The translations under genes and the position numbers were made by a program. From NCBI GenBank assembly GCA_963675745.2, contig CAXXWX010000004.1, forward strand, positions 1-64,000: a stretch of DNA of 64,000 bases, in the 5' to 3' direction. This DNA comes from Phycisphaerae bacterium (lineage in GTDB: Bacteria; Planctomycetota; Phycisphaerae; UBA1845; Fen-1342). Positions within the stretch are counted from its first letter, which is position 1, and each line of letters begins with the position of its first letter. Below are positions 1 through 64,000 of this stretch, piece after piece. Below the pieces are notes generated by a model that searched no databases, was not told where the DNA came from, and saw nothing but the letters and a program-made list of their open reading frames with translations.

Positions 1-269
1 GGCGGACGACGAGCTGGGTAGCGATTACGGCGGTTCTGCCCTGGTCTGCCCGGCTAATCATCGGCAGATTGCTCGAGTTGGGGACCAATTGGGCCGGAGT
101 GGGGTTGCTGGCGGGATTCTCGCTGGTCAACATCATCACCGGTGTCATGCTCCTGACCGCGTGGCCGGCCGGGTTCTGGGGCTGGTTCGCGGCACTCGCG
201 GCCCTGGTGGCCGCTGGATCGTATAACTACCTGGTGGCGGAATATGTTGCCGAACAAGGTGGACGCTAG
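1..269 (+). CDS. 3' end of a membrane protein (partial, starts before the window)
   Basis: Two hydrophobic segments (AGVGLLAGFSLVNIITGVMLL; FWGWFAALAALVAAG) then TAG at 267-269; same strand as the downstream locus. Confidence 0.5.
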   Translation, partial: RTTSWVAITAVLPWSARLIIGRLLELGTNWAGVGLLAGFSLVNIITGVMLLTAWPAGFWGWFAALAALVAAGSYNYLVAEYVAEQGGR

Positions 270-302
270 AGGCTGTTGTAGTGCCGTTATGGCATCGGTG
301 TT

Positions 303-330
303 CCACAGGTTGGAAACCTGTGCCACCGGG
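303..330. repeat. REP-like palindrome (CACAGGTT-GGA-AACCTGTG followed by CCACC)
   Basis: Intergenic hairpin; the reverse strand begins GGTGGCAC, and the GTGGCAC signature also occurs in the palindromes at 21247 and 60515. Confidence 0.5.
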
Positions 331-380
331 ACTTCAGCCCAGTGCATGGTTTGCGACCTGACGATGAAACGAGTGGACGG

Positions 381-1504
381 ATGGACGTGATCAACCAGGC
401 AGGTGACCGCATCAGCGAGTACATCCTCGAGGAGTGCGTCGGGGCCGGTACGTTCGGCGAGGTCTGGCGGGCGCGGCATCAACGTCTGGGACAGCGAGCG
501 CGTCGCGATCAAGCTGCCGATCGAGCCGGAGTACGTGCGTTATCCTGCAGCGCGAGGGTGTGGTCGTACACGGTCTGCGGCATCCCAACATTATCAAGCG
601 TGCTCGGGCTGGATCCGTATGCGGACCGAAGCCGTACCTGGTGATGGAACTGGTCGAGGGGCCGTCGCTGCAGGCAGGTGCATTAACGAGCATCTGAACG
701 GCGATGCCGATCGATGCTGGCAAAACGTGATTCTGCGCGGGGCTGTTGACGCGCTGGTCATCGCCGCATGCCCATGCCGGCAACGTTATCCATCGCGATC
801 ATCAAGCCGGGCAACGTGATGCTGCACCTGGCCCAAATGCCGATCGAGCCGCTGGCGGAACTCACGATCGAAGATGTCAAAGTCGGTGACTTTGGGCTTG
901 GGCGATCGGCGACGCCGACACGTTGCGCTCGATGATCGAGCAATCGGCCTCGATCGAGCGTGACCACGAGAGCACGGCGCTGGCCGGTACGCTGGCCTAC
1001 ATGGCGCCCGGAGCTGCGTGATGGCGGCCAGATGAAGCCCAGCCCGCGAAGAGCGATCTATATCGCGCTGGGGGTGATGTCTGTTTGAGACTGCTGACCG
1101 GTGAACGCGCCCGGCTGGGGCGGAGCTTGCCGAGCACGGTTGCGGGCCGATGTGCCTGCCGCCCTGGACGAGATCTTTCGGGCGTCTGTACGCCCGGCTA
1201 CGATCGACGTTACGAGAGCGCCGAGGCTGTGCTGGGAGAATTCGAGAGTCTCACGCAGACGGCCGGCATTCCGCCCGTCCCGCCGGTCGCCCCCGGGCGG
1301 CCCGGCGCAGCCGTCGGCGGACACGTGCGCCGGTGCCCGGATTGCGGGGGTGGCGTGGAGCCGCAAGACCAGTTTTGCACGCAGTGTGGGTACCAACTGG
1401 TCCCCACGGTTCGGCGTTGTCCCGCGTGTGGTGCCTATCCGGCCCCGGAGAACCGCTTCTGTATCTTCTGCGGCGCTGCCCTCCCGACGCGCGAGGAGGC
1501 GTAG
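381..1504 (+). CDS. Hanks-type Ser/Thr protein kinase with C-terminal double zinc ribbon (many apparent frameshifts)
   Basis: Kinase motifs pieced together across frames: GAGTFGEVW, VAIK, LRHPNII, YLVMELVEG, IHRD.IKPGNVM, VKVGDFGL, GTLAYMAP. Then a Pro-rich linker and CPDCG..FCTQCG..CPACG..FCIFCG. Confidence 0.85.
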
Positions 1505-1807
1505 GTGATGGTGCTTGCGGACACGGGCATCCTGGTGCTGTTTGTCGCCCTGTTTGTGCTGGGCATCTTCGGTTTCCTGGTGATGGGGTTTATGCTGCTG
1601 GTGCGCCTGTTGGGCTGGTTTCTGCGCACGGTTTTCGGCGCGGGCCGCGGGCGGCCGCGGCCGGTGGCGCGCGTACGTCGCCCAGGCGCGGCGCGGCGCC
1701 CCTGCCCCTTGCCGGGTTGCTCTCACGCTAACCCGCCGGAGGCTAGTTACTGCGGCGGGTGCGGCCGTATGATCCGAGCCGCGGATGAAGTGGACGCCTA
1801 TGGATGA
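1505..1807 (+). CDS. Small membrane protein with C-terminal zinc ribbon
   Basis: Long hydrophobic N-terminus, then CPLPGC..NPPEASYCGGCG; its stop overlaps the start of the next gene. Confidence 0.8.
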   Translation: MMVLADTGILVLFVALFVLGIFGFLVMGFMLLVRLLGWFLRTVFGAGRGRPRPVARVRRPGAARRPCPLPGCSHANPPEASYCGGCGRMIRAADEVDAYG

Positions 1808-3253
1808 GCGCAGTCGACATCGCGAGTTTGAGGATCAGTTCCTCAGCCAGTTGAAGGCCCGTGCGCGGCAACTCGTGGCGGGGCAATTGCCTGCGCGCCA
1901 GGTCACGGTGGAAGCGCTGCCCGACGGCGATGACTCGGTGCGGGACCAGCTCGCGCGGCTGGAGGTGTTCGAGCGCGACGTGCTGGAGAGCATGCCAGGC
2001 CGCCAGGCGCTGCAACTGTGCTTTCGGCGCCCGGTTTTCGGCGGGTTGTACCACACGACGGTTGCCCGTGTGCGCGCCCAGTCGCTGGTCTCGGTTGAGA
2101 TGCTGGTCGACGACCAAGTGCCCGGTCCGGTGGGGCGCGAACAGGTGCTGGACGCGATGGCCCGCTACGAACTCCTGCCGCACAAGCACAAGCCATCCGC
2201 GGTAGTCTTCGCGAGTGCAACGGGATTCACTCCTGAGGCCAAGAGCCTGGTGGAGGGCGACGGGCCGCCGACGCTCATCCTCATGGGTGGCCGCGCGGAC
2301 GGTGGCTGGGACGTCGCGATGTCCGAGCGGCTGCGCAAGAGTCCGTGGGGCAAGCTTTTCGAGCTGGAGACACAGGATGAGCGCCTCAGGCGTTTCATGC
2401 GGCATCTCGACGCACAGGGCCTGGAGCTGGATTCGCGCGGCTTGGCGGTTTCGCGGCTGGCCGAGCAGCTTGGTTTGCCTGAAACTAAGACCGAGGCGCT
2501 GGTGCGTCAGGCGTGCCGACAGGATCCGCGCTTGATGACCGTTGTACACGAGGGGACGATCCACATCTGCCGTAGTCCGCTGGGCAGCGAGGGTAAGCCC
2601 ATGAGCATCTGGAGTCGTATTCTGAGACTCTTCGGCCGCAAGCCGTCGGCGTCTGAACGCGTGCGCGTATTGACTGAACAGCGTGTGCGCCTGGAGCAGG
2701 AGCGCTCGTCGATCGACAAGCACGTCGATACGCTGGAGACCCAGGAGCGTGATCTGCTACAGCAGGGTGCCCAGGCTCCCAGCGACGCCGAGAAGAAACA
2801 GATCGCCGCCAAGCTGGTCCGCGCGCGCCGCGAGCTGAAGCGACATCGCACGCGCGCCCAGATGTTTAACCAGCAGATCGACGTGCTGGGCACGCAGATC
2901 CACCATGTAACGCTGACCGAGCAGAGCAAGCAGGTGGCGCTGCCGACGTCGGAGGAGCTGGCCCAACAGGCGGCTGAAGCCGAGAAGGTGATGACCGATC
3001 TCGCCGCCAGCGCTGATCTGGCCGGCAATATCGAGGTCGGCGCGTCGTCGCCGATGATGGTCAGGAGGAAGAGGCGGCGATTTTCGCGGAGTTTGAGCAG
3101 GTTGCGAAGCATGGGGCTGATGCGAAATCCTCCACGTCGGCCGACGAATCAGCGCCCGAGGCAGGCTCTTCCGCCACAGACGCACAGGCGAGCGGCGAAG
3201 CCGTGCCGCCTCCGCCGAACAAGGACAAGACTGCCAAGCCCGAACCAGGTTGA
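1800..3253 (+). CDS. Hybrid protein: restriction-endonuclease-like fold + winged helix + ESCRT-III/Snf7-like domain (frameshift near 3060)
   Basis: VVFASATGFTPEA (Mrr-like strand/helix); GLAVSRLAEQLGLPETKTEALV (wHTH-like); then MSIWSRILRLFGRK amphipathic helix and a long coiled-coil hairpin. Shifting frame near 3060 gives QEEEAAIFAEFEQVAK and an acidic/Pro tail ending at TGA 3251-3253. Confidence 0.7.
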
Positions 3254-3273
3254 CGCGTGTTGAGAACCGGACG

Positions 3274-3885
3274 ATGAACTTCTTTACCTGGCTGACCACG
3301 AAGCGCAAGACGCTCGCGACGATGAGCGTATCTGAATTGCGTGCCCAGGAAATGCTCATGCAGAATGAGCGTGACCGGCTGTACGCGAAGATGCAGAAGC
3401 TGGCCAAGGACAAGCAGAAAATCGTCGAGCGCGGCGCCAAGGAGCGCACGCCCGAGATGCGTCGCACCATGGCGCAGCAATTCGACCTGCAACACACCGA
3501 GCAGATGATGGTCGCTCGGCACCTCAATATTCGCAGCAAGGAGCTCTTGACCGTTTCGCGCCTGCGCATGCTGCGCGAGAACGCGCAACGCACCGGCGCT
3601 GCGAGCGGCGCGATGGCCGCGATCCGACAGCAGGATCTCACCCTGATCGAGAAGCTCATCGAAGATGAGCAGGTCACGATGGACATGTATCAGGAGCGGC
3701 TTGATGAGATTCTGCAGGTCGGGCACGCGGCGGACGAGGCGGCGTCCAGCGGTGTGTCGCCGGCGGCGGAAGAGCTGCTCAAGGTCTGGGGAGACATGGA
3801 CGCCGGGCTAATCAAGAACACCGACGACGCCGTCGATGAGGCCGAGCGCCGCGTGCGCGAGCGTGACCGAGCGGCCGATGCCTGA
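3274..3885 (+). CDS. ESCRT-III/Snf7/PspA-superfamily-like coiled-coil protein (about 203 aa)
   Basis: N-terminal MNFFTWL amphipathic motif, basic helical N-half, acidic C-half (SPAAEELLKVW); size and context fit. Confidence 0.65.
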   Translation: MNFFTWLTTKRKTLATMSVSELRAQEMLMQNERDRLYAKMQKLAKDKQKIVERGAKERTPEMRRTMAQQFDLQHTEQMMVARHLNIRSKELLTVSRLRMLRENAQRTGAASGAMAAIRQQDLTLIEKLIEDEQVTMDMYQERLDEILQVGHAADEAASSGVSPAAEELLKVWGDMDAGLIKNTDDAVDEAERRVRERDRAADA

Positions 3886-3887
3886 CC

Positions 3888-4940
3888 GTGCGCCGTCGAA
3901 ACGAAATGGGATCATGCCCGGACATGCTGTCAGCCGTGATCGACGCCAGGCGCACACGCCGCGCGTCCATCATGGTGGCGTGCGCCGTCACGCTGCTGCC
4001 GCTGGCGGTTGCCGAGGCCGGTGATTTGCCCGCGCGCCCGCGGATCCCGCGCATTGACGATGCGCGCGCCGCCCGCATGTACGTGCTGGTTGGGCGCCTT
4101 AATGACGCGGTTGGCGAGCGCACCTACGGAGCCGCCAGACAGAGGCGCCAGGATTTGGCCGCGGCCGTCAGCGCCGGCGACGCGCTGATGCTGTCGGCGT
4201 TGGGTGATGCGATCGTAGGGTTGGATCGGCGCTACCGGTCAGCCGGTGAGCGGGGCGCGCATCGCGAACGAGCCCGGCATGATGCCTGTCAGAGCCACCT
4301 GGTGAACGTGCTCACGCGCGTGCCCGGCTGTGCGTCGCAGGTTGAGGAGATCTGTGCGCGGCCTGACGTTTCGGCGCGATTGCGGCGTGAACTGCTATCG
4401 GCACTGCTGCACAGCGTTGACAGCGGCCAGGTGCAGGTATCGCCGGAGCAGATGGCGGGTTTGTATGCGCGCGCGGCATGTCACGGAGACCATCGCGTGC
4501 TGATGATTGGGTTGCGGGCGCTGGCTGGATCGGCGGAAGGGGGGTACGAGTGCCGGCCGCCACTGGATCGCGCGACGGCGGTGGCGCTGCTGCGCGTGTT
4601 GGCGGAGGACCGTAGCGAGTCGTTCGTTGACCGCGAGCCTTACCTGCGGGTGTTGTGTACGATTGGTGAGGCGCGGGAGTCTTATTTCGCTGAGTATCTT
4701 CACGCGGTTGCCGACTACAGCCGTTCGCCGCATGCGCGGCGGGTGTATATCCACAACTTGCGTCACTGGCGGCGATTAAGTGGTAAACAGGCCGCGATGC
4801 TCGATTGGATGCTGGCTGGTGATGTGGAATGGTTGCGATCGCCGACGACAACTGCTCTGCGGGCCCTGTCGGGGCACGCGTCGGCGCACGATAATCAGCG
4901 TGACGAGTCCGCGGCCGCGAAGATCGAATCACCGCCTTGA
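3888..4940 (+). CDS. Hypothetical helical protein, possibly secreted (start uncertain)
   Basis: 350-codon ORF filling the gap; signal-peptide-like MVACAVTLLPLAVAEA; no recognised motif. Confidence 0.5.
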   Translation: MRRRNEMGSCPDMLSAVIDARRTRRASIMVACAVTLLPLAVAEAGDLPARPRIPRIDDARAARMYVLVGRLNDAVGERTYGAARQRRQDLAAAVSAGDALMLSALGDAIVGLDRRYRSAGERGAHRERARHDACQSHLVNVLTRVPGCASQVEEICARPDVSARLRRELLSALLHSVDSGQVQVSPEQMAGLYARAACHGDHRVLMIGLRALAGSAEGGYECRPPLDRATAVALLRVLAEDRSESFVDREPYLRVLCTIGEARESYFAEYLHAVADYSRSPHARRVYIHNLRHWRRLSGKQAAMLDWMLAGDVEWLRSPTTTALRALSGHASAHDNQRDESAAAKIESPP

Positions 4941-5022
4941 CTGTTGTGCCGGGCGCACGGGCTGAGCGGTGCCGCCCCAAGCGGGTATTGATATTGAACG
5001 CGGTTGCCAAGCGAGGTTGATC

Positions 5023-5628
5023 ATGGGATTGTTCAAATCGAAGGAAGAACGCCGTATCGAACGCGACATCAAGATTCGCCAGGGCATCCGGCGGATCGAG
5101 AAAGCGATCTCCGAGCAGAACAAGTTCTCCGACGAGTTCGTCAAGAACGCCCGGCAGGCCAAGCAGATCGGTGACACGCAGTCGTACCAGTTCATACGTA
5201 ACTCGCTGAAGAAGACGGCGACGATCAAGCGGATGCTCGAACGGCAGTTACTGGCGGTGAAGAACGCCCTACTGATCAAGCGGCAGGCCGAGGCCAGCGC
5301 TGATTTCGCGGGGGCGATGGGGCTGATGGCGAGTGAGGTTTCAAAGCTCTACGGCGACACGGACCTGGTCAAGACGCAGATGGACTGGGAAAAGGCGATG
5401 ATGCAGTCGCAAACGATGGAAGAGCGGATGGCGATGTTCCTCGACGGCATGGAGGACTCGGCCGCGGCGGACGTATCCTCCGCCGCCGAGCCGGTCAGCG
5501 ACGAAGAGATCGACCGCATGATCGAAGCCGAATCCCAAGTCGAGGAAGCCCGCGAGTCAGCCCAAATGACGGATCTGCGGGCGGAGTTGGCGAAGTTGAA
5601 GGGGGAGGGTGAGAAGGAAGGGAAGTAG
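5023..5628 (+). CDS. ESCRT-III-like protein (Vps2/Vps24/Did2/CdvB-like) with C-terminal MIM1-like motif
   Basis: MGLFKSKEE start, basic hairpin, Met-rich helices (MDWEKAMMQSQTMEERMAMF), acidic VSDEEIDRMI, terminal DLRAELAKLK; GAGG SD upstream. Confidence 0.8.
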   Translation: MGLFKSKEERRIERDIKIRQGIRRIEKAISEQNKFSDEFVKNARQAKQIGDTQSYQFIRNSLKKTATIKRMLERQLLAVKNALLIKRQAEASADFAGAMGLMASEVSKLYGDTDLVKTQMDWEKAMMQSQTMEERMAMFLDGMEDSAAADVSSAAEPVSDEEIDRMIEAESQVEEARESAQMTDLRAELAKLKGEGEKEGK

Positions 5629-5674
5629 GCTGGCAAGTGCTTTGCTTCAGTGAGCAGTGTAAGGACGATAGGTC

Positions 5675-6802
5675 ATGGCCAAGCTGGACAAACTCACCAT
5701 CCGCGGCTTTAAGTCGATTGCCGAGCTCAAGGACTTCGAGCTCGGGAATCTGACGGTGCTCATTGGCGCCAACGGTGCCGGCAAGTCGAACTTCGTCCAG
5801 TTCTTCAGCATGTTGCGGGCGATGTCGTATGAGGGGTTGAACGCATTCATTCTGAGGAACGGCGGCGCGGACAACTTCCTGTTCAACGGGCCGAAGTTCA
5901 CGAGTCAGATTGCGGCGCGACTCGAGTTCGCGCGTGATGCATACACGGATACTTATACATTCGCACTGCGGCCCACCGCCGATGACGGCGTCATGTTTCA
6001 GCATGAGGGCGTTGGGGTCACGGACGGAAGCGGCAACCATCGAGCCAGCCCGATCAGCAAAGGTGCTCGCGAATCCGCGCTGCCGGCGAGCATCAAAGCC
6101 CTCGACGATTCGAGTCGCGAGCAATCCGGAGTACACCACGCTTTGGAGGCGATCCTGGGATGCAGGACGTACCACTTCCACGACACGAGCAGCCTCGCGT
6201 GGGTACGCCGCTATCAGCCGACCCAGGACGTTGATCCGTTCAGGGAGGATGGATCGAATCTCGCCGCCTATCTCCTCGACCTACGTATCACACGACCGGC
6301 AACCTATGAGCTGGTCCGCGACACGATTCGCCTCGTCGCGCCGTTTTTCAACGACTTCGAACTCAAGCCAACGGAGAATGGAGGAGACCCGGTCGTCAAC
6401 CTCGATTGGCGGCAGCGCGGTAACGACTTTCTATTCCGCCCCAGCCAGCTTTCTGACGGCACGCTGCGCTTTGCGTGCCTGGCAACTGCGCTGATGCAGC
6501 CGGAGCCCCCGGCGTGCATTGTGCTGGACGAGCCGGAACTCGGGCTGCACCCTTACGCCATCGCGATAATCGGCGACCTGATCAGGAACGCGGCAAAATG
6601 CACCCAGGTGATCGTGGCCACGCAATCCCCCCAGTTGCTGGACCGTACTGAGCCAAGCGAGGTTGTTGTGGTCAGCCGAGACAACGGACGGTCCACGTTC
6701 AAACGACTGGACGAGGGCGAGCTGGACAACTGGCTCGATGAGTACTCGTTGGGCGAGCTCTGGAGGAAGGGCGTGGTTCAAGGGGGGCCGATGCATGAGT
6801 AG
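5675..6802 (+). CDS. ABC-type AAA_21/AAA_15 family ATPase
   Basis: IRGFKSI, Walker A GANGAGKSN, signature LSDGTLRF, Walker B LDEPELGLHP, ATQSP, C-terminal SLGELW. Confidence 0.92.
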   Translation: MAKLDKLTIRGFKSIAELKDFELGNLTVLIGANGAGKSNFVQFFSMLRAMSYEGLNAFILRNGGADNFLFNGPKFTSQIAARLEFARDAYTDTYTFALRPTADDGVMFQHEGVGVTDGSGNHRASPISKGARESALPASIKALDDSSREQSGVHHALEAILGCRTYHFHDTSSLAWVRRYQPTQDVDPFREDGSNLAAYLLDLRITRPATYELVRDTIRLVAPFFNDFELKPTENGGDPVVNLDWRQRGNDFLFRPSQLSDGTLRFACLATALMQPEPPACIVLDEPELGLHPYAIAIIGDLIRNAAKCTQVIVATQSPQLLDRTEPSEVVVVSRDNGRSTFKRLDEGELDNWLDEYSLGELWRKGVVQGGPMHE

Positions 6803-7515
6803 GATTGCGGTACTCGTGGAGGGAGAGACCGAACAGAAGTTCGTCAACCATCTCGTACGACCGCACCTATGGAGTTGTGGGGTTGATATCTTTGCGAGGC
6901 TTCCCGGACGTCAGGTGCGCCGTGGCGGCACGCGTTCATGGGAGTCAGTGCGTGGAGATGTCGTTCGGACGCTGAAGGGGCGCGGCGCCTATCGTTGCGC
7001 GATCATGCTCGACTACTATCGACTCCCTCACGGCTGGCCGGGGCGCCGCGACGCAATGAAGCATGTACCTGAGAAACGGGCACGCGTCGTGGAGAGCGCC
7101 CTCCAGGCAAGTGTCACCGAATCGATCGGAGGCGATTTACGGCCTGGCATGTTTCTCCCCTACATCCAGCTCCATGAGTTCGAGGCACTGCTATTCAGTG
7201 ATACGTCCAAGCTGGCCCACGCAATAGCATCGGCGCCTGTTCACAAACCTGTCGACGAGTTGATCGTGGCGGAACGGCTCGCGCAGATCCTCGAGCCATT
7301 CGGAGACCCCGAGCTAATCAATGACGGGCCGCACACGGCCCCGTCCAAGCGGATCCTTGATGTGGCGCCGTATTACGACAAGGCGACTATGGGACCGATT
7401 GTCGCCGAGAGGATTGGATTGCAGGACCATTCGCCAACACTGCAGCCACTTTGATGAGTGGTTAACCGCACTGGAACGGACGGCCGAACGAGATCCTCAA
7501 GAGCCCACGGCCTGA
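6795..7515 (+). CDS. DUF4276 family protein (TOPRIM-like), frameshift near 7425
   Basis: VLVEGETEQ.FV, LDYY, QLHEFEALLF, PELINDG..TAPSKRI. The typical tail TIRQHCSHFDEWL lies in another frame ending at 7515. Overlaps the ATPase stop. Confidence 0.85.
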
Positions 7516-7531
7516 GTAGCACTGAGAACTG

Positions 7532-8654
7532 ATGCCAACCTTCGCCACATTCAAACGACTCAAGGACAAAGGCGTGGCCGCCTACCAGCAGGGGGACTAC
7601 GTCGCCGCGCGGCCGTATTTGATCCAGGCCGCCGAGTGCATGATCGAGATCGCCGGCGAAAACCGGGATGGCGCGGCGCGCGCGGAGCAGGAGGCGTATG
7701 CCCGCGAGCTGATCGACCTGGCCAAGGAGTGCGACCGCCGCGTCGCGCATGGCGAGGGCAAGGGCCGGCCGAAGACGGAACGGGCCAAGGATGAAGACGG
7801 CGGCGCCGATCCGTCCGACTGGATCGTCCGTGACAAGCCGAACATCCGCTTCGACGACATCGCCGGCCTTGAAGACGTCAAGCAGGAAATCCACCTGAAG
7901 ATGATCTACCCGTTCCGGCACCCGGAGCTGGCCCAGCGCTACGGCGTGGATGTCGGCGGCGGCATGCTGCTGTTTGGCCCGCCCGGAACCGGTAAGACGA
8001 TGATCGCCAAAGCGATCGCGTGCGAGCTTGACGCGACCATGTTCGTGATCACGCCGGCCCCAGCTCATGAGCAAATGGGTCGGCGAAGCCGAACAGAATG
8101 TGCGTAAGTTATTCGAGGCGGCCAAGGCCGAACAACGCAGCGTGATCTTCTTTGACGAAGTCGAGGCCCTGGTGCCGAAGCGCCGCGGACAGCAATCGAC
8201 GGTCATGCAACGCGTCGTGCCGCAGATCTTGCAGGAGCTGGAGGGATTCGATCGTCAGGCGGGCCGCGCGCTGATGTTCCTTGGCGCCACCAACGAGCCC
8301 TGGGCGCTGGATGCGGCGATGATGCGGCCCGGGCGGTTGGATGCCAGGGTCTACGTGCCGCTACCCGATGCCGAGGCCCGCTTCAGGCTGTTCGAAATCG
8401 GGTTGGGCCAACGTCCGCTCGATGACGACGTCAATCTGGCCCGGCTGGTCGAACTGACAGCGGGATACAGCGGCGCCGACATCAAGGCTATCGCCGAGCG
8501 TTCGGCAACGCGTCCGTTTTTGGAATCGGTAGGGGGGGCGGAACCGCGTAATATCAATATGGCTGATCTGCTCGCGGTGATTGAATCGACCGCGCCATCC
8601 GTGACGCGCGCGGATTGCCAGAAGTATGAGCAGTGGGCCCTGAGCCAGCGTTAG
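7532..8654 (+). CDS. Vps4-like AAA+ ATPase with N-terminal MIT-like domain (frameshift near 8060)
   Basis: N-terminal three-helix region (KGVAAYQQGDYVAARPYLIQAAE..), IVRDKPNIRFDDIAGLEDVK, GPPGTGKT, SKWVGE pore loop, IFFDEVE, GATNEPWALD, GYSGADI, terminal PSVTRADCQKYEQW helix; a single AAA module. Confidence 0.85.
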
Positions 8655-8740
8655 CGTGGTTTGGACGCGAGGAGTATCGCGCGTCGCGCCGTTGTCTGTC
8701 GTAGAGTGTAACGGCCGGCGCCGAACGTGTTTGGCCTGTA

Positions 8741-8869
8741 ACGGCCTGCGAGGCGCAGGCCGCTACGGTGCCGTGTGTACGAATCGGCCGCCGGCGTAAG
8801 GAAGCACGTTTGTTCATCGACGGCCTGCGAGGCGCAGGCCGCTACGGTGCCGTGTGTGCGAATCGGCCG
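8741..8869. repeat. Two direct copies (8741-8790, 8820-8869) of a 50-bp unit containing a REP-like hairpin
   Basis: ACGGCCTGCGAGGCGCAGGCCGCTACGGTGCCGTGTGT(A/G)CGAATCGGCCG twice; stem GGCCTGCG-AGG-CGCAGGCC. Confidence 0.85.
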
Positions 8870-8917
8870 AATGGCCGAAAGGCGTTAGCCTTTGCTTGGA
8901 ACACAGAGGAGGCCAAG

Positions 8918-9255
8918 ATGCGCCAGACCGCAAAGCCGGACGTCGCTCGGGCGATACCGTGTCCGCACCCCGCGGTGTGACGAGCTGAATGCGCCCGCGG
9001 CCGCGCTTCTGCGCGCGTTGCGGCCATCCGCTTGGTCCGCACGCAGATGCGCTGGTGGCCGAAGCATCCGCCAGCAACTGGTGGGCGGGCGTGTGGATGC
9101 TGATTATCTCTTGCGCGGCGTTCATCGTCATCAGCCGGGGTGGGCGGCGTGATGTTTGGGTTTATCGCGTTTGGTGTCGGCGTGCCGGTTGCGACGATCC
9201 TTGCGCGCCGTCAGCGCTGATCAGGGCCGCCGCTTCCGGCGGAGTGTCGAGATGA
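8918..9255 (+). CDS. Small zinc-ribbon membrane protein (frameshifted)
   Basis: Strong SD GAGGAGG before ATG 8918; reconstructed CPHPRC.ELNAPAARFCARCGHPL followed by a hydrophobic segment; ATGA overlap with the next gene. Confidence 0.65.
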
Positions 9256-11022
9256 GTGATGAGATCCTGAGACAACTTCGCGACGCAACACTCGTGGCCT
9301 GGGTGCTACCCGGCGAAGCGTGGCCGCGGTCTTTGATGTCGAGCACGTTGGTTCCGGCGCATTGGGTGGCGCTTGTCGAGCGGGCCCGGCGGGCAGCGGC
9401 GTCTCGTTCCCGCCGGCGATGATCCCAAACCAGAGCGTGGCGACCGGCTGTTGCTGGTGCGTAGCCGCCCGGTATCGGTTCCGCTGGCCGCTGTTGGTCA
9501 GCGCGCGTCTGATGAGCACCTGGTGAGTGCCCGGGCCGAGATGCGCGTGAGTTGGGAGCCGCACGAACACAACCTCGGCGCGCTGCTGAAATGGCTCGCC
9601 GGTGAGCCGGAACTGCGCGTGGACCGGCTGGCGCGCGCGATTGCTGAAGGCGGCGCGGCGCGCGCACTGCGTGACTTCATCCGCGCGCACGAGGCCGCCG
9701 CGCTGTGCGACACCGATTGGACGGTGGCCGTGGCGCAGGCCCTCGCCGTAGGCCTGAAGCGGCTGGTGTTTGACAGCGGGCTCACGATCGATCGAGTCAC
9801 CGGTCTGGCGTTCACGAGTGAGACGCTCGCGCGGCAGGATCGGCTCAAGCGCGAGACGGCGCAACGCGTTGAGCGCATCCGCGCCCGCGAACAGGTTGAA
9901 GAGGCCGCCGCCGCCGCCGCACATAAGCGGCTTGACGACCTCGGCGGGCTGCTGGAGAAGCTCAAGGGGGCCGCGGCCGACGATACGGACCTGCGCTGGC
10001 ACGATCTGCTGCCCTCGCTAACGCCCGGCGAACGTACACGGTTGCTCGAGAACCTGTGGCGAATCACACCCGATCAGTGCATCGCCGACCAGATCGTGGC
10101 GGTTGCCGGCCACGAGTGCCTCTGGCTGGAGCCGACGAATCCGGCGGAGCTGGGACGGCGCGTACGGCTGGCCGATGATCTGGGGCCGCTGCGCTCGATC
10201 CGCCACGACGCCGATGAGCGCAGATTGCTGATCGGTGCGGCCCTCGGCGTGTGGGTGCTGGACGCTGATGATGGTGGTGTTGTCGAGTGTTACCGCGCCG
10301 CGTGCGACAAACAGCCGCGCACTGGCTTCAACGCGGCGGGCGTTGTCGGCCAGCTACTGTTTGCCACGCACTCGGAACTGGGTTGCTGGATGTGGCCGGT
10401 GGACGAACCGCGGGGCGGCACTGCCCTGTTGGTCCCCGCCAATGGCGTACCGGGAGCGATTCGCGCGCTTGTCGCGACCAACGACGGGCGCGTGGCGTTT
10501 TCCGCAGATGCCGGCGTGCACCTGTACACTCCACAAACTGAAATGACAGATGTGCTGGGACCGTTTGGCGGGACCATCCAGAGCCTGGCGGTGCTTGGAA
10601 CACAGCTTTACGCGGGAACCACTGATGGCCACGTGTTGCGAGTGGACCTCGAGCCGATCGGCGGCACATGCGTGACCGTTCATCGCACATTCACTTCGAT
10701 TGAGTCGATTCATGCCCGGCGGTGGAACGACCTGGTCGAGGTTGTGATTCCCGCCGGCGATCTTGGCGTGTGTGGCGTCTTTGGCGAGGAAGCCGCGGTG
10801 ACGCGCCTGCTCGACGCGCCGATGTCGATTCGCCGGGCGTGGGCTTGCGACGACCTGATTGTGGCTCTCAGTGAGCGGCGTGATCGGTTGCTGGTGCTGC
10901 ACGCGGCCCTGCCCGGCCGGCACGTGCGCGAGGCGCCGGTTTCGCGTCTGGTGGGGCACTCCATTCAGGACGCCTGCCTGGTAACGCGTGATGTTGAGCG
11001 CGTTGGCGAGACGCCTGCATGA
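9252..11022 (+). CDS. SPFH/band-7-like N-terminal region + coiled coil + beta-propeller (frameshift near 9385)
   Basis: MSDEIL.. start joins the 9373-11022 frame; SPFH-like end (GLTIDRVTGLAF) then a charged coiled coil; C-half of repeated beta-strand blades (IRALVATNDGRVAFS, IQSLAVLGTQLYAGTTDG). Confidence 0.6.
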
Positions 11023-11142
11023 TGCGGCGGCGCGGGGCAGTTCATTACCTCGCGTAGTCTTCCGATTCCGTTGCACTGGCCGGGGGCGGTGGTTACGATG
11101 ATACAAGGCTGAAGTGGATCTATGCGTTCAAGGGGTCCTGGT

Positions 11143-11964
11143 ATGCGCCAGCATGCACGCCGGTCGTCCGCGGGGTTTACGCTGATCGAGTTGCTGGTGG
11201 TTGTCGCGATAATCGCTGTACTGATCGCGATATTGCTGCCATCGCTGGGTCAGGCGCGGGCCCAGAGCAAGATGGTGGTGTGCGGGACGAATTTGCGGCA
11301 AATCGGCTTGGGCATCCACGCCTATGCGAACGAGGCCGACGGGTTGATCCCGCGCGGCCCTGATCCGGTCCACCCATACGATTTTGCGTCGAACATCATC
11401 ATGACGAACCAGTTGTGGATCGGGACGGGCCTCGATGGCCCTCCGACGCTGCACCCACGCCAGCACATCGGCCTTGGCTCGCTTTACGCGACGGTTGCGC
11501 CGGAGCCGAAGCTGTATTGGTGCCCCGCCGATGACAGCCGCAGCCAGGCTACCGAGCTGCCCCAGATCGGCACGGACCATGATTCGTACGGATCGTACTA
11601 CTACCGTCAACTGGATCACCTGCCGGAAAGCAACGCGCGGGGGTTGCTGGATCGGCTGGGTGTGAACGTGATTGGCGAGGACGAGATTCCGGTTGCCGTG
11701 CAGGCTCTGGCTCTGGACGCCAACTCGTTGGGCGCCGGCGTATTCTGGCGCACGAATCACCGCGCCAAGCACGCCAACGTGCTGTTCGTCGATGGTAGCG
11801 TACAGCGCTATGCGAGCCGCGACGAGTCACTGGCAATTCCGGCCGCCGCGTATGACAACAACATGGCGTTTCTCCTGCGGTACATCGACCAGCTTCTCAC
11901 CAACGCCGACTATTCCTTGCGCGGGCAGCCTTGGGAGGCCCCGCGCATCACCGGGTTACCATAG
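11143..11964 (+). CDS. Prepilin-type N-terminal cleavage/methylation, H-X9-DG (DUF1559-like) protein
   Basis: [26 protein letters not shown]-terminal [13 protein letters not shown]. Confidence 0.92.
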
Positions 11965-12000
11965 AGCCGTTGACCGGCGCCACCAACGGAGGGACGTGTT

Positions 12001-12906
12001 ATGACACGGTTGCGATCGGGATTCACATTGATCGAGTTGTTGGTCGTCGTCGCGATCATCGCGCTGCTGATTGCGATTCTCCTGCCGTCGCTGTCTGGTG
12101 CGCGCGAGCAAACGCGTACCGTCGTATGCCTGTCGAACATGCGTCAATTGTCGCACGGCTGGCACATGTACGCCGACGACAACAATGACACGTGCCTGCC
12201 GGGGCGCTACGCGAAGTTCTCGGGTGGCACGTCGAACCCGGCTAATTACTACGATATCGGCAACGGCACGAAGTACCGGCCGCGCTGGATCGCCACGATG
12301 GGCGGGTACGTTGGCCTGCCCGCCTGGAGTAACCCGATTCCCGAGGATGATCGGCAGGACTACGACGGCAAGGTCTACCAGTGCCCGAAGGTGCCCAATT
12401 GGACCGACACACGCAACCACTGCTACGGCTACAACCACCAGTTTCTGGGTAACGCGCGCAAGACCAACGGGAAGTACCACAATTACCCGGTCAACCGCTC
12501 GCGCCTGTCGACCTTCGCGGGGACCGTGATGGCCACTGATTGCCTGGGGACCGCGGCCGGCGTGCCCAAAAGCGAACGGCAGCCGTACTCCAACGATGGC
12601 AAGGCGATGGAAGCCAAGGGCAACCACGGCTGGACGCTCGATCCACCGCGCCTGTCAGATCGCTCAGACCGCGGCACCGGCGATGCCGGCTCGCTCCGTA
12701 CGGCGCCGGATGCGCGTCACCGCGGCCGCACCAACGCGCTGTTCTGTGACGGTCACGCCCGTTCGGCGACGGTTTATGAGCTGGGTTACCGCGTGCTGGA
12801 TGACGGGCAGTTCATTGACCTGGAACCGACCGAGGACGACCCCCCGCTCAACAACCTGTTCTGCGGTTTCGGCGGCGATCGCGACGCCCCGCCTCTGCCA
12901 GAGTAG
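12001..12906 (+). CDS. Prepilin-type N-terminal cleavage/methylation, H-X9-DG (DUF1559-like) protein
   Basis: [28 protein letters not shown]. Confidence 0.92.
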   Translation: MTRLRSGFTLIELLVVVAIIALLIAILLPSLSGAREQTRTVVCLSNMRQLSHGWHMYADDNNDTCLPGRYAKFSGGTSNPANYYDIGNGTKYRPRWIATMGGYVGLPAWSNPIPEDDRQDYDGKVYQCPKVPNWTDTRNHCYGYNHQFLGNARKTNGKYHNYPVNRSRLSTFAGTVMATDCLGTAAGVPKSERQPYSNDGKAMEAKGNHGWTLDPPRLSDRSDRGTGDAGSLRTAPDARHRGRTNALFCDGHARSATVYELGYRVLDDGQFIDLEPTEDDPPLNNLFCGFGGDRDAPPLPE

Positions 12907-12961
12907 GCCGCGTCCCGCGCAGACAGCGGCTTTCGTTCGACTGCTTGGTGCGGGCACAAAT

Positions 12962-13041
12962 GTAGCGGCCTGCGCCTCGCAGGCCGTCGGCGTATGTAGC
13001 GCTCGCGATATGCGGCGGCCGGCGGGGCGCCGGCCGTTACA
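12962..13041. repeat. REP-like cluster between convergent genes
   Basis: GTAGCGGCCTGCGCCTCGCAGGCCGTC is the reverse complement of the 8741/8820 hairpin; 13026-13041 is the reverse complement of 8707-8722. Confidence 0.8.
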
Positions 13042-13093
13042 TATCGCGCGGAAGCGCGGCGTGAAATGCGAGTTTTATCCGCGTGACGCGGCG

Positions 13094-14674
13094 CTACCGC
13101 TGCTCCACGCTCTCCGCTGGTACTACCGGCAACTGCTGCGGCGCGTGTTCCGCGTCGGCCAGCCCGAGCTCTTCCATCGATTTGGTCTGCGGAGCTGACG
13201 CGAGGGGCGGGAACTTCGCGGCGATGGCCGTGCCGTTTCTCGCGCGCGAACCGTGCATCTGAAAAGCGGCCAGAACCTTCTTCATCCGCGGTGACATGCG
13301 CGGCGTGAATCCGAAGCGTCTCTCATCGTGTGGTGCCTGGATTCGGGCCATGCGCTTCCAGCCACGGTTCATCCCCAGCACAAACAACGCCGTCGTCAGC
13401 GAACGCGTGCGCAGCAGCGTGCGCAGGGCACGCTTCCATACCCAGTTGGTTTTGGCGGCGGCGTAACGCAGCTCGTAGATGGCCTCGTCCAACTCGCGCG
13501 CTGACATGCGCGCCGGATTGTAGATGGTTTCCACGAACGAGTAGCGCTCCCAATCCTGGGGGTAGTCAGTCGCCGTGATGCGTCCCTCTTCGCGATAGCG
13601 CTCATACATCGTCGTGCCGGGCAGCAACGTCAGGTTCGTAATCTGGATAATGTCGATGCCAAGCTGAACGGCGAGCATCGCGGTGTCGGCCACCGTGTCA
13701 GGCGTATCCTCATCAGAGCCGATGATGAACCCGCCGAAGACGGAAATACCGGCCCGGTGGAAGCCGGCGACCAGATCGGGATAGCGCAACAGGTTTTTGC
13801 GGTTGATGCCCTTGTGGTAGTTCTTGAGTGAGGCTTCATCAAATGACTCGAAGCCGACCAGCATGCCGCGGCAGCCGGCCTTGTACGCCAGCTTGAGCCC
13901 TTCAGGATCGTCGGCCATGTTGAGCGTCGTCTGGCTGAACCAGAGACGCTTCCTGCCGTGCTTGATGAGCGCGCGCAGCAGATCCTTGGCCCACTCGGCG
14001 TGGCGCGGCCCGACGCCGAAGAAGTTGTCATCGACGACGAAGATAAACTTCTGCGGCGTGCTGTTCCATTCATTGATAATGTCGCTGATCTGTCGGCGGC
14101 GGATTTGCGGGCCGTTAAAGCGCGTGACCGAACAATACTCGCAGCCGACCGGGCACCCGCGTGAGGTCTGGATGGCGGCGACGGTGTACTTGCCGTTGAT
14201 CGGTTGCAGGGCCTGGTCGGCGCCGCCGAGATGATTCGATTCGAGATCGGACAGCGTGCCGGTATAGCGCGACTGCAAGCGCCCGGCGGCGGTATCACGC
14301 ACGATCTCGGGCCAGATTTCGTCGCATTCGCCGATGGCCACCGAGTCGAAGTGCTGCGCGGCCTCGTCGGGGCACGCGGACGCGTGGGGCCCGCCCATGA
14401 TGGTGGGGATGCCTTGTTGTCGGCATGTTTGGGCGATTTCGTAGGCGCGCGTCGCGCCACTCGTGTATGAGGTAACGCCCACCAGGTCATAGCGGTCACG
14501 CGTCAGCACCGCCTCGGTGGCGTCGGGGCCGAAGATTTCGTCGATGATCTCGACTTCGTGCTCGGCGGGCGCAAGCTGCGCAAGCACCTGCAGCCCGAGC
14601 TGCGGGATATAGCTGCCCACGGTGTGGTAGCCTTGGGTGCGGCGTGTGACCGGATTGATAAGCGCGATACGCAC
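13094..14674 (-). CDS. Cobalamin-binding radical SAM protein
   Basis: RIALINP..PQLGL..LA B12-binding domain, MGGPHAS, QTSRGCPVGCEYC (CxxxCxxC), FVVDDNF; GTG start with AGGA SD. Confidence 0.92.
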   Translation of the reverse strand: MRIALINPVTRRTQGYHTVGSYIPQLGLQVLAQLAPAEHEVEIIDEIFGPDATEAVLTRDRYDLVGVTSYTSGATRAYEIAQTCRQQGIPTIMGGPHASACPDEAAQHFDSVAIGECDEIWPEIVRDTAAGRLQSRYTGTLSDLESNHLGGADQALQPINGKYTVAAIQTSRGCPVGCEYCSVTRFNGPQIRRRQISDIINEWNSTPQKFIFVVDDNFFGVGPRHAEWAKDLLRALIKHGRKRLWFSQTTLNMADDPEGLKLAYKAGCRGMLVGFESFDEASLKNYHKGINRKNLLRYPDLVAGFHRAGISVFGGFIIGSDEDTPDTVADTAMLAVQLGIDIIQITNLTLLPGTTMYERYREEGRITATDYPQDWERYSFVETIYNPARMSARELDEAIYELRYAAAKTNWVWKRALRTLLRTRSLTTALFVLGMNRGWKRMARIQAPHDERRFGFTPRMSPRMKKVLAAFQMHGSRARNGTAIAAKFPPLASAPQTKSMEELGLADAEHAPQQLPVVPAESVEQR

Positions 14675-14899
14675 GTTACGTCCTTTTGTCGGGGGGGCTG
14701 CTGACCGGCGACCCCGGCGGGCCACGGCGTCGCGGCCCTGGGTGGATCAGTGATTCTAGCGGCGCCGGGCGTGCGCAGATATGTGCATGTTCAATATTCC
14801 TGCCGCAACCAACCAGTCCGCTTGGCGTATCAAACCGTGTGACCTGCATGCAGTGTCGGCCGAATCCGAGTATTCCACCTGCAAATGGAGGATGTTTTG

Positions 14900-15604
14900 A
14901 TGCGCACACGAACGCTGCAAACCGCCGGAATCGCCACAGGCGGCGCGCTGTTTCTAATCGCGATGATCGCGCTGCCGGCCCTGGGACAGCAAGACCGCCC
15001 GCGTGGCGCAAGGCCTGACGAAGTACCCCAGATCCCCGTGCGCTTCCAGGCTACCGTGTTCAAAGTCAATCTGGACAAGCAGCACCTTGCCGAGATTGAT
15101 GCTCAGGCCCTCGCCGCGGCGGGTGGAAGCGCGCCTGAAATGGCCAAGACGCTGTCCGACTTTGGTAAGGTCGAGGCGCTTTATCGCGTTGACCAGGTGC
15201 TGTCGCTGACGGGGCGGGGCCGCAATCGAATTATCATCACGCGCGATACGCCGTACACATCCGGCATAGGTATGTCACAGTCCGGTCAGGTCACGACCTC
15301 GATATCGAGGCAGAGCGTGGGGGCGTCGTTTGAAATCTACGGCGGGTATGCGTCGAAAGCCGGCGGTGCGCCGCTGAGTGTGCAGATTCAGGTTGAGCTA
15401 TCGGCGATAACGGACAGCAGCATTGAAGTGGGCCCAAAGGTCAGCTCACCGGTGTTCTGGAAGGTCGAACAGGCCTACAGCGCGCCCACCGAGTACGGCG
15501 CTCCGATCGTGCTGCTGACGGTCGACGGCGCCGCCACCACTGGTCACGACAACCCGATCGCGTTTGTGACGTTGATCAAGCTGACCGAGCCGGGATCAAG
15601 CTGA
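14900..15604 (+). CDS. Secreted hypothetical protein
   Basis: GGAGG SD, signal peptide, beta-rich body. Confidence 0.7.
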   Translation: MRTRTLQTAGIATGGALFLIAMIALPALGQQDRPRGARPDEVPQIPVRFQATVFKVNLDKQHLAEIDAQALAAAGGSAPEMAKTLSDFGKVEALYRVDQVLSLTGRGRNRIIITRDTPYTSGIGMSQSGQVTTSISRQSVGASFEIYGGYASKAGGAPLSVQIQVELSAITDSSIEVGPKVSSPVFWKVEQAYSAPTEYGAPIVLLTVDGAATTGHDNPIAFVTLIKLTEPGSS

Positions 15605-15787
15605 CCAAGCCGGCGGCCGCGACGGGGCGGCCTTGACGCCTCCGAGCACTTGTCACCTCCGAGGGGGACACTCTCCCTCGGAGGATCATGTGCCAGGGAC
15701 TGACGTGTGCCGGTTGGCGGCCTGGATGTGGAGCGTTCGTGATACATGCGTGTATACTGTCTGTGGCATAGCCTAGGAGTCACAGAC

Positions 15788-16747
15788 ATGCATCGATTTT
15801 CCGCGGTATTAGCTGCATCAAGCGTAATCATGCTCCTGGTGGGTACGGGGTGCCAGGGTCGCACGGACAAGTCCGCGCACGAGCCGCGCCCCGGTAAGAA
15901 GACCGCGGAGGCCAAGCGCTACAACTATGTGCCGCGACCGTACCCCGTAGATGAGCGCGGGTTTTCCCCGGTGGACAAAGCCCTCGCCAAGGCCTTTGCC
16001 CGCGAGGAAATGGTCGTCGCTGATGACGGATCGCTCAATCCGTACGTGATGAAGGTGATCTCGGCCTATCCGCTCGACGGCTCTTATCCCTACCACTGTG
16101 GTTGGGATCCCAGGGAATACGATATCTACAACGGCGTCACGCAGGATCTGTGGTACGACGGTCGCGTGGTGGCCAAGGCCTATCCCGATGGCTCGCGGTG
16201 CAGCTACTGCTGTGGGCTGACCTTCGAGATATTCGTGCGGGCGATGAAGCTGCGTAACGTGCAGAAAGGGCTGGACCCGGACGATTTCAACGGCATGACG
16301 TTTCACGATCTCTTCAATCTGCTGCAACTCTGGTACATCGAGGGCAAGGGTGACAGCCCGCAGCTTGGGATCGTGTCTTACGGGCTGGGGCGCGCGATTA
16401 CCGATTTTGACGATGCCCGCCCCGGTGATTTCGCCGACTACAGCACGACCCCCTCGGGCGGGCATTCAGTGATATTCATTAACTGGATACGCGACGAACA
16501 GGGCAAGATCGTCGGATTCAAATACTTCTCGTCAAACCTCTCCGGGACGCATGGCGTCGGTTATGGCAAGGGGCGCTTCAGCGACGCGAACGACAGCGGT
16601 CGCGGCATCCTCCGCAAGTCAATGCGTATTTCCCGAGTCGGCGGCATCGAGGATTACAGGCCGTTCAACCGGCTGAATATCCCGTGCCGCAACGCCTACG
16701 CTCCGCACCAACCCGACCGGCTCTTGAGCGAACCGACCGGGCCCTGA
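15788..16747 (+). CDS. Lipoprotein, possible NlpC/P60 (papain-like) hydrolase
   Basis: Lipobox-like LLVGTGC; SYCCGLTFE and GGHSVIF motifs preceded by RPGDF. Confidence 0.7.
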   Translation: MHRFSAVLAASSVIMLLVGTGCQGRTDKSAHEPRPGKKTAEAKRYNYVPRPYPVDERGFSPVDKALAKAFAREEMVVADDGSLNPYVMKVISAYPLDGSYPYHCGWDPREYDIYNGVTQDLWYDGRVVAKAYPDGSRCSYCCGLTFEIFVRAMKLRNVQKGLDPDDFNGMTFHDLFNLLQLWYIEGKGDSPQLGIVSYGLGRAITDFDDARPGDFADYSTTPSGGHSVIFINWIRDEQGKIVGFKYFSSNLSGTHGVGYGKGRFSDANDSGRGILRKSMRISRVGGIEDYRPFNRLNIPCRNAYAPHQPDRLLSEPTGP

Positions 16748-16810
16748 CTCCATCCGAATGTGGCGGCAGGCACTCGGCCGGAGGTGAACACCGCTGCGTC
16801 GGCTACCTCG

Positions 16811-16836
16811 ACGGCCTGCGAGGCGCAGGCCGTTAC
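16811..16836. repeat. REP-like hairpin, same family as 8741
   Basis: ACGGCCTGCGAGGCGCAGGCCGTTAC. Confidence 0.8.
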
Positions 16837-16935
16837 AGTGCTGCTCGCGCGAAGCCGCTGAGTCAGAGACGGCAGCGGCTGAGCGCGGCTTCGGTGTCTC
16901 GCGGTTCGATCCGGCGACCGCTATGCTTGGCAGCC

Positions 16936-18081
16936 ATGGCACTTGCTTTGACAATCCTCCTCTGGCTTGGGGCGATCCTCTGGATCATCTTCCTGCTTCA
17001 GTTGGCCGTGAACTGGGTTCTGGTGCCCGCTCTCTGCCGCAAGACGACTAACCCGCCCGGTCGGTGGCCGTCTGTGTCGATTGTCGTTCCGGCGCGCAAC
17101 GAGGAGCGGCGCATTCGCGAAGCCGTTTCTTCGTTTTGCCGGCAGGACTATGACGACTTCGAGGTCGTGGTGGTCGATGACGGTTCGACCGATGCGACCC
17201 CGCAGATTCTGCGCGCGCTGCAATCCGCATATCCCAACCTGAAGGTCGTCGCCGGTCAGGAGCCGCCCGAAGGCTGGCTGGGAAAACCAAACGCACTTGA
17301 AACCGGCCGCACTCATGCGCGCGGGCAGTGGCTGCTCTTCGTCGACGCCGACGTGGAATACGCCCCGACGCTCTTACGGCGGGCAGTGGCGTATGCGCTG
17401 GAGCAAGACGCGGCGATGCTGTTTCTTTTGCCGGGTCTGACAACGGCGTCCGTCATTGAGGCGGTGATCATGTCGTCGTTGTGTCTGGTCCCTTTCGCCG
17501 TTGTGCCGACGTTCCTCGTCAGCCGTACGCCCGGCGCGCTGTTCGCGGTTGGTGGCGGCGTGTTCAATCTCGTTCGGCGGGATGCGCTGGAGACCTGTGG
17601 CGCCTTTGCATGCCTCAAAGACGCGGTTATTGACGATATCGGGCTGGGATATGCCATCAAGCGCGCCGGGTTCAAACAGGCCGTCGGGTTGTCCGGCCCC
17701 TTGATCCGCGTGCGCATGTACGACGGTGCGTGGGCCACAATCGAGGGTTTCACCAAGAACGCCTACTCGGCGATGGGCCGCCGCTGGTGGGCCGTGCCGG
17801 CGGTTCTCGCCACCGGCACAGTTATCAGTCTGCTGCCGTACTACGGTTTCTTTGCGGCGCTGGTGGCGGGTTCGATCAGCGTGCCGGCGACGATCTCGCT
17901 GGCGTGTATGCATGTAACCCTGGCCGCACTGGCGATTCTGTTCCGCCAGCCGTGGCAGATCATATTTCTCAATCCACTGCGCGAGCTCTGCTGGTGGCTG
18001 ATCATGTTCCGTTCCGTCGCCCGGCATCACCGCCACGGCGTGGTCTGGCGCGGTCGCCGATACGACTTGACAAAGAACTAG
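16936..18081 (+). CDS. GT2 membrane glycosyltransferase (HpnB/CrtQ-like)
   Basis: VSIVVPARNEE, VDDGSTD, PEGWLGK, FVDAD, VIDD, WRGR; TM helices at both ends. Confidence 0.9.
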   Translation: MALALTILLWLGAILWIIFLLQLAVNWVLVPALCRKTTNPPGRWPSVSIVVPARNEERRIREAVSSFCRQDYDDFEVVVVDDGSTDATPQILRALQSAYPNLKVVAGQEPPEGWLGKPNALETGRTHARGQWLLFVDADVEYAPTLLRRAVAYALEQDAAMLFLLPGLTTASVIEAVIMSSLCLVPFAVVPTFLVSRTPGALFAVGGGVFNLVRRDALETCGAFACLKDAVIDDIGLGYAIKRAGFKQAVGLSGPLIRVRMYDGAWATIEGFTKNAYSAMGRRWWAVPAVLATGTVISLLPYYGFFAALVAGSISVPATISLACMHVTLAALAILFRQPWQIIFLNPLRELCWWLIMFRSVARHHRHGVVWRGRRYDLTKN

Positions 18082-18174
18082 CTGATTGCCGATGGCGCCT
18101 GCGCCTGGTTATGCGCACGCGCGATAGCCGCTAGAATGCCGCCAACCGGGGAATAGTGTTTGCGGGTGGTGCGA

Positions 18175-19314
18175 ATGAAACGTGTATTGCTGGTGTTTGG
18201 TACGCGGCCCGAGGTGATCAAACTCGCGCCGCTGGCACATGAGCTTTTGCGACGGCGTGACGAAGTCGAGCTGACACTCTGCTCGACCGGCCAGCACCGC
18301 GAGATGCTGCTTGACGCGCTGGCCGCGTTTGACCTCACCGCCGACATCGATTTGTCCTTGATGCGTCCCGGCCAGCAGCCGGCCGAGCTCGTCGGGCGAC
18401 TGTTGCTGGCCCTGCACCCGGTGCTGGCTGAACGTCGGCCTGACGTGGTGGTTGTCCAGGGAGATACGTCCACGGTCATGGCCGCCGCATTGGCCGGATT
18501 CATGCACGACGCCCGGGTTGCTCACGTCGAGGCGGGTTTGCGCACGCGTGACAAACGCGCGCCGTTTCCGGAGGAAGTTAACCGGAGGGTGGCGAGCGTG
18601 GTGGCCGATTATCACCTGGCACCGACGGCGCAAGCGCGCGAGAACCTGCTGCACGAGCACATTCCCGACGATTCGATTTTCATAACCGGCAACACGGTGG
18701 TCGATGCGCTGTTCTGGATGCGTGAGCGCGTGGCCGACCGGCCGCTGAGAGCCGAACTGGACCCGGAAGGCCGCCGTCTGGTGCTGGTCACGGCCCACCG
18801 GCGTGAGAGTTTTGGGGAGCCGTTTCGCGATCTGTGTCTGGCGCTGCGCGAGGTTGCCGAGCGACACCCGGACGTGCTGCTTGTGTATCCGGTACACCTG
18901 AACCCCAATGTGCAGCGCCCCGTGCGCGAAATCCTGGACGGCTGCGCGGGTGTGCGCCTGGTTGCGCCCGTCGCTTACGCCGAACTCGTCGCCTTGCTCA
19001 CTCGGGCACACATCGTGTTGACTGATTCCGGCGGCATTCAGGAAGAGGCCGGCACGCTCGGAAAGCCGACGCTGATCCTGCGCGACAAGACCGAGCGCCC
19101 GGAGGTGGTCATGGCCGGCGTGGCTGAGCTGGTCGGCACGCAGCGAGAACGGATTGTCGGCGCGGCGTCACGGCTGCTCACTGATGACGACGCCTACGCA
19201 AGTATGGCGCGCGCCATTAATCTGATCGGCGACGGAAAGGCGGCGCCGCGTTGTGCCGAGGTCATTCTCAATGGCCGAATGAACGCGCCGTCGTTTGAGC
19301 CGGAAATCATCTAA
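18175..19314 (+). CDS. wecB: UDP-N-acetylglucosamine 2-epimerase (non-hydrolysing)
   Basis: FGTRPEVIK, TGQH, QGDT, HVEAGLR, PEEVNR, TAHRRE, TDSGGIQEE, TERPE. Confidence 0.96.
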   Translation: MKRVLLVFGTRPEVIKLAPLAHELLRRRDEVELTLCSTGQHREMLLDALAAFDLTADIDLSLMRPGQQPAELVGRLLLALHPVLAERRPDVVVVQGDTSTVMAAALAGFMHDARVAHVEAGLRTRDKRAPFPEEVNRRVASVVADYHLAPTAQARENLLHEHIPDDSIFITGNTVVDALFWMRERVADRPLRAELDPEGRRLVLVTAHRRESFGEPFRDLCLALREVAERHPDVLLVYPVHLNPNVQRPVREILDGCAGVRLVAPVAYAELVALLTRAHIVLTDSGGIQEEAGTLGKPTLILRDKTERPEVVMAGVAELVGTQRERIVGAASRLLTDDDAYASMARAINLIGDGKAAPRCAEVILNGRMNAPSFEPEII

Positions 19315-19316
19315 CC

Positions 19317-20414
19317 ATGCGCGTACTCTGGTTGGTGCGACACAATCTGAGAGAGCACCCCGGCGGGGACACGGTTCAGATACTCAATACGGCCGCCGCA
19401 CTCGAGCGGCTCGGCGTTACGATTGAGCTCACCGCTGATGCCCGCCCGGATTTCCGCGCACACGATCTCGCGCACCTTTTCCACCTCGATCGCCTCTGGG
19501 AAAACGCCGATTACTGCCGACGGATTCGCGCCGCTGGGCGTCCGGCGGTGCTCAGCACGATTTACTGGCCAAGCGACGAGTTTGATCGCGCGGGGCGCGC
19601 CGGACTACAGGGCCTGCTGGCGCGAACATTGGGCAGTGATGCCTATCGCACGCTGCGCGTGCTTCAGCGGGGATTGCTGGATGCGTTGCAGCGCGGCCGC
19701 GCGCACGGCGTGCGTGCCTTTCCATTTAGTTTCAAGCGCTGCGCGCGCTACGTGTTAGAGACGATGTCGGTGTTGCTGCCGAACAGCGCCGCCGAGCGCG
19801 ACGTGATCGCGCGGCAATTCGACGTGGTGCGGCCGGCGGTGGTTGTACCGAACGCCGTCGATGTTGAGGCGTTCGCCTTCGCCGGGCCGCCTGTTGGCGA
19901 GCGCTCTGGCGTGTTGTGCGTTGGGCGCATCGAGCCGCGCAAGGGGCAGCTCGCCCTGATTCGAGCGCTGCGCGACACGGACATTCCGCTCCGACTCGTT
20001 GGGGCTTGCGGGCGTTTCAACTCGGCGTACGAACGGCGCTGTCGCCGCGCGGCCGGCGCGAATGTCACGTTTCTGGGGCAGCGAACGCCCGCGGAGCTGC
20101 GCGACTTGTACGCCGGTGCGGCGGTACATGCATGCGTGAGTTGGTACGAGACGCCGGGCCTCGCCAGTCTGGAGGCGGGGTTATGTGGCTGCGCGCTGGT
20201 GGTCACGCCGGGTGGAAGCACGCGCGAGTACTTTGGTGACGAGGTCGAGTACTGTGAGGCGGGCGATCCCCGGGCAATCCGGTCCGCGGTCGGGCGCGCC
20301 ATTTCCATCGCGGCGTCGCCGCAGCTGGCCGCGCGCATCGCGCGCGAGTATACCTGGGAAGCGGCGGCGCGCAGGACGCTGGAGGGATATGAGCTGGCGC
20401 TGGCGGCGCGCTGA
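19317..20414 (+). CDS. GT4 glycosyltransferase
   Basis: GGD motif, VPNAVD, VGRIEPRKGQ, YETPGLASLEA. Confidence 0.92.
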   Translation: MRVLWLVRHNLREHPGGDTVQILNTAAALERLGVTIELTADARPDFRAHDLAHLFHLDRLWENADYCRRIRAAGRPAVLSTIYWPSDEFDRAGRAGLQGLLARTLGSDAYRTLRVLQRGLLDALQRGRAHGVRAFPFSFKRCARYVLETMSVLLPNSAAERDVIARQFDVVRPAVVVPNAVDVEAFAFAGPPVGERSGVLCVGRIEPRKGQLALIRALRDTDIPLRLVGACGRFNSAYERRCRRAAGANVTFLGQRTPAELRDLYAGAAVHACVSWYETPGLASLEAGLCGCALVVTPGGSTREYFGDEVEYCEAGDPRAIRSAVGRAISIAASPQLAARIAREYTWEAAARRTLEGYELALAAR

Positions 20415-20430
20415 CGCGCGACGCGGGCCG

Positions 20431-22153
20431 CTATGGCTCCCCGGGCGGCCAATCCAGCGCGAAGATGTACAACGTCTCGCTGGGGGGTGTGGTTGTCCTG
20501 ATACACCTGCCGTATGTGCGGCGCGATGAGTGGGTCGCCGCAGAGCGCTTGCAGCAGAGCGGCGTTTTCGCCGCGCTCGAAGTCGTGCGGGTCATCACTC
20601 GTTTCAATCGCGAAGTAGTCGGCGCGCGCGGCGATGAGCAATCCACGCAGCGCGCCAACGTCGGCGGCGTCCTCGTACCACGGCTGCCAGGCGGTGTCGG
20701 CATAGAACGCCACGCGCCGCGGGCCACTGCCCGAAACCAGCAGCTTGGAGGTGGCGCGCTGATCATGCCGCGCCAACCAGCGTCCGGCGCGCTGCAGGTA
20801 ACCCTCCAAGCCGTTGGGCACGCGCAGCGAATAGATGGCAAGCGGCAGAACCAGCACGCCCACCAGCCACGGCCAACGGTGCAGGCGGCCGGAGCGCTGC
20901 CAGCGCTTGTGTACACCGGCGAGTGCGGCGGCCGCGAATGGCATCAGCAGCATGATCAATACGAGCGTGTGCCGCGGATTCAGATAGCCGTACTTCGATA
21001 GCAACATGAGTGTCAACGTCAGGTGCAATGCAAAACATGTCGCCAGGCCGACAACGGCGGCGTGCGCGAGGTGCCGACGCAACCAGAGGACGCCGATCAA
21101 TCCAAGCAGCGGCACAACCACGCGCCCGGCGCGCAGTGTCTCATAGAGGGATTGTGGCAACAGTTGAATCGCCGGCATATCGCGCCGCATGAGCTTGGCA
21201 AACGCTACCGGCGCGTAGTCGGTACCCTGTCGCTCGGACAATGTCGGGTGTGCCACTGCTCTTGAGCAGTGCTTCCCCTGTTGTACGGCAGCACTGCTCA
21301 AGAGCAGTGGCACACCGATTATCTCGAGTGCGGCGGCCCGCTCAAACTCGATCGGCGGCGCGTCGCACCGCAACCACTCCAAGGGGTTCTTCTTGGCGGA
21401 GATTCGCCCGGTCACGGCGAAATACGGCCCGGCAACGACAGCGAACGCCACGACCAGCGCCGCGGCGCGCGGCAGCAGCCGTCGCCAACTCGTGGACACG
21501 CGCATCGCCAGCAGCGTGGCCGCGCCGGCAAGCAGGACCGCTCCGCCCTCCGGGCGCGTCAGAAACGCCAGCCCCGCACACGCGCCACACAACGCCGCAC
21601 TTGCCACGCCGCGCATGCGCAGCAGCAGGCACGCGCCTGCCAGGTACCACATCAGGTGAAGCTGATCCGACATCGCGTCGACCGAGAGTTGAACGTTGAG
21701 CGGCAGCAGCGTCGCCAGCATAGCCGCCAGGCAGCCGGCCACGCGCGCATCGACCGGGAGTTTCAGCACTGTCACCAGCCTGGCGGTGAGTGCCGCCGCA
21801 AGCACGACCACGGCCATGCCGGACAGCAGCGCGAGCAACTGCCCGCAGCGTTGCCAGGCAAGTGGGGTGTCTGTGAACCCGAGCGCGCCGGCGCCGGCTT
21901 TGACACCCAGAAGCAATGTGGGGAAGAGTGGGTGTTGTTGGGCGGCTGGATCGCGCAGGAACTCTACGCCGCGCGTGCCAAGATCGCGCGCGTACCAGCA
22001 GAACGTGACCGCGTCACGCGACAGGCACGGCATAAGCGTGGCGATGCCCAGCCGCCAGGCGAGCGCAACCAGCAGTATCGTCCCCAGAACACGCCGGTAC
22101 CTGGGACGGCGCATGCCCGGCGCATCCGTATTGGTCGCGTCATGGGTGGGCAT
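20431..22153 (-). CDS. GT-C (ArnT/PMT-like) integral membrane protein; probable frameshift near 20485
   Basis: Multiple TMs; SRDAVTF, HPLFP, MSDQL, AFLTRPEG. The native end is likely ..LYIFALDWPPGEP* at 20431 rather than a read-through antisense to GT4. Confidence 0.75.
21247..21316. repeat. Inverted pair of REP-like hairpins inside a CDS
   Basis: Perfect 27-bp inverted repeat GGTGTGCCACTGCTCTTGAGCAGTGCT / 16-nt spacer / AGCACTGCTCAAGAGCAGTGGCACACC. Confidence 0.85.
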
Positions 22154-22364
22154 CGTCTGATTTGCTGGCATATGACCGGCTGTGCGACCTCACTGCGCGT
22201 CGTCAGCACTCACGATAGCCGGTGCCCAGCGGGTGGACAAGCGGTCAGTCCTCCGCGTGCCCGGGTCTCGCCGAGCTTACGACTGAGGTTCGGTCAACGG
22301 AGCCGTCAGAATGCAACGGCAGCGTCAGGTTCGGAGGCCTGACGCTGCCGTCGGATTGGCGTAT

Positions 22365-24947
22365 TCAACCGGTCAGCAGCGCGATGAACGCGTCAATGTC
22401 GCCGTTGTTCAGCAAACCATCGCCGTTGCAGTCCGCGTTCATGATGTCGCAGCCCGGATACTGAGCGGCGTATGTCAGCGGATCGGTGACCGCCAGCACA
22501 AACGGGTCGATATCGCCGTTGTTCTTGAGGCCGTCGCAGTTCAGATCGCCGACCGGCTCACACTCGTCTGGCACGCCGCTGCCATTGAGATCGGTGGACG
22601 TCCCGTCAGCGATATCGCACTCATCGGGGATGCTATTGGCGTTGCAGTCATGGCAGGCGGGGTTGTTCGGGTCGCAGCCGGCGATGTCGTCGGAGTCGGG
22701 CACGCCGTTGGCGTTGCAGTCGCAGAAGGCGCCGAAGATGTAGGCCGAGCCAACGGCGTAGTTGTCCTCGACGGAGCCGACGATGATGGTCCCACCCGAG
22801 ATGGCGACATCCCAGCCGAACAGGTCGCCCGCCTCATTGTCGGACGAGACGATTTCGACACTGGGCTCCAAAACGCCGCCCCAGCCCCACGCGGGCCTCT
22901 CAAAGAGGTAGGTGTAGCCAAGCTCATTCGGGTCGTAGATCGGCGCGGTACCGATGATGACCGTGTCGCCTTCGATTGCTACGCTGTGGCCAAACAAGGC
23001 ATCGATGGTCTGGGTCGGGTCGCGCAGCTTGGCGCCTTGCTCCCAGTAAGGCCCCATTCCGGTGCGCGTGAAGACGTACGCCGAGCCGGAGTTCGGGTAG
23101 TCGTATTCATCGAAGAGTGCGCCGATGACCGCGGTCGTGCCGTCGAGATCGCAGGAAAAACCGAACTGCTCGGCGCCGATGGCATCGGAGGCCATCAGCT
23201 TGCCATCGAGTGTCCAAGCTCCAACGTAGCGGTAGGCATACACCGCACCGGCCGCGTCGCCGGCCTCGTCATCGCCATCGGCGCCCACCAGCAGGTAGTC
23301 ACCGTTGATGGCAACCGAGCGGCCCACGCGATCGTCGTAAGAAGCGCCGGGATTGAGCGTCTGGCCGGATTCCCAGGTGCAGTCGTTGGGGTCGTTCGGT
23401 TCGCACTCGCGCTCAAACGTGTAGGCTGCGCCTGACCAGTAGTTGGTCCCCGGAGCGCCGACGACTATTGTCTCGCCGTCAATGGCGACAGCTTCGCCAA
23501 AGGTCGGCTCATCGTCGGCGGAACCGACGACCTGGTCTTCGTGCATGTCCACCCAACCTCCCGGCGGCTTCTCGAAGACATACGCCCGTCCCCAGTGCTC
23601 TGACAGTTGCAGGTTTAGTTTCTGCCCACCGACCACGATCGTGTCGTCGCTGATGTCCACGGCCTGGCCGAAGTGATACTGGTTGAAATACTGGTTGAAT
23701 TCCGGCGAGAGGATCGCAACCTGGTTCCAGATGCCGCCGCCAAACTCGTAAACATACGCGATGCCGTAATATTGCCAGTTGGGGTCGACGTCGTCCCGGT
23801 GGTGCTGCCAGGCGCCGACCACAGCGGTGTTGCCGTCGATCGCGACCGCGTATCCGTAGTTCCCACCACCTTCCGACGGCGTCAGTTGTGTCAGCTCGTT
23901 CGACCAGCACATCGGCGGCGTGCATTCGTCGGGGATGCCGTCACCGTCGAGATCCTCGCTGGCGCCCGTGTCTATATCGCACCAGTCCAGGATGCCGTTG
24001 CCGTTGCAGTCGTTGGCCAGCGGCCCGATCGGCGGCACTTCGCACTCGTCGAGTGTGCCATTGCCATTGCAATCGGAACACCACACGCTGCCGTCGCACT
24101 CACTCATGTCCCACGTATCGGGGATGCCGTTGCCGTTACAGTCGGTCTCGCACTCGTCGGGGATGCCGTTGCCGTTGATATCGTTGCTGAGCGACTGGCT
24201 AATGTCACAGACATCGAGTTGGCCGTTTCCGTTGCAATCACTGCACCAGGGCTGGCCGCCGCAGTCCTGATGGTCTTCACAGTCATTGATGCCGTTGTCG
24301 TCGCAATCGGTGTCGCAGGGTACGAGGTCTGGCTCGAGCGACACCCATCCCGGATCGCCTGTGCCGGGCGTATCGCCGAACCCGAAATAGAGGCAATCCG
24401 CGTAGATGAAGTAGGGGTCGAGGATTCCGCAGACGCCGACGCGCAGGAACAGCTCATCCTCGCACGGCACGCCGGTGAAACGAAAGGCTCCGATCAGGTA
24501 GTGGTAGCCGAACGTGGTCAGATCCAACACGCGGCGTGTGTCGCCACTGTGGCCCAGTCCCCAGTAAGGTGCTCCACCGTTGCCGATGAGTTCGATGCAG
24601 CCGTCATCGGTTGGATCGAAGTCGCTCTGGTTTGGGTCCCAACGATGGTAGGCGCCCCCCGGGCCCCAGCCGTCGTTGTAGACCGTGGCGGGTTCAATCA
24701 CCATCCCGTCAAAGCACACGCAGATTTTGGGCCAAGCTCCACCGCCACCCGGCTCGATGTACGCCCACAAGTAGATGATCTCGTCAATACAGGGCACTTC
24801 CTCGTTTTCGAACTCATATGGCACGTTGAACAGGTCATCCGAGGTTGAGAAGTAGAACCGAATGCAAACCGCGTCTGTACTCGGCACATTGGCCGCCACC
24901 AGCACGGTGGTCAGCACAATAGCAATTCTCAGCATGGTTCTGGACAT
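22365..24947 (-). CDS. Secreted FG-GAP beta-propeller protein with DCNGNG repeats and C-terminal dockerin-like domain
   Basis: Signal peptide; repeated FG.xVAIxGxTx[15 protein letters not shown] repeats; [16 protein letters not shown]. Confidence 0.9.
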   Translation of the reverse strand: MSRTMLRIAIVLTTVLVAANVPSTDAVCIRFYFSTSDDLFNVPYEFENEEVPCIDEIIYLWAYIEPGGGGAWPKICVCFDGMVIEPATVYNDGWGPGGAYHRWDPNQSDFDPTDDGCIELIGNGGAPYWGLGHSGDTRRVLDLTTFGYHYLIGAFRFTGVPCEDELFLRVGVCGILDPYFIYADCLYFGFGDTPGTGDPGWVSLEPDLVPCDTDCDDNGINDCEDHQDCGGQPWCSDCNGNGQLDVCDISQSLSNDINGNGIPDECETDCNGNGIPDTWDMSECDGSVWCSDCNGNGTLDECEVPPIGPLANDCNGNGILDWCDIDTGASEDLDGDGIPDECTPPMCWSNELTQLTPSEGGGNYGYAVAIDGNTAVVGAWQHHRDDVDPNWQYYGIAYVYEFGGGIWNQVAILSPEFNQYFNQYHFGQAVDISDDTIVVGGQKLNLQLSEHWGRAYVFEKPPGGWVDMHEDQVVGSADDEPTFGEAVAIDGETIVVGAPGTNYWSGAAYTFERECEPNDPNDCTWESGQTLNPGASYDDRVGRSVAINGDYLLVGADGDDEAGDAAGAVYAYRYVGAWTLDGKLMASDAIGAEQFGFSCDLDGTTAVIGALFDEYDYPNSGSAYVFTRTGMGPYWEQGAKLRDPTQTIDALFGHSVAIEGDTVIIGTAPIYDPNELGYTYLFERPAWGWGGVLEPSVEIVSSDNEAGDLFGWDVAISGGTIIVGSVEDNYAVGSAYIFGAFCDCNANGVPDSDDIAGCDPNNPACHDCNANSIPDECDIADGTSTDLNGSGVPDECEPVGDLNCDGLKNNGDIDPFVLAVTDPLTYAAQYPGCDIMNADCNGDGLLNNGDIDAFIALLTG

Positions 24948-25379
24948 CGTAGCTCTCCTCCGGGGCGAGTTGCCCGGCGCGCAACCACGGCGAGCCGGCG
25001 GTTACTGTCGCTTGTTCCCGCTAACCCCCAATGCGTGATCAATAGCGCACGCTTACCCGACGCTGCCGGTAAACCGCCCGGCCGACGGTCCCTGACAACC
25101 GCACGTAGCGACGAGACAACAGTGATCTGCGCGCGTAATAGGTAATGTCGGGGTGACCGTACACGCTCTCACGTGTACACATCGTAACCGCAAATGTGAC
25201 AGACCCCCGTACATCACATTTTCCCCTGCTGAACTGCACAGCAACTCCAGTTTACACCTTCGCGCGTCGCAGTCAATATCCAAGCGGCCGATCACCGCAT
25301 CGCCGTTGAATGATGTGTTCCGTGCGTGCCGTGCCATAGCCGGTGCGGCGAGCCGCACCCTACCTTGAAACCGGCGCCG

Positions 25380-28300
25380 CTACCGCCCGATCAGAAGCGC
25401 GATGAACGCATCGATGTCGCCGTTGTTTGTCCAGCCGTCGGCGTTGATGTCGGCGAGCGTGATGTCGCAGTCCGGGTATTCGTCGGCGTATTGTTCGGGA
25501 TACGACAGCGCGAAGACGAAGGCATCGACATCGCCGTTGTTAACCCATCCGTCGCAATTCAAATCACCATAGCCGTGTGAACCGAATTCGTATGCGCCGA
25601 TGTCGACGACCCGTGTGTCATCGCTATCGCCGTCCCAGACGCGGACACGGCCCGCCAGATCAGTTTCGCCCAAGTCGGCTACGAAGTTTGGATCACCGGC
25701 ATCGACGCACGGTGAGTCCGTTGTCAGCCGGTAGTCGTTGTCTTCCCAGGTGTTGGGATCTTCGTCGGAGCCGTCTGGATCGGTAAACAGCGGGTCGGCG
25801 TCGATATTGCCCGTGCCGGGCCAGCCACCCTTGACGTCGCAGTAGAGCACAACAGGGGCGCCACTGTAACTGTAGATCTCCTGTGGCGTGTTGTCCCAGA
25901 GGATGCAGTTGGCAAGAGCGGGGCCCACGTTGGCACAGTAGATGCCGCCGCCAAGGCCATAGACATGATTGGCGGAGTTGTCACTGATCGTGCAGTTTGT
26001 GAGCGTGGCGTAGCTGTCCGCCGCGCAGTACACGCCGCCGCCGTGCGTCGCTGAATTCCCGTTGATGGCGCAGTTGGTGAGGGTTGGGTTGCTGTCGGAG
26101 CAGTACACGCCGCCGCCATCTTGGTAGTAGAAGGTGGCAGCCGAGTTTCCGCTGATCGTGCAGTTGTTGAGCATGGGGCTGCTGTTGTAGCAGCAGAGTC
26201 CCGCGCCGTCGGCTTCGGCCGTATTCCCCGCGATCGTGCAGTTGATGAGTGTGGCGTTGCTGTTCCAGCAGAGGACGCCGCCACCGCCCCGAACAGCCGA
26301 GTTCTCAGTGATCGTGCAGTCGGTGAGCGTCGGGTTGCTGTCGGCGCAGTAAACACCGCCGCCGCCATGGTGAAAGTAACTGCTCGAATTGCGGCTGATC
26401 GTACAGTTGCTGAGCGTCGAGTTGCCGCCGGAGTTGCACGAGACTCCGGCGCCGTCGGCGCCGGTGTTGTCCATGACGACGCAGCCGATCATGGTCAGGC
26501 TGCTGGCGGAGCAGTAAACGCCACCACCGCTGCCGGCGGCGGAATTACGACTGATCTCGCAATTGGTGAATGTCGGAGAGCCTTGATGGCAACAGACGCC
26601 GCCGCCGTTCCCGTCCGAGGCATTCCCTGTGATCGTGCAGCAGTTGAACGTCAGGTTGCTGTTCGAGTCACAGTAGACGCCATGGGCCGGGTTATCGCTG
26701 ATGGCGCAGTTGGTGAACGTCGGGTTGCTGCCTGCCTGGCAGTGGACGCCGGCATCCGAATTCCCGCTGATAACGCAATTGGTGAACGTTGGGTTGCTGG
26801 CGGACTTGCAGTAAATGCCGGCGGCCGAGTTTTCGCTGATGGCGCAGTTTAAGAACGTTGGGTTGCTGTCGGCGTTGCAGGTGACGCCGCCGCCAAACCT
26901 GGCCGCGCTATCGCTGATCACGCAGTTGATGAGCGTCGGGCTGCTGTGATTGTGGCAATAGACGCCGCCGCCAATGTCGTAGAACTCGCGCCCGTTGGTG
27001 ATCGTAAGCCCCTCAACGATCGAGTCCGGGCCCTCGCCGTTTCGGAAATCAATCCCCCGGTCGTCCCTCTGGCAGTCGATGACGCACAGCGCCCGGTCAC
27101 CCAAGGCGCTGCGCAGGGTGATGGCCTTGCCGCCGAAGTCGAGGTTCTTGTTCCCCGTTCCCGTGTACGTCCCGTCCGCAATCTCCACGACGTCGCCCGG
27201 TAGCGCCGTGTCGATCGCCTCCTGGATCGTTGAGGATTCACCCGGTACGTGGAATGTGTGCCCCGATACATACAGCGTGATGACCACGTGGCGCGGTGAG
27301 TTCACGGCCTGCGGGTCGGCGATCGCCAGCACGGCGGTGTACGCGCCATAGGGTAGGCCACTGATATCGACGCCGATGGTTACCTCGTCCACTTCGCCGC
27401 TCGAATCGCCGCCACCGGGCGCGACCGTCATCCACGCGGGCCGGCCGCTGATTTCCCAGTTCAGCTTCCCTCCGCCGCAGTTACGCAGCGCTAGCAACTG
27501 ACTCGCCGGGTCGTCTCCGCCCTCCGGCGCGGAGAACTCGAACCTCGCCGGGCTCAGCGCGATCGAGGGTACGGCGGGGTTGAATTCGTAGGCGCCCATG
27601 TCTGCGATGGCGATAGCGTCGCCGTTACCGTCCAGTGGGCGCGCGTTGCCGTCCAGATCGCCGGGCGGCAGACCGCCGGCGGGTGCGTTCGTGCCCGCGT
27701 CGATACAGGGTGAGTTCGGCGTCAGATATGGGTCACCTGGAAAGGCGAATAGCGGGTCGGTGTCGATATTGCCCGCGCCCGACCAGCCGCCCTTGATGTC
27801 GCAGTAGGTCACGACCGCGCTGCCGCTGTAGGTGAGAATCTCCTGCGGCAGGTTATCCCACAGAATGCAGTTGGCGAGCGTCGGGTTGCCGCTGCAGTGG
27901 ATGCCGCCGCCGTCCTGGTCGGCGGCGTTCCCCGTGATGGTGCAATTGGTGATCGTCGCGTTGTCCCCGCAGTAGATGCCGCCGCCGGAGCGGGCGTGAT
28001 TCCCGCTGCATGTGCAGTTCGTGAGCGTCGCGGGCGTGTCGTAGTAACAGTAGATGCCACCGCCGTTGCCGCGGGTTGAGTTTCCGTTGATTGCGCACTT
28101 TGTGAGCGCTAGGCCGCCGGTGCTGTAGCAGTGGATGCCGCCGCCGCTGCCGCGGGCTGAATTCCCGTTGATTGCGCAGTTTGTGAGCGTTGGGGCGCAG
28201 GCGTTCTCGCAGCAGATGGCGCCGCCTGTGCCGCTGGCTGTGTTTCCGTTGATCGCGCAGTTCGTGAGCGTCAGGCAACTGGCCTCGTGGCAGCAGATGG

Positions 28301-28916
28301 CGCCGCCGTCGTGGGCGGAATTTCCGCTGATCGTGCAATTGGTGAGCGTGGGATTGCTGGAGAACTCACAGTAGATGGCGCCGCCGTTGCCGGCCAGATT
28401 TTCGGTGATCGTGCAAACGGCGAGCATCGGGGCGCTTTGGATGCAGTAGAGGGCCCCCCCCAGATCGGCCATGTTTCCAGTAATGGCGCAATTGAGAAAC
28501 GTCGGATCACTGTTGGAGCAGTAGATGGCGCCGCCGTAGCCGTTACCGTGGCTGTCGTAGCTGACGTAAGCGTTCCTGATCGTCAGCCCTTCGGCGATCG
28601 AGTCAGGGCCCTCGCCACGGTTGAATAGAAACCCGCGGCCATCGTTTTCGCAGTCGATGATGCACAACGCCGGGTCGCGCGAGGCGCCGTGCACCGTGAT
28701 CGCCTTGCCGCCGAAATTGAGGTTCTTGTTGCCCACGCCGGTGTAGGTGCCGTCGGCGATGACGACCTGGTCGCCGTTGTTCGGGTCTGCGGCGTCGATG
28801 GCGGCTTGAATCGTGGGATACTCGCTCGGTACATGCAACTGGTCAGCGTGGACCGCGCATACGACAACCGCAACGGGAACGAGCGAGCCCAGGATGCGAA
28901 ATCGTGGTATCCACAT
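25380..28916 (-). CDS. Secreted right-handed beta-helix repeat protein (two modules, BACON-like linker), dockerin-like tail
   Basis: Repeats GGGIYC..S.PTLTNCTISGN; two copies of TIQ.AID..IADGTYTG.GNKNL.FGGKAIT; DMGAYE. Confidence 0.9.
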   Translation of the reverse strand: MWIPRFRILGSLVPVAVVVCAVHADQLHVPSEYPTIQAAIDAADPNNGDQVVIADGTYTGVGNKNLNFGGKAITVHGASRDPALCIIDCENDGRGFLFNRGEGPDSIAEGLTIRNAYVSYDSHGNGYGGAIYCSNSDPTFLNCAITGNMADLGGALYCIQSAPMLAVCTITENLAGNGGAIYCEFSSNPTLTNCTISGNSAHDGGAICCHEASCLTLTNCAINGNTASGTGGAICCENACAPTLTNCAINGNSARGSGGGIHCYSTGGLALTKCAINGNSTRGNGGGIYCYYDTPATLTNCTCSGNHARSGGGIYCGDNATITNCTITGNAADQDGGGIHCSGNPTLANCILWDNLPQEILTYSGSAVVTYCDIKGGWSGAGNIDTDPLFAFPGDPYLTPNSPCIDAGTNAPAGGLPPGDLDGNARPLDGNGDAIAIADMGAYEFNPAVPSIALSPARFEFSAPEGGDDPASQLLALRNCGGGKLNWEISGRPAWMTVAPGGGDSSGEVDEVTIGVDISGLPYGAYTAVLAIADPQAVNSPRHVVITLYVSGHTFHVPGESSTIQEAIDTALPGDVVEIADGTYTGTGNKNLDFGGKAITLRSALGDRALCVIDCQRDDRGIDFRNGEGPDSIVEGLTITNGREFYDIGGGVYCHNHSSPTLINCVISDSAARFGGGVTCNADSNPTFLNCAISENSAAGIYCKSASNPTFTNCVISGNSDAGVHCQAGSNPTFTNCAISDNPAHGVYCDSNSNLTFNCCTITGNASDGNGGGVCCHQGSPTFTNCEISRNSAAGSGGGVYCSASSLTMIGCVVMDNTGADGAGVSCNSGGNSTLSNCTISRNSSSYFHHGGGGVYCADSNPTLTDCTITENSAVRGGGGVLCWNSNATLINCTIAGNTAEADGAGLCCYNSSPMLNNCTISGNSAATFYYQDGGGVYCSDSNPTLTNCAINGNSATHGGGVYCAADSYATLTNCTISDNSANHVYGLGGGIYCANVGPALANCILWDNTPQEIYSYSGAPVVLYCDVKGGWPGTGNIDADPLFTDPDGSDEDPNTWEDNDYRLTTDSPCVDAGDPNFVADLGETDLAGRVRVWDGDSDDTRVVDIGAYEFGSHGYGDLNCDGWVNNGDVDAFVFALSYPEQYADEYPDCDITLADINADGWTNNGDIDAFIALLIGR

Positions 28917-28943
28917 GACACAATCCTCAATTGACCGGCGCCG

Positions 28944-30644
28944 CTACTGGCCGGTCAGCAGTGCTACGAATGCGTCGATGTCGCCGTTGTTTGTCCAGCC
29001 GTCGGCGTTGATGTCGCCGTTCATGATGTCGCAGTTTGGGTATTCGTCGGCGTATTGCTCGGGATAGGACAATGCGAAGACGAAGGCATCGACATCGCCG
29101 TTGTTGACCCAGCCGTCGCAGTTGAGGTCGCCGAGGGTGTTTTCGCACTCGTCGGGATAGCCGTTGGCGTTGTTGTCGGGGCTGAAGCCGCTGGCGATGT
29201 CGGCGCCGTCGTGGATGCCGTTGCCGTTGCAGTCGCCTAGCCGGGCGAAGTATACGTCTTGCTCGCCGTTGTAGGTGGCGGCGTAGGCCAGGTTGGCGCA
29301 CGTGTTGTCGGAGACCATGTCGTAATAGTCGCCGATCTTGTTCTGGTTGGGCCACCCGAGGTGGCTGTCCCAGACGGGGCCGACGGGCAACTTGCCCAGC
29401 CACGTCTGGCCGGCATCGAGCGAATAGGCGTAGAACAGCTCGCTGAGGTTGTCGGCGCCGGTGTTGCGGGTGTCGTTCCATATCACATCGATACGGCCGT
29501 TCGGCGCGACGGAAATGGCTCCGAACCACTGCCACGTGTCGTGTTGCTCGGGGTGGTAGTCTATCTGGGCGGCGTAGGGCCAGGTCAACCCGCCGTCGGT
29601 GCTGCGCGTGAAATGCACCTTCATGCCGGCTCCCCAGCTTACGGATGCGAGGACGTAGACGTTTCCATGCGTGGGGCCGCCTGAGTGGTCGGTGACCACC
29701 TGTAATTGTCCGGCGATGCCGACAGGGTTGGGCGGTGCGTCTTCTACCAGGAATCCACCCAGGTTGACGGGTATCGTCTGGAAAGTCGGAGTCACGCCGG
29801 CGTCCTTAGCGTCGGTCGATATGGCGACGCGCAGCGGACGCGGCGTTCCCAATGTGGACCTGTGACCGGCGACGTAGACTGTGCCGTCGGGGCCGACTGA
29901 CATCGTGCCATACTTCGGCGAGTCCGGCATCTCTACCGGATACTCGAAGCTCATGCCGTCGTCGATGCTGCGCGAAAACGTATCCCAGCCGCAGCACGAG
30001 AGGGCGATCTGCCAGGTTGTGTAGACGTGGCCTTCGCCCATGCCGCCGGTTCGGTCAATTACGAGCCACGGTTTGTCGCCGCCGCCGACATAGACCGGCG
30101 CGCCCCAGGTAACGCCGCCATCCAGCGACTTGAAGACATGACATGGGGCGACAGGATAACCGTCTGTGACCCCGAGGTAGTAGAAGTTACCGCTGGAATC
30201 GACATCCAATACGGGGTCGCTGCGGAAGACCCCCGGGTCAACAACGCCCGGGAAGGTCCACGTCTGCCCGCCGTCATGGCTGTAGGCCCAGCCGGCCTGG
30301 CGGAAGTTGGACCAGATGTGGTCGAACTGACGCCAGCCGATCACGATCTTGTTCGGATCCGTCGGATCGACCGCCAGACTCGGCTCATTCGCCGCATCAT
30401 CGACGATATTGTCACCGTTGGCGTCGACGTTGACCTGCACGCTAATCACGCCGTGCCGCTCGACAACCATGCCCGGCGAGCGCGGGTGGACGGCGAGCGG
30501 TGGGCCAAACGGTGGCGGTGGGTCGCCGAACGTCTCGTGGGCGCCAAGCCACTGGCTGCCGGCCTGTGCCCCGGGCTGGGCGGCACCGGCGCAAAACACA
30601 ACCGCGGCAGCGCACGCGACGCGCGCCAGACTCCTCGTAATCAT
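28944..30644 (-). CDS. Secreted BNR/Asp-box (sialidase-like) propeller protein, dockerin-like tail
   Basis: Asp boxes SHDGGQTW, SLDGGVTW, SIDDGMSF, STDGGLTW, SLDAGQTW; NEPSLAVDP; IGDY. Confidence 0.9.
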   Translation of the reverse strand: MITRSLARVACAAAVVFCAGAAQPGAQAGSQWLGAHETFGDPPPPFGPPLAVHPRSPGMVVERHGVISVQVNVDANGDNIVDDAANEPSLAVDPTDPNKIVIGWRQFDHIWSNFRQAGWAYSHDGGQTWTFPGVVDPGVFRSDPVLDVDSSGNFYYLGVTDGYPVAPCHVFKSLDGGVTWGAPVYVGGGDKPWLVIDRTGGMGEGHVYTTWQIALSCCGWDTFSRSIDDGMSFEYPVEMPDSPKYGTMSVGPDGTVYVAGHRSTLGTPRPLRVAISTDAKDAGVTPTFQTIPVNLGGFLVEDAPPNPVGIAGQLQVVTDHSGGPTHGNVYVLASVSWGAGMKVHFTRSTDGGLTWPYAAQIDYHPEQHDTWQWFGAISVAPNGRIDVIWNDTRNTGADNLSELFYAYSLDAGQTWLGKLPVGPVWDSHLGWPNQNKIGDYYDMVSDNTCANLAYAATYNGEQDVYFARLGDCNGNGIHDGADIASGFSPDNNANGYPDECENTLGDLNCDGWVNNGDVDAFVFALSYPEQYADEYPNCDIMNGDINADGWTNNGDIDAFVALLTGQ

Positions 30645-30742
30645 GATGTACCCCCTGTCTTCCCCGGCGCGGCGGCGCCGAGGAATCGAGGATCAGTGTG
30701 CATCAGCGCCGCCGGACCGTCCGGCGGCGGTATTTTGCGAGA

Positions 30743-32482
30743 TCATCTACTCCACAGCAAAGCCACGAATGCGTCGATGTCACCATTGTTCATCCAGCCG
30801 TCGCCGTTTATGTCACCAAGCATGATGTCGCAGTCCGGGTACTCGGCCGGGTATTGCTCCGGATACGACAGCGCGAAGACGAAGGCATCGATATCGCCGT
30901 TGTTGACCCAGCCGTCGCAGTTGAGGTCGCCGTAGCTGTGTGAACCGAATTCGTATGCTCCCATGTCAACGACGGGAGTGCCATTGCCATCGCCGTCCCA
31001 GACGCGCGCACAGCCCTCTCGATCGGTTTCACCGGACGCGGCGACGAAGTTTGGATCGCCGGCGTCGACGCACGTTGAGTCTATCGTCAGCCGGTAGTCG
31101 TTATCTTCCCACGTGTTGGGATCACCGTCAGGTCCATTGGGGTCGGCAAACAGCGGGTCGTCGTCGACGTTCCCGTTGCCGGTCCAGCCGCCCGCAATGT
31201 CACAGTAGGCTGCGAGAACGTCGCCGGACGCAATGCTAATCTCCTGTGGCGTATCACCCCAGAGGATGCAGTTCGTGAGCGTCGTATTACCTCCGTCACA
31301 GAAGACCGCGGCACTCCACACGGCGGCCCTGTTCTTTGAGATTGTGCAGTTGTTGAAGGTCGGGGCGCTGTTGCTCGAGTAGATGGCACCGCCGTCGTAG
31401 GTGCTCACGTTTTCGGTGATTCGGCAACTGACCACCGTGGCGTTGCTGAGATCGAGGCAGGCGATGCCGCCACCGACCGTGCCGCTCGAGTTGTCGGCGA
31501 TTGTGCAGGCGACAACAGTGGGGCCGGCCGAATTGCAGATTATGCCGCCTCCATAGGACCCGGCGTTGTTGGTGGCGATCACGCAATCGACGATGAGCGG
31601 GTTACTCTCGCGACAGTGGATGCCGCCGCCGATCATTGGCGTGGAGTTCCCTGAGATCGTGCAACTGACAATTGTCCCGTCGCTGAAATCAGTGAACGCG
31701 ACACCACCACCATAGTCGCCCGACGTATTCTCCAGAATCGTGCAATCAGAAATCACAGGCTGGCTGTATTCCTCGCAATGGACACCGCCGCAGGCGTCGG
31801 TTGTTGTGTTCCAGGACATGTCACAGTCGGTGATGGTTGGGCTGCTCAGGTAGCACTGAATGGCGCCACCCTCCTCGGCGAAGTTTGCATTGATGGTGCA
31901 GTTGGTGATGGTCGGGTCGCTCTCCACACAGCAGATGCCGCCGCCGAATCCGAAGTCCAGAATGCCCCCTTCAGTCGCGTGATTGCCAGTGATCGTACAA
32001 TCGTCGATGGTCGGGTTGCTCATCTCGCAATAGATGCCGCCACCGTTGACGGATGCCGCGTTCGCCGTGATTGTGCAATGGATGATCGTGGGGTCACTGT
32101 TAACACACTTGATGGCACCACCGTTGTCGGCGTATCCGTTGGTGATTGTGAAGCCATCGACGATCGAGGTTTCGGCCTCGCTGGACACAAAGCAGAAGCC
32201 GCGGCCGCTGGCTTGGCAGTCGATGATGCAATTGTCCGGGCCGTTCTCGGAGCGGACAGTGATTGCTTTGCCGCCAAACTCCAGGTCTTTGTTCCCTGTT
32301 CCAGTGTATGTGCCGTCGGCGACAATGACCTCTCCACCGGGAAGACACGCGTCGATGGCCTCCTGGATCGTGGTGTATTTGTCCGGCACCTTCAATGGGT
32401 CGGCCAGGACGGTGGCGCTGGTCAACGCCGCCACTAACACCGACACCCACAAGTTGGCCCCCTTCGTGTACTGCCTTGTCAT
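30743..32482 (-). CDS. Secreted right-handed beta-helix repeat protein, dockerin-like tail
   Basis: GGAGG SD, signal peptide, same repeat type and C-terminal block as 25380-28916. Confidence 0.9.
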   Translation of the reverse strand: MTRQYTKGANLWVSVLVAALTSATVLADPLKVPDKYTTIQEAIDACLPGGEVIVADGTYTGTGNKDLEFGGKAITVRSENGPDNCIIDCQASGRGFCFVSSEAETSIVDGFTITNGYADNGGAIKCVNSDPTIIHCTITANAASVNGGGIYCEMSNPTIDDCTITGNHATEGGILDFGFGGGICCVESDPTITNCTINANFAEEGGAIQCYLSSPTITDCDMSWNTTTDACGGVHCEEYSQPVISDCTILENTSGDYGGGVAFTDFSDGTIVSCTISGNSTPMIGGGIHCRESNPLIVDCVIATNNAGSYGGGIICNSAGPTVVACTIADNSSGTVGGGIACLDLSNATVVSCRITENVSTYDGGAIYSSNSAPTFNNCTISKNRAAVWSAAVFCDGGNTTLTNCILWGDTPQEISIASGDVLAAYCDIAGGWTGNGNVDDDPLFADPNGPDGDPNTWEDNDYRLTIDSTCVDAGDPNFVAASGETDREGCARVWDGDGNGTPVVDMGAYEFGSHSYGDLNCDGWVNNGDIDAFVFALSYPEQYPAEYPDCDIMLGDINGDGWMNNGDIDAFVALLWSR

Positions 32483-32707
32483 TTTGCCACCCTCCGTCAA
32501 CTGAATGAAGCGCACTGCCCGCCATTTCGTGAACGATGCAGCCTGCGCCTGTTCACACCCCCTGGGTTTGACCTGATGCCGAAGACCGGCGCGTTGCCCA
32601 CTCACACGCTGCCAGCTCTCTCGATTCACCATATGGCCCGGCTCGGGCCACGTCACGCATCCACCTGTCTGACTCATTGCCGACTCTCCCGCGTCCGGAG
32701 CTGCCGG

Positions 32708-32869
32708 TCACTTGTTGCTGAACGAGCGGCGGTATGGTGGCGGTGGGTCGCCGAATATCTCGCGGGCGCCGGACCACTGGCCGTCGATTTGTGCGCCGCG
32801 CCGGGCAGCACCGGCGCAGAATACCGCTGCGGTGGCGAACGCTACGCGCGCCAGACTCTTCGTCATCAT
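32708..32869 (-). pseudogene. Truncated 5' duplicate of the BNR-propeller gene
   Basis: MMTKSLARVAFATAAVFCAGAA..AREIFGDPPPP parallels MITRSLARVACAAAVVFCAGAA..AHETFGDPPPP, then stops. Confidence 0.8.
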
Positions 32870-32967
32870 GATGTACCCCCTGTCTTCCCCGGCGCGGCGA
32901 CGCCGGGAAATCAATGCCCGGCATGTGTTAGCGCCGCCGGAACGTTCTGAGGCGACATTGAGCGAGA

Positions 32968-35900
32968 TCAGCTACTCGACAGCAGAGCCACAAATGCGTC
33001 GATGTCGCCGTTGTTAATCACTCCGTCTTCGTTGCAGTCCGCATTGTTGATGTTGCAGTCAGGATACGCGGCGTCATAGCCGCCGGGCTCGGTCAACGCC
33101 AATACGAATGGATCGATATCGCCGTTATTGATCAGCCCGTCGCAGTTCATGTCGCCCAGCACGTCGCCCTGGCACTCATCGGGTATACCATTCTCATCCG
33201 TGTCAACCGACAGGCCGCCGGCGATGTCGCACTCGTCCGGGATGTCGTTGCCGTTGCAGTCCTGACTAGTCTCCGCGGCGATGTCGTCGGCATCGTAAAT
33301 CCCGTTGCCGTTGCAGTCGGCGCATCCATCCACGTTGATGGGGGTACCGGGTGGAGTTGCGGGGCAGGCGTCGCAAACGTCGCCGACACCGTCGCCATCC
33401 GCGTCGAGCTGATCGGAGTTCCAGGTAAGTACGCAGTTGTCGCAGGCGTCGCCGACCCCGTCCTCATCGCCGTCCACCTGGGCGGGATTTCGGATCAGCA
33501 GGCAGTTGTCGCACGCATCGCCGCGCCAGTCGCCATCGGCGTTCGCCTGATCCGGGTTTTCCGTGTAGTCACAGTTGTCACACTCATCGCCCACACCATC
33601 GTCGTCGGTATCGGTCTGGTCGGGGTTGGGCGTTGCGGGGCAATTGTCGCAGGTGTCACCGACCTCGTCGCCGTCGCTGTCGAATTGGTCGGGGTTATAG
33701 TCAAGCGGGCAGTTATCGGCCATATCCATCAGGCCGTCACTATCCGAGTCCATCAGCGTGCCACAAATCCACCCGGTAACGGTGACCGCATCCAGGCCGG
33801 CCTCCACGTATCCCGAGGGTGGATTATCGCTGGCCGAGAAGCGTAACTCCATCGCCTCACTTAGCGTGACCCCGGCGGCTTCGATGTCACTCTGTCCGAT
33901 GACGTGCCGTCGCCACTCGAGGTCGCTGGTGTCGTGTCGTGCGATCTCGATCCAGTTACCATCACCGGCCACGTCGCGAATCTCAACCAGCAGGCGGTCG
34001 GCGCCGGACTGGTTGTTCATCGCCAGGTAGTAGTAATAACTGATGGTCAGTTGTCCGCCGGAGAAGTCGCGCACGGGTGTGAGCAGCGCGACGGTTCCGC
34101 CATCGATATCGCTGTTGCCGGCGGTATTGTCGGTCAGATAGCACTTCCCGCTGCCGTCGCCGTCGGTCTTCGGGTTCCACACATAGTTGGGATCAACGTA
34201 GTTGACCGGCACGCCGCGTTCCCAGTCGCCGGTCAGCGCGCCGAGGTTGATCGCCGTCCAACCCAGATCCGTCTCGAAATCGTCGTCGAGCATGATTGTA
34301 TACTCACCGACCGCGGCGGTATGAACGCCGGCGGGGGCATCGGCGGGGGCGTAGCGGGTGGTGCCCCCGTTGCCGGCGGCGCTGATGTAGTATTCGACAA
34401 GCGTGCCGCATACCACCGGCGGAATCGTGGCGGCATAGAGATTCCCACCGAGTGAAGTCAGCGCAGCGCTCTCAAACGTGCCGCCGTCATAGCGATAGTG
34501 CAGCGTGCCCGAACCGGGCACATAGCTCTCAGTTCCGTCGACAATCTGCACCACAACCTCGGTGTCCTCACCCGGGGCCAGACCGATTGGAGCACCGTAC
34601 GGCAGCAAGACGCTCAGCGGCGGATCACTCGCCTCCATGGCGATGATCCTGACGTCGTCGATATTCCATCCGCAGCCGGCCCCCGCCCCATCACTGTCAC
34701 CCATCGTCCAGCGGATATACACGCTGGCCTGCCCGTCGGCGTAGTCCGCGATGTCAAGATCCTGTTCGACCCAACCATAGTCGAACACGCGCCCGTCATT
34801 CTCCCAGACGGGCCACCAATCGTTGCCATCTGTACTCACGCTGATCGCGGCCTGGTCAAACTCGGGAGCCTCGACACCCAGCCAGCGGCGGAATACCACG
34901 TGTACCTCGCGCAGCCCGGTGCAGTCGATGGCGCCGGTTGTCAGGTGGGCTGGGGCGAGATTGGGTTCGTAGTCGCCGGCCAGGTTATACCCGTATACAT
35001 AGCTGCCGGTGCATCCGCTGCTCGGGTCGGTGTTGCCGAGCTCGCCGCCGGCGCCCAGCGGCGTGCCGAAGGCCCATGCGCCGTCGGTGCTCCAGCCGGG
35101 GTCTGTGTCGAATGACCACTGGTAGACCACGCGCGGCACGCCGACGCGCAGCGTCAGTTCGCGAACCGTATCTCCGATGTGGGCGCTGCTGTTCACGAAC
35201 TCGATAGAGGCCAGGTGGTCACCGGTTGGCAAGGTCTCGGCGATTGCGTTCGCCGTTGCGCTGGCTTCGCTGGCGCTCACACCCGGCAACGTGCCGACGC
35301 CATCGGCTATTGAGAGCCAGGTCTGTGCCGTCGAGACGGCGAAGTCGATGGCGCCGCTGCCAATGTTCTGCAACGTATAGGCCTGTCCCTCCGGCACGAA
35401 CGGGCCGCCGGGGACACCGACGAGCTTGCCGGGTTCGTGCGGCTCGATGCGCATGCCGACAACCGGGCTGACCGGGATGGTCGGGTCGCCAAAGAGATTG
35501 GCCTCGTAGTAGATCCAGCGCATGCAGGCGCCGCCGATGCGCCAGAGATTATCCTCTTTCGAGTCCTGATTGGCCCGGCCCAATTCGCGCTTGTTTTCCT
35601 CGGGGCTGAAGACCGCGTCCCAGAACTCGCGATCGAAACGCTGCGATGGGCCGTCGGTGCTGTAGCTAGTGCCCCAGCCATAGCGCGCATTCATGACCAC
35701 CGCAAACGCGCCGTGGTCGGTCTTGATGTTAAAGGCCTCGGCGATGCAATCCTGCTCATCGAAGTGTCCGGACAGGCACGCCTGCGAGTAAATGAAGCAC
35801 AGATCCTCATTGGTCAGCGAACCGGTCACCTGGCCCGACACGAACTTCATTACATAGTTGGGGCTGCCGTGACCGAGGTGGTTGATGATGTGCAGCCCGG

Positions 35901-37290
35901 TATTGATGCGGCTGACCAACTCTGAGCGGGGCCAGTCCTGATCCGGTTGCCAGTCGCGGTCGTACAAACGGCTGACGGTGTACTCATCCGACGGAATGCC
36001 CACAGTCGTATATCCGTGCAGGTCTGACCCATCAACGATCTGATTCATCATGGCCGCGGCATACTCGGCAACGCCGCCAAAGCCCAGCCACTCGCCGCAC
36101 ATCAACACGTGTTCGATGCGTGAGTGCTGATGGTCCAGGTACCAGATGGTCTTATTGACAAAGCGCGCGGCCTCGGTGGTGTCTCCCACCGGCGCGCGGC
36201 CGACATACACTTCGGCCAACAGATCGACATCGCCGCCACCCTCGCCGTCCGTTGGCTCACCCCAGCGGGAATCGCCGTCATAGTTCCAGGTGCCGTCCAG
36301 GCATCCGAAGTACACGTCGCCGGGCATCTCGTATTCGATCTCGGCACCGTCACCGTCCCAGGAGCGCACGTACAGGTCTTTTGCGGGGATCAGGTCGTCA
36401 TCGCCGCCGATGAGGACATAGCTGATGCCATCGCTGTTGTAGCGTTCGCGGATGTAATCTCGCACGTCGTCAGGGTCGCTGCCGCCGACGTCACTGGTCG
36501 TGCGGATCTCGGTCGCCAGGCCGGCGGCATCATGGAAGTCCTTCAGCGGCTGAAACGCACCCGCCAGCGCCGGCGTCGTCAGGATCAGCAGGTCATAGCC
36601 GCGCGATCCGCGCGTGGCCGTCGTGGGGTAGGTGGCCAGCGCGGCCGAGTTCTCGACGTGCGTGGCCGCCTCTTCAGCATCCGACAACCAGCCGCGATAC
36701 AGCGGCGCGGCCCGGCCGGTTTCTCGCGTGTGGATGATCACCGTCAAGCGTGGGTAATAGGCCAGCTCACCTGTTGTCGGGGTGTATTGCACCGGCTGGA
36801 GCTTGAGTGTCAGAATGCGGAAGCCGCGAAAGCACTGCGCGGCGACCACGTCGTGGTGCCGTGCCGGGTATGCGGTGGCCAGCGCGTATATCGCGGGGTC
36901 CGGGACGGGGGTGCTCTCAGGCCCTGGCCCCTCGCAGAGCTTGTATGGACGGCCCGCGGGCTCGACGACGTAGCCGGCACCCAGGGAGACGCGCTCGCCG
37001 GGCCGCAATTCAACGCTTGCCAGCTCGGTGCCGAACGGAAGCAACACGCGCACGCCGCGCGCGGGCAACGCGGGCGCACCTGGGGCGCCATCGCTGGTGG
37101 TGTCGGACATTTTGAGCCGGTGGTACCAGCGGTCTCCAAGCTGGATCGGCGTGATCTCGGGGCGCTCGAAAACACAATCCAGCGTGATATCCGCGGATGC
37201 GGCGGTGCTGAGCAGGATGGCGAGCAGTGGGCCGATCAATACTGAAATGCCAAGCGGGCGAGTGCATGACGGTGAGTTGGCTGAGTCCAT
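32968..37290 (-). CDS. C25 (gingipain-family) cysteine peptidase with propeptide, TSP3 repeats and dockerin-like tail
   Basis: GAPALP propeptide, [15 protein letters not shown], catalytic INHLGHG and SQAC, LFGDP; DNCP..NPDQ.D.DGD repeats. Confidence 0.9.
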
Positions 37291-37759
37291 GCGTGTTGCG
37301 TTCCTTTCCGGCTCGTGGTCGGCAGGCGTCGGGGGCCACTACGTGACGCCGCCTCCGACCTGGAAATACCCCTCATGCCGATCAGCGTTAGTCGTGCTGA
37401 TCGCCGTGGCGCACGATCAGCAACACCGCGCGGCACAAGCACGAGTATAACGCCGCGTTCCCGCGTCCATGGAATCGTCATGTCGAAAATCTCGCCCGAT
37501 GCTGCCGCGCGCTCGTGAAATCCGCGTGGACGGCCGCTCGAATTCGGCGGCACTGGTTGTTATGTAGCGCGGCGTCCCCGCATGGCCGACAGAGTATCGC
37601 ACTGGCCCCAGGTTCTTGTGGTTGTTCCAGGGCGGGATCAGGCGGGGAGAGATCCTTCCGGGAGATGTTGAGGCCTACGGAACATCCACACACCGGAGGC
37701 TGGCTTCGGCGAGATCCTGTTGCTGCGGAGATCAACTCCACGCAACGCGGCTCAGTCCA

Positions 37760-37930
37760 CGATCATATATATTGCACATGTAGGAACAGAAAACAACATA
37801 AACACACTATTATCGACAATACACATCGCTTGTGGCGACAGAAATACACAAAGTTTGACATAAAACGATTATTGTGTCATAATATGTAACAGAGTTATCG
37901 CCCTTACAGAGCAATGATGGTGGGAAGTCA
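37760..37930. promoter_or_regulatory. AT-rich divergent promoter region
   Basis: Sharp AT enrichment between divergent genes; TTGACA near 37856 followed by CATAAT-like sequence upstream of the prepilin gene. Confidence 0.5.
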
Positions 37931-37975
37931 ACCGCGAGGCGCTCGTACGACCCGGTTGGGTTGAAGGAGGATGTG

Positions 37976-39067
37976 ATGTTCCGCCGAAGACTGGCCGCCT
38001 TTACGCTCATCGAACTTCTGGTTGTCGTCGCGATAATCGCGATGCTCATCTCCATTCTGCTGCCGAGCCTTCAACAGGCACGCGACAACGGCAAGAAGGC
38101 GGTCTGCCTTGCCAATTTGCGCGGCATTAGCGTCGCTACGCAGGAATACGCCAATGAGGACCAGATGGAGTTGCTCATGCCGATCCACCAGATGCAGGTC
38201 AACAACACCGCGCTGTTCAGCGGCGACTTCGCGGGAACTCGCTGGGCATGGATGACGGCGAACTGGTTCTCGTTTGGTGGAGCGACAGCGATCGATGAGT
38301 TCTTGTGCGTCGAGGGGCAGGGGCCCCGGCTTGGCCAGGGCCGCACCCGATACTGGGGGGCCCAGACACGGCCGCTCAACAAGTACCTCTACCCGAGCAT
38401 CACAGAGGATCCGGAAGATGATCGTTACGAGCACAACCTGAAGCAGTTCCAGTGCCCGGGCGATCGCGGCTACCCCGATCACGATGACATCGATGACTCG
38501 CCGCGCGCCAATGCCAGGCGTGAGTGTTATCGTACGCTTGGTAACAGCTACCGCGGCAGTCTGGCTTGCGCAGTCAACGCCACCCCGACCGGGCCGACCT
38601 ACCGCGGCGCGTTTGCGGTTGGCCCGTGGGGACACAAGGTCTCCGATATCGTAAATGTGTCGCGTCTGGTGCTGCTTGGCGAACCGACGTTCTTCAACAT
38701 GATCGGGGCCAATGGCGATACTGCGCCGGTCGTGGTCGTCACTGGTTGGCATCGTCAGCTTCTGAAAGACAACGTGGCCTATTGCGATGGTTCGGCGCGC
38801 ACGACCACCGTCGAGCGCGACGCGAACGGTATCGCACTGAAGGAAATTCGTCCCAGCAAGCTCGTCGATGAGTCGTGGGCGAACAACGGATTCCGGGCCA
38901 CCACGTTCCAGATCGACACCTATCCAACACCCGGTGCGCTGATCTGGGCCGCGAGCGACGAGATCCGCGACGGCCTGACGAGCGGTGCTGAAGGTCGTGC
39001 GAAGTGGCCGTACGCGCGCTACCGGCACAACCTCGTGCCGGTCAGGCCGCCTTGGGAGTCGCAATAG
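37976..39067 (+). CDS. Prepilin-type N-terminal cleavage/methylation, H-X9-DG protein
   Basis: [38 protein letters not shown]. Confidence 0.92.
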   Translation: MFRRRLAAFTLIELLVVVAIIAMLISILLPSLQQARDNGKKAVCLANLRGISVATQEYANEDQMELLMPIHQMQVNNTALFSGDFAGTRWAWMTANWFSFGGATAIDEFLCVEGQGPRLGQGRTRYWGAQTRPLNKYLYPSITEDPEDDRYEHNLKQFQCPGDRGYPDHDDIDDSPRANARRECYRTLGNSYRGSLACAVNATPTGPTYRGAFAVGPWGHKVSDIVNVSRLVLLGEPTFFNMIGANGDTAPVVVVTGWHRQLLKDNVAYCDGSARTTTVERDANGIALKEIRPSKLVDESWANNGFRATTFQIDTYPTPGALIWAASDEIRDGLTSGAEGRAKWPYARYRHNLVPVRPPWESQ

Positions 39068-39298
39068 GAAGCTGTATTCGAGGATGGAGACAGAAGGATG
39101 GAGAGAGTCGGATTGCCGTGGCGGCCGCGCGGGCCGGCCGCGGCATCCGCAGTGCCGATCGCGCGCATGAAACTGTCATATCGACACAGACGCTGCTGCG
39201 GTTGCCATCTGCCGCGCGCCGGGCTGTAGCCCCAGTGAATTCGCTCCCGTCTTGCCCGGCCCGGCGCGCCGCCTATCAAGCTCTGTCGGGTTTGAGAA

Positions 39299-40633
39299 TC
39301 AGTCCGACGGTTGCTGCCGGGGCGTGGGGCTCGGCCGGGCAGTTACATTGGCGGCGATGCCCTGCGCCAGTTGCCGTAGATCCACGCCGAGGACCGCTTC
39401 GAGGCTGGCCAACGACTCAGAGAGGATCTTGGCTCGGCTCAAAGCGGCGCCGGCGACAGCTTGGCCGTCGCCGCTGTCGATAACCGTTACGTTGCCCAGA
39501 TCGACGTTCTTGACCGTCTCGGCCAACTCCGCCACCACCTGTGGCATCATCTCGACCAGCATGACCTTGAGTGCGTCCGGGTGCTGCTGGATCGCCTGGC
39601 CGATCTGCTCGATCGCAGCGGCGCGAGCCCTGCCTTCCTCGAGCGTGTGAGCCGCATCGCCGGCCGCCTTGGCCCGCGCCACATCGCGCGCGGCGATCGC
39701 CGCCGCTACTTGCGTCGCCGCCAGGCGGGCCTGTTCGGCTTTCGCCTCGGCCTCTTGTTGGACGGCCTCTTTCAGGGCCGCCTCACGGGCGAGCTCGGCC
39801 TTACGGATGCGCAACTCGTTGTCGGCCTCCGCGATGGATTTTTCCGCGCCCAGGCGGGCCTGCTCGGCACGCTGATGTGACTGGGCCTCGACCGTTTTGG
39901 CTTCGGCGTCGCGGTTGGCCTTGGCCTTGCGCGCCTCAGCGGTGGCTTCGGCTTCCTTGATCACCGCTTCGGAAGCGCGTTCCGCCTCGGCCTTGCGCGC
40001 GGCGGAGATCACTTCGGCGCGGGCCTTGCGAGCGATGGACTCCAGGTACTGCTCCTCGTCATGCACGTTCTGGATATTGACGCTGTCGATGATCAGGCCG
40101 AGTTTGCGGAAATCGTCGGTCACCTCGTTCATGACGGTGGCGACGAATTTATCGCGGTCCTCGACAATCTCCTCGGGTGTCATCTTGCCGATCACGGCGC
40201 GCAATCCACCTTCCAGCGTTTCGCGCGCGACGCGCTGTAGCTCCTGCATGGGCTGCCCGAGAAAACGCTCGATCGCGTTGGTGCGCTCGGAGGGATCCGA
40301 AGAGACCTTCACATTCGCGACGCCGGTGACGATGATCGGCATCATCGTGCCGCCGCCCGACTGGGCCTTGACCTCGAGCCCCACCTGCATGTTGCGCAGG
40401 CTGACGCGCGCGACCTTCTCAACGACTGGGATGACCAGCGTGCGGCCGCCGATCAGTGTGCGATAGCCCAAGCCGTCGCGCTGGCGGCGACCGCTGATGA
40501 CCAGCAGCTCGTTCGGGCTGCCCACGACGACCAGCTTCGCGATCGTCACGATTACCGCGACCGCGATAACCAGCAGAACAAACCCCAGGACGATTACGCC
40601 TTCCATCCCGGCGACCAGTAGCGTAGCGTTCAT
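39299..40633 (-). CDS. Flotillin-like SPFH protein
   Basis: N-terminal TM, PNELLVISG, AIERFLG, LEGGLRAVIGKMTPEEI, Ala/Glu coiled coil. Confidence 0.93.
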   Translation of the reverse strand: MNATLLVAGMEGVIVLGFVLLVIAVAVIVTIAKLVVVGSPNELLVISGRRQRDGLGYRTLIGGRTLVIPVVEKVARVSLRNMQVGLEVKAQSGGGTMMPIIVTGVANVKVSSDPSERTNAIERFLGQPMQELQRVARETLEGGLRAVIGKMTPEEIVEDRDKFVATVMNEVTDDFRKLGLIIDSVNIQNVHDEEQYLESIARKARAEVISAARKAEAERASEAVIKEAEATAEARKAKANRDAEAKTVEAQSHQRAEQARLGAEKSIAEADNELRIRKAELAREAALKEAVQQEAEAKAEQARLAATQVAAAIAARDVARAKAAGDAAHTLEEGRARAAAIEQIGQAIQQHPDALKVMLVEMMPQVVAELAETVKNVDLGNVTVIDSGDGQAVAGAALSRAKILSESLASLEAVLGVDLRQLAQGIAANVTARPSPTPRQQPSD

Positions 40634-40645
40634 CTTGCGTCCTCC

Positions 40646-41362
40646 CTATGTTGAACGCGCGCGGCGTTCAAACTCCACGCGCGATACCACTTGCGCCACA
40701 CCGCCGCGATAGCCGACCACGACCACCTCGGCGCCTGTTGCGAATTCCTTGACCGGCCCGACGGCCACCGCGGGCACGTAGCGCTCGGCGTTGCGCACCT
40801 GAAGTGCAATCTCACCCTTGGCGGGTTGCCGGATTGCAATCGTTACTCTGGCCAGCTTGCGGACATAGTCCTGCGGCCGCGTGGCGCTGTCGCCGGAGGT
40901 CTGCCGGATGACGCGCAGCAACTGGTGTACCCCCTGGCCGACGATCAGCCCGCTGAGCAGCGCAATCGCGAATGTTGTCCATTGGTTGAGCTCAGTCATG
41001 TACCGCAGCACGACGCCGAATGCGCCGAACGTTGCGGCGAAGTAGACCAGGAAGCGCAGCGAGAGCCACGACGACAGCGCGAGCCCATGACCGTGATCGG
41101 CGTCGGCCGCGTGCGTGTCGAGCGCGTCGTGCGCATGGAGCGCCTCGGTTCCGTCGAGGTCAGCGCCGAGGGCCCCGTCAGTGTCGAATTCCACGTCGGC
41201 GTGGACATCGACATCGAGGCCGCCACTCGCGTCCGCGTCGCCATCGTGCCCACTGAGAAGTGTGAGCGCGACCAGTCCACCGCCGACGATCAGACACACC
41301 CAGTACGCACCGGACAGGATCGTAAGTGAGTCCGCCGCCAGCATCATGAGTGTCAAGGGCAT
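40646..41362 (-). CDS. NfeD-like (YqiJ/YuaF-type) membrane protein
   Basis: TM, Asp/His-rich loop, two more TMs, C-terminal OB-like domain; directly upstream of flotillin; GGAGG SD. Confidence 0.88.
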   Translation of the reverse strand: MPLTLMMLAADSLTILSGAYWVCLIVGGGLVALTLLSGHDGDADASGGLDVDVHADVEFDTDGALGADLDGTEALHAHDALDTHAADADHGHGLALSSWLSLRFLVYFAATFGAFGVVLRYMTELNQWTTFAIALLSGLIVGQGVHQLLRVIRQTSGDSATRPQDYVRKLARVTIAIRQPAKGEIALQVRNAERYVPAVAVGPVKEFATGAEVVVVGYRGGVAQVVSRVEFERRARST

Positions 41363-41460
41363 GGTCAACCTCCGGTCATCAGGCATGGGGCGTAACCGGC
41401 GCTGCGGCCGGTGCCGCGGTTGCCTGAATACAGCGTATCGCTTCACGGAGGGGCGTCCAT

Positions 41461-41514
41461 TCGAATACGCGCGGAATTCCATAATCATCGAATACGCGCG
41501 GGATTCCATAATCA
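41461..41514. repeat. 27-bp tandem duplication
   Basis: TCGAATACGCGCGG(A/G)ATTCCATAATCA twice. Confidence 0.85.
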
Positions 41515-41790
41515 GGCGGCGTGGACAGGTCCGGTATGGTCGGGAGCGTGGGTGGCGCGTTTACGAGCGGCCGCGCGCCTTCCGGCGGTCATCTACCGCC
41601 GCGTGGACGACATGGAAGCCCACGTGGAAGCGACGGTCGCCAACATGGACGCGGCGATCACGGACGGGGGAGCGGCGGTTGTGCGTTCTCCGGCGGTCAT
41701 CTACTGCCGTGTGGAAGACGCGGTCGCCAAGGTGGAAGCGGCGGTGGTGCGTCTTTGGGCGACCTTGTGTACGCTCCGGTGCGGGGCGGT

Positions 41791-41846
41791 TCTCAGATCT
41801 CAGATTGTAAATCTCAGATCTCAAATCTCAGATTTCAGATTCCAGA
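41791..41846. repeat. Heptamer tandem repeat (TCTCAGA-like, about 8 units)
   Basis: tctcaga tctcaga ttgtaaa tctcaga tctcaaa tctcaga tttcaga ttccaga. Confidence 0.85.
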
Positions 41847-42163
41847 GCCTGGCAACGCACGCACGCGCGTGCGGACGCCCGGTGAATCTGGTTCTCGCGG
41901 CATGGCAAAAACCTGTCAGAAACCCCGACGTCCGGGGGTATACTGCTTGTAGAGGGAGCACGTGAACGTGCAAGAGTGCCGCGCCCATCGCGCGGGCACG
42001 TGAGGGCCACGTGGCCACGATGTGGCACAAGCCGCGGGCAGGCACGCGCCTTTCGCGCGCCGGCATGTGAGGGTCACCGGGGCCTAGCCGGCACCGCTGA
42101 GATCATCGGCGCACGCGCCTGTCGCGCGCCGGCACGTGAGAGCCACCGCCGGAGGGATTGATA

Positions 42164-43813
42164 ATGCTCACATCGCGCACCAATCGAATCGCCGGAGCGG
42201 CGGGCGCCGTAGCGGCCCTGTTGTGCGCCGGCGTGCCCGCCAGCGCTCAGATCACGCTGGCCGGCGGCGTGTCCAGCGAGAGCCCCGACGGGCGGCGAAT
42301 CGGGGTCAATGGCGTGTTCATTCCGGACGCCGGCGCAACCGTCGGGTGGTGGTACTACGACTGGGGCGACGGCACGCGCAACACCGGCTTTTTCCCCATG
42401 TACCACCGCTACGCCACGCCCGGCAACTATACGATTCGCCTGGTCGGCTACGACGACCTCGGCAACACGGCCGAAGCAACTGCCCCACACAGCGTGCCCG
42501 ACCTGCCGCCGACCGACGTAAGTTACGTGGTCTTGGCGCGCACGTTCCTCGGGCTCCAGCCGGCAGACAGCCGGACGGTCATGCTCAGCGCTTACGATGA
42601 CGCCGGCACACCGCTGTCGCTGGACGGCCGGCTGGTGGAACTTTACGCGCCGGCGCCCGATGTGATTCAAGCTTCGATAGCGCCCGATGGGATCGAGATA
42701 ACCGCGGTCGATTCGCCGAACTCCGAGACAGCCTCCGCCTGGGTATACGCCTATGTCGACGGCGTGGAATGTCAGCGGCCGCTGTTCGTGATCGTCAACG
42801 AAAACCCCGCTGACTACTCCAGCGTTGAGGGTGTACACAGCGCGTTTTATTTGCCCACCTGGTTCTTTGATACGGCATATTTGTCAGAGGCGGACCATGC
42901 GACGATCGTGGATCTCGTTTACGACGAATTCAGCTTGTTGATGGGCTGTGACCCGGCGATCGCGGGGGCACCAGCCATGCAGGGGGTTTCCTACATTCCG
43001 GCGGTCCACGGCGCCAACGGCAATCCGCTGGTGATCGGCGACAGCGCGGCCCCGGTGAATGGCTGGCCACAATTGGGTATCTTCTTCCACGAAATGGGCC
43101 ACAACTTCCATGCCTATCGGATGCTGCTCAACTCCGGCGCCGTCTCCGGCGCCCTGTATCAGGAGACATTGGCGGAATGGCATGTGCAGTTCGGGTGCAA
43201 TCGCCTGCTTGACTTGCACGCCGACGAACTGAGCCTGGCCGCCCACGCCGGCCTGACGCGCGCGCGCGACGACGGCCGCGCATATCACCTGTGGGAGTAC
43301 AATAACTACGTCGCGGGTGGTATGGTCTTTGACTTCGGCACGATCATGCCGTCACATGTTCTTGTCCAGAAAATCTACGAGCTCTGCGACCTGCACGGTT
43401 GGGACAAGCTGCGGACGTTTTACAATCTCTTCGATATCCCGCGCATGGCCGCGTTAAGCGACGTCTACGGTTCGTTCGGCGGCGGGACGGATGTCTATCG
43501 CCTGTCGGCGTTGGTTGCGGCTCTCGGGTTGACGTTTGGCGAGGATCTGCGGCCGATGTTCACGTCGCTCAATTTCCCGATTGACGACGCGTTTCATGAC
43601 GCCGTCTGGGATGCGCTGGTGACGGCGGGGGCTGACATTGACCGTGACAGCGACGTTGACATTGATGACTTCGACTTGCTCGCGGTGTGCATGAGCGGCC
43701 CGGCGCTGGCGCCCGAGCCGGTCTGCGAGTCGGCGGACATCACGCTCGACGGCGCCGTGGATCTCTCCGACACGGCGGTATTCCAGCGCGCCTTTGACGC
43801 CAGCGGCTATTAG
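42164..43813 (+). CDS. Secreted PKD-domain protein with HExxH metallopeptidase-like region and dockerin/EF-hand-like tail
   Basis: Signal peptide; WYYDWGDG..HRYATPGNYTI; FHEMGHNF..ETLAE; DIDRDSDVDIDD..DITLDGAVDLSD. Confidence 0.8.
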   Translation: MLTSRTNRIAGAAGAVAALLCAGVPASAQITLAGGVSSESPDGRRIGVNGVFIPDAGATVGWWYYDWGDGTRNTGFFPMYHRYATPGNYTIRLVGYDDLGNTAEATAPHSVPDLPPTDVSYVVLARTFLGLQPADSRTVMLSAYDDAGTPLSLDGRLVELYAPAPDVIQASIAPDGIEITAVDSPNSETASAWVYAYVDGVECQRPLFVIVNENPADYSSVEGVHSAFYLPTWFFDTAYLSEADHATIVDLVYDEFSLLMGCDPAIAGAPAMQGVSYIPAVHGANGNPLVIGDSAAPVNGWPQLGIFFHEMGHNFHAYRMLLNSGAVSGALYQETLAEWHVQFGCNRLLDLHADELSLAAHAGLTRARDDGRAYHLWEYNNYVAGGMVFDFGTIMPSHVLVQKIYELCDLHGWDKLRTFYNLFDIPRMAALSDVYGSFGGGTDVYRLSALVAALGLTFGEDLRPMFTSLNFPIDDAFHDAVWDALVTAGADIDRDSDVDIDDFDLLAVCMSGPALAPEPVCESADITLDGAVDLSDTAVFQRAFDASGY

Positions 43814-43845
43814 CCCGGCATGATGATGCCGGTGAGGCAATTGCT

Positions 43846-44844
43846 TTGACGACATGCGGCAAACCGACGCGCAGGGCGGCGTTCTCTTTATTCTGGCGTC
43901 GGTGGTGGCGACGTGGAGTCGATGCGTTGCCCGCGACGGCTTTCGTCTGCGTCGCGCTGGCGCTGCTTATCCGGTTGACCATTCGCGACCACATCGCCCT
44001 GCTCGCCGCGCTGTACTACGCAACTCCCCCTATCGTGCTGGCCGGGGGCGCGGGGCTGGCGGGTGGTATGTGGTTTAAGCGGGGGAAACGCCGTCCGGCG
44101 CTGGTATCCCTGGCCATAGCGCTCGTGTGCCTGGTCTGGTGGCACCAGGTGTCATTCGGATACCGTGCGCGAGTCGATTCGCCCGGCGTTCATCGACTGG
44201 TGCTATGGAACATTGCTCACGGTCATCGGAGCCCCGCGGGCATCGCGCGCGAGTTGGCCGCACTGAGGCCTGATATCGCGGTGCTCGTTGAGGCCTGGCT
44301 GTCACCAGACTGCCACAGAGCGTTGCGACAGGCTTTTCCGGACTACGAATTCTCGAGTTCGAGCGGTGGCCTGCTGATCATGACGCGCGGGCACCTCTCG
44401 CACGGCGGGGTTCACCGGCTCGGGCGCGGCATGCGTCAAAAGACGGTGGACATCGTGCTCGATGAGCAGGAACTCACGCTTGTCGCCGTGGACGGCGAAT
44501 CAAACCCAGTTATCCCGAGAGCCCCGGCTCTGCGCGCGCTGGCCGACGTAATTGCGCCGCGCGCCGCTGGACCGCTGATCATCGCCGGCGACTTCAATAC
44601 CCCACCGGATTCGGTTCATTTGAGCGCGCTGCGCAAGCTGGTCAGCCGCGCTGCCGAGACGTGTGGCGTCGGGTACACGCCGACGTGGCCAACACCATTG
44701 CCGGTATTGACACTCGACCAGGTCTGGCACAATGACGCGATTCGCCCGGTCAGCCGCTACTGCGCATCGACCTGGCGCTCGGACCATCGCCCGGTGATCT
44801 TCGAATTCGCCCGCAGCTCCAGTGAGGGTGGTCTGGATAACTAA
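43846..44844 (+). CDS. Membrane-anchored endonuclease/exonuclease/phosphatase (EEP) family protein
   Basis: N-terminal TMs; WNI, PDIAVLVE, IIAGDFNT, LDQV, SDHRP. Confidence 0.88.
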   Translation: MTTCGKPTRRAAFSLFWRRWWRRGVDALPATAFVCVALALLIRLTIRDHIALLAALYYATPPIVLAGGAGLAGGMWFKRGKRRPALVSLAIALVCLVWWHQVSFGYRARVDSPGVHRLVLWNIAHGHRSPAGIARELAALRPDIAVLVEAWLSPDCHRALRQAFPDYEFSSSSGGLLIMTRGHLSHGGVHRLGRGMRQKTVDIVLDEQELTLVAVDGESNPVIPRAPALRALADVIAPRAAGPLIIAGDFNTPPDSVHLSALRKLVSRAAETCGVGYTPTWPTPLPVLTLDQVWHNDAIRPVSRYCASTWRSDHRPVIFEFARSSSEGGLDN

Positions 44845-44931
44845 ATCGGATTTACACAGATTCTGACGAAACCTCGGCCGGCCCCAAACGTATATACGAG
44901 TGGATTTCGAGTGAGTGGTTCATTCGAGGAA

Positions 44932-44976
44932 CGCGGCTGACCTGGCACGGCGGCGGGTCAGTCGCGGCTCTTTTTT
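44932..44976 (+). terminator. Intrinsic terminator-like hairpin
   Basis: CGCGGCTGACCTG..CGGGTCAGTCGCG stem followed by a T run, between convergent genes. Confidence 0.6.
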
Positions 44977-44995
44977 GCGCGGACTGTGCGGTTGG

Positions 44996-46585
44996 CTAGG
45001 GTGCGGTCGGCGCCATGCCGTCCAGCACATAGATATCGCCCACGCGCCGCCACTCGGCGCCCGCCACGCCATAGTCCGGCTCGTCGCGGTCGCGCGGGAC
45101 CAGGATTACCGGCTGGCCCTCCCCGAGCCATTTGCGCAGAAGCGCCGCGCGCCGCTCGCGTTCGGTGTCGTCGGGCGTCGCCGCGTACGATTCAATCGTG
45201 ACCGAGCGCGGTGCCTGGCTCACCGCCTGCGCGTAGAGCAACCCGTAGCGCATCATGCCGTCGCCCAGCAACACGTGGCCATTGTCGCCGGCGTGTGCGA
45301 ACACGTCTTGATTCAGGCGCTCCGCGGCGTCGTCACCGATCCCCCATGGGAGGAAGAACGCGGCGTAGCCATCGCGATACGGCTTGCTCCCCACGGCCGA
45401 GCGCAGTAGTCCACGAGCGGCAAGCACCTTGCTGGTCGCCCAGTACGTGATCGGGTTGAGCGCGATGCTGGCCAGCACAACCACCAGCACGAGCCCGCCA
45501 CGCCGGCCGCCAAAGCGGCGCGACAGCCCGGCAACTCCCCAGCCGGCGAAGACGGCCAGGATCGCGTAAGTCGGCACAAAAAACGTGTACTGATCGACGA
45601 TATCGTAGCGCAGCACGAAGAGCACATGGAGGATGAGCTCGGCTAGCAGCACGCGGTACAGCGTGCTTGTCACCGTTCTCCACATCCCGACGCCAACAAA
45701 CACCAGCAGCAGCGCGAGATTCGGGAAGTTGTAGACCGCGTAGCCACAAGACATTGCCAGCGAACGCAGTGAGATAGAGCTGTTGAACACGGCGTGGCTG
45801 AACTCGCCCACCAACGCCGAGCGGATTGTGCCACCCAGGTCACCGGTCTCGATCAGCGTGGCGAGGATCAGCAGTGTGTATGGCAGCGTACCGCAGAGCC
45901 AGGCGGTACCCGTCAGCACCAAGTCGCGCGCGCCGACGCGCCCACTCCGGCCGGCCAGCCCGATGACCACGACGTCCACTACCGTCGCGAGCACTGCCAA
46001 CATGTGAGTCGCAATCCCGAGCCCGTTGGCCAGCGCCAGGGCCACGAGCCAGCGCGGCCGGCCCGTTCGTGTGTAGGCCAGAAGCGCGAGCCATTCGGTA
46101 CTGAGCAGGGCGGCGATAAGCGCGTACGACTCCGTATGAGTGCCATGCTGCCAGAAGGTGTGGGCGAGGGCCAAAGATGCCGCCGAGACGATACCCGCCG
46201 AGCGGCGCCCGGTGGTCAGGGCCACGAATGTGCCGACGTTGGCCACGGCGACGGCGGCGGCCAGGGCGCTGACCAGCGTGATGGCGAAGGCGGGCTCGAG
46301 CCACGGCACCAGAATAGCCAGTCGGCCGAGGTAGTGCTGCACCGGGTGTGTCAGCGCGAGTCCGAGCGGATGCTCAATCTGACCGGTGACGATGCGCACC
46401 TGCTGCCAGCCGGAATCCTGCCACTGTGGTCCGCGACTGGCGGTTGCCGCGTAAAGCACGAGCGCCGGCAGAAACACGCCGAGCCACAGCCAGCGGGCGC
46501 GGCCATCATGGGTGGGCGCACATGCGGCGTCTGCCCGTGCGCTGGGCGTGGTCGGCGAATCGGATGCGGGTATGTTGTCGGTCAC
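44996..46585 (-). CDS. DUF2723 / TMEM260-like GT-C membrane protein
   Basis: LYAATASRGPQWQDSG, HP motifs, FWQHGTHTESY, GLGIATH; multi-TM. Confidence 0.8.
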   Translation of the reverse strand: MTDNIPASDSPTTPSARADAACAPTHDGRARWLWLGVFLPALVLYAATASRGPQWQDSGWQQVRIVTGQIEHPLGLALTHPVQHYLGRLAILVPWLEPAFAITLVSALAAAVAVANVGTFVALTTGRRSAGIVSAASLALAHTFWQHGTHTESYALIAALLSTEWLALLAYTRTGRPRWLVALALANGLGIATHMLAVLATVVDVVVIGLAGRSGRVGARDLVLTGTAWLCGTLPYTLLILATLIETGDLGGTIRSALVGEFSHAVFNSSISLRSLAMSCGYAVYNFPNLALLLVFVGVGMWRTVTSTLYRVLLAELILHVLFVLRYDIVDQYTFFVPTYAILAVFAGWGVAGLSRRFGGRRGGLVLVVVLASIALNPITYWATSKVLAARGLLRSAVGSKPYRDGYAAFFLPWGIGDDAAERLNQDVFAHAGDNGHVLLGDGMMRYGLLYAQAVSQAPRSVTIESYAATPDDTERERRAALLRKWLGEGQPVILVPRDRDEPDYGVAGAEWRRVGDIYVLDGMAPTAP

Positions 46586-46732
46586 GGGGCGCCAGCATAT
46601 CGCATCGACGCGCGTCGCGAAATGTACCGCGCTTGCAGGCTCCAGCGGGCCTCTTAGCCTGCAACTGATGAGATCATACCAGCGGTTGATTGGAGTCGCG
46701 TCCGCCTGCCCGGATAGTCTGCCCGCGCGTGA

Positions 46733-47326
46733 TTACTCGCGCTGCGCGAAGAGATCCTCAACGCCTTGCGTCGCACGCCGCATCTCTTCGAGTAGTTCCT
46801 GGTCAAACGGCTGTGCGCACTCTGGACAGCGTGCCTGTTCAAGGCCCACCAGTGGGTATTGGCAGCACTCGCAGCGATAACGCCGACTGGGGTCGTTACG
46901 GCGGCGGCGTTCGGCAAGGCGGGAAAACGCGACGAAGCACGGCGCCCATGCAATCAGCGCCACGGCTGTCAATGCCATCAGGCTGTCGCACGGGCGGGCC
47001 ATGATACGCGTGGGGCCGACGATCCACGCGACCAACAGGAGCGCGAGCGGTATCGCCACGGCGGCGGCGCGCCACGCCTGGGTGCGGATATCGCGGACGA
47101 TAGCCACGACGCGCCCGCTCTGGATTTTGTCGAGCGTGGCCAGTGCCGCCCGCGCTCGCGACACCTCGTCGGATGGTACTACGAGGTATTGCGTCGGCGG
47201 GCCGTCGGTGGCCGGCCACTTGCGCGGCGGACGGAAACTCTCCGCGTGCAGACCGTTGGCGAGCAGATGCCGGCGCGCTGCGCGGGCCAGTTCGGGCCAA
47301 TCCGTCATGTAGACAACTTCGCGCAT
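46733..47326 (-). CDS. Two-TM protein with C-terminal CxxC-CPEC zinc finger
   Basis: RYRCECCQYPLVGLEQARCPECA; start approximate. Confidence 0.7.
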   Translation of the reverse strand: MREVVYMTDWPELARAARRHLLANGLHAESFRPPRKWPATDGPPTQYLVVPSDEVSRARAALATLDKIQSGRVVAIVRDIRTQAWRAAAVAIPLALLLVAWIVGPTRIMARPCDSLMALTAVALIAWAPCFVAFSRLAERRRRNDPSRRYRCECCQYPLVGLEQARCPECAQPFDQELLEEMRRATQGVEDLFAQRE

Positions 47327-47541
47327 CGCCTGACCGCTCGCACAGGCAGCCGGTGGTCGCGGCGGCGACATAGCCCCCGCGACCCGTCATTCTACGCCCT
47401 TTGCCCGCGCTGAACCCATCTGCTAAGCTGTGAAACCCGACTATTCAAGAGCGGGCATCGGCTCATGGCCGGCTCGCAAGAACGTCCGACTCGGGGGTCG
47501 GGCGCCACAGGCAAACGTGATTGCTTTAGAAAGGTGCAAGC

Positions 47542-49098
47542 ATGTCCGACTTCCTCAAGACCCTCGGTATCGAAGGCACAAACCCCGGCGGCTTTGGCGG
47601 TGAATGGCTGGGTTCCGGCCCGACGCTGGACGTGATCACGCCGATCGATGGTTCCAAGATCGCGTCGGTCCAGCAGGTCACCGAGGCCGAGTATGACCAG
47701 GTCGTCGATCGCGCCCACCAGGCGTTCTTGAAGTGGCGCGAGTTGCCGGCCCCCAAGCGCGGGGAGGTCGTACGTCTGCTCGGCAATCGGCTGCGCGAGG
47801 TTAAGCGGGAGTTGGGGGCGCTGGTGACGCTCGAAATGGGCAAGATCGCCGCCGAGGGCGCCGGCGAAGTGCAGGAGATGATCGACATCTGTGATTTCGC
47901 CGTCGGACTCTCGCGCCAGCTCTACGGGCTGACGATGCACTCCGAACGGCCGCAGCATCGCATGTACGAGCAATGGCACCCGCTGGGCGTGGTCGGCGTG
48001 ATCAGCGCGTTTAACTTCCCGGTGGCGGTCTGGAGCTGGAACGGCGCGATAGCCGCCGTCTGCGGCGACAGCACGCTCTGGAAACCCGCCAGCAAGACGC
48101 CCTTGACCGCGATTGCCTGCACCAGGATCGCACAGCAGGTCTGCGAGGCGGTGGGGGTGGACCCGGCGATTTTCTCGCTGACAATCGGCAAGGGTTCAAG
48201 CGTTGGTGAGAGGCTGCTGAACGACAAGCGCATCCCGCTCGTTTCCGCCACTGGTAGCTGCAAGATGGGCTATCGTGTCGGGTCGGTTGTCGGCGAGCGT
48301 CTCGGACGCACCATTCTGGAGCTCGGCGGCAACAACGCCATCATCGTCACGCCCAGCGCCGACCTCGACATGGCCCTGCGCGCGATTCTCTTCGGCGCCG
48401 TGGGCACGGCCGGGCAGCGCTGCACATCCACCCGGCGCATCATCGCGCACGAGTCGGTCAGACCGGAGCTGGTCAAGCGGCTGGTCGGCGCGTATGAGAC
48501 GATCACGATCGGCGATCCGCGCAAGAGTGACACGCTCATGGGGCCGCTGGTAACGCATCAGGCCGTCGCAGACATGCAAAACGCCATCGGCCGTATCAGG
48601 AGCGAGGGTGGGGAGATTCTCTACGGCGGCGAGCAGCTCGACGGGCCCGATTTCCCCGGCGGCCACTATGTCAAGCCGTGCATCGCCGCGGCTGAAAACG
48701 AGTTTGCGATAGTCCAGGAAGAGACCTTCGCCCCGATCCTGTACATCATCGGCTACGGCTCCAAGAGCGGCACCGCGGCCTCAGCGGTGAAAGAGATCGA
48801 CGCGGCTATCGCGCTGCACAACAACGTCCCCCAGGGCCTCAGCTCGGCGATTTTCAGCACGAACATGCTTGAAACGGAGCGCTTCCTGGCCCACGCCGGC
48901 AGCGATTGCGGCATCGCCAATGTCAACATCGGCACCAGCGGGGCCGAGATCGGCGGTGCGTTCGGCGGCGAGAAAGAAACCGGCGGCGGCCGCGAGAGCG
49001 GCTCAGACGCCTGGAAGGCCTACATGCGCCGCCAGACCAACACGATCAACTGGGGCACCGAGCTACCGCTGGCACAGGGGATCAAGTTTGGAGATTAG
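47542..49098 (+). CDS. Aldehyde dehydrogenase family 7 (antiquitin / piperideine-6-carboxylate dehydrogenase-like)
   Basis: GEVQEMIDICDFAVGLSRQL, ISAFNFP, LELGGNN, GTAGQRCT, GGGRESGSDAWK. Confidence 0.95.
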   Translation: MSDFLKTLGIEGTNPGGFGGEWLGSGPTLDVITPIDGSKIASVQQVTEAEYDQVVDRAHQAFLKWRELPAPKRGEVVRLLGNRLREVKRELGALVTLEMGKIAAEGAGEVQEMIDICDFAVGLSRQLYGLTMHSERPQHRMYEQWHPLGVVGVISAFNFPVAVWSWNGAIAAVCGDSTLWKPASKTPLTAIACTRIAQQVCEAVGVDPAIFSLTIGKGSSVGERLLNDKRIPLVSATGSCKMGYRVGSVVGERLGRTILELGGNNAIIVTPSADLDMALRAILFGAVGTAGQRCTSTRRIIAHESVRPELVKRLVGAYETITIGDPRKSDTLMGPLVTHQAVADMQNAIGRIRSEGGEILYGGEQLDGPDFPGGHYVKPCIAAAENEFAIVQEETFAPILYIIGYGSKSGTAASAVKEIDAAIALHNNVPQGLSSAIFSTNMLETERFLAHAGSDCGIANVNIGTSGAEIGGAFGGEKETGGGRESGSDAWKAYMRRQTNTINWGTELPLAQGIKFGD

Positions 49099-49239
49099 GG
49101 TCGCGGGCCCGCGCCACGCTGCACAATGGCGTGGGCATCCGGCGTAGCCGACAGCCGTCGCGGCAGCTTCCTTTTGTTGCCGCAGTGGGCATAATGGTGT
49201 AGCCATCCATCTCAAGCCGATCCTGGTCGGAGCAGGGTG

Positions 49240-51273
49240 ATGACTACTGATGGCTCGTCCCCCCAGTGCGGCGCTTCATCACGGGAAGAGCGGCTCCAGC
49301 GGCTGCTGGCCGACGTTGCTGCCCGGCGTTTGGCTGGTGAGGATCTGCCCGACCGAGACATCATTGCCACGCATGCCGATCTGATGCCGGAGCTCGGCCG
49401 GCAGCTCGCGGCAATTGGCCGCGTCGAGCAGGCGCAGCGACATGCCATAGCCAACCCGGACGGCCGCGAAACAGAGGTCGTCACACTGACATCCACGCGG
49501 CCCCGGGCCGCGTTGCGCCACCGTGACGCCACCAACGTCCCGAAGACGCTCGGCACTTATCGACTTCTCGAAGAACTCGGCCGTGGCGGCATGGGGTGCG
49601 TCTGGCTGGCCGAGAACACACTTCTCAAGCAGCGGGTGGCCATCAAGTTTCTCCTGCACATACACCGTGACCACGACGCATTTGACGCGGACGAGTTCTT
49701 CACGGGACCGCGGTCGGCGGTGAATATTCAGCATCCGAATCTGTGCCGCATATACGCGGCCGATGTTGTTGGCGACATTCCATACATCGTGCACGAGTTC
49801 ATCGATGGAATGTCTGTCGGGCAGCTCTACAGACGTGGCGGCGCGCTCGCGGAGGATGAGGTGCTGTATGTGCTTCATGCAGTGGCCAAAGCGCTTTCGG
49901 AGCTGCACCGCAATGACATCTGCCACCGTGATGTGAAACCCGACAACATCATGCTGTCCCGCACGGGGGCAATCCTGCTGACCGACTTCGGTCTGTGCGT
50001 GAGGCTAATGGGGGGATTGTCGCGGGTGGGTGTCGCCGGCACGCCGATCTTCATGCCGCCTGAGTCGCAGCCATCGCCTAAGGCCGACGTCTACTGCCTG
50101 GGGTTGACGGCGCACGTGTTGCTGACAGGGGTGCTCCCCGACAGGGCGCTGGATCGACAATCGGCGGCCTTTGAGAAGAGCCTGCGGGCGCAACTGGTGG
50201 CGGCTTCTGTCAGCGATCCCTGGTGTGAGTTCGTGCGACGCTGTACGCGTCCCAACCCGATCTACCGCTTCAAAAACGGCGCGCAGGCTGCGGCCTATCT
50301 GGGTGACATGACCGGCAGCCATGGCGCGCAGGCGACGCGCGACCGCCTGCTTGCCAGGATGAGTCCGGACGCAGGCACACCGGCAATCAGTGCCGACGAT
50401 GCACCGCCGAAGTCGTACTACGACGCACTGTCCGCGGTCGCGATGAGCAGGAAAGACGCCAAAGTGGCGGAGGCCGCCGTGGAGACGCCCATCCGCCCGT
50501 TTCGTGGAGGCCCGCCCGCAGCAAGATTGCATGCGGACGTACCTTGTGCTGGGTGTGGCTATAACCTGCGATACCAGGGGATCGATGATTGCTGTCCGGA
50601 GTGTGGTGTGGATGTTGAACGCAGCCTGGATCGCACACGACTGTGCTTTGAGAATCGCGAGACGCTCAAACCGATCATTGCGGCGCTACGCATGACACTG
50701 ATGTGCTACACGCTTGTATTGGTGTCGCCATTCGTCGCCGTAGGCGTCTATCGGGCAGGTTTGACGTTTCTCCCGGCGGCGGCTGTCATTTATTCCCTCA
50801 TCACGCCGGCATTGGTCACGTGGCTTTTCTACCTCGGGCGCTTGATTGACCTGCTGTTTGACGGATCATTGGAGTCGCGCCCGTCTCCAATCCCGCGGTC
50901 GTGGAAGGACTGGGCACCCGGCGCTCTATTCGCGATCATCTACCCCGTGTACCTGATCTTCAAAGTCATCGCCTGCATCAGTGCCTTCGCAGACAATGCA
51001 GAGGTGTTCGCGCAGCGCTTCCCGCACCCAACGGCCGTCTGGCTCTTGCGCAGGCAGCTTCCAGTTTTCGCGGCGACATTCTTCGCACAGGTGGCGGCCA
51101 GTTTGACGCTCAATCTGCCGCTGATAGTGCTTGTATCCAGTTTGCATGCCTGGCACCTGATCACACTAGCGGTGCTGCTCCATGCCACGGTTCGTGTCGC
51201 GCATAATCTAGTCTCATGCACCGAGCTCTACGCGATGGGGGTCTATGCGGATGACACATCGCCGCTCGAATGA
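49240..51273 (+). CDS. Ser/Thr protein kinase with zinc finger and C-terminal TM helices
   Basis: LGRGGMG.V, VAIK, HRDVKPDN, TDFG, GTPIFMPPE; CAGCGYNL..CCPECG; hydrophobic C-terminus. Confidence 0.9.
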   Translation: MTTDGSSPQCGASSREERLQRLLADVAARRLAGEDLPDRDIIATHADLMPELGRQLAAIGRVEQAQRHAIANPDGRETEVVTLTSTRPRAALRHRDATNVPKTLGTYRLLEELGRGGMGCVWLAENTLLKQRVAIKFLLHIHRDHDAFDADEFFTGPRSAVNIQHPNLCRIYAADVVGDIPYIVHEFIDGMSVGQLYRRGGALAEDEVLYVLHAVAKALSELHRNDICHRDVKPDNIMLSRTGAILLTDFGLCVRLMGGLSRVGVAGTPIFMPPESQPSPKADVYCLGLTAHVLLTGVLPDRALDRQSAAFEKSLRAQLVAASVSDPWCEFVRRCTRPNPIYRFKNGAQAAAYLGDMTGSHGAQATRDRLLARMSPDAGTPAISADDAPPKSYYDALSAVAMSRKDAKVAEAAVETPIRPFRGGPPAARLHADVPCAGCGYNLRYQGIDDCCPECGVDVERSLDRTRLCFENRETLKPIIAALRMTLMCYTLVLVSPFVAVGVYRAGLTFLPAAAVIYSLITPALVTWLFYLGRLIDLLFDGSLESRPSPIPRSWKDWAPGALFAIIYPVYLIFKVIACISAFADNAEVFAQRFPHPTAVWLLRRQLPVFAATFFAQVAASLTLNLPLIVLVSSLHAWHLITLAVLLHATVRVAHNLVSCTELYAMGVYADDTSPLE

Positions 51274-51527
51274 GACGGAGCTGGCACCGGGCAAGCAAGA
51301 TGGGCGACCGGCGCGGGCACGGTTCGGACGCCCGCGGAGACGATAGGCACGGCTACCGCCGGCTTGGCTCCCGCCTGTAGCAGGTGAGTGGCACGGTTGC
51401 TGACGGATACGCCGCAGTGATCGGCGCCGGTTGTTGCCGCATCCGTGTCGGTGGACATGTGTATAAGCCCATGCGCCTGGCCTGCGGGATGGTCTTGGCG
51501 CGGCCCTCCTTCGCGCGGAGCATCGTC

Positions 51528-52154
51528 ATGACGAACGGAGTCGTCGCCGCTGCCCGGAACACGCTTTTCGTTGTCGGGTTGCTCGCCGTCGTGGGCGTAT
51601 CGGCGTATACCGCCGGCACGCTGTCGCCGCGGGTCTCGTGGGGTGCGGGCCCGCCGGCCAAGTTGCCTGATGTCGCCGCCGCGTTCAGGTTTCTCAAGCG
51701 CGAGCCGCTCAGTTTTCTGGTCACCGAGCGCGTGGTGACCCAGGTTGTCACCGAGGCGCACAACGGCAACCTGATCCTCGGCTACGGCAACGGGCTGCTG
51801 GTCGGCAAGGTCGAGCTGCTTTATGGCGTGGACCTGGCGGAGCTCGATCTGGACGCCGTCGAACTTCGCGGCGAGACGATCCATGTGCGCGTGCCCGAAC
51901 CGCGCTTGCTGACGTATGATCCGGATCTGACGTCGTTGCGCTATATTGAGAAGAAGTCCGCCCTGTTGGTCGCGGTCGATCGCGTACGCGACGAGAGCCT
52001 CCTGCGGCGGTGCCTGGGACGGCTGGAAGCGGCGGCCGGTGAATTCGCCGCCACCAGCGGGCTGGTTCCGCGGCGTGAGGAGCTTGTCAGCCGGCTGAAT
52101 GACTATGCGCCGGCGCTTCGGGCGCAAGTTGGCGCGCGGGTTGTGTTCGAATAG
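51528..52154 (+). CDS. DUF4230-like protein
   Basis: N-terminal TM; GKVELLYGVDLAEL..TIHVRVPEPRLL; start uncertain. Confidence 0.65.
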   Translation: MTNGVVAAARNTLFVVGLLAVVGVSAYTAGTLSPRVSWGAGPPAKLPDVAAAFRFLKREPLSFLVTERVVTQVVTEAHNGNLILGYGNGLLVGKVELLYGVDLAELDLDAVELRGETIHVRVPEPRLLTYDPDLTSLRYIEKKSALLVAVDRVRDESLLRRCLGRLEAAAGEFAATSGLVPRREELVSRLNDYAPALRAQVGARVVFE

Positions 52155-52328
52155 GAATCAGTAGTGAAACGCGCCGCAATCATCATCGTTCTGAGCGCGC
52201 TGGCGCTGTATCTGGTGCTGCGCTTTACGACCTGCTGAGCATGGCGGCCAGCCGCGGGGCGGTTTCAACGGCCACGCGGCTCACCGTCGCTCCCGGCCGA
52301 CGGGGACGTCGGCCCGTTACTGGTGAGC

Positions 52329-55300
52329 CTATCCACGTCGGGGGCGACGACGGCGCACGAGGCCGACGATGGACAGCCCCAGCCCCGCAATTGCGACCGT
52401 CGGGCACAGGCCTCCGGTAGTTGCCGGTTTGGTCGGCTCTGATCCGTCATTGGGATCAGTCGAGGCGTCGTTGGGGTCGGCAGGCGTCGTTCCGTCATTG
52501 GGCGCAGCCGGGCGATCATCCACTTCATCGCAGGCGTCGCCTATACCATCCTCGTCAACGTCCTCCTGGAGCGGATTGGCGACATCGGGACAGTTATCGC
52601 TGTTGTCGTCGACTCCGTCGTTGTCGCTATCCAGATCACACGGGTCGCCGAGCCCGTCGCCGTCCGAGTCAACCTGCACGCGTGAGGCGACATCGGGACA
52701 GTTGTCGCAAGCGTCACCGACGCCATCCCCGTCGCGGTCGGCCTGATCGGCGTTCTCTACAAGCACGCAGTTGTCACAGAGGTTACCGACGCCGTCCCCG
52801 TCCTGGTCTACCTGGGCGGGATTGTAGACGCTTGGGCAGTTGTCGTCCTCATTGAGCAGCCCGTCGTTGTCGTTGTCGCCGTCACAGGCATCGCCGGCCC
52901 CATCACGGTCGTAGTCGGTCTGTTCGGGATTGGGCACAAACGGGCAGTTGTCGCTGCGGTCGGGCACGCCGTCGTTGTCGTTATCGCTGTCGCAGACGTC
53001 TCCGAGGCCATCGTCGTCGCGGTCGGCCTGGTCGGGGTTGGCCACGGTGGGGCAGTTGTCCACTACATCCGCGAAACCATCGCCGTCACTGTCATCGTCG
53101 CACTCGTCGCCGATACCGTCCTCATCCAGGTCGGTCTGCGCGGGGTTATAGGCCAACGGGCAGATGTCCACGTCGTCCGGGACGCCGTCGTTGTCGTCAT
53201 CGGTATCGCAAACGTCACCTTCGCCGTCGTCATCGTTGTCCGCCTGGTCGGTGTTGGCGGTCAGCGGGCAGTTGTCGATGTTATCCGCAACACCGTCCGC
53301 GTCGTCGTCATCGTCGCAGGCGTCGCCCAGGCCATCCAGGTCCGTATCCACTTGAGTGGCGTTGGCGGTCAACGGGCAATTGTCGTCGGTGTCGGCGATC
53401 GTGTCGTTATCGTCATCGTCATCGCACAGGTCGCCGATACCGTCCCGTTCGTTGTCTTCCTGATTGGGATTCACAACGAGCGGGCAATTGTCGGCGGCGT
53501 TGGTTACGCCGTCGTTGTCGCTGTCGGTGTCACAGGGATCGCCGATGCCGTCGCCATCCGTATCGGATTGATCCAAGGCGGCAAAATCCGGGCAGTTGTC
53601 ACAGGCGTCGCCGATGGTGTCCCCATCGTGGTCAGTCTGATCGATGTTGCCGACGAGCGGGCAGTTATCGCAGGCGTCCCCCAGATCGTCGTTGTCGGAA
53701 TTCACCTGGTCGGCATTGGGCGTAGCGATGCAGTTATCGACATCATCGAGCACGCCGTCGTTATCCACGTCGAAGTCACACACGTCGCCTTCGCCGTCGT
53801 CATCCGCGTCCGCCTGGTCCGTATTCGCGTGCTGCGGACAGTTGTCGCAGGCGTCGCCGACAGTGTCACTATCGGTGTCGGTCTGATCCACGTTGGCGGT
53901 TTCGGGGCAGTTATCGCAGGTACTGATGATCCCGTCCCCATCGGTATCCAATGCGGGATTGTCGGCGATATCGCACTCGTCGATGATGCCGTTGCCGTTG
54001 CAGTCGCCGCACCATGGTGACCCATCGCAGTTGGCCAGATCGTTCGGATCGTGAATGTCGTTGGCATTACAGTCGGTGATGATCTGGATCCCGAGATCCT
54101 CCTCGGTAGTCACGCTGATCTGGTTCCTGACCTTGACGGTCAGTTGAATGATCGCCGGTGCCAGCGGATCGGTATCCAGTTCGTATTCATAGTGCAGTGA
54201 GTCGACGGCGGTCATCTCTGCTTCTTTCACACCGTCGATGAACAGCTCGACGCTGGTCTGCTCCCAGTAGTCCTGGACCGTGGCAGTGATGGTCACGGTG
54301 CCGTTGACGCGTGGCGGCGTGTATGAATCGTCCATCGGTGTGGCGCTGATGGTCAGCTCGACCGGTTTGTTGGGTGCGTTGTAGTTATACATGAGCTGGT
54401 CTGACTGCCCGCACGGGCCGGACGGACAATAGAAGGCGTCCATCGATACCCAGCCGGTGTGAGATTCGTAATTGACGTGGTACTTGCGACCGCCACCGAC
54501 ATCACTCCATCCGTCGCAGACGAAGGCGTGACGCTTTCCGGTTGCGTCTTCCAACCGGTAGAAGATCGGACGGTTGACATTGATCTCGTCCTTGATGTAG
54601 CCAAACCACGTATCCGGGTCCGCGGTGCCCGAGCGCGTCCGCTCCAGCGCGAAGGCGTAGAAATCGAAGTTGTCCTTGAAGCGCCCCGGTGCGTTGGCCG
54701 GCTGCGAGTCAGTGAAGCACACACCGAAATCCGCTTCCAACGCCACCGCTATCTCGTAGCACAACTCACCTACCGCATCTTTCTCGGCCTGCGAACTGCC
54801 CGTGGTCAGCTCATCCGGCATATTGGCGTAGTCGAACGGTGTGGCCAGATCCACACTGAGCGGGCCGGCGCCGGTCGAGTGTCCGGCGTCACACGAATTG
54901 TCCCCGTCCCAATTGTGATCGGTCGACGCTCCATTGCGGTTGGTCCCTTGCGCGGGCCATTCGTGGAAGCGCATGATCTGGGCCATCGAGATTGCCGCCG
55001 AACCCAGCAGCGTCCGCCCACCGTCGCCATTGGGGCACAGGGCGTTGTATGGATCGTCCTGCATCCACGTGGTGGTCAACAGCGGCCCCACCTCGGCCGC
55101 CCTCCCCGTGAGTCGCTGCTGGAACCGCTGCGGGTCGTACAGGAGCGTGTTCCACTCCTGACGATTACCGGGATCCAGCATTGGCTGACCGCGTTGCGGT
55201 TGCGGCGTATCGATGCTGCCGTATTGGTCGATGTAGGAATCGATGCGGCTCTTGAGTTCGTTGCGCAGCATGGTCTCAAAGCCTGCGGTTCCGTAAACGT

Positions 55301-55613
55301 CGAGATTGCTCGTGTCGGAGTAGGCCTTGACCGGTGGCAGTTCCATCAGCGCCGGTACGACGACATAACCGCGCGGGGCAATGTGAAAGCAGCGCCCCAC
55401 CAACCGGCCGTCAACGACGATGTCATCGAGTCCGCGCACCGTCGGCGTTGTGTCCCCGGCCCAAGCGCCATGCTGGTACACCATGAGCGTCAGCCAGTTC
55501 TGACAGACTGTCTCCATCTGGTCCAGAGTTGCCGCGTCTGCCGACGCGCGCGGCGCTGCGTGCATCACGAAACATAGCGACAGGACGACCGCGAGGATGG
55601 TGGTTGTGCGCAC
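52329..55613 (-). CDS. C10 (streptopain-like) peptidase-fold protein with propeptide, Ig-like domain, TSP3 repeats and C-terminal TM/basic anchor
   Basis: PPVKAYS propeptide; [41 protein letters not shown]; many DNCP..N.DQ.D.D.DG repeats. Confidence 0.85.
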
Positions 55614-55960
55614 GAAATTCTCCTTTGCAACCTGGCCCGCGCCCGGACCGTTGACGGTGGGACGGCGTCAGTGCGGCACCCCCAACTGCCTCCCGCAGCT
55701 CAATATATTGGGTCGCAAACTTCGCGTCCAGACTGATCCGGCGCTGGACCGGCGTCGGGTGCAGTCTTGCGGGCGAGTTGCCCGGTGCGAAACCCGGATC
55801 TCGGCCGACAATGAGCGGACCCCCTATGATCTGTTGCCACGCGTGCTACGCGTGCTACGCGCGCCACGCTCACGCTGGTACGATGCAGCCCGCACAGACG
55901 GCCATCTGCTGGTCGAGCGCGCGCGGGACATGGCCAACCAGGGATGTGGAGATACGACGA

Positions 55961-58672
55961 ATGGCGGCAACCATCGATAGATTCGAGGCTTACACAACAC
56001 TCATTACCCAGGGCGGCCCCGTCGGCATCTATCGGCTCGCAGCACTTGAGGATGCCCGCCTGACCAGGCTCGCCACGTTGCCCTACTCGATTCGAGTCCT
56101 GCTCGAAGCCGTACTGCGCAATGTCGATGGCTTTTCCGTACTCGAAGATCACGTCAAAGCACTCGCCGCTTTCGACCCCCAAAATGTCGGCGAGCAGGAG
56201 ATACCGTTCAAACCGGCGCGCGTCGTTCTGCAAGACTTCACCGGCGTGCCGGCCCTGGTCGATCTGGCAGCCATGCGCTCGGCGATGCAGCGGCTGGGCG
56301 GCGATCCGGCTAGGATTAACCCACAAATACCCGCCGACCTGGTAATTGACCACTCGGTGCAGGTCGACCATTTCGGCAGCCCTCAGGCACTGGGGCTTAA
56401 TGCCGAGATCGAGTTCAGCCGGAATCGCGAGCGCTATGAGTTCCTCCGCTGGGGGCAGAACGCGTTCAACAGCTTCCGCGTCGTCCCCCCCGCGACGGGC
56501 ATCATTCACCAGGTAAACCTGGAGTACCTCGCACAAGTGGTCGTGCGCCGCGACGTCGGCGGGAGAACGCTGGCCCTGCCCGATACGCTGGTCGGCACCG
56601 ACAGCCACACAACCATGATCAACGGGCTCGGCGTGGTCGGCTGGGGGGTCGGCGGCATCGAGGCCGAGGCCGCCATGTTGGGCCAGCCGCTCTATATGCT
56701 CATCCCCGAGGTCATCGGATTCCGCCTCACCGGCGAGATGCCCGAGGGGGCCACAGCCACCGACCTCGTCCTGCGCGTAACCGAGTTGCTGCGGGCGCAC
56801 GGCGTTGTGGGCAAGTTCGTCGAGTTCTACGGGACCGGGCTGGCCGAACTGAGCCTGGCCGACCGGGCGACAATTGCCAACATGGCCCCGGAATATGGCG
56901 CCACGATGGGTTTCTTCCCGGTCGATGACCGCACGCTCGAATACCTGCGCCTGACCGGGCGGTCGGCCGACACGGTCGATCTGGTCGAGCGCTACTGCAA
57001 AGAGCAGGGGCTTTTCCGCACGTCCGACAGCCCGAATCCAAACTACACCGACACGCTTTCGCTCGATATCAGCACGATTGAGCCCGCTTTGGCCGGGCCC
57101 AAGCGCCCACAAGACCGCGTTGCGCTGCGCGAGATGAAGTCCACGTTCAATGCGGCGCTGGGCGCGCCGGTCAAACAGCGCGGCTTCAATCTCAGTGACG
57201 AGGACCGGCAACACACCGCGGATGTGACCATCGACGGCGTTACCAGCACGCTGCGGCATGGTTCGGTCGTCATCGCCGCTGTGACAAGCTGCACAAACAC
57301 AAGCAACCCGGCGGTAATGCTGGCGGCCGGACTGGTGGCGAAAAAGGCCGTCGAGAAGGGGCTCAAGGTCAAACCGTGGGTCAAAACCAGCCTCGCCCCC
57401 GGATCGCGGGTCGTCACGGACTATCTCGACAAGGCCGGCCTGACGACCGCGCTCGACCAACTGGGATTCCAGACGGTCGGCTACGGCTGCACGACCTGTA
57501 TCGGTAACAGCGGGCCGCTGCCCGACCCGATTCGTGACGGCATCCAGCGCGCGGGCCTGGTAGCCTCGTCGGTACTGAGCGGGAATCGCAATTTCGAGGG
57601 GCGTGTGAGCCCGCATGTCAGGGCCAATTACCTCGCCTCGCCTCCACTGGTCATCGCGTACGCGATCGCCGGCACGACCGACATCGACTTGACGACCGAG
57701 CCGCTGGCTGAGGATTCAGGCGGCAAGCCCGTCTATTTGAAGGACGTCTGGCCGACCGCGCGGGAGGTGCTGGACACGGTCGCCCGCTGCGTCACGCCGG
57801 AGATGTTCACAAAACGCTATGCAGATGTCTTCAAGGGCAGCGATCAGTGGCAACGGATTGAGGCTGGCGCTGATCCCGCCTATCAATGGCGTGACGACAG
57901 CACATATATTCAGGAGCCGCCATTCTTCAGCGATCTGAAGCGCGAGCCGGACCCGATCCAGGGCCTGGCCGGCGCTCGTTGCCTGGTCATGGTTGGTGAC
58001 AGCACGACCACCGACCACATCAGCCCCGCCGGCCCGATCGCGCCGGATTCGCCCGCGGGCGCGTATCTCCAGCAAAACGGCGTGAAACCGGCGGATTTCA
58101 ACAGCTACGGCTCACGCCGCGGCAACGATCGCGTAATGACGCGCGGCACCTTTGCCAACATCAGGCTGCGCAATCTGCTGGCGCCGGGCACGGAGGGGGG
58201 TATCACGATCCACTTGCCCAGTGGTGAGCAGATGCCGGTCTACGACGCGGCCATGAAATACCGTCAGGCCGGCACGCCGCTGATCGTGCTCGGCGGGAAG
58301 GACTACGGTATGGGCTCGAGCCGCGACTGGGCCGCCAAGGGCACGCTGCTGCTGGGCGTGCGGGCCGTGATCGCCGAGAGCTTCGAGCGCATCCACCGCA
58401 CCAACCTGGTCTGCATGGGCGTGCTGCCGCTGGAGTTCAAGGCGGGCCAGACGCGTGATTCACTGTCTCTGACCGGCCACGAGATGTTCGATATCCCTGA
58501 TCTGAACGACGATCTGCACGCGGGCCAGGAGCTGACCGTGGTGGCCAGCGACCCGGATAGTGGCCAGAGGAGCGAGTTCGTGTGCCGCTGCCGCATCGAC
58601 ACCCCGATCGAGGTGGACTACTACCGACACGGCGGCGTGCTCCAGGCGGTGCTGCGCGGGATGCTGGACTAG
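55961..58672 (+). CDS. acnA: Aconitate hydratase A
   Basis: [58 protein letters not shown]. Confidence 0.98.
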
Positions 58673-58976
58673 TGCCGATTTACGGGCGTTATGCACGATA
58701 AGTGGTGCGGACGGGGTTTCCGGCGCGGCCGCTCAAGCTGCCGATCCTGCGTCCCGCCCCCCTTGGCAACCGCGGATCAAACACTTATGATCCTCGGGCC
58801 TTATAGAGCGTTGCACGCCGTCTCACGTGGGTCGCCTGACCGCGGGGGGTGGTGTGTGCAGTGGACTTCAGGCGGCCGCGCCCAATGGGCGGCGTGGCTG
58901 GGAGTGGTGGCAGGTACGCGAACCTGGTCAGCGGCACGAGTGTCGCCGCGTCCGGGTCGCAGCGGAGGATCGGCTC

Positions 58977-59234
58977 GTGCCGGAATTGGCTGAAATCGAG
59001 ACCAAGGTCAAAAAGATCGTCAGTGAGCAGATGAACGTCGCCGAGGATGAGATCTCACGCGAGACCTCATTCGTTAACGATCTGAACGCCGACTCGCTCG
59101 ACACCGTCGAACTCGTCATGGAGCTCGAGGACGAGTTCGAGTTGAGTATTCCCGATGATGAGGCGGAAAAAATCCAGACCGTCGGCGAGGCGATCGACTA
59201 CATCAAGAAGCACCTAGACAGCGCCGGCTCCTAG
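58977..59234 (+). CDS. acpP: Acyl carrier protein
   Basis: [28 protein letters not shown]. Confidence 0.97.
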
Positions 59235-59255
59235 GCGCACTGACGGGAACGACTG

Positions 59256-60494
59256 ATGACCGATCGGCGAGTCGTCGTCACGGGTATGGGTGCAATCACT
59301 CCCGTCGGCGCTAATGTTGCGGCCACCTGGGATGCGCTGGTCTCAGGGCAGAGCGGCGTGACTACGATCACGCACTTCGATGCGACGCCATTTGACGTTC
59401 GCATCGGCGGCGAATGCCACGATTTCGACCCCTTCGAATACATGGATCAGCGGCTCCTCAAGCGGATGGACCGCTTTGCACAGTTGGCCTATGCCGCCGG
59501 CAAGGTCGCATTTGCCGACTCCGGGCTGGTGGCCGGCAGCTACGATCCGGCGCGCGCGGGCGTTGTCTCCGCCGCCGGAATCGGCGGCCTCCAGGAAATC
59601 GAAAACCAACACCGGCGTCTGCTGGACAAGGGGCCGGGCAAGGTCTCGGCCTTCACGATCCCCAAGCTGATGGCGAATGCGGTCGCCGGTCACCTGTCGA
59701 TCCTGCTTAATTTCCAGGGCGTCAATACCACGGTTGTCACCGCCTGCGCATCGGCGGGCAACGCGATGGGCGATGCTTACAAGGCGATTCGTTACAACAT
59801 CGCCGACATCGTCATGACCGGTGGCTCTGAGGCGGCGGTCACCCCGCTCGGCATCAGCGCATTTGCGGCGATGAAGGCGCTCAGCACGCGCAACGACGAT
59901 CCGCCGGCCGCCTCGCGGCCCTGGGACAAGGATCGCGACGGCTTTATCCTCGGCGAGGGAGCCGGACTGCTGGTGTTTGAGGAGTATGAACACGCCCGGG
60001 CGCGCGGCGCGCGGATTTACGCCGAGGTCCTGGGTTTCGGTGCCACGGGGGATGCCAGCGACATGGTCCAGCCTGATCCGGCGGGCAAGGGCGCCGCCCG
60101 TGCGATGCGTGCCGCGCTTGACGACGCTGGCATCAACGCCGAAGACATCGATTACATCAACGCTCACGGCACCAGCACGCCGCTGGGCGATATTGCTGAG
60201 ACTCGCGCGATCAAGGCGGTTTTCGGGCCCCATGCCAGCAAGCTGGCGATCAGCAGCACCAAGAGCTGCATCGGACATCTGCTGGGTGCCAGTGGCGGCG
60301 TCGAGGCGATCGCCACGCTGCTGACGATTCAGAACAAGACCATCCCGCCCACGATCAACCTCGATAACCCGGACGACGAGTGCGATCTCGACTACGTCCC
60401 CCACACGGCCCGCGACGCCAAGGTCAGCACCGCCATGAGCAACTCATTCGGCTTCGGCGGCCACAACGCATGCCTGGTGTTCAGGGGGGTTTAG
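59256..60494 (+). CDS. fabF: Beta-ketoacyl-ACP synthase II
   Basis: RRVVVTG, TACAS, NAHGTST, GHLLGASG, SNSFGFGGHN. Confidence 0.97.
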   Translation: MTDRRVVVTGMGAITPVGANVAATWDALVSGQSGVTTITHFDATPFDVRIGGECHDFDPFEYMDQRLLKRMDRFAQLAYAAGKVAFADSGLVAGSYDPARAGVVSAAGIGGLQEIENQHRRLLDKGPGKVSAFTIPKLMANAVAGHLSILLNFQGVNTTVVTACASAGNAMGDAYKAIRYNIADIVMTGGSEAAVTPLGISAFAAMKALSTRNDDPPAASRPWDKDRDGFILGEGAGLLVFEEYEHARARGARIYAEVLGFGATGDASDMVQPDPAGKGAARAMRAALDDAGINAEDIDYINAHGTSTPLGDIAETRAIKAVFGPHASKLAISSTKSCIGHLLGASGGVEAIATLLTIQNKTIPPTINLDNPDDECDLDYVPHTARDAKVSTAMSNSFGFGGHNACLVFRGV

Positions 60495-60514
60495 AGCATT
60501 CTCGGAAACGAACC

Positions 60515-60540
60515 GGTGTGCCACTGCTCTCGAGCAGTGC
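60515..60540. repeat. REP-like hairpin, same family as 21247-21316
   Basis: GGTGTGCCACTGCTCTCGAGCAGTGC just after fabF. Confidence 0.8.
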
Positions 60541-60637
60541 GGTTTCGATGCGCAGTTCACTGCGCGCGTGCGACGCGCAGGCGCGGCTTCTTTTGCCAGG
60601 TACCTCGGCCAGCGATGAAGCACTCTGAGCCGAGCCC

Positions 60638-61213
60638 TCACCACCCCACGCCGACGCTTACCGGGCCGATGCCTACGCCTACGCCGATGTGAACGCGGCG
60701 GTGGTGGGGTTTCTTGAACTTGATCTTTTTGTCTTTGGTTTTCAGTGGCTGGTCGGTTTCGGGGGCGTAGACCGCAGCGTGGAGACGTAGCTCGTCAGGG
60801 TCGTAAAACGAGCGTGGCGGCAGGTCGATCAGCACGCGGGCCTCGAACTCGACCTCGTGGTCGTCCACGTCACTCGGGCGATCGAGCGGAATCACGATCT
60901 CCAGCGGCTGGATTTCCACCTCGTCCAGGCGTTCCGGGTCGCCGCCGTGGCGTCGCGGTGCGGGTTGCTCCGCCAGTTGCCGGCCGTGCTCGGTGACGAA
61001 CAGCACCAGGTCCAGTGGCGGGGCCGTATTCGTGCCTTTGACCTCGACCTCATAGCGCACTTCGAGCACCCACGCCCCATCGAGCCGCAGAAGCTCGCCC
61101 TTCAACTCGTCGATCTCGATTTTCGGATGGTCGCCGCGCTCGTGGTCTTTGGCGTGGGCGAACGGGGCGGCCAGGATGGCGGCGGCGATCAGCAGGCAGA
61201 CTTTTCGGCTCAT
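60638..61213 (-). CDS. Secreted hypothetical protein
   Basis: Signal peptide (..APFAHA); C-terminal IGVGVGIGPVSVGVGW. Confidence 0.7.
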   Translation of the reverse strand: MSRKVCLLIAAAILAAPFAHAKDHERGDHPKIEIDELKGELLRLDGAWVLEVRYEVEVKGTNTAPPLDLVLFVTEHGRQLAEQPAPRRHGGDPERLDEVEIQPLEIVIPLDRPSDVDDHEVEFEARVLIDLPPRSFYDPDELRLHAAVYAPETDQPLKTKDKKIKFKKPHHRRVHIGVGVGIGPVSVGVGW

Positions 61214-61348
61214 GGGAAGCTCCACAACTCGGCTCCGTCGGTTGGTTCCGCATCGTAAGACCCGCGTGGCGCGAGTAAGTTAGTGCCGGGCAGGGTTGTT
61301 CACATGGTGCGGAGTTATCGGCGATCCACGGTCGCCACGGGGCGGCCG

Positions 61349-62629
61349 TTACGGCCTGCGTCGTGCGCGCGTAGGCAGGCCGGCCCGATGGCGCAGCGAG
61401 CCGAGCAGCAGAGCCAGCGCGATCAGCATCGCCAGATGCGCGCCATACAAGCGCGCCGTCGGCGAGAGCCACGCGAGCATGCCGACCAGCCACAACGCAA
61501 TCGCCAGCCAACCAAGCCGGCGGCGCAGGCTGCCCAGATTGCGATCGGCCGCCGCCGCCGCCAGTAGCGCCAGCGCCGGCAGTGCCCAGACCAGGTAGTA
61601 CTGGCGCAGCAGCGGCGAGCAGAGCAGCATCGCAAGTGCGTAGAGCGCTGCTTCGAGGCGTGCGCGCCGGCCCGACAGGTCGCGCAACGGACGCCGGGTG
61701 GCGGCGATCAAAGCGAGCGCGATCAAACCCAGCCCCCAGCGCGCAGCCAGCCCAGCCCGTGCCGCGCCGAGCTCAAGTGGTTGCCAGGGCGTGCGATATG
61801 GATGTTGCGGATCGAGAGTGCGGGCCGCCACGGCCGTGATTGACTGATTTCGGTGGTCGATGAAGTGCTCACGCAACTCCGGGGCGACCATCCCGCGCCC
61901 GGCGGCCCCCGCAATGTTGTGCTGCCACCACTGTTTGTGATACTCCCAGGTGCGTGCGGGACCGAACACGGCGAGGCAGGGTGCGAGGACGATCACTATC
62001 CCGAGCAGCAGAAACGCCAGTGTGGCTGTCCAGCGGCGTTTGAGCACCAACCAAATGAGAAAGACGCCCGGCAACAGCTTTATCGTCGCCGCCAGTCCGA
62101 GCAGCGCCCCGCCGCGCCACGAGCGCCCGCGCACGACCGCTTCGGCCCCGGCCAACACCAGCGCCAGAATCAGAAAGCTGAGCTGATTAAACCGCGCGGC
62201 CTCGTATACGACCGGCAGTGCCAGCAATCCCACGATCACCATCACCTGCTCGGCGGTAACATCCAGCCGTCCGGCGCGGCGCACCCAGCCCAGAAGGATC
62301 GCCAGCACCGTGCCCAGCGCGGCGACCTGCATGACAGCCCAGACGACGGCTGCCCCGCGCGGGCCCAACGCCGCCAGCGGCGCCAGCAGGATTGACACAG
62401 TTGGCAGATAAAACGGCAACTGCCGGCGATCTTCGAAGGGGCCCTCATCGATGACCGGATTCAATGCGCCGTGGTGCCAGACATACTCGGCGTCTCTGTA
62501 GAAATGGTGGAAATCAAACTCGAAGTTCAGCCCGCGCCATAGCGAGACGGCCGCCACGAGTGCCAGCAGAATGGCACACGTCAGCAGCCACCAATTGCGC
62601 CGGGCGGAATGTTCAGCGGTCTGATTCAT
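61349..62629 (-). CDS. GT87 (DUF2029) glycosyltransferase
   Basis: DFHHFY, FYLP, NQ, LAATIKLLP, NQS; multi-TM. Confidence 0.85.
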   Translation of the reverse strand: MNQTAEHSARRNWWLLTCAILLALVAAVSLWRGLNFEFDFHHFYRDAEYVWHHGALNPVIDEGPFEDRRQLPFYLPTVSILLAPLAALGPRGAAVVWAVMQVAALGTVLAILLGWVRRAGRLDVTAEQVMVIVGLLALPVVYEAARFNQLSFLILALVLAGAEAVVRGRSWRGGALLGLAATIKLLPGVFLIWLVLKRRWTATLAFLLLGIVIVLAPCLAVFGPARTWEYHKQWWQHNIAGAAGRGMVAPELREHFIDHRNQSITAVAARTLDPQHPYRTPWQPLELGAARAGLAARWGLGLIALALIAATRRPLRDLSGRRARLEAALYALAMLLCSPLLRQYYLVWALPALALLAAAAADRNLGSLRRRLGWLAIALWLVGMLAWLSPTARLYGAHLAMLIALALLLGSLRHRAGLPTRARRRP

Positions 62630-62677
62630 CCGGGTAGTATCTTGTCCACGGTGGCTCGGGCATCTCGCCCGAGGTTA

Positions 62678-64000
62678 TCACAGGCGCGACGCCTGTGCCA
62701 CGTCGGGTTGCGGCAGCGCGCCCGGATCACGGCGCAGCCACAGCAGCACGCCGATGACCGGTACACCCAGGAGGAACGTGCCCGCCAGCAATGTGCCGCG
62801 GGCTTCCACCGGTTCCAAGGCATCGAAATTGTGCAGCAGCAGCAGCGTGATGTGCAGGCCCACCAACAGCGCCAGACACCCGCCGGTCAACCGTGCCCAC
62901 CAACCGCGGTGACGGGCGTAGTGCAGGCCCGCCGCCAGCAGCGACAATGCAGGAAACGCCAGGATCACGTGATACCGCCGCATCACCGGCATAAGCCAGA
63001 GCATCGCCAACAGGAACAGTGCCCATTCAAAACGCATCTGCCAGACGCTCAGCTTGCGCGCGGGCCGGCGTGCCAGCCATATCAGCCCCGCCACGCAGAG
63101 TCCGGTCAAAACCGAGTGCAGCGTTGCCAGTGCCGGTAGTGGTAGATTGGCAACGTTGAAGTACTGCGGTTTTTCGTCCAGATGCGGCCAGCGCGGATCG
63201 TTCTCGAAGCGCGTTGCGTAGCTCGTGCGGTGGAGCCAACGGGTCAGCACGGCGCCCGTGGCCTGGTTGCGCCAATCCATCTCGCGCTGTTCCAGAATAA
63301 GTGCCCGCTGTGAGCTGCCCACCGCGCTGCGACGCACCCAACTGGTGTACTGTGCGGCGGCTCTTTCCGGCCCGAAGACAATCGTGTCGCTGACCGGGCC
63401 GGCCACGATGATGGTCAGCACCGCGATTGCGACAACCCGGAACTCCCGCTTGAGCGCGTACCAGATCACCAGCAGGGCCGGAGTGAGTTTCAGCAGCACC
63501 GCCAAGCCGATCCACAAGCCGGCGGCGTCGCGGTGGCCCTGCCGCCAGTGTACAAAGCTCGCCACGATAAGTAGCAGTGTCAGGTTGTTGATCTGGTTCA
63601 GGCGAAACTCCCAGGACCACGCCGATACCAGTATCAGGAACGGCACCAATTGCACCACCATCCAATCCTGCTTCGGCAGGTCCATCAGGTGTTGCCCGAC
63701 GACTCGCAGCGTGGTCAGCATCATCAGGACGTTGAGGCACAACCAGACGATGCCCGCCACTTGCGGCGGCAGCAGTGCCGGTATGGTCATCATCCGCGAG
63801 ACGAACGGGAGATACCACTCGATGGTTCCCCGGCGCTCGATACCTCCGCCGGGGACGCGTTCGATACCTCGATCCAGGCTGCCGCGCTCCAGCAGTGTCG
63901 CGCCGCCCTTGTAGAAGTACTCGAAATCCGGCTGAACTTCGCGCGCGGCCGGCAATCCCGCCATGAACATGTTCAACGCGGCCAGGGCGAAAAACACCCC
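62678..64000 (-). CDS. GT87 (DUF2029) glycosyltransferase (5' end outside the window)
   Basis: DFEYFY, WYLP, NQIN, LAVLLKLTP, NQA; multi-TM; paralogue of the neighbour. Confidence 0.85.
   Translation of the reverse strand, partial: GVFFALAALNMFMAGLPAAREVQPDFEYFYKGGATLLERGSLDRGIERVPGGGIERRGTIEWYLPFVSRMMTIPALLPPQVAGIVWLCLNVLMMLTTLRVVGQHLMDLPKQDWMVVQLVPFLILVSAWSWEFRLNQINNLTLLLIVASFVHWRQGHRDAAGLWIGLAVLLKLTPALLVIWYALKREFRVVAIAVLTIIVAGPVSDTIVFGPERAAAQYTSWVRRSAVGSSQRALILEQREMDWRNQATGAVLTRWLHRTSYATRFENDPRWPHLDEKPQYFNVANLPLPALATLHSVLTGLCVAGLIWLARRPARKLSVWQMRFEWALFLLAMLWLMPVMRRYHVILAFPALSLLAAGLHYARHRGWWARLTGGCLALLVGLHITLLLLHNFDALEPVEARGTLLAGTFLLGVPVIGVLLWLRRDPGALPQPDVAQASRL

Follow-up and report, generated by a model that had tools for sequence, protein, structure and literature searches.

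A MIM1-like helix near the C-terminus of a bacterial ESCRT-III-like protein and its putative partner, the MIT-like head of a Vps4-like ATPase from the same operon

The question raised by this locus is whether a bacterium encodes an ESCRT-III-like protein that is docked through a C-terminal helix onto the MIT domain of a Vps4-like ATPase, in the manner of the eukaryotic MIM1 motifs. The window, i.e., the whole stretch of DNA analyzed here (64,000 nucleotides from a Phycisphaerae bacterium), encodes in this order a zinc-ribbon kinase, a small membrane protein, a hybrid protein (E1), a second helical-hairpin protein (E2), an inserted ORF, the ESCRT-III-like protein (E3), two inserted genes, an ATPase and a conserved downstream gene (Table 1). 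In our judgment the strictly conserved helix of E3 probably, though far from certainly, docks this CHMP2/3-like subunit, in the type-1 (MIM1) mode, onto the MIT head of the Vps4-like ATPase encoded in the same operon.

Table 1. Features of the locus, with positions in the window
Feature	Positions	Strand	Basis, occurrence and remarks
Ser/Thr-kinase-like gene with C-terminal double zinc ribbon	381..1504	+	zinc-ribbon Pfam; kinase motifs by eye across frames; 58 of best 80 loci
Small membrane protein with zinc ribbon	1505..1807	+	BLAST match in 28 of best 80 loci
Hybrid gene E1: N-terminal domain and helical-hairpin half, variable acidic Pro-rich tail	1785..3253	+	65 of best 80 loci; assembly error at 3060
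E2, second helical-hairpin gene, related to hybrid C-half	3274..3885	+	72 of best 80 loci
E3, ESCRT-III-like gene, CHMP3/CHMP2A-like, 201 aa	5023..5628	+	profile matches, Pfam Snf7, 80 orthologue loci (best 80 of 114)
Conserved acidic helix of E3 upstream of the motif, probably ESCRT-III helix 5	5494..5532	+	
MIM1-like amphipathic helix M182-K193 of E3 (predicted)	5566..5601	+	includes 5572-5601; helix from residue pattern
Codon starts of the E3 motif	L185 5575, E188 5584, L189 5587, L192 5596, K193 5599		
Vps4/CdvC-like single-module AAA+ ATPase	7532..8654	+	Pfam AAA; Vps4_C above cut-off; apparent frameshift at 8058 due to an assembly error
MIT-like three-helix bundle of the ATPase	7532..7747	+	E35 (7634), Q53, E54 (7691), I61, D62, K65 (7724), D68
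Conserved downstream gene, true start probably near 9253	9373..11022	+	33 of best 80 loci, always behind the ATPase

The sequence DLRAELAKLK is the translation of bases 5572-5601 and comprises residues 184-193 of E3. The original prediction had placed it at the very end of the protein; the sequence is real, but eight residues follow it and it is only near-terminal. The same prediction had read it as a MIM1 with a single substitution, Glu for the conserved Arg. The hydrophobic spacing LxxxLxxL, the final basic residue (K193), and the Glu in place of Arg are all present near the C-terminus of E3, but the motif departs from the consensus at two positions and not at one. Residues were compared in 116 tail-MIT pairs, namely that of the window, 61 from the initial 80 loci, and 54 that were left once redundancy had been removed from 103 loci added later; for position counts, 22 pairs lacking the register of leucines spaced by four and three residues (21 from the sister clade and one truncated) were left out, giving 94. 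The residue ahead of the second Leu is Glu in 53/53 own-clade orthologues and Arg or Lys in 16/94 family pairs. The first MIM1 position, where D/E is expected three residues ahead of the first Leu, is occupied by Met182, is never acidic in the own clade (M/L/I in 53/53), and is acidic in 50/94 family pairs; a hydrophobic residue at this position has a reported precedent in F352 of IST1 (PMC4475061). The Asp that opens DLRAELAKLK stands at position −1 and is Ala in 34/53 own-clade orthologues.

The motif is strictly conserved in the clade to which the window belongs. Within the last 30 aa, LxxELxxL[KR] was found in 53/53 own-clade and 0/27 sister-clade E3 orthologues (the best 80 of 114 loci); L185, L189, L192 and K193 are kept throughout the 53, and six motif positions are invariant in these orthologues of 67-86% identity while the flanking residues vary. 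E188 is invariant across all 80 tails of the two clades (again the best 80 of 114 loci). In all 27 tails of the sister clade the third Leu and the Lys are missing, and the LxxxLxxL spacing is not kept. LxxELxxL[KR] is present in 119/120 of the closest database matches listed for E3. Among 4201 crudely called ORFs of the same genome it occurs in the last 25 aa of one, namely E3, and the looser LxxxLxxL[KR] in those of 17.

Tails of the wider family typically read DxxIxxGLxxI. Near-canonical MIM1 tails, [DE]xx[LIVM]xx[RK][LIM]xx[LIM][KR], occur in 12/116 tail-MIT pairs, 11 of them from one planctomycete lineage and one Clostridia-like, and as far as sequence comparison goes they are the best evidence that the terminal helix of the E3 family is a MIM1 homologue. 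For type-1 docking in bacteria, the lineage that carries them would serve as the best positive control offered by nature. It comprises loci L113, L114, L144, L145, L155, L158, L160-L162, L165 and L166, and has Glu at MIT residue 65 in 11/11. Because two consensus positions are not matched, we do not file the motif of E3 as a strict MIM1; most likely it is a new MIM1 variant that resembles MIM1 in its working.

Homology of E3 to ESCRT-III proteins emerges in sequence searches only with a broad profile. The window's E3 by itself gave E=0.9 against ESCRT-III, PDB searches with E3 alone or with its close alignment returned no matches, Pfam assigned no significant family to the window's own E1, E2 and E3, and Pfam Snf7 had no match over 21 related genomes. 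With the family profile (56 sequences including distant members), the PDB matches were to CHMP3 (E=1.6e-5, positions 13-164), CHMP2A (E=7.9e-5) and Snf7 (E=1.3e-3), and also to CdvB2 and CHMP1B. Pfam Snf7 was matched by 9/56 family members (best E=1.1e-7), and the family profile thus relates E3 to CHMP/Snf7 proteins over helices 1-4. In the acidic helix upstream of the motif, D160, E162, I163, D164, R165 and I167 are invariant or nearly so. A PspA-type identity of E3 was weighed with what we take to be the terminal helix pattern of PspA and was rejected: there was no PspA/Vipp1 in 20 PDB matches at E<=10 and no PspA_IM30 in the 56 members at E<=0.01. Some distant proteins have an E3-like domain in other contexts, fused to a C-terminal P-loop domain that is FtsK-like by eye (P0252, P0268, P0269) or behind a 220-aa N-terminal domain (P0192, P0195).

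It had been proposed that the paralogues of the operon are specialized like the Vps2/24 and Snf7 classes of ESCRT-III. For E3 the Vps2/24 class does give the best profile match, CHMP3 and CHMP2A being ahead of Snf7 by one to two orders of E-value. For the hybrid and E2 the Snf7 class is not established, their matches being weak or absent. The profile of the hybrid C-terminal half gave CdvB (E=0.12) and CHMP4B (E=0.52), the E2 profile gave no ESCRT-III match in the PDB at E<=5, and Pfam Snf7 at E<=0.01 was found in none of 38 and 52 members of the two families. E2 is related to the hybrid C-half (probability 77%, E=2e-5), whereas its profile match to E3 has a probability of only 2.4%. The two halves of the hybrid are separate genes in other Planctomycetota classes, and the N-terminal domain (1785-2585) is kept across the phylum as a separate gene. 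Its profile gave winged-helix-like matches (E 0.3-0.9) and one Pfam match to an inactive restriction nuclease (E=0.009). These matches hint weakly at a winged helix behind an inactive restriction-nuclease fold, an arrangement that would echo ESCRT-II.

The hybrid had also been described as ending in an acidic, loosely MIM2-like tail with AVPPPP. This sequence is present at 3200-3217, but only after the frame change, and it is not conserved, being found in 0/65 orthologues; the MIM2 pattern (L/I)Px(V/L/I)P occurs in 2/65. We therefore rejected a MIM2 in the hybrid, whose linker is simply Pro-rich (14%) and acidic. The conserved parts of the hybrid tail are an upstream helix with hydrophobic-x-x-E-hydrophobic (61/65) and a terminal PE-x(x) end (44/65).

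The assembly was checked against short-read contigs from runs X1 and X2, which are one sample, possibly the source itself, and so not independent. In the contigs across 5495-6392 and 5499-7424 the motif is unchanged. Two bases at 3060 in the hybrid and one base at 8058 in the ATPase are missing from the contigs, which identifies both frameshifts as assembly errors. Single extra bases at 7424, 8968-9137 and 9382 are likewise absent from the contigs, and the assembly thus has many indel errors. The kinase gene shows several frame changes at 381-1230, where contig cover is poor.

From 114 confirmed loci the scan for E3 retained the best 80, of which almost all are labeled as Planctomycetota or Phycisphaerae. 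E3 is present in 18/21 close relatives and in 68/401 genomes sampled from the phylum. An ATPase gene lies within 8 kb downstream of E3 in 40 of the best 80 loci, with an E3-ATPase gap of 22 to 2875 nt across these 40, and this variability suggests an insertion hot spot. In the sister clade (L054-L080) the ATPase is encoded elsewhere in 25/27 genomes, in two of them without its N-terminal part. In 40 regions from other families, the ATPase usually comes after E3, often immediately so, and a second MIT-like ATPase often lies upstream. Loci of other Planctomycetota classes within L108-L146 (e.g., L110, L119, L126, L134) have upstream of E3 another, divergent ATPase whose helical head is similar, and two E2-like genes. 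Clostridia-named homologues of E3 exist as well, and the E3 of that subfamily lies directly 5' of such an ATPase in 5/8 metagenome loci; the order in L173-L177 is a zinc-ribbon protein (SPFH-like by eye), an E2-like gene, E3 and the ATPase. A scan of viral contigs found no relatives.

Several other features of the neighborhood were observed. The insertion at 3888-4940 is a 350-aa ORF without a match in the 80 orthologue loci, and that at 5675-7454 is a pair of an AAA_21 ATPase and a DUF4276 protein, which looks like a defence or toxin-antitoxin module. Behind the ATPase, at about 8740-8860, there are two copies of a short GC-rich repeated element; peaks of contig depth and loose ends at 8815-8851 suggest many copies of it elsewhere. 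The conserved downstream gene had no match in Pfam or NCBIfam. It is followed at 11122-12906 by two adjoining genes that by eye have type IV pilin-like N-terminal methylation motifs typical of planctomycetes.

The best NCBIfam model for an intact orthologue of the ATPase (L007) is CdvC over residues 13-369, with a score of 241 against a cut-off of 650, while CDC48 is the best model for the ATPases of L122 and L175, and the top PDB matches are to two-module Cdc48/p97. In architecture the ATPase agrees with Vps4/CdvC as delimited in the description of PMC10936438, having a MIT head, one AAA module and a C-terminal helix, and adjoining an ESCRT-III gene. The pore-loop-1 motif SKWVGE is present in 59/61 sequences, and the three-arginine collar is absent from pore loop 2 of the orthologues.

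The first 72 residues of the ATPase were modeled as three helices (4-19, 23-43 and 47-71; pLDDT 96.7), and MIT domains account for 8 of its 9 top structural matches. The head superposes on the VPS4A MIT domain (Z 12.3, rmsd 1.3, 70 aligned), on that of yeast Vps4 (Z 11.2, rmsd 1.7, 72 aligned, residues 1-72 on 4-75 without gaps), and on MITD1 (Z 12.3-12.5) as an asymmetric three-helix bundle of about 70 residues. For a helical bundle, Z values under 13 do not settle the matter by themselves, and the TPR of AIP ties with the MIT domains (Z 12.1), so that the fold by itself would also suit a TPR fragment. Foldseek E-values were all above 0.07, Pfam MIT (PF04212) was found in 1/62 head sequences (E=0.022), and the Atlas look-alikes PF04212 (0.89) and KATNA1_MIT (0.88) serve as leads only. 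With the MIT alignment as profile, the search of the PDB returned weak matches to designed proteins and TPRs, and also 2mpk (E=0.21), which we take to be a MIT domain. The superpositions on VPS4A and yeast Vps4 bear out the prediction that the neighboring ATPase carries a MIT-like head.

The contacts reported for Vps4 with MIM1 are Y34, L37, D38, M41, R57, L64, A67, E68 and K71, and in Vta1-Did2 acids of helix 3 are described as the partners of the central MIM1 Arg, and an acid of helix 2 as that of the final Arg (PMC5141497). With the offset of 3 given by the 72-on-72 superposition, the corresponding residues of the ATPase are I31, A34, E35, I38, E54, I61, A64, K65 and D68. The register of helix 3 is fixed, both superpositions ending at 72 = 75; the helix-2 contact numbers are, we assume, those of the yeast protein. 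In the superposition, Lys65 occupies the position of Vps4 Glu68, the acid partner of the MIM1 Arg. This residue is Lys/Arg in 41/41 own-clade pairs, and with Glu188 standing for the MIM1 Arg both halves of that pair appear reversed. The acidic residue expected to face the final Lys is retained (E/D35 in 41/41), and position 62, the second partner of the MIM1 Arg in Vta1-Did2 as described (PMC5141497), is still acidic in 35/41 own-clade pairs, beside E188.

The original prediction had also supposed a co-evolved MIT surface. Basic residues at tail position +3, that of E188 (n=16, three separate origins), face an acidic residue 65 in 12 pairs, a neutral one in 4 and a basic one in none. Acidic +3 residues face a basic 65 in 42/46, 41 of these being own-clade pairs; outside the own clade this is so in 1/5 (L183), the others facing Asp (L124), Glu (L176, L177) and Gln (L140). 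In the Clostridia-like loci L173-L177, Lys and Glu alternate at tail +3. Lys/Arg65 is also found opposite a neutral +3 in 25/32, which makes Lys65 the family default, predating the Glu. At the final position, a basic +8 faces an acidic 35 in 61/63 and a basic 35 in none, and an acidic −3 goes with Arg/Lys53 in 49/50, as compared with 4/44 for a non-acidic −3. Tests on independent pairs (3-5 pairs each) were not significant, and no independent pair of acidic +3 with basic 65 was in the expected direction. The net charge of MIT helices 2-3 is anticorrelated with tail charge (rho −0.75), and an unrelated control segment of E3 gave rho −0.67; independent contrasts on net charge (114 rows; L128 and L146 dropped) gave r=−0.17, p=0.13. 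The raw anticorrelation was accordingly rejected as evidence of co-evolution, being mostly phylogeny. The part of the prediction that stands is the Lys/Arg at the Vps4 Glu68 position in all own-clade pairs, and co-evolution as such is not shown. The data fit neighboring positions that avoid a clash of like charges, and do not show a reciprocal swap. From these comparisons the 'swap' is best read as a Glu that was tolerated, and then fixed, opposite a Lys already in the family.

In the docking that we favor, L185, L189 and L192 would sit in the groove between helices 2 and 3, against I31/A34/I38 and I61/A64. As in eukaryotes, E35 would be the partner of K193; E188 would pair with K65, the reverse of the eukaryotic Arg-Glu68 pair, and M182 would take the place of the first acid where the family's conserved Arg53 is lost. 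By analogy with eukaryotic and archaeal systems, E3 would most likely co-polymerize on the membrane with E1 and E2, the docked ATPase hexamer would then pull subunits from the membrane-bound filament, and the kinase may regulate this E3/ATPase cycle. In support of docking, the genome of the window has one copy each of the E3 and ATPase genes.

The helix could instead bind the MIT head in another register or mode, i.e., one turn earlier, in the groove of helices 1 and 3, or antiparallel; we consider this unlikely, though it has specific points in its favor. One turn earlier, R186 would stand at the first MIM1 position opposite E54, E188 would not be the equivalent of the Arg, and the swap would be that of R186 and E54. 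The tails of L140, L115 and L143 align the sister-clade helix to the wider family in this way, with 186 at −3 and 188 at −1. Residue 186 is Arg in 53/53 own-clade and Glu/Asp in 27/27 sister-clade E3 proteins, and MIT residue 54 (equal to Vps4 Arg57) is Glu in 37/41 own-clade and Arg in 17/21 sister-clade pairs; this contrast, however, is a single clade split. At least seven binding modes are reported for MIT domains (PMC9477494), and helix 1 of the ATPase, too, is strongly conserved within clades. Against the shifted register, it puts a Lys at a core hydrophobic position of the own-clade tail and leaves the tail without a third hydrophobe, and it does not explain why L192 and K193 are invariant (53/53). 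The latter is why, although the alignments suggest a one-turn slip in descent, we prefer binding in the 4-3 Leu register.

Still less likely, in our view, is that the helix is no MIT ligand but an internal element (a hairpin fold-back or filament contact) or a binder of another product of the operon, the ATPase being recruited by another tail such as the terminal helix of E2. Amphipathic helices in general show such a spacing of Leu (LxxxLxxL is found in the last 25 aa of 108/4201 ORFs), E2 has its own conserved terminal motif (52/72), and the co-variation of tail and MIT is not significant on the tree. Yet the helix stands at the place of MIM1, past helix 5 and C-terminal in a CHMP2/3-like protein, relatives carry the near-canonical MIM1, and no pair of the operon is more constant than E3 with the ATPase behind it, which is kept even where no E2 gene was detected (e.g., L110, L111, L113, L118, L121). 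That the motif is a chance pattern without function is highly improbable, for although it has only ten residues and differs at two of six consensus positions, the invariance of six positions in 53/53 amid varying neighbors largely refutes it.

A wider reading of type-1 docking is conceivable, and we put it forward as doubtful. [quoted passage not shown] Fission of Phycisphaerae is reported to proceed without FtsZ by a mechanism not yet known (PMC6952346), which makes the operon a testable candidate for division, and the system has a cultured carrier in Phycisphaerae bacterium RAS1. The patchy spread (68/401) argues against a phylum-wide role in division. As one tail position is naturally Arg, Gly or Glu, the MIT-MIM charge code lends itself to direct testing with short peptides.

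A Vps4-like regulator was described as seemingly absent in bacteria (Williams and Low 2025, PMC7619361) and two-gene systems as confined to archaea and eukaryotes (Makarova et al. 2024, PMC10936438). In the literature covered, mostly papers available without subscription, no description of a bacterial ESCRT-III/MIT-ATPase operon was found. A CHMP2/3-like protein that occurs in bacteria, bears a MIM1-type tail and has a cognate MIT ATPase would run counter to this published view, and MIM1 docking, described as an Asgard-eukaryote feature (PMC7240154), would gain a third, divergent branch.

Among known bacterial systems, PspA/Vipp1 shares with E3 membership in the ESCRT-III superfamily, but the E3 profile has no PspA match and PspA is described as having no Vps4 partner (PMC7619361). 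The bacterial ATPases with MIT and Vps4-AAA domains of Ravi et al. (2024; PMC11237479), found also in Planctomycetes, share the Vps4-like ATPase with MIT; by their description, snf7 is displaced there by a TPR-6TM gene, whereas here a soluble CHMP2/3-like gene is the constant neighbor. With the crenarchaeal CdvB/CdvC and the euryarchaeal 'main clade' (PMC10936438) the locus shares CdvC as best full-length model and an ESCRT-III gene upstream of the ATPase, and the main-clade loci are reported also to encode Ser/Thr kinases, as this one does. In contrast, CdvB uses MIM2 and is said to be without MIM1 (PMC7240154), the CdvC score of 241 is far below the cut-off of 650, and no CdvA gene was seen on inspection. 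Asgard ESCRT-III (Vps2/24/46) and Vps4 as described (PMC7240154) share several hairpin genes, a Leu-rich MIM1-like terminal helix and a MIT-AAA ATPase in a prokaryotic operon; the present locus differs in having no conserved MIM2-type partner and no three-arginine collar, and in having kinase and zinc-ribbon genes. The eukaryotic MIM1 proteins (Vps2/CHMP2, Did2/CHMP1 and IST1 on the MIT domains of Vps4, Vta1 or ULK3) share the 4-3 Leu C-terminal helix, the final basic residue, the CHMP2/3-like carrier, the MIT-like fold of the partner and the acid at the Asp38 position. The E3 tail, which is bacterial and known from sequence, differs in Glu for Arg and Met for the first acid, and its ATPase has Glu, Lys and Asp where the eukaryotic Vps4 MIT has R57, E68 and K71.
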